Origin: a bacterium
GTDB taxonomy: Bacteria; Zhuqueibacterota; Zhuqueibacteria; Oceanimicrobiales; Oceanimicrobiaceae
Direction: 5' to 3'
Length of the DNA: 15,206 nucleotides
NCBI GenBank assembly: GCA_046757025.1
Contig: JBHHXN010000126.1
Location: forward strand, 1 to 15,206
Shown: piece by piece, positions 1-15,206 of the stretch
Numbering within the stretch: the stretch's first letter is position 1
Layout: each line of letters starts with the position of its first letter
Position numbers and translations under genes: made by a program
Notes under the pieces: generated by a model
Databases searched by the model: none
What the model saw: the letters and a program-made list of their open reading frames with translations, nothing else
Told to the model about the DNA's origin: nothing

Positions 1-27
1 TTAAGAAAAATGCACTATAAAACAATT

Positions 28-215
28 GATTACACAACTGCGAAACTTGAATTATGTTACATTCCTACTGTGTGTAATCTTGCTGTTGCTGAGTCAGTTC
101 TGCAGATATTTGCAGCCCCCTTCATAGTTCGACTCCGCTCATTATGAAGTTTCGCTATCCTTTACTCTCACTTAATTTGCACCAAACTTCACCTCGAGCG
201 AAGTCGAAATGTGAA
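28..215. repeat. Cluster of short REP-like inverted repeats downstream of the amidohydrolase
   Basis: GATTACACA (28-36) pairs with TGTGTAATC (71-79). TTCGACTCCGCTC (128-140) pairs with GAGCGAAGTCGAA (196-208) with one mismatch. Each of the latter two cores is itself enclosed by a small stem (CTTCATA/TATGAAG; TTCAC/GTGAA). Confidence 0.55.
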
Positions 216-288
216 ACAATCGATAATAAAATAATCTACAGTCCGGCTGCATCATAGAGTGAGGACAAAGTCCGGTTAAAATCAAACA

Positions 289-1941
289 CTATTTTTTGCA
301 GGTCATCCCCGGCTGCACGATTTCTTTGCCTTCCTTTTCTTTGGCTTCTTTGACGATGCGGCGGACATCGGCTAGCAATTGTTTGGCATCGAAAACGATG
401 CCGTCTTTGATGGTGTATTTCACGCCGCCCACTCGCACCACCTTATTCTGCTCATTCACTTTGATGGCGCCGGTGCCGTAAAGCACTTTCAAATTTTGCA
501 AGGGATTTTCTTCCACCACAACCAAATCCGCAAACTTACCGATTTCAACGGTGCCAATTTCGCTTTCCAATCCTAGAGCCTCGGCGCCTTTGAGCGTGGC
601 CGCCCGGATGACTTCCAGCGGATGAAAACCCGCTTCCTGCAGCAGCTCCAATTCGCGAATGTATCCGAATCCGTACACTTTGTAAATGTAGCCCGCATCC
701 GAACCCACGGTCACCCGGCCGCCGCGGTTTTTGTATTCATTGATAAACGTCATCCACAATCGATAATTGTTTTTCCAGGCGATTTCATCCTCGGTGCTCC
801 AGTAAAACCAGAAGGAGCCGTGTGCCTGGCGATTGGGACGAAAGAACTCCCACAGGGAGGGCAGGGTGTATTCCTCGTGCCATTCTGCCCGCCGCGCCCT
901 CATGAAATCGCGGGTGGCATCATAAATGGTCATGGTGGGATCGATGGTAAAATCCAGCGCGATAAGCTCGTTCATCACGGCATTCCAGTGCTCGCTGAAT
1001 GGCGGCGCAACTTGCTGCCAGAGACGGCCGGCCTGGCCAAAACGGTGCTGTTCATCGTTGTAGTTGAAATCTAGTGGAAAGTCCTGCACCGTGCGCTCCG
1101 TAAACAACGCTTCAGGTAAACCGTACCAGTGTTCCATGGTGGTCAAACCCAGGCGGGCGGTTTGCAGCGCATTCAAGCGCGCCACGCTCAACTGCGGATG
1201 ATGAGAAGCGGTTCGAAGTCCCTGTTTTTTTGCTTCATCGAGTGTGGCCGCCATGATATCAGGACGAATGGAAAATATTTTCAAACCATCCGCTCCCTGT
1301 CTGGCCACCTTCTGCACCCACTTACGCGCTTGCTCCGGCGTGGAAATGGGTCCGTCATGACCTCGGCCAAACACCACATACGCCTGAATTCGAGGCGCAG
1401 TGATCTGGTTGCGGCGGCTTTTCGCTTTGTGCTCCAACACCCAATCCAGGCCGTTGCCGGAGCCGGGATCGCGAATGGTCGTGATGCCGTGTCCCATCCA
1501 GAGCTTGAACACATACTCTGCGGGCGTTCCCTGGGCCACGCCACCGATATGAGCGTGCATATCTACAAAGCCGGGCAAGATGTACATGCCTTCCACATCC
1601 AGCTCTTTGTCGCCAGGCTGAGCCTTTGGGCGTCGATTTTTATCGATGGGCACGCCGGGCGCGCCCACACTTCGAATTCGGACGATGCGGTTTTTTTCGA
1701 TGACGATGTCCACGGGACCAAATGCCGGCGCCCCGGTGCCATCGATGAGCGTGCCTCCTAGCAAAATCAGTCGTTCATACGGACCATCGCCTTCAGTGCG
1801 TAGCGGGGCCTTTGGAATGGAACGTGATCTCTGTTGTGCAATTATATCACCGTAATAAAAGAAAAACGTGATTCCAATCAACAGCATACAAAATAGCACG
1901 ACACGCTTTTGTTTCAACGACTGCTCATGTACGATTACCAT
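289..1941 (-). CDS. Amidohydrolase superfamily protein (metal-dependent TIM-barrel hydrolase), probably exported or membrane-anchored; substrate unknown
   Basis: 550-aa ORF. It has the N-terminal beta-sandwich segment (GGTLIDGTG...DIVIEKNRI), the PGFVDMHAH HxH metal motif, GITTIRDPG, candidate Lys (DGLKIF), His (SHH, MEHWYG) and Asp (VGSDAG) ligands, and the C-terminal IGTVEIGKFADLVVV motif. The N-terminus is hydrophobic (VVLFCMLLIGITFFFYY) and GAAAGGT lies upstream of the ATG. Confidence 0.88.
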   Translation of the reverse strand: MVIVHEQSLKQKRVVLFCMLLIGITFFFYYGDIIAQQRSRSIPKAPLRTEGDGPYERLILLGGTLIDGTGAPAFGPVDIVIEKNRIVRIRSVGAPGVPIDKNRRPKAQPGDKELDVEGMYILPGFVDMHAHIGGVAQGTPAEYVFKLWMGHGITTIRDPGSGNGLDWVLEHKAKSRRNQITAPRIQAYVVFGRGHDGPISTPEQARKWVQKVARQGADGLKIFSIRPDIMAATLDEAKKQGLRTASHHPQLSVARLNALQTARLGLTTMEHWYGLPEALFTERTVQDFPLDFNYNDEQHRFGQAGRLWQQVAPPFSEHWNAVMNELIALDFTIDPTMTIYDATRDFMRARRAEWHEEYTLPSLWEFFRPNRQAHGSFWFYWSTEDEIAWKNNYRLWMTFINEYKNRGGRVTVGSDAGYIYKVYGFGYIRELELLQEAGFHPLEVIRAATLKGAEALGLESEIGTVEIGKFADLVVVEENPLQNLKVLYGTGAIKVNEQNKVVRVGGVKYTIKDGIVFDAKQLLADVRRIVKEAKEKEGKEIVQPGMTCKK

Positions 1942-1999
1942 GATCTTACCTTTCAGAATGATTTTGAGATTTTAGTTGTTAACTGGTGAGAATGCTTAA

Positions 2000-2028
2000 A
2001 ATATAGAGGTCATAAAATCTAATTGCAA
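2000..2028 (-). promoter_or_regulatory. Putative sigma70 promoter for the amidohydrolase gene
   Basis: The minus strand reads TTGCAA (2028-2023), a 17-nt spacer, then TATATT (2005-2000), about 60 nt upstream of the ATG at 1941. Confidence 0.6.
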
Positions 2029-2139
2029 GTTATTTTAGTAATGATTTTTTGAGTACAGAGAGGCGCTGCCGGAGAAAATAAGTTTGGCTGATTATAAATT
2101 ACACGACTACGTATTCGTTTAGTCCCATTCATTCCTAAT

Positions 2140-2425
2140 GTGGCGAAGCCGCAACCAAAAAAGGCAAAATAATTTTAACTTAAATTAAGCGATTTGCTAT
2201 TAGCCGTTGGCGGTTAGCAAATAAAACGCAATTAGCTAAAAATGTTATTGTAACACACCTACCGGGTAAAATGAGAGTCTCAACGTAAGTACCAAAAATT
2301 AAATACCCATGGCCAAAAGCGAAAAGCCAATCGCTGGTTTTGGGAGTAAATAAAAGCTCACGCAAGGAGGCAATGGTTGTAAATATATTTGTTCTTTTCG
2401 GTGCGAGCTTGGCGACTTTGCGTGA
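2140..2425. repeat. Intergenic patch of degenerate repeats (heptamer-periodic tracts plus a TCACGCAA/TTGCGTGA inverted repeat)
   Basis: TAGCCGT-TGGCGGT-TAGCAAA (about 2201-2221) and, in the opposite orientation, GCCAAAA-GCGAAAA-GCCAATC (about 2312-2332). TCACGCAA (2358-2365) pairs with TTGCGTGA (2418-2425), with a degenerate extension. Confidence 0.45.
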
Positions 2426-2629
2426 TATTTTTACAAACTTTGCTAAAAAAACAAAGTTTTTCGGGATAATAGAATATTTATGTTAATATAGTAGAGTAAG
2501 AATCTGCCGCGGAAAAATGCCAGACATGAATATTTCTGTTAATGAAATCGAAGGAACGTTCAGCATGAAGACCGATGGAAAAATGGACTTAATCAACAGA
2601 GTCATGCAGGTATGGCCGAACCTTGTGCG

Positions 2630-4762
2630 CTACTTGACGAAGATCATTTTTCGGGTGTCCACAAAATCATCGGTTTGCAATCGGTAAAAGTAAACACCTG
2701 CTGCTACTTCAACGTTGGAGTCATTGCGGCCAAGCCAATCATAGGAATAAAATCCCGAAGGCTGAACCTGGTCAACCAGGGTACGAATACGCTGCCCCAA
2801 AAGATTGTATATCTCTAATTTCACGAAAGTCTGTTTGGGCAGCTCATAGCTCAAAACGGTGGAATTGTTGAATGGATTTGGATAATTGGGGAACAGAGAA
2901 TTGATTTCGATTTGCGTGGTATCGAGTACAATTTCATCGTGTTTGGGATTGAATAAAATTGCGCCGGTTTCGCCGACGATAGTACAAGTGTTGGCGCTGG
3001 TTACGTGAACGCCGTATAAGTTCTTAAAGGTGCCGCTTTGTTCTTTCAACCATCTCAGGCCGCTGCTTTTGGTGCGAAAAATCACGCCGCCGGTTAATTC
3101 ATCGTCGAGAAAACCGCCCACTATGATTCCGTTGTTAAGATCGGTAAAATAAACATCGAAAAAATCCCAGCTCGAGCTGCTATCCTGAACGGACCAGGTG
3201 GTCCCACCACTAGTGGTATGCAGAATAATGCCGCCGTTGCCAACCACGGTGCCTTTCTTGTCGTTGATAAAAAACACGCCGTTCAAATGATTGCTCACTC
3301 CGCTCATTTGCACTACCCAGGACGTCCCACCGGTGTGGGTCTGCAGTATGGCGCCGTCATCGCCGACGATGGTGGCAGTATATCTGGTGGCAAAGAAAAT
3401 GTCATTTAAATTTTCGTTGGATGGACTGGCAATTTTTGCCCAGGTAAGGCCGCCGTCGGAGGTCAAAAGGATGGTACCGCTATCCCCGACTGCGACGCCG
3501 GAGAGCTCATTCACCAGGAACACGTCGTTCAAACTCTGATTGGTTCCGCTCAACTGCGGAACCCAATCCACGCCGCCGTTGACTGTGTTCAAAATGATTC
3601 CCTCATCTCCCACAATGATACCGTGTTGCAAATCAGCAAAAGACACCCCCTTTAAATCTTCTTCTGTCCCACTAAATTGCATCGTCCATTCAACGCCGTT
3701 ATCTTGCGTATGCAGAATGGCACCGTCTGTACCGACTACGAAGCCTGTCAGAGAATCCGGAAACGCCAGGTTCAATAGATCTTCAGTGGTGCCTTTGGTC
3801 AAATTTACCCAGGTTGTCCCCCCGTCAATTGTGCGCAGTACCGCGCCGTTAAATCCCACCGCCGTCCCAACATTTGTATCCAGGAATTGAACAGCGCGCA
3901 GATCATCGTCAAAATCACTTTCCTGACGAAGCCAGTTTTCACCGCCGTTCGTAGTGCGCACGATGAACCCCCGGCTGCCGACTGCGGTGCCAGTCAGAGC
4001 ATCGGTAAAGTGCACGGCCCGAAACGCCCTTCTGGTACCGGTTTCCTGAGAAACCCAGCTTTTGCCGGCATCGGTAGATTTTAATATGGTGCCGCTTCTG
4101 CCAACGGCATAAACCGTGAGGCTATCCCCAAAAGAAACGCCCAACAATTCAACGGTGGTACCGCTCTGTTGCGGCGTCCAGGTCACTCCGCCATCCGTGG
4201 TACGAATGATGGTTGCCCGGCTGCCGACCGCCACACCCAGCTTTCGATCGTAGAACGAAACCGAACGCAGCCAGCGGTCGGTGCCACTGGTTTGCACTTC
4301 CCAGCTCAATCCACCATCCTCGGTGTGAAAAATCAAGCCATCCTGCCCGACCACCGTACCAAAATTTCTGTCCACAAAAGAGATTCCGCGAATGGATTTA
4401 TTCACACCGATATTTAATTGGTTCCAGTTTTTTCCGCCATCTGTAGTCCTGAGGATGGTTCCCTGAATTCCAATAGCTATCCCCAAATTGGTATCCGTAA
4501 AATAAACCCCCCGCAAGAAATGCAAGACTCCGCTATCCTGAACTTCCCAGGTTTTACCGCCATCGCGGGTGTGCAAAATCACGCCATCGCCGCCAACCAC
4601 CGTTCCGGTGTCGGGATGTACAAAAAACACTCCGTACAAATTGTTGCCCTGAGGAAGGGGATTTTGCCAGGAATATTTTTGAAAGGCAGGACTGCTACAA
4701 ATATCAAAAATGAATAGAAAAATCAGAATGACTGAAAGATAAATCGTTTTTCGAAAAATCAT
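2630..4762 (-). CDS. Secreted YCF48/BNR-repeat double beta-propeller protein with C-terminal FlgD-Ig / T9SS type A-like sorting domain
   Basis: 710 aa with a signal peptide. About 14 repeats of about 41 aa follow the pattern [AV]VGxxGxI[LF]xTxDGGx[TS]W. The C-terminal LFPNYPNPFN...IYNLLGQRIRTLV...GVYFYRL...TRKMIFVK is typical of Por-secretion-tail/FlgD domains in FCB-group bacteria. Confidence 0.88.
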   Translation of the reverse strand: MIFRKTIYLSVILIFLFIFDICSSPAFQKYSWQNPLPQGNNLYGVFFVHPDTGTVVGGDGVILHTRDGGKTWEVQDSGVLHFLRGVYFTDTNLGIAIGIQGTILRTTDGGKNWNQLNIGVNKSIRGISFVDRNFGTVVGQDGLIFHTEDGGLSWEVQTSGTDRWLRSVSFYDRKLGVAVGSRATIIRTTDGGVTWTPQQSGTTVELLGVSFGDSLTVYAVGRSGTILKSTDAGKSWVSQETGTRRAFRAVHFTDALTGTAVGSRGFIVRTTNGGENWLRQESDFDDDLRAVQFLDTNVGTAVGFNGAVLRTIDGGTTWVNLTKGTTEDLLNLAFPDSLTGFVVGTDGAILHTQDNGVEWTMQFSGTEEDLKGVSFADLQHGIIVGDEGIILNTVNGGVDWVPQLSGTNQSLNDVFLVNELSGVAVGDSGTILLTSDGGLTWAKIASPSNENLNDIFFATRYTATIVGDDGAILQTHTGGTSWVVQMSGVSNHLNGVFFINDKKGTVVGNGGIILHTTSGGTTWSVQDSSSSWDFFDVYFTDLNNGIIVGGFLDDELTGGVIFRTKSSGLRWLKEQSGTFKNLYGVHVTSANTCTIVGETGAILFNPKHDEIVLDTTQIEINSLFPNYPNPFNNSTVLSYELPKQTFVKLEIYNLLGQRIRTLVDQVQPSGFYSYDWLGRNDSNVEVAAGVYFYRLQTDDFVDTRKMIFVK

Positions 4763-4957
4763 ACCTTAATAAAAAGTATTGCCACTTTACCACTAGGTGA
4801 ACAATTCGATACTGTTCTTGAATTGTTACACACTTAATAATTTACCTGCAAAAGCGTTTAAATGACTATTTTTAAAAACAGATAAAACCAATGGAGCTAA
4901 CTTCAATATAAATATTCTATCGCCAAGTAACTGGAATTACTGAAGCATTCTCAACCC

Positions 4958-5001
4958 AAAAACACAAGCCCCGATTTCCTTTCCGTAGAATCCGCGGCTT
5001 G
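4958..5001 (-). terminator. Putative rho-independent terminator ending the phosphatase operon
   Basis: Minus-strand RNA CAAGCCGCGGAUUC-loop-GAAAUCGGGGCUUG forms a 14-position stem with 2 mismatches and one G-U pair. It is followed by UGUUUUU and lies about 90 nt past the stop at 5090. Confidence 0.65.
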
Positions 5002-5025
5002 CATGGTAAATACAACCACTGGTGT

Positions 5026-5051
5026 GTTAAAACAATTCTCCTTGTTTTAAC
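5026..5051. repeat. Perfect 10-bp inverted repeat (hairpin or operator)
   Basis: GTTAAAACAA-ttctcc-TTGTTTTAAC. Confidence 0.5.
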
Positions 5052-5089
5052 GACTGGGTACCTGTTACAAAAAACGTAGTATGTTTAAA

Positions 5090-6433
5090 TTATTCTTCCT
5101 CTACCAGTACACGCACATTCCTGGGTGCTTTTGGCAGTTCATTGTCCTGTTTGTCTGTCACGGAGGTTGCCATGAAAATCACCGGTGAGCCATCCAAACC
5201 TGGTGAAGCGGCGGTCACCGTAACCGTTTCGGCGGTGTTTCCGAAAGTCAGAGTGGTAGTGGCGCGGCCATTGAATCCGGTCACCAACGGTTGACTGTTG
5301 GACAGCGAACCTGAACCGAACACGATTTCGAATTGCACCTCAACCCCGCTAACAGGCTGGTCGTTGCTATCACGAACCTCGACCACGAATGGTTCCGGCA
5401 AAGCCGTGCCCACGAGTCCGGTTTGATCGTTACCCGATACCATGACGATTTGTGTGGCCCTAGACGGCTCCGGAATCAATCCCGGCTTTGGGTTTGGGGA
5501 ATAATATTGCTCATCGAATACGGTGCCATCCGCCAGAATATGCCGCAAACGCAGGGATTCGCCGTCCACGGTTAGCTCGGTGTAGCCGTACTCTTCGGTC
5601 TTGGCTTCCAGCATGTAACCGTTTCCGCCGTAATTAGAAGAAAAGGAATAAGAGGAAGCGCCGCCATTTCCGGTGACCACCTGTACGGTGCCTTTGACGG
5701 GATCCAGCGGCGGTTTTGGATCGCCATTCAGCTCCAGCTTTTTACTGCGGGCATAATAGTGGGCGTGACCGTTAAAAATCATGTCGCAGCCGTGCTGATA
5801 AAGGGGGATCCCCCAGGTATCGTGAATTTCGCCTTCGTAGCTTTTGGGTCCGAAATCAAAAATCGGGTAATGCCAGAAAACGAACAGCCAGGTTTTGGGG
5901 TTGTTTTGAATGGCCTCCATCATCATGGTGTATTGCTCGCCGGTCATGGAAGAAGGCCCCGAATCTAAAATAATAAAACGGGCGTTTTCATAATCAAACA
6001 CAAAATATTTACCTTCGTGCCCGAATTGTTGCGCCTGTCCCGACAGGAATTCATTCCAATTTTGCAAGCCGGTGGGATCTTTAATTTTGTCATGGTTGCC
6101 TGGTGTGGACATGTACCTGGGCGGGGATTGATTCTGACCGGTCCCGCCGAGCACGTCATCACATGCCTTTTGCCAGATTTCCCAGTCGCTTTTGTTCATA
6201 CCTTTGGCAACGACATCCCCGACGTTGATCATGAATTTATAATCGGGTGTGTTTTTCACGATCGCTTGCAACACTTCGCGATGTCGAGAATCACTGCTGC
6301 GGGTATCGCCGTAGGCGATCCATTTCCAGGATTGACTGAAACCCGAAGCGGGTAGTAAAACTGAAAAAATGAGTAAAATCCACAGACCCCCTTTCAAAAA
6401 GCAACTTTTGTTTCGTGCATTTCTTGTTTTCAT
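5090..6433 (-). CDS. Secreted calcineurin-like metallophosphoesterase (PAP-like, lacking the Tyr ligand) + Big_1-type Ig domain + conserved C-terminal tail
   Basis: Motifs YGDTR, VGDVVA, PGNHD, FWHY, GHAH. The start is moved from 6460 to ATG 6433 (GGAG upstream), giving a signal peptide ending GFS|Q. An Ig-like domain (SGNDQTG..G..L..PFVVEVRD...PVSGV.V.F) precedes the tail DNELPKAPRNVRVLVEEE. Confidence 0.85.
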   Translation of the reverse strand: MKTRNARNKSCFLKGGLWILLIFSVLLPASGFSQSWKWIAYGDTRSSDSRHREVLQAIVKNTPDYKFMINVGDVVAKGMNKSDWEIWQKACDDVLGGTGQNQSPPRYMSTPGNHDKIKDPTGLQNWNEFLSGQAQQFGHEGKYFVFDYENARFIILDSGPSSMTGEQYTMMMEAIQNNPKTWLFVFWHYPIFDFGPKSYEGEIHDTWGIPLYQHGCDMIFNGHAHYYARSKKLELNGDPKPPLDPVKGTVQVVTGNGGASSYSFSSNYGGNGYMLEAKTEEYGYTELTVDGESLRLRHILADGTVFDEQYYSPNPKPGLIPEPSRATQIVMVSGNDQTGLVGTALPEPFVVEVRDSNDQPVSGVEVQFEIVFGSGSLSNSQPLVTGFNGRATTTLTFGNTAETVTVTAASPGLDGSPVIFMATSVTDKQDNELPKAPRNVRVLVEEE

Positions 6434-6496
6434 CACCATCTCCATAAAATCAATTTGCATAAACTTTTATTCAAAATAGATCGACAGATTTCGCAT

Positions 6497-8191
6497 TTAA
6501 TCGCCACCGACGACGATTCGCACATTGGTGGGCGCGGCAGGCGGGTCCGTATCCTGAGGACCTGCATTGGCGTGTGCCGTAAATATTTGTGGCGAGCCCG
6601 TCAAACCGTTTGCGCTGGCTGCAACCGTCACAGTCCCGGCTTCGCTTCCCAAAGTCAGCACTGTCGAAGCTCGACCGTGAGCGCTGGTAATTTGCGGTTG
6701 ACTGTTAGAAAGGGCTCCAGAGCCCGAGGTTATCTCAAACGTCACGGCTACGCCGCTCACAGGATTGTTTTGGTCATCTCTCACCTGCACTTCAAACGGC
6801 AAAGGAAGGGTGGCGTTGACAAGCGCGGTTTGGTTGTTGCCTGAAATCATCACCAGTTGCGTGGCTGGACCGGTTTGATTATTGCCTTTTTTAATGGTAA
6901 AATAGTCGCGTATCTCTCCTTTATCGTCAATAAATTTAGCATCTAAAACGTTGCCAGCGATGTCCAAAATGACCGATCCCAATTCATCCAGCGAGTAAAA
7001 CATGGCCGGATGATTCAAGGAACCGCCGCTGGTTTTGCCGGAGCTGCCTGCCACAATATAGACCGCCCCTTCGTGGCCAGCCGGTCCCAAAGTCGCTTTC
7101 ACATACGCCCCATCGACGTCTTCGCGACCGCTGCCCGAGTCTAATTTCATCTCATCGGTAAGCATGCTCGATTTACCGTAATGCCCATCGATCAAATAGG
7201 AACGTTCATAAGAATGGCTGTGTCCGCTCATAACCAGATCGACCCCGGCCTCTTCCAGGCGGGTCACAGCTCGTTCGCGCATATCCACCAGCTCGCTTTC
7301 GCTGTCGGAATTGTGGGAGCCTTTGCTGTATGGCGGGTGGTGCCAGAAAGCGATGTTCCAATCTTTATCATTGGCAGCCAGGTCTTCTTCCAGCCAGGTC
7401 CACATGGGGCTGCTGGACTGCCGCATTTTGCCAGAAGTCGATTCCAGACAAATAAAATGAATGTTGCCGTAATCGAATGAATAATAGGCTTCGGTGCCGG
7501 AGGCAATTCCCCCGGCTTCGCCATTGGTGGGGAAAGTAAAAATACGATAGTAATCATCGCCGTTGGTCCAACTGCCATGGACCTTCGGCCCTCGGTCGTG
7601 ATTGCCGCGGGTTGCCCATAAAACCGATTTTCGCAGCATCGCCTCATACATATTCTCAAAAACCGCTAACTGGTATTCTTCATCCGTACCGTTGTTGTAA
7701 GCGTTATCTCCCAACATAATCCAGAGATCGGTGTGGCGATTGCCCGTGTAATTATAGTAAGCATCTCGCACCGCACGTGCATTGTCGTTTTTAGTGCCGG
7801 AATCACCCAGAATCCAAATCCGCGTAGGCTTGGGGGTGTTAGGCGGCGGCGAAGTTACAAAAAAATAACTGGCGTCATCCCCGGCTAATATTTGACTTGT
7901 GCTGCCAACTGCATAATAATATTTTGTATCCGGGGAAAGGCCGGTCAACTCCACTTCATGCTCAGTGGAGGTCTGATTTATTTCTGCACTCAGGTTTAAC
8001 TTACCGGGAGCGCTGCCGTAGCGTACCTGACTGTCTGTGGCCTGATCCGTTCGCCATTTCACCACCACGCTGGTAGATGTGCCAATTTGCAGATACGGCC
8101 CGCGTATTACATTTTGAGTAAGCGCTTCGCCACTTAGCGCCGTGAAAAAGATGAGTAATGAAATCGTCCTGATGTTTAAAACATGCTTCAT
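6497..8191 (-). CDS. Secreted purple acid phosphatase family protein (N-terminal FN3-like PAP domain, metallophosphoesterase, Big_1-type Ig, conserved tail)
   Basis: All five PAP motifs are present: GDSG, GDNAY, GNHD, FWHH, GHSH. The N-terminal domain reads RGPYLQ...VVKWRT...HEVELTGLSPDTKYYY. Signal peptide ALT|Q; GGAG RBS; tail DTDPPAAPTNVRIVVGGD. Confidence 0.9.
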   Translation of the reverse strand: MKHVLNIRTISLLIFFTALSGEALTQNVIRGPYLQIGTSTSVVVKWRTDQATDSQVRYGSAPGKLNLSAEINQTSTEHEVELTGLSPDTKYYYAVGSTSQILAGDDASYFFVTSPPPNTPKPTRIWILGDSGTKNDNARAVRDAYYNYTGNRHTDLWIMLGDNAYNNGTDEEYQLAVFENMYEAMLRKSVLWATRGNHDRGPKVHGSWTNGDDYYRIFTFPTNGEAGGIASGTEAYYSFDYGNIHFICLESTSGKMRQSSSPMWTWLEEDLAANDKDWNIAFWHHPPYSKGSHNSDSESELVDMRERAVTRLEEAGVDLVMSGHSHSYERSYLIDGHYGKSSMLTDEMKLDSGSGREDVDGAYVKATLGPAGHEGAVYIVAGSSGKTSGGSLNHPAMFYSLDELGSVILDIAGNVLDAKFIDDKGEIRDYFTIKKGNNQTGPATQLVMISGNNQTALVNATLPLPFEVQVRDDQNNPVSGVAVTFEITSGSGALSNSQPQITSAHGRASTVLTLGSEAGTVTVAASANGLTGSPQIFTAHANAGPQDTDPPAAPTNVRIVVGGD

Positions 8192-8344
8192 AATACGGCT
8201 CCGTCGGGTTTGGTGCGCTTATTTTTCCTTTTTAATCGTTTGATGGTTTAGAACATGATTTCTTCCCTCATAAAAAATATGAATCTGTAAATCCTTTCCC
8301 ATCTTCGCAAGCTCCTGTTTAACTGCAGTGGAAATTTCTCTTGT

Positions 8345-10024
8345 TTATTCTCCGCCAACCTGCACCCGCACATTCAACGGCGGCGCCGGCGGGGTGGTAT
8401 CTTGCTGTCCTTCCAAACCGGTGGCAGTGAAAGTGACCAGAGAATCCGAAAGACCGGCTGCCGTCGCGGTGACCTGAATACGGCCCGGCGTGGCGCCGAG
8501 TAACAGAGTCGCTTGCGCCCGACCGTTCGCCGCCGTCCTCACGGGCTGGCTTTCCTGTAAGGTGGCATCGCCAGAAGCCACCACGAAGGAAACGGCCACA
8601 CCCGATACCGGGTTGTTGCTGGCATCTTTTACCGCCACGACCAGAGGCGACGAAAGAGCGGTTCCTACCAACGCCGACTGATTATCGCCTGAAACCATCA
8701 CCAATTGAGCTGGCGGTCCGACTTCGAAATTGCCTTTTATCATGGTGAAATAATCCACCACGCTGCCCTGGTCGTCGATAAACGTGGCCTCCAGTCGGTT
8801 ATTTTCTATATCCAGTACCAGGGAACCCAAAATTTTTTGAGCATACAGCATCACAGGGTGATCAAATGAGCCTTTGCCAGCTTGCCCGGAAGAACCAGCC
8901 ACCACATAAACCGCGCCTTCATGCGGCGCCACACCCAGGGTGCGCTTTTTGTAAGCGCCATCGCCATCGATTCGACCATCGCCGCCATCCACCAACATGC
9001 TGTTATCAAACGAGCCGGAATCGCCGTAATGACCATCGATGAGGTACGACCGTTCATAATTGTGACTGTGGCCGCTCAAAATCAAGTCCACACCACCATC
9101 CTCTAAAATAGGCACGGCGAACTGCCGCATTAAAACTAGCGGTTTATCCGAATCCGAATCGTGGGTACCTTTGCTGTAGGGCGGGTGGTGCCAGAAAGCG
9201 ATGGTCCAGTCTTTGTCGTTGGCCGCCAGATCTTCTTCCAGCCAGGTGAGCATAGTGCTGCCCGTGGAAATTTCGCTTTTTTTATTAGAATTCAGACAGA
9301 TGAAATGAATGTTGCCGTAATCAAATGCATAGTACGATTCACTTCCTGAAGCCAGACCGCCGGCCTCGCCGTTGGTGGGCAAGGTGAATATGTCATGAAA
9401 AGGATTAGGGCCCGGCGATGAAGAGGAATTGACGTCGTGGTTTCCGAGGGTCGGCCACAACACCGACTTGATCAGCATGTCTTCGTACATATTTTCAAAC
9501 ACCGCCTGCTGATATTGCGCATCGGTGCCGCTGCTGTAGGCATTGTCGCCCAACATGAGCCATAAGTCGGTGTGGCGACTGCCGGTGAAATTATAGTACG
9601 CATCGCGAACCGCCCGGGCGTTGTCGTTTTTAGTGCCGGAATCGCCCAATATCCACAGCCGGGTGGGTTTGGCCTCTCCCGCCAGTGGCGAAGTGATAAA
9701 AAAATGTCTCTCGTCGCCGCCCGCAAGCGTTTGAGAGTCGGCGCCGATGGCATAATAGTATTTCGTGTCCGGGGAAAGATTGGACAGTCGCACTTCGTGC
9801 TCGGTTGTGGAGCCATTTTGACCGGCTTGTAAATTTAAATTACCCAAGTTGACGCCATATTTGACCTGACTGGCAGTAGCTTGATCCGTACGCCATCGGA
9901 CGATAACACTGGTTGGAGTACCACTTTGTAAATAGGGTCCGCGGATGACGGTTTGCGCTGATAAAAATCCATTCAAAGACAAAAAAAATGCTGCTATAAA
10001 AACAGAGCCCATTTTATAATTCAT
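8345..10024 (-). CDS. Secreted purple acid phosphatase family protein, paralog of 6497..8191
   Basis: Motifs GDSG, GDNAY, GNHD, FWHH, GHSH, with the same architecture and long identical stretches (e.g. WILGDSGTKNDNARAVRDAYYN). Signal peptide LSA|Q; tail DTTPPAPPLNVRVQVGGE. Confidence 0.9.
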   Translation of the reverse strand: MNYKMGSVFIAAFFLSLNGFLSAQTVIRGPYLQSGTPTSVIVRWRTDQATASQVKYGVNLGNLNLQAGQNGSTTEHEVRLSNLSPDTKYYYAIGADSQTLAGGDERHFFITSPLAGEAKPTRLWILGDSGTKNDNARAVRDAYYNFTGSRHTDLWLMLGDNAYSSGTDAQYQQAVFENMYEDMLIKSVLWPTLGNHDVNSSSSPGPNPFHDIFTLPTNGEAGGLASGSESYYAFDYGNIHFICLNSNKKSEISTGSTMLTWLEEDLAANDKDWTIAFWHHPPYSKGTHDSDSDKPLVLMRQFAVPILEDGGVDLILSGHSHNYERSYLIDGHYGDSGSFDNSMLVDGGDGRIDGDGAYKKRTLGVAPHEGAVYVVAGSSGQAGKGSFDHPVMLYAQKILGSLVLDIENNRLEATFIDDQGSVVDYFTMIKGNFEVGPPAQLVMVSGDNQSALVGTALSSPLVVAVKDASNNPVSGVAVSFVVASGDATLQESQPVRTAANGRAQATLLLGATPGRIQVTATAAGLSDSLVTFTATGLEGQQDTTPPAPPLNVRVQVGGE

Positions 10025-10047
10025 AAAAAAACCTTTCTGATTGATTT

Positions 10048-10908
10048 TTATCTGGCTGAAATTTGCTCCAGTGTCTTCTCCAACCAGGTTTTCATTCTTG
10101 AAATGGATTTGGTCTTTTGCCGACCGGGAGGAAGGGATGCAATGGCTTGCAACGCCTGGCGGTAGGCGAGGATTGCTTCGTCAATCCGCCCTGCTTCCTG
10201 AAGAATTTTACCGCGCCGCATCAACCATTTTTCTTTTCTTGCAGATTGAGCTGATATGAGATCAAGACGGGCTAATGCACCATCGTAGTTCTTTCTTTTC
10301 AGCTCCAGCTCAATGGCAAATAATTGCAGCGTGACGATGGGCCCTAAGATGTAGATACCTTCGTCCAATCCCTGAATCGCTTTGTCCAAATGCATGTGAT
10401 CAAAGCTGGCAAGCGCCCGCGCCCGCTCGATGAATAATTCGGGAGTCGGATTCTGTATCAACTTTATCGCCAGGGTGTAATCCTCGGCCGCGGTTAAATT
10501 TTCGTTTAATTTGGTGAGAACGCGCCCTCGGGTTACCAGCGCTTCGGGATTATTCGGATGCTTTGAGAGGTAGCGATTTAAAGGTACGATAGCTTGTTCA
10601 AACCGCCCTGCATCCAACAACATCATGCCACGGGCTAAATCTACCACATCCAGACGGGGATCTAAAATGGCTGCAGAATCATAGTCGGCTTGTGCTGCTT
10701 CCCAATCCAGATGATGACGGTGCAGTTCTCCGCGCTTCAAATAAAGAGCAGCGTTATCCGGAGCCAGCGCAATCTGTTTGGTCATCTCTGCAATCTGTTC
10801 ATCCAGCGGCCCATGCGCTAGTGCAAATGACGGTTTGAACAAGCAAATAATTGATAGCGCAAGTAAAATGGCGATCAAGAGAGCGAGTTTGCCGATTTTT
10901 ATTTCCAT
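10048..10908 (-). CDS. Exported tetratricopeptide-repeat protein
   Basis: 286 aa with a signal peptide ending ALA|HG. Several TPR-like helical repeats (LYLKRGEL...AQADYDSA, ALVTRGRVL...AAEDYTLAI, WLMRRGKILQEAGRIDEAILAYRQAL). It ends 23 nt before the PAP start. Confidence 0.85.
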   Translation of the reverse strand: MEIKIGKLALLIAILLALSIICLFKPSFALAHGPLDEQIAEMTKQIALAPDNAALYLKRGELHRHHLDWEAAQADYDSAAILDPRLDVVDLARGMMLLDAGRFEQAIVPLNRYLSKHPNNPEALVTRGRVLTKLNENLTAAEDYTLAIKLIQNPTPELFIERARALASFDHMHLDKAIQGLDEGIYILGPIVTLQLFAIELELKRKNYDGALARLDLISAQSARKEKWLMRRGKILQEAGRIDEAILAYRQALQAIASLPPGRQKTKSISRMKTWLEKTLEQISAR

Positions 10909-10941
10909 ATTAAAAATACGTTTAATCCGTTTTTTTCCAAA

Positions 10942-12306
10942 TCAATCACTTCCCCCAACGACTCTAACATTTTTTGGCGGATCCGGTGGAATGGAATCCG
11001 ACACCGGAATCAAAGCCATGTTTTGCCCAAAAAGCTGCTGACCGTCTGCTACCGTAATATTTTTCGACCAGTCCTGAAAGCCGTTTTTTGAGCAGTAAAG
11101 TTCATAGGAGCCCGCCGCAATGTTGTTGAAATGATAACGGCCTGTTGAGCCGGTTTGCGTTTCATAGCGGACACTTCTGCCGCTTTTCAACTGCACCAGG
11201 GCATTGGTGATGGGCTGGCGGTTGGCGCTATTTTCAACCACTCCGCTGACAGAGGTGACATCCGGCTGATTGTTGCTGCCGGTGCCGAAGGTCCAATCGG
11301 TCCAGGCGACATTTTTGCCGGGCTGGGCCGGCATTTTTGCGGGGAAGCTGGCGCCGTAAAAATAATTTATCACATGCGGGGTCCATTCATCGTCGCCTGT
11401 GGCAGGAAAATTGGCTTCGTTGTGCAGCCATTCAAACGCCCGCAGCATGGCTTTGTCTTCCCAATTCCAGACGTCGTAGCCCGCCCGGTACAAAATCACG
11501 GCTTGTGCCAGCACCCCTTGCAGGGCGCCGTAAACGTAATTGGCTTTGGGTGGCGGCCATTTAAAACCGCCGTTTCTCCGCTGATCATCCGGCAGGACGC
11601 CGTCGATGGAATGGCCGTCGCGGGTAGCGCCTTTAGGGTTGATACCAACCGGATTATCGGGATCCGCCTGCCAGGAAAGCGCCCCCCAGGTAAAACCGGC
11701 GTAGGAAGCGCGATCGCCCAGCCAGCCCTTGAATACCTGTGCGGTGCGCTCGATCTCTTCCTGATCGCCCAGATAAACCGCCACCGCGGCCCGGCTGGCG
11801 CCGGCGTGCGTTCCCCAATTGTTGCCGCGATCTTCATGGGTCGATTGCAGGGTGCGGCCGCTGAGCGATTCGGTGAGCGTTTCCCGCAGCCAGGCGCGAA
11901 AACGCTGATCTTTATCGGCCGGCAAGCCTACCAGATCCGCTGAGATCACATAAGCAGCCAGCTCGCGGCCCAGCGCCAGCGTGCGGCCGCCTTTTTCGGT
12001 ATCGATGGCTTTCATGCAAGCATCGATGACTTCGTTGCGATAAGATTCGTCGCCGCTGCGCGCGTAAACCAACGCTTTGGCCATCACCCTCACATTGACT
12101 TCATCTTCCTGATTCGAAACATTTGGCGTGCCGGTCGCTCTATCGGCCTCGGCTTTGAGATTGTTCCAGGCGGGACCGGATGTGGGCAGGTTCTGCAATT
12201 CCTCTTGAGTTATCCACATTTCTTTGCCCTGAGCCAGGACGGTCTCTCTGCTCCATAAAAGGCTCAAAATGGTCGCAATGAACATCAACGCTTTGTATTT
12301 ACGCAT
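10942..12306 (-). CDS. Secreted alginate-lyase-like (alpha/alpha toroid) protein + carboxypeptidase-regulatory-like beta-sandwich + conserved tail
   Basis: The start is moved from 12333 to ATG 12306 (GAGGAG RBS); signal peptide VLA|Q. A helical domain carries GNNWGT, resembling the NN[HW] motif of Alginate_lyase-family proteins. The C-terminal SVSGVV...PITNALVQL...TGSTGRYHF..IAAGSYEL..SKNGF module precedes the tail DSIPPDPPKNVRVVGGSD. The lyase assignment is by motif only. Confidence 0.65.
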   Translation of the reverse strand: MRKYKALMFIATILSLLWSRETVLAQGKEMWITQEELQNLPTSGPAWNNLKAEADRATGTPNVSNQEDEVNVRVMAKALVYARSGDESYRNEVIDACMKAIDTEKGGRTLALGRELAAYVISADLVGLPADKDQRFRAWLRETLTESLSGRTLQSTHEDRGNNWGTHAGASRAAVAVYLGDQEEIERTAQVFKGWLGDRASYAGFTWGALSWQADPDNPVGINPKGATRDGHSIDGVLPDDQRRNGGFKWPPPKANYVYGALQGVLAQAVILYRAGYDVWNWEDKAMLRAFEWLHNEANFPATGDDEWTPHVINYFYGASFPAKMPAQPGKNVAWTDWTFGTGSNNQPDVTSVSGVVENSANRQPITNALVQLKSGRSVRYETQTGSTGRYHFNNIAAGSYELYCSKNGFQDWSKNITVADGQQLFGQNMALIPVSDSIPPDPPKNVRVVGGSD

Positions 12307-12463
12307 GACCGAATACTCCTCAAATTCATTCATCTACTTACTATTCGCATGCCCGGTAGCTGTACTTAATTCGGCTCGTTTTGTCCTTTTCTATATCGCT
12401 TTTTGTCGGTCAAAAAAATTAACTTGTCAGCTCACTGTATTTAATCGTTTGCGATTCGACTTA

Positions 12464-13594
12464 TTAATTGAGTGCTTTCGTGCCGTGTGTCCAGTCTGTC
12501 CAGCCCACTTGCTTGCCAAATTTAACCGGCTTTCCATTCCAGAAATTGGTACCGTAAACCCGATCGATCAAAGGCAATATCCAGCGATCATCGCCTTTGG
12601 CCGGTGCATTCCCGCGCTGCGGATCCTGCTGCCAGGAAACGGCCCGCAATATGGCCTGGTCGCCCCAGCTCCAACTGTCGAAGCCTGCCCGCGAGAGCAA
12701 ATAGGCCTGTCCCACGGCGCCTTGCAAACCGCCCCAGACATGGACATCCGTACGAGGCGGCCAGCTTATTTCGCTGTCCGGGCAGCCGGCCCGGCGCTGA
12801 TCATCGGGCTGAACGCCGTCCACATCCCGCATGTCCCCCACCACCCTCATTTTCGTGCCTTTAGGCAGAATGCCAACGGGATTTTTCGGATCGGCCTGCC
12901 AGCATAAATCGCCCCATTTAAATCCGCTGTACGATTTGCGGTCACCCAGCCAGCCCTTGAAAACAGCCGCCGCCCGATTCAGATCGTCCAGTTTGCCGAG
13001 GTAGAGGGCGGCTGCGATGCGCACCACACCCGCTTGCGTACCGTGATTATTACCACGAATTTCATGTTTCTGAATCTGCGTCTTCTTGTCGAGCCGTTTT
13101 TTGTAAACCACGTACTCCAGCCACTTCCTGAATTTCTGGTCCTTTTCTGCATCCAGCGACTTCAAGTCGATGAGATCCGCGGCGAGGATGTAACCGGTCA
13201 CCGTTCGGCTCAGCGAAAGAGAATTGCCATCCGATTCCACTTTATTGTCAACCGCTTTGATGATATGCTCGGCCACCTCTTGTAATCTCTTTTGGTCATT
13301 GAGCCGGGCCGCAACCAGTGCCGCCGCCATCACTTGCGTATCGTGCACACTGCCATGCCCGCCTTTCGCCTGCGCCAAATGTAATTTATCGGCCACTGCT
13401 TTTAAATTTTTCCAGGCCCTGCCGGTAGTTGGAAGCACAGCCAGCTCCCGTTTACTCAACCAGATGCCATTGGCATGAATCTTCTGAATGGCAGGAAGCT
13501 GGGTGGATTCGGCCTTTTCGCTGAATTTTGCCTCGGAGGAACAGGCAAACAACTGGACAACGACGAGTAATAAATAAGGCAATTTTTTATTCAT
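12464..13594 (-). CDS. Lipoprotein, alginate-lyase-like paralog of 10942..12306, without the tail
   Basis: The true start is probably ATG 13594 (GGAGAGG RBS; MNKKLPYLLLVVVQLFA-C18 lipobox) rather than 13795, which overlaps the phytase. It shares VFKGWLGDR.SY.GF.WG.L.WQADP.NPVGI.PKG, DGV.PDDQRR and WTDWT with its neighbour and carries GNNHGT. Confidence 0.7.
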   Translation of the reverse strand: MNKKLPYLLLVVVQLFACSSEAKFSEKAESTQLPAIQKIHANGIWLSKRELAVLPTTGRAWKNLKAVADKLHLAQAKGGHGSVHDTQVMAAALVAARLNDQKRLQEVAEHIIKAVDNKVESDGNSLSLSRTVTGYILAADLIDLKSLDAEKDQKFRKWLEYVVYKKRLDKKTQIQKHEIRGNNHGTQAGVVRIAAALYLGKLDDLNRAAAVFKGWLGDRKSYSGFKWGDLCWQADPKNPVGILPKGTKMRVVGDMRDVDGVQPDDQRRAGCPDSEISWPPRTDVHVWGGLQGAVGQAYLLSRAGFDSWSWGDQAILRAVSWQQDPQRGNAPAKGDDRWILPLIDRVYGTNFWNGKPVKFGKQVGWTDWTHGTKALN

Positions 13595-13677
13595 ATTTTC
13601 CTCTCCCTCGTAAGAAATTTGGTGTACGCAGCATGAATTTATCGAAGTTAAAAGTAAAAATTCACAATTGAAAGAAA

Positions 13678-14796
13678 TTATTCGTCCGGACTCACTCTGA
13701 CATTTTTTGGCGGCGCCGGCGGCGTGGTATCCGTGGCCGGCGGACCGCCCCCGTTCACACAAATAGTCAGGTTGCTTTCTGCAATTTGAGCCCAATCGTA
13801 AAGATGGTAGCGGGCGCCGGCTTCATCGTGTGCCACCACGAAGCCGTTGGGAAAATTCGGCGGCACGCCTGCAGAATTCACATCCAATCCATCGGTACCC
13901 AGACCAGACTTTCCTTTGTGGTCCAACGGCTCGATGGTTTTGATGAATTTATTATCACCCTGCCGTTCATAAATTTTAAAGGTAGAATTGCCCTGGCTGG
14001 AGAGCACGAGATAACCCGTGCCATCTTTGCAAGCGTACAAAGCCAGGCCCTCTCGGTCCCCGGAGATGCCGTCTTTGGAAGCAAAAAAGCCGATTTCATC
14101 TGCGCTTTGCTGTGGGTCGGCATAAAATTTGTGAATACCTTTGGCTTCTTCTGTTATGTACACAAAAGCCAGTTCATCATCCGCTACAAAGCCCTCCGCG
14201 GTACCGCCGTTGTAATTTAAATCGCGTACGGCGGTGACGGTCACGTCTTCACCCGTGCCGTCGTCTTCAATTCGATATTGACGAACTTCTCCGCCGTTTT
14301 TGGGTCGTTCAAATACAAATAAAGCGCCATCCATGGCCCGTCGATACAACCCAAATCCATAGCTATCTTTCTGAATGTCATTACCTTTGCTGTCTTTGTC
14401 GGCAATTTGCACCAGGACGTCCCCACTGCTATAATCGCGATTCACTTTAAACACGGCTAATTTACCGGCATCGCGTAAATTGGCCGCCACCACATCCACC
14501 ATCACGCCTCCCAACTGAATTCCATAGCGCACATCCACGTTGTTGGTCTTCGTACCTTGTTGAATATGTTGCAATTCGTTTCCGTCCATGTCCCACACAT
14601 AAATGCCGGCATCTTTATCGGTGCCAATGATGACGCTTTTAGAAGGATCCGTTGGATGAATCCACACAGCCGGATCATCTGCGTTGCCGGCAGTGGGTGC
14701 GGTACTCACCGTCGGCGCCACTACGGTTTGCCCCTGGATAGTACTACCAATCAATAAAAGAACAATACCAATCTGCGGTGATATGCGATTCTTCAT
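13678..14796 (-). CDS. phy: Beta-propeller phytase (3-phytase, Bacillus PhyC-like) with conserved C-terminal tail
   Basis: BPP signatures ADDPAVWIHP, IIGTDK, NNVDVRY, YG, AEGFVADDE, DREGLALY, SSQGN, TDG and FPNGFVVAHD. Signal peptide IQG|Q; GAGG RBS; tail DTTPPAPPKNVRVSPDE. Confidence 0.92.
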   Translation of the reverse strand: MKNRISPQIGIVLLLIGSTIQGQTVVAPTVSTAPTAGNADDPAVWIHPTDPSKSVIIGTDKDAGIYVWDMDGNELQHIQQGTKTNNVDVRYGIQLGGVMVDVVAANLRDAGKLAVFKVNRDYSSGDVLVQIADKDSKGNDIQKDSYGFGLYRRAMDGALFVFERPKNGGEVRQYRIEDDGTGEDVTVTAVRDLNYNGGTAEGFVADDELAFVYITEEAKGIHKFYADPQQSADEIGFFASKDGISGDREGLALYACKDGTGYLVLSSQGNSTFKIYERQGDNKFIKTIEPLDHKGKSGLGTDGLDVNSAGVPPNFPNGFVVAHDEAGARYHLYDWAQIAESNLTICVNGGGPPATDTTPPAPPKNVRVSPDE

Positions 14797-15100
14797 TGGA
14801 ACCTCATTTTCAATTCGAATTTTCGAACCATATTTTGGTTACCTTATTAAACTTTAACCATCCCCATGTTACTTACTAATATGTAATTAATTCACGTAGA
14901 AAAATTACAATTAAGTAAGAATCATTGTTAAATTGGATGAATTCGGTAACCTTTATTCATTCCCTAAATAGAAATAATTTCATTTTAACATTCGACTTAT
15001 TTATTTGATAATTCGATACTTTCATCGATTTATCCGTCGAAGTAACTCTGCCCAAAATACCTCGACTTCGACTCCATCAGCCAATTGTCTTCTTCTTTTT

Positions 15101-15117
15101 CGCAATTAGCGTGCCAA
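15101..15117 (-). promoter_or_regulatory. Sigma54 (RpoN) -24/-12 promoter upstream of the phytase operon
   Basis: The minus strand reads TTGGCACG-CTAA-TTGCG, matching the YTGGCACG-N4-TTGC consensus with exact GG-N10-GC spacing. It is oriented toward the phytase, with a predicted +1 near 15090. Confidence 0.75.
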
Positions 15118-15188
15118 TGCCTTAATTTTATTTTAGATAAAAATCGCACACTACGGTTATCCAGTTAACTCAGCCCTCATCCAGGATT

Positions 15189-15201
15189 GTCATTCTGAGC
15201 G
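15189..15201. repeat. Start of a REP-like element at the window edge
   Basis: GTCATTCTGAGCG resembles the head of a common intergenic palindromic repeat type and is related to the GAGCG core at 196-208. It is cut off by the window end. Confidence 0.3.
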
Positions 15202-15206
15202 ATTCC

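Follow-up and report, generated by a model that had tools for sequence, protein, structure and literature searches.

A C-terminal peptide resembling FN3 strand A on unrelated secreted enzymes, and candidate strand-less FN3 acceptors for its proposed docking

Our analysis of a window of 15,206 nucleotides (the whole stretch of DNA under study, from a bacterium of the Zhuqueibacteria) revealed five genes whose products end in a common tail, which matches in sequence strand A, together with the opening linker, of the FN3 domain (PF00041). The reading we favour, to which we give a probability of roughly 60%, is that enzymes dock onto anchored adaptors by donor-strand complementation, the tail completing a strand-less FN3 domain in trans. 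The genes and tails concerned are as follows.

13678..14796, minus strand: phytase-family beta-propeller protein of 372 aa with a signal-peptide-like N-terminus and the tail (ORF; PF02333, E 7e-60)
13681..13731, minus strand: Tail 1, an FN3 strand-A-like candidate donor peptide immediately behind the phytase catalytic domain
12464..13594, minus strand: second alginate-lyase-like gene, which has neither tail nor CTD (PF05426; ATG at 13594)
10942..12333, minus strand: alginate-lyase-like protein with a CarboxypepD_reg Ig domain and the tail (PF05426, PF13620)
10945..10998, minus strand: Tail 2, end of the alginate-lyase-like protein 10942..12333
10048..10908, minus strand: TPR-repeat protein with a signal-peptide-like N-terminus, without tail (TPR Pfams)
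8345..10024, minus strand: purple-acid-phosphatase-like metallophosphoesterase with Big_1 and the tail (PF16656, PF00149, PF02369)
8348..8401, minus strand: Tail 3, end of the metallophosphoesterase 8345..10024
6497..8191, minus strand: purple-acid-phosphatase-like metallophosphoesterase with Big_1 and the tail, paralog of 8345..10024 (PF16656, PF00149, PF02369)
6500..6553, minus strand: Tail 4, end of the metallophosphoesterase 6497..8191
5090..6460, minus strand: metallophosphoesterase with Big_1 and the tail (PF00149, PF14008, PF02369)
5093..5146, minus strand: Tail 5, end of the metallophosphoesterase 5090..6460
2630..4762, minus strand: BNR/YCF48-like repeat protein that carries an ordinary type A CTD of the T9SS (TIGR04183); it has no tail and serves as a contrast case

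All five near-identical peptides claimed in the preliminary description lie at these coordinates with the stop codon immediately next, and by Pfam their carriers, a phytase, an alginate-lyase-like protein and three metallophosphoesterases, indeed represent three unrelated families. Each tail has the form D-x-x-P-P-x-x-P-x-N-V-R-V, followed by 4-5 residues and the stop. Two features taken as invariant hold within the window but not in general: among 51 tails the NVR is really [NG]V[RK], and the last residue, acidic in all five, is N in 17, D in 10, E in 7 and P in 7, for which reason an acidic end was rejected as a component of the signal. The codons of the window tails differ at synonymous sites, and a recent DNA duplication of the tail was rejected as well. 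Three further tail genes are located elsewhere in the genome, eight in total. The pattern P..P.[NG]V[RK][VI] occurs 8 times among 2,931 ORFs of at least 250 aa, each time at most 8 residues from the stop, and since such positions make up 1.8% of residues the terminal motif is not a matter of chance, with the reservation that the pattern was taken from these tails and the count is partly circular. The motif is terminal, as had been supposed; with a looser pattern there are 82 internal matches and 11 terminal ones, of which 8 are real genes and 3 are short shadow frames. Moreover, the tail also terminates unrelated secreted proteins throughout this KSB1-like class and, beyond it, in several other phyla, with its residues strongly conserved and the stop 1-10, mostly 3-5, residues beyond the strand in dozens of unrelated families. 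When 61 related genomes were searched with a DNA pattern, the outcome was noisy, a reversed control pattern matching about equally often, and it served only for choosing by eye 40 in-frame loci, 35 of them with real tails; a proline-rich false match (L039) was dropped from the set, and L040-L043 have no tail.

No family model covers the tail, in line with the preliminary description, which did not recognise it as a named signal: the five tails, taken as 26 aa each, gave zero matches against NCBIfam and Pfam with E up to 10. By themselves they give no Pfam FN3 match, and strands B-G are absent. In this genome, 4 of the best 5 internal matches of the tail profile precede an FN3 strand-B (xLxW) segment, while in the lyase homologs P0159, P0174 and P0201 a complete FN3 domain is followed by the tail; compared as a profile with L033, the tail alignment matched solely the tail of L033 itself. 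Identity with the T9SS CTD or a short CTD was rejected, as the five tail proteins have no TIGR04183 match and no GxY or terminal basic motifs, whereas the BNR/YCF48-like protein scores 42.9 bits (cut-off 23). A dockerin was rejected because PF00404 is unmatched in the tails and the window proteins, and PEP-CTERM, GlyGly-CTERM, MYXO-CTERM and LPXTG were rejected for want of a membrane helix, a basic cluster and an NCBIfam match. In the literature covered, which includes few subscription papers, neither the tail nor a strand-less FN3 acceptor was found described.

The preliminary description had taken the tail for an orphan strand that fills the gap in an acceptor without strand A. The partner so predicted was found in this genome, in the class and in genomes from other phyla that bear the tail, which supports this idea, the binding itself being proposed from sequences and models; three of the four conditions named there as refuting did not hold. 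Three proteins of this genome (C6:65568, C132:3728 and C148:7574) have an 82-aa FN3 domain that opens at strand B directly behind a signal-peptide-like segment, and all three end in a T9SS CTD (TIGR04183 25.7, 23.8 and 26 bits, respectively, with the cut-off of 23). The acceptors match PF00041 above the cut-off, and the match starts at model position 12-15 of 84. The predicted model of the acceptor domain has six strands, not seven, with a pLDDT of 92.5; its FN3 fold is supported by Foldseek and VIA matches, and in the comparison with solved FN3 chains (best Z 10.6, rmsd 1.7-2.1, 77-79 aligned) its residue 1 aligns with residue 14-20 of the chains (among them 1qr4, 3teu and 2h45). A fold search against viral models gave generic FN3 matches only. 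Taken at this level, the acceptors are predicted to be incomplete beta-sandwiches without strand A, and since the domain is modelled confidently by itself, it may also be stable without a partner.

The acceptor is matched in 123 of 125 class genomes, and the best 30 class loci, judged by eye, all open at strand B behind a hydrophobic leader. Two of the three acceptors of this genome adjoin PorV-family barrel genes and the third adjoins polysaccharide-export genes; 20 relatives were fetched, one of which, of another type and cut by a contig end, was left out, and in 19 of 19 a PorV-family gene comes after the short acceptor-CTD gene. The genome also encodes SprA, PorU and 17 PorV-family genes over the cut-off. 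Where a phylum has no T9SS, this acceptor domain occurs joined to a lipoprotein signal, a membrane helix, or SLH-like or dockerin-like modules, and because these are other likely anchors, the tag would be a docking signal and not a T9SS signal. In other phyla, a strand-less FN3 domain behind a signal peptide is the top match in 19 of 24 tail-bearing genomes versus 0 of 20 controls, where the genomes are related (9 of the 24 are Acidobacteriota), the classes were assigned by eye, and the controls are genomes with chance pattern matches, which may have tails; the class itself offers no such contrast, since both halves are nearly universal there. The T9SS/PorV-linked acceptors and this contrast between tail-bearing and control genomes are new.

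Among the homologs, the tail stands in place of a CTD, an SLH or a membrane anchor. For 120 lyase homologs the counts are tail 47, CTD 17, both 0 and neither 50, and for 120 phytase homologs 16, 45, 0 and 59; as tail and CTD never come together in the 240 homologs, they occupy the same slot. Such replacement would also suit a stand-alone sorting signal, read by a transporter, a protease or a TPR/PDZ-like receptor through beta-augmentation, with the strand-less FN3 domains being unrelated stable six-stranded modules. We consider this unlikely, although several facts speak for it. A TPR gene lies inside the operon; a glycosyltransferase, flippase, Wzy or epimerase gene is at most two genes away in 11 of 31 class loci (a raw count without a background rate), recalling the habit of PEP-CTERM proteins, which are associated with exopolysaccharide loci; and donors and acceptors are seldom neighbours: they adjoin in 1 of 43 class loci, namely L026, where a single protein comprises both halves, and in 3 of 80 flanked loci in other phyla, for which the HMM used misses divergent acceptors such as L149. 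However, no recurrent transporter or peptidase was seen beside the tails in 83 of 104 neighbours scanned, nor any sortase-like gene among these 83, and the reading leaves unexplained why the tail is a strand A, why there are domains without exactly strand A, and why both occur in one chain. The tail also has no T9SS motifs and is present in phyla from which T9SS is not known.

A cis reading, in which the tail turns back on its own protein and completes or caps one of that protein's domains as in a circular permutation, has little probability. An Ig-like domain precedes the tail in 4 of the 5 window proteins, and both halves are present in some single proteins (L026, L056, L073 and L149); nevertheless, in the phytase and many lyase homologs the tail is right behind the catalytic domain without any strand-less domain, the Big_1 and CarboxypepD_reg matches in the window proteins end far before the tail, and proteins of the L026 type, two-part proteins of 117 aa, have about 6 residues between strand G and the tail, which, from the geometry of FN3, would be too few to cross the domain. 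A single-sequence AlphaFold2 model of the two-part L149 left the tail unplaced, and with a mean pLDDT of 63.7 it is uninformative on cis versus trans pairing. It is still less probable that the tail is a vestige of FN3-bearing ancestors truncated past the linker and strand A, a remnant without partner. Truncation would have a possible source, as this genome encodes intact proteins of the enzyme-FN3-CTD type, and many homologs have no tail at all, but a common break point would then be needed over dozens of unrelated families in several phyla, the residues are strongly conserved despite the synonymous divergence, the DNA downstream of each window stop holds no FN3-like frame and no decayed FN3, and, contrary to what had been named beforehand as a simple explanation, 0 of 240 homologs continue from the tail to FN3 strands B-G. 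Least credible is a version in which docking follows separate export or is confined to the periplasm, the enzymes leaving by type II secretion or staying inside; it shares the docking step with our reading and is partly counted there. An internal strand-less FN3-CTD gene (C69:5627) sits, by eye, amid type II secretion/pseudopilin-like genes, and T9SS is not known from most tail-bearing phyla, but in this genome a CTD above the cut-off is present in each of the three signal-adjacent acceptors and in none of the donors.

Under docking by donor-strand complementation, enzyme and adaptor would each reach the periplasm by Sec, and the tail would slot in alongside strand B, so that a seven-stranded FN3 domain is rebuilt from two chains. 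Conceivably, the CTD of the adaptor would then carry the pair through SprA as a piggyback export, and the cognate PorV-family barrel may retain it at the surface. More tentatively, and rather against the odds, the whole could be a natural split-FN3 plug-and-socket across many Gram-negative phyla, where a 15-residue strand-A tag snaps secreted enzymes into adaptor sockets; in KSB1-like bacteria, sockets that bear a T9SS CTD and have a PorV barrel dedicated to them would bring out by piggyback, and display, enzymes which themselves have no T9SS tag, and two-part subunits would form head-to-tail rods, a minimal strand-donation cellulosome. The window proteins carry only the donor half, the two-part proteins being encoded elsewhere.

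A co-folding of one pair, namely the strand-less domain of C148 with the C-terminal 107 aa of the lyase (Ig domain and Tail 2), scored 0.56 against 0.02 for the best control; no contacts were returned, so it does not place the interface at the tail, and we grade it as weak. Contact agreement of the runs was at least 75% with a partner pLDDT of at least 80; of 157 solved pairs, 116 reach the co-folding mark, as do 2 of 215 mismatched ones, and a score of at most 0.60 among pairs reaching it is seen for only 18 of the 157 solved pairs and for both mismatches. The score may mirror likeness to solved FN3 domains.

Among known systems, the proposed docking resembles donor-strand complementation in pili (chaperone-usher, Bacteroidia type V, CPR Pam and archaeal cannulae), where one chain lends a strand to the incomplete beta-sandwich of another. 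In Bacteroidia type V pili the donor strand is C-terminal. In the Pam system, the FnIII-containing PamR is predicted to give an N-terminal strand to a pilin (PMC13278184). Here, in contrast, the fold is FN3 and the missing strand is A, the donor forms the C-terminal end of catalytic enzymes from many families, donor and acceptor genes mostly belong to different loci, and neither the window nor the 83 neighbours scanned contained a chaperone, an usher or a processing protease. Cohesin-dockerin pairs of the cellulosome likewise use a portable C-terminal module to dock unrelated enzymes on anchored scaffolds, but a dockerin folds into a Ca-binding domain of about 60-70 aa with duplicated repeats, whereas the tail, about 15 aa long, is a single strand and would complete its own receptor. 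Cargo with a cognate PorV-family barrel is known from PorU-PorV, PorZ-PorQ and SprB-SprF, which the coupling of short acceptor-CTD genes to PorV-family genes resembles; unlike those, the cargo here consists of a strand-less FN3 and a CTD only, as in an adaptor, with no catalytic or adhesive part. Like PEP-CTERM, GlyGly-CTERM, MYXO-CTERM and LPXTG, the tail is a short, conserved motif that ends unrelated secreted proteins and often occurs close to surface-polysaccharide genes; it differs in the features by which these were rejected above. The T9SS CTD is also C-terminal, on Sec-exported enzymes, and exchangeable with the tail among homologs. The short CTDs described in Prevotella intermedia have 40-55 aa, three strands, and GxY and terminal basic motifs (PMC11969387), whereas the tail is one Pro-rich strand without such motifs, in phyla beyond the T9SS range.

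If docking is true, a common and unannotated targeting signal would get a name, a large class of proteins annotated merely as partial FN3 domains would be explained, and a docking route for surface enzymes would be added to sortase-type tags, T9SS CTDs and dockerins, with the first case of T9SS piggyback export through fold completion. It would predict where many enzymes that process polysaccharides or phosphate are located in uncultured KSB1, Acidobacteriota, Nitrospirota and Verrucomicrobiota, and would provide a natural peptide-tag/catcher pair of a peptide and an 80-residue domain.

As for the other genes of the window, a promoter and terminator scan added nothing. The second alginate-lyase-like gene has by eye a lipobox-like Cys near the N-terminus and is possibly a lipoprotein; the lipobox is not conserved in the syntenic genes of L004 and L005. 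The position of the TPR gene is occupied by a gene of similar size in the syntenic clusters L004, L005, L006 and L007.

The genes of the window are arranged as a single run:

Gene run, (-) strand: phytase-family gene, two alginate-lyase-like genes, TPR gene, three metallophosphoesterase genes, BNR-repeat gene with a type IX secretion (T9SS) C-terminal domain (CTD), amidohydrolase gene.

The C-terminal peptide, or tail, which the preliminary description had assigned to five of these genes, is indeed found in each of them, at the coordinates given there, with a stop codon immediately after it, and no FN3-like frame was found in the DNA past the five stops. In the 5.96-Mb host genome, of which the window is contig C126, tail genes also occur at C1:92680, C7:67598 and C82:268 (contig:position), and the tight tail motif is seen 8 times in 2,931 long ORFs, all 8 within 8 residues of the stop, a count that is partly circular since the motif was derived from the counted tails. 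The named homologs carry the labels candidate division KSB1 and Calditrichaceae, and from these labels the host lineage is probably KSB1-like. Besides, a tail-less lyase paralog in the same operon (12464-13594) bears a lipobox-like Cys, a possible alternative anchor that is not conserved in two syntenic clusters; and a secreted-type TPR protein (10048-10908), a candidate chaperone or phosphatase partner, lies ahead of the purple-acid-phosphatase gene, likewise in the syntenic clusters.

Window-like clusters recur in genomes of the same family (L004-L007). As a DNA pattern search of 61 related genomes was noisy, 40 in-frame matches were chosen by eye, and 35 of these hand-picked loci gave 47 real tail proteins; the carriers in the related genomes include members of the GH5, GHL15, beta-helix, phytase and lyase families as well as proteins of unknown family. 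From 50 tails the consensus reads D-x-x-[PA]-P-x-x-P-x-[NG]-V-[RK]-[VI], with the stop mostly 3-5 residues on. Thus in the NVR once called invariant the V is kept, N may be G and R may be K, and the last residue, formerly regarded as always acidic, is variable. An N-L-R variant pattern gave 119 stretches over GTDB genomes, 79 of which end a long open frame (4 of them apparently spurious on inspection) versus 17% (721/4,243) of random stops; the titled records are mainly Acidobacteriota, with Nitrospiraceae, delta proteobacteria, Verrucomicrobia, Calditrichota, Gemmatimonadales and Marinobacter. Within the host's GTDB class, a glycosyltransferase, flippase, Wzy or sugar epimerase gene lies at most two genes away in 11 of 31 loci outside window-like clusters, a raw count on 83 of 104 neighbours. 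Two minor observations were made: directly behind a tail gene of another genome (L010:5784-6100, in G051:C147), the tail-plus-stop DNA forms about 8 head-to-tail repeats with a 40-bp period, the first copy alone being in frame; and a tail-bearing DUF2271 protein directly precedes a DsbD-family gene in four genomes (L003, L018, L019, L025).

As for the nature of the tail, an FN3 strand-B segment comes next in 4 of the 5 best internal tail-profile matches after the eight tails, and three lyase homologs have a complete FN3 followed by a C-terminal tail; the tail therefore corresponds to the linker plus strand A of FN3, as had been proposed. No lyase or phytase homolog runs on from the tail into strands B-G, which speaks against simple truncation of an FN3 domain; three lyase homologs extend 15-20 residues past the tail. 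By regular-expression classes, 120 lyase homologs comprise 47 with tail, 17 with CTD, none with both and 50 with neither; the figures for 120 phytase homologs are 16, 45, 0 and 59, and some other phytase homologs have SLH domains or a membrane helix at the C-terminus. Judged by these homologs, the tail occupies the slot of an anchoring module.

A candidate for the predicted partner without strand A is present in the same genome. It was found by searching with L026, a relative's 117-aa tail protein consisting of signal peptide, FN3 from strand B and tail: the proteins at C6:65568, C132:3728 and C148:7574 start like L026 and end in a T9SS CTD, and three internal strand-less domains stand behind CBM60-like modules (C69 once, C45 twice). 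In the other, full-length FN3 matches a proline-rich strand-A-like segment stands in front. The C148 domain is modelled as an FN3 fold of six strands (pLDDT 92.5), and in the model-based comparison its residue 1 aligns with residue 14-20 of solved FN3 chains; Pfam matches of the acceptors start at position 12-15 of 84. A PorV-family gene comes after each of the C6 and C132 acceptor genes; behind that of C148 stand a gene for polysaccharide export and one that is Wzz-like (the latter by eye). SprA and PorU are encoded in the genome, together with 17 PorV-family genes over the cut-off and at least 150 CTD matches. This is a T9SS outside Bacteroidota, and a literature search found no paper treating both KSB1 and type IX secretion. 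In C69 (L047, 5627-7117) and C45 (L048), the CBM60-like repeats precede the internal strand-less FN3 and then a CTD or dockerin; as read by eye, the gene in C69 lies amid type II secretion/pseudopilin-like genes.

Across the class, the acceptor domain is matched in 123 of 125 genomes, and all of the best 30 loci, read by eye, begin at strand B behind a hydrophobic leader. For the short acceptor type, a PorV-family gene comes next in 19/19 (20 were retrieved by frame length; one proved another type and was left out). Among homologs of the L026 protein, read by eye, the C-terminus is a CTD, a dockerin-like module, a tail or a tail plus helix, and others start with lipoprotein-like or membrane-anchor leaders. 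In other phyla, the acceptor profile matches 23 of 24 tail-bearing genomes versus 6 of 20 whose pattern match was judged chance. The top match, by eye, is a strand-less domain right behind a signal peptide in 19/24 versus 0/20, and elsewhere in the protein in 2 more tail genomes and 2 controls; the Fisher value for 19/24 versus 0/20, 3e-8, overstates the contrast because Acidobacteriota make up 9 of the 24 and the controls may carry tails. Donor and acceptor genes are rarely adjacent, L087 being a clear adjacent pair.

The tail and the strand-less domains, with the anchors and gene neighbours of the latter, are thus the observed components, and we predict, with a probability of about 0.6, that the tail docks in trans onto the strand-less FN3. 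Tail-bearing enzyme and adaptor would both be exported by Sec, the tail would insert as strand A into the adaptor's FN3, the adaptor's CTD would carry the pair out, and a cognate PorV-family barrel would retain it. Co-folding of the C148 domain with the tail-bearing lyase Ig domain scored 0.56 versus 0.02 for the best control, with at least 75% of contacts agreeing between runs and partner pLDDT at least 80. The calibration mark is reached by 116/157 solved and 2/215 mismatched pairs, at 0.60 or under by only 18/157 solved pairs and both mismatches, and the score came without contact list; familiar-fold halves can also pass through likeness to solved FN3s; the result lends weak support to this pairing. 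That the tail acts as a stand-alone signal seems rather unlikely. Cis folding, a vestige or other export routes share the small remaining likelihood, and cis folding cannot apply to the phytase, since a strand-less domain is missing from it.

The proposed docking would work like donor-strand complementation in pili, and is alike in purpose to dockerin docking in the cellulosome, both as generally known. Pam pili serve as comparison system (PMC13278184). Membership of the T9SS CTD family was rejected, short CTDs being longer (40-55 aa) and three-stranded according to PMC11969387; sortase-type signal and dockerin families were rejected as well, and Pfam and NCBIfam scans of the tails gave no match at all. 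A literature search over main texts found no description of the tail tag. The locus contributes an acceptor class linked to T9SS CTD/PorV, the finding that tail and CTD exclude each other in two enzyme families, and a controlled contrast of tail-bearing with chance-match genomes.

Further architectures were seen among proteins with strand-less FN3 domains. One family, of about 130 aa (P0005-P0046, P0111, P0113), consists of signal peptide, strand-less FN3, strand-A-like segment and amphipathic C-terminal helix. In a conserved class of acceptors of about 430 aa (L058, L063, L064, L067, L072, L075, L077), a YPNP/MPNP-like end replaces the full CTD, and each gene is succeeded by a related secreted gene. 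Moreover, two Vicinamibacterales proteins (L149:3647-4903, L130:1068-2021) have a divergent strand-less FN3-like N-terminus, three Ig-like repeats and a tail, and are candidate head-to-tail rod subunits.

Follow-up and report, generated by a model that had tools for sequence, protein, structure and literature searches.

Unrelated exported enzymes that share a C-terminal strand: a likely sigma-54 operon and candidate type IX-targeted fibronectin-III sockets

Why enzymes of unrelated folds should end in the same short peptide, and what this peptide does for them after export, is the question raised by a gene cluster on a bacterial contig (JBHHXN010000126.1, positions 1 to 15,206; this 15,206-nt stretch is called the window below). 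The cluster (Table 1) comprises seven co-directional ORFs on the minus strand between 5090 and 14796, separated by 83, 157, 33, 23, 153 and 63 nt. The last value applies if the last gene starts from the ATG at position 6433; with the ATG further upstream, at 6460, as its start, the gap shrinks to 36 nt. Pfam matches are, in gene order, Phytase; Alginate_lyase; Alginate_lyase with CarboxypepD_reg; TPR; Pur_ac_phosph_N, Metallophos and Big_1 in each of the next two; and Metallophos with Big_1. In all seven proteins the N-terminus is marked by a hydrophobic stretch (maximum hydropathy over 11 residues 2.3 to 3.4), with no strong one later, signal-peptide calls being made from this hydropathy profile only. 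ORFs, gaps and hydropathy all agree with a first-pass annotation, which had described seven co-directional exported genes at these places. A neighbouring ORF (2630-4762) matches a type IX secretion system (T9SS) C-terminal domain (CTD).

Table 1. Positions of the genes, tags and regulatory features of the cluster in the window
Feature	Positions	Strand	Description
Phytase	13678..14796	-	beta-propeller phytase-family, 372 aa, signal peptide, C-terminal tag; PF02333 E 7e-60; PDB 1poo E 1.5e-48
Lyase-like lipoprotein	12464..13594	-	376 aa, PF05426, NNH motif, no tag
Lyase-like protein	10942..12306	-	alpha/alpha toroid, CarboxypepD Ig domain, tag; 454 aa, NNW motif
TPR protein	10048..10908	-	exported, untagged, 286 aa; His conserved at the mature N-terminus (predicted)
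PAP1	8345..10024	-	purple acid phosphatase-like: FN3-type N-domain, metallophosphoesterase, Big_1, tag; 559 aa
PAP2	6497..8191	-	purple acid phosphatase-like, 564 aa, 62% identical to PAP1, tagged
Third phosphoesterase	5090..6433	-	metallophosphoesterase without PAP Tyr ligand, Big_1, tag; 447 aa
Phytase tag	13678..13731	-	putative orphan FN3 strand A (DTTPPAPPKNVRV)
Lyase-like protein tag	10942..10998	-	putative strand A
PAP1 tag	8345..8401	-	putative strand A
PAP2 tag	6497..6553	-	putative strand A
Third phosphoesterase tag	5090..5146	-	putative strand A
Sigma-54 (-24/-12) site	15102..15116	-	TGGCAC-N5-TTGC; in 7/7 cluster promoters examined, own included
Palindromic box 1	14905..14918	.	TTAC-N6-GTAA; likely activator site, alternatively one arm of leader hairpin
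Palindromic box 2	14873..14886	.	TTAC-N6-GTAA
Terminator-like hairpin, then U-run	4962..5004 (about)	-	z = -3.5; 0/200 shuffles as stable

The tag, D-x-x-P-P-x-x-P-x-N-V-x-V-stop, ends five of the seven proteins, not the lipoprotein and not the TPR protein; the first-pass annotation, too, speaks of tagged enzymes. Genome-wide it ends 8 of 2931 ORFs of at least 250 aa, on unrelated folds, five of the eight lying in the cluster; a position-weight scan built from these 8 tags shows only the absence of further ones. P, P and V are invariant across 24 tags. The end point recurs across eight or more unrelated folds; of the 20 hits checked outside the family, 19 are C-terminal. An all-protein search with a 31-position tag profile, too short to gauge breadth, gave only 12 matches at E up to 0.001. 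Tags also occur on glycan-active proteins in polysaccharide loci, and GH5, beta-helix and BNR proteins are among those tagged. Pfam and NCBIfam contain no model of the tag. Inspection of hydropathy and C-termini led us to reject a transmembrane or sortase-type anchor, and the tag was also rejected as the last strand of an upstream Ig domain of the same protein, since in the phytase it directly follows the propeller. DTTPPxAP is a very common start of fibronectin-III (FN3) domains, and by its sequence the tag is strand A of such a domain, ended by a stop codon.

The source genome encodes three clear candidate receptors, called sockets here, with one socket each. Their architecture is a signal peptide, FN3 strands B to G with strand A missing, (3 x Big_5) and a T9SS-type CTD. 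The socket starts at strand B right after a signal-peptide-like stretch in these three cases, in all 27 family loci displayed of the 30 retrieved and in 14/14 loci outside the family. Two sockets are followed by PorV-family genes. Profiles of tag and socket match adjacent segments of one natural FN3 repeat protein that is intact: residues 866-883 for the tag and 890-961 for the socket. As judged from these profiles, the tag corresponds to the strand missing from the sockets, a predicted complementarity that agrees with the first-pass suggestion of an exported, tagged cluster probably docking on something. Neither the window nor any cluster locus viewed contains a socket gene, and the pairing of tag and socket is therefore argued from sequence complementarity and shared regulation. 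The genome holds 8 tagged proteins and about 3-6 sockets. Across the phylum, sockets are found in 147/151 genomes and tags, with a short and insensitive profile, in 67/150; it may be that certain sockets take a strand from other donors or are already stable with six.

Proteins combining a socket with a tag (extenders) are encoded in five family genomes; none was found in the source genome, which is 94.8% complete. An AlphaFold2 monomer of an extender has six strands, is an FN3 domain by Foldseek and leaves the tag unpaired. Stalk proteins in three genomes (G111, G137 and G138) begin with a strand-less FN3 and continue with intact repeats, joined by the same junction, EVS..IP..DxxPPxxP.

Conservation of synteny, proposed as a check in the first-pass annotation, is observed: related clusters of 3-6 genes, variable in content, occur in seven same-family (KSB1-like) genomes. 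The TPR gene lies directly upstream of a PAP gene in most relatives, and a metagenome scan with the TPR protein gave one locus. A GTDB phytase scan gave 42 loci, of which just the 2 closest have tagged phytases (another regular-expression match was spurious), with no socket in the neighbourhood of either; these two loci were not counted as additional genomes. In the relative G010 the orthologous phytase and PAP end in FlgD_ig/Por_Secre_tail CTDs at the place where the tag sits in the source operon. Among 120 lyase-like homologues, 39 are tagged and 16 have a CTD, none having both, and paralogous domains in the source genome occur in CTD fusions. CTD matches are found on the sockets and on the G010 orthologues; none of the seven cluster proteins matches a type A or B CTD of its own (Pfam/NCBIfam). 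Given this one-for-one replacement in an orthologous operon, the simplest view is that the tag supplies the same export function as the CTD.

It is probable, in our judgement, that the tagged enzymes dock via strand A onto the strand-less, CTD-bearing sockets and so reach the cell surface, and the best reading is that such donor-strand docking would lend them a secretion and anchoring signal in trans. Tagged enzymes and sockets would both be exported by Sec; the strand A of an enzyme would complete a socket 1:1 in the periplasm, and the pair would leave together via SprA/PorV. Displayed in the exopolysaccharide layer, the enzymes could free phosphate from phytate and other monoesters and the lyase-like proteins could remodel uronic-acid polymers. 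The TPR protein would be a likely untagged partner of PAP, and the lipoprotein would be anchored by its own lipid instead of a tag. In relatives, polymerised extenders would make up stalks with an enzyme as the cap. Only tentatively do we generalise this to KSB1 as a whole, where the split FN3 would be a universal plug: a 14-18-residue tail would borrow a type IX CTD in trans, extenders would form tunable enzyme-capped stalks, and one sigma-54 activator would co-regulate the system with capsule export.

The host encodes homologues of SprA, PorU and PorV, with 17 PorV-family matches over cut-off. GldM was not found in the genome, control genomes being blank as well, and the export machine may be non-canonical. 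T9SS cargo has, as here, a Sec signal peptide and a C-terminal export domain; in the accessible parts of three accounts, type A CTDs go with PorV and type B CTDs with cognate PorP/SprF shuttles (PMC10202324, PMC10994853, PMC12618676). Type B cargo genes adjoin their shuttles in these accounts, and the short socket genes likewise adjoin a PorV gene of their own. The present enzymes differ in having no CTD, which an adaptor would supply in trans by strand complementation; KSB1 also lies outside Bacteroidota, and the GldM motor went undetected here as in the controls. The accessible text of PMC10202324 and PMC10994853 gives no description of T9SS export of a non-covalent passenger, and neither an orphan FN3 strand tag nor in-trans T9SS adaptors were found described in the literature covered, which took in few subscription papers. 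T9SS cargo is defined by its own CTD. If a CTD does act in trans, the secretomes of KSB1, and probably of other lineages, would be under-called, and non-covalent complexes would be able to pass the translocon. The tag would allow many 'hypothetical' proteins to be predicted as surface-displayed. A short FN3 tag and its catcher, occurring naturally and with an extender that would polymerise by itself, would be ready for use in protein engineering. A peptide and a domain of 80 residues would make for an inexpensive test of the claim.

The seven genes are likely a sigma-54 operon. RpoN is encoded in the genome, and the sigma-54 site (TGGCACGCTAATTGC), 320 nt upstream, is the sole TGGCA-N6-TTGC match on the minus strand (Markov null 0.00015). 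The first-pass annotation had placed a sigma-54 promoter and a terminator on either side of the genes; both were recovered, the hairpin being missed by a consensus terminator scanner. No terminator-like structure was seen within the two gaps of about 150 nt (z 0.4 and 1.1). As the boxes in the operon lie downstream of the sigma-54 site and could form a hairpin in the RNA (z -2.8), they are not necessarily an enhancer. Site and exact box occur together in 7/7 cluster promoters; among 13 long-socket promoters the site is found in 11 and the exact box in 9. Only 4 of 26 loci with intergenic boxes in the genome have both, the operon and the long socket among them. The long socket gene, which has the box in common with the operon, sits between a sigma-54 activator gene and wza/wzz, and the order activator-socket-wza is kept in 6/6 relatives viewed. 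The best reading is that the operon belongs to an exopolysaccharide-linked regulon.

The tag could also bind the socket only outside the cell, the enzymes leaving by type II secretion or in vesicles and the socket serving as anchor, not as T9SS carrier. A strand-less FN3 and CTD gene (C69:5627-7117) that lies, as read by eye, among pseudopilin and type II secretion-like genes would suit this, as would the GldM result; we consider it unlikely, as the tag takes the place of the CTD one-for-one and the short sockets, with their own PorV gene, are hardly more than socket and CTD. Truncation of an FN3-CTD tail could leave a functionless stub on enzymes that are simply periplasmic, given how common DTTPPxAP is at the start of FN3 domains. 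Such a stub would have to arise at one point on all those unrelated folds and stay C-terminal outside the family, CTD-bearing orthologues have no FN3 to truncate, and the exactly complementary half is encoded as separate conserved genes; this origin is highly improbable.

Cellulosomes are assembled by cohesin-dockerin pairing. The first-pass annotation had modelled the cluster on them, with enzymes on one multivalent scaffold that dephosphorylate phytate in sequence under phosphate starvation. One point of likeness is indeed that enzymes carry a small, portable module for docking to a surface protein that is a separate chain; the module here is a 14-18-residue strand and not a calcium-binding domain. 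Single-chain fusions of phytase and PAP occur in the source genome and in G012 (indirect support for co-function), proteins with two sockets plus a dockerin-like part occur in G013 and possibly in G018, the source genome has a socket and dockerin protein as well as cohesin domains, and PhoR/PhoB/PstS-like genes are found near the cluster of one relative (by eye). Against these stand the clear sockets of the source genome (one per protein), the variable content of the clusters, two members with a lyase fold, the tagged GH5, beta-helix and BNR proteins, and the shared box that ties the operon to polysaccharide export. None of the seven proteins matches a dockerin or cohesin; the genome's 3 dockerins lie elsewhere, and its cohesins are 3 single matches on CTD-bearing proteins, none a multi-cohesin scaffoldin. 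A sequential phytate assembly is therefore distinctly improbable. Display in an extracellular matrix, given as an alternative in the same annotation, fits best, with a candidate docking protein co-regulated with polysaccharide export and tags on glycan-active proteins.

Donor-strand complementation is known from chaperone-usher (Pap/Fim) and type V pili. The predicted docking resembles it in an acceptor fold without one strand and a donor peptide that would be the missing strand, and the extender has pilin anatomy. An incomplete beta-sandwich completed by the terminal strand of another chain is also described, in the accessible text, for CPR Pam pili (PMC13278184). Unlike in these pili, the fold here is FN3, the donor of strand A is C-terminal, and it sits on diverse enzymes as a sorting tag; a non-exhaustive search identified no usher, chaperone or pilin protease. 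PEP-CTERM/exosortase systems, as far as set out in the accessible part of PMC1569441, likewise have a short tag at the C-terminus of exported proteins of many unrelated kinds, exopolysaccharide loci, a sigma-54 promoter with an activator box (the PrsR box there, a likely activator site here) and an associated TPR protein. They differ in that our tagged proteins lack a PEP motif, a transmembrane helix and a basic cluster, the candidate receptor is a strand-less FN3 and not a transpeptidase, and the activator has only sigma-54-interaction and HTH matches in Pfam.

The enzymes of the cluster are themselves of ordinary families. The phytase matches PF02333 over cut-off with its acidic site residues conserved, some of which we take to be catalytic. 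PAP1 and PAP2 have the metal motifs DxG, GDxxY, GNH(D/E) and GHxH; the VxxH pattern was unmatched by regular expression, and WHHP is visible in the sequence. Of the genes first named PAP, PAP and PAP-like, these two keep their metal motifs, and the third has GDVVAK where GDxxY is expected and so lacks the Tyr ligand. Homology and conserved acidic or metal-binding motifs link the phosphatases to the beta-propeller phytase of Bacillus (PDB 1poo) and to purple acid phosphatases of plants (PDB 6git, 4kbp), from which they differ by added Big_1 domains and tags and by that missing ligand. In the product of the second gene, LFAC resembles a lipobox. The tagged lyase-like protein, an alpha/alpha toroid (predicted structure pTM 0.87), has no sequence match among solved structures; its best Foldseek matches are PL17/PL38/PL5 (E 1e-4 to 1e-2, TM 0.4-0.57). 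NNH, which we take to be the Asn-His catalytic pair of PL5/PL17/PL38 alginate lyases, is present in the lipoprotein and is replaced by NNW in the tagged paralogue and in 119/120 homologues.

The window is a complete contig of a 5.96-Mb genome (94.8% complete), and the source records of close homologues assign them to candidate division KSB1. In the likely operon a beta-propeller phytase gene comes first, followed by genes for two lyase-like proteins (a lipoprotein, then one with an Ig domain), a TPR protein, two purple acid phosphatase (PAP)-like proteins that carry Big_1, and a metallophosphoesterase without the PAP tyrosine. Upstream, at a distance of 320 nt, is a consensus sigma-54 site, and downstream of the last gene comes a stable hairpin with its U-run; the seven genes would be co-transcribed. 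All seven proteins have a signal-peptide-like N-terminus and, by hydropathy, no later membrane helix. The enzymes probably act on phytate and other esters, liberating phosphate.

Features and their positions (C, contigs of the host genome G000; L, fetched loci; CTD, T9SS-type C-terminal export domain)
Feature	Position	Strand	Remarks
Operon	window 14796 to 5090	-	seven ORFs; intergenic gaps as in the first-pass annotation
TPR protein	window 10048-10908	-	operon member
YCF48/BNR-repeat protein	window 2630-4762	-	own T9SS-type CTD
Amidohydrolase-family protein	window 289-1941	-	exported
Long socket	C148:7655-9226		socket, three Big_5, CTD
Short socket	C6:65568-66248		socket, CTD; PorV-family gene next
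Short socket	C132:3728-4420		socket, CTD; PorV-family gene next
FN3-dockerin protein	C45:12864-13985	-	strand-less FN3, then dockerin
FN3-CTD gene	C69:5627-7117	-	strand-less FN3 and CTD, amid a type II secretion/pseudopilin-like cluster (by eye)
Golvesin-domain protein	C1:92680-94482 (L030:681-2483)		tagged; within a large polysaccharide locus
Exact box	C1:83765		upstream of genes that belong to, or are typical of, polysaccharide loci; no sigma-54 match nearby
Exact box	C86:12031		as for C1:83765
Histidine kinase, response regulator and PstS-like genes	L071:12777-16000		roughly 3 kb away from the cluster of one relative (by eye)

Five operon proteins terminate in a tag, D-x-x-P-P-x-x-P-x-N-V-x-V followed by 3-6 residues, which matches no Pfam or NCBIfam model and in which two prolines and one valine are invariant across 24 aligned copies. 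Of 2931 genome ORFs at least 250 aa long, 8 end in the motif, the three outside the operon encoding a Golvesin-domain protein, a DUF2271 protein and an unknown protein. On sequence grounds the tag is strand A of a fibronectin-III (FN3) domain, because its match within an intact FN3 repeat protein is at 866-883, directly ahead of strands B-G at 890-961. The tag profile matches 67 of 150 phylum genomes; outside the family 19 of 20 checked matches are C-terminal, and tagged cargo elsewhere includes GH5, beta-helix and BNR proteins. Many of the phylum-wide matches resemble the C-terminus of the Golvesin-domain protein, which may therefore be the core cargo.

The complementary half, a socket, is an FN3 lacking strand A. 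Among 36 FN3 matches in the genome, three proteins have an FN3 starting at strand B right behind the signal peptide (the long and short sockets of the table), and three further strand-less FN3s lie behind another domain, one of them followed by a dockerin. The strand-less start recurs in all 27 family loci printed (30 fetched) and in 14/14 loci outside the family. Of 151 phylum genomes, 147 have a match to the socket profile, a count that includes intact FN3s. Two points weigh against the pairing: sockets occur more widely than the tags that were detected, and no socket gene lies within the operon. The genome encodes SprA, PorU and 17 PorV-family matches over the cut-off, while a GldM search gave no match and its control was likewise blank, possibly the mark of a motor-less or divergent type IX system.

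Four lines of evidence link tag to socket. One is a tag-for-CTD swap: in the relative G010 an orthologous phytase-PAP-lyase-TPR cluster has T9SS-type CTDs at the tag position of phytase and PAP, with no FN3 between, and of 120 lyase-like homologues (query included) 39 are tagged under a strict pattern and 16 carry a CTD, with no overlap; the remaining 65 have neither tag nor CTD. Large proteins of the host genome fuse paralogous domains (lyase, phytase and CTD; PAP and CTD; and PAP with phytase, interrupted by a contig end). The second and third links are extenders and stalks. Extenders, socket-plus-tag proteins of about 100 residues, occur in five family genomes and were not found in this genome (94.8% complete). 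An AlphaFold2 model from a five-sequence alignment has six strands and an unpaired tag (pLDDT 84, pTM 0.64), and Foldseek assigns it to FN3. Self-completion seems unlikely given the short linker, so extenders would chain. Stalks begin with a strand-less FN3; behind it come 18 or 19 intact repeats in G111 and G137 and three in G138, all connected by the extender's junction. Of these giant proteins (L200, L201 and L202; up to 19 further intact repeats), two have a CTD-like end and the third extends beyond the region.

Shared regulation is the fourth link. Cluster promoters combine a sigma-54 site with an exact TTAC-N6-GTAA box in 7/7 cases; long-socket promoters have the site in 11/13 and the exact box in 9/13, mostly about 101 nt upstream of the site. 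This genome has 49 exact boxes, 26 of them intergenic, and only four box loci lie no more than 330 nt from a sigma-54 site, the operon and the long socket among them. A point against is that the operon's boxes sit downstream of its promoter and can themselves fold into an RNA hairpin. The order sigma-54 activator, long socket, wza holds in all six relatives viewed; where the contig is long enough, wzz comes next.

The proposed mechanism builds on the observed anatomy, complementarity, swap and shared box. Enzyme and adaptor would each cross the inner membrane via Sec, the tag would insert into the socket as strand A, and SprA and PorV would take the adaptor's CTD, so that the enzyme would reach the surface and stay in the polysaccharide layer produced by the co-regulated locus. 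Folding of T9SS substrates takes place in the periplasm, ahead of recognition of the CTD (PMC10202324), and their passenger domains do not contact the translocon specifically (PMC10994853), which allows carriage of a complex without showing it. Docking of some kind is very probable on the sequence evidence, and carriage through the T9SS is somewhat favoured. Export could instead be separate from docking, since a strand-less FN3 gene is situated among type II secretion-like genes.

The first-pass annotation had the proteins tagged, exported and probably docked, which holds; its single scaffold with a sequential phytate pathway is not supported. A small-scale version is improbable, though fusions of phytase with PAP, and dockerin-like proteins with two sockets in relatives, lend it some weight. 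By their defining sequence tests, the operon proteins fall outside cellulosomes, PEP-CTERM and canonical T9SS cargo. Tag and socket would operate like pilus donor-strand complementation (PMC13278184), be regulated like PEP-CTERM (PMC1569441) and feed a route like T9SS with cognate shuttles (PMC12618676); general background on beta-propeller phytases is given in part of PMC9414882. The literature searched gave no description of an orphan FN3 strand tag or in-trans T9SS adaptors. A connection between the tag system and CTD proteins with cohesins could run through FN3-dockerin proteins, including two in relatives (L198, L199) that have two FN3s and a dockerin-like end.

Regions were fetched around the strongest PAP and tag matches among 20 same-family genomes, which are non-independent samples. 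Similarly tagged clusters with at least three of these genes occur in G008, G013, G005, G001, G006, G012 and G009, and in G017 a partial cluster lies where a contig ends. None is an exact seven-gene copy (gene content 3-6). Phytase comes first wherever the start is visible, TPR immediately precedes PAP in 6/7, and a second propeller replaces the lyase in three. The TPR orthologue is found in 8/151 phylum genomes, all of the same family, and the cluster is thus family-restricted among the genomes searched. Of the clusters viewed, one has the histidine kinase, response regulator and PstS-like genes nearby; none were seen next to the rest.

The lyase-like pair shares the toroid fold of PL5/PL17/PL38; the tagged member carries NNW where the lipoprotein has NNH, and is therefore only a putative lyase. 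In the TPR protein, His directly follows the predicted signal cleavage (HGPLDEQI), a pattern matched by 113/120 homologues; this N-terminus possibly binds metal, and the protein could serve the neighbouring PAP as a metal chaperone. In the five tagged proteins, with cleavage sites judged by eye, Gln is the likely first mature residue, as in exported proteins of Bacteroidota that are capped by pyroglutamate. Homologues of the YCF48/BNR-repeat protein adjoin the cluster in G008, G013 and G012, and a gene 74% identical to that of the amidohydrolase-family protein comes after the cluster in G006.
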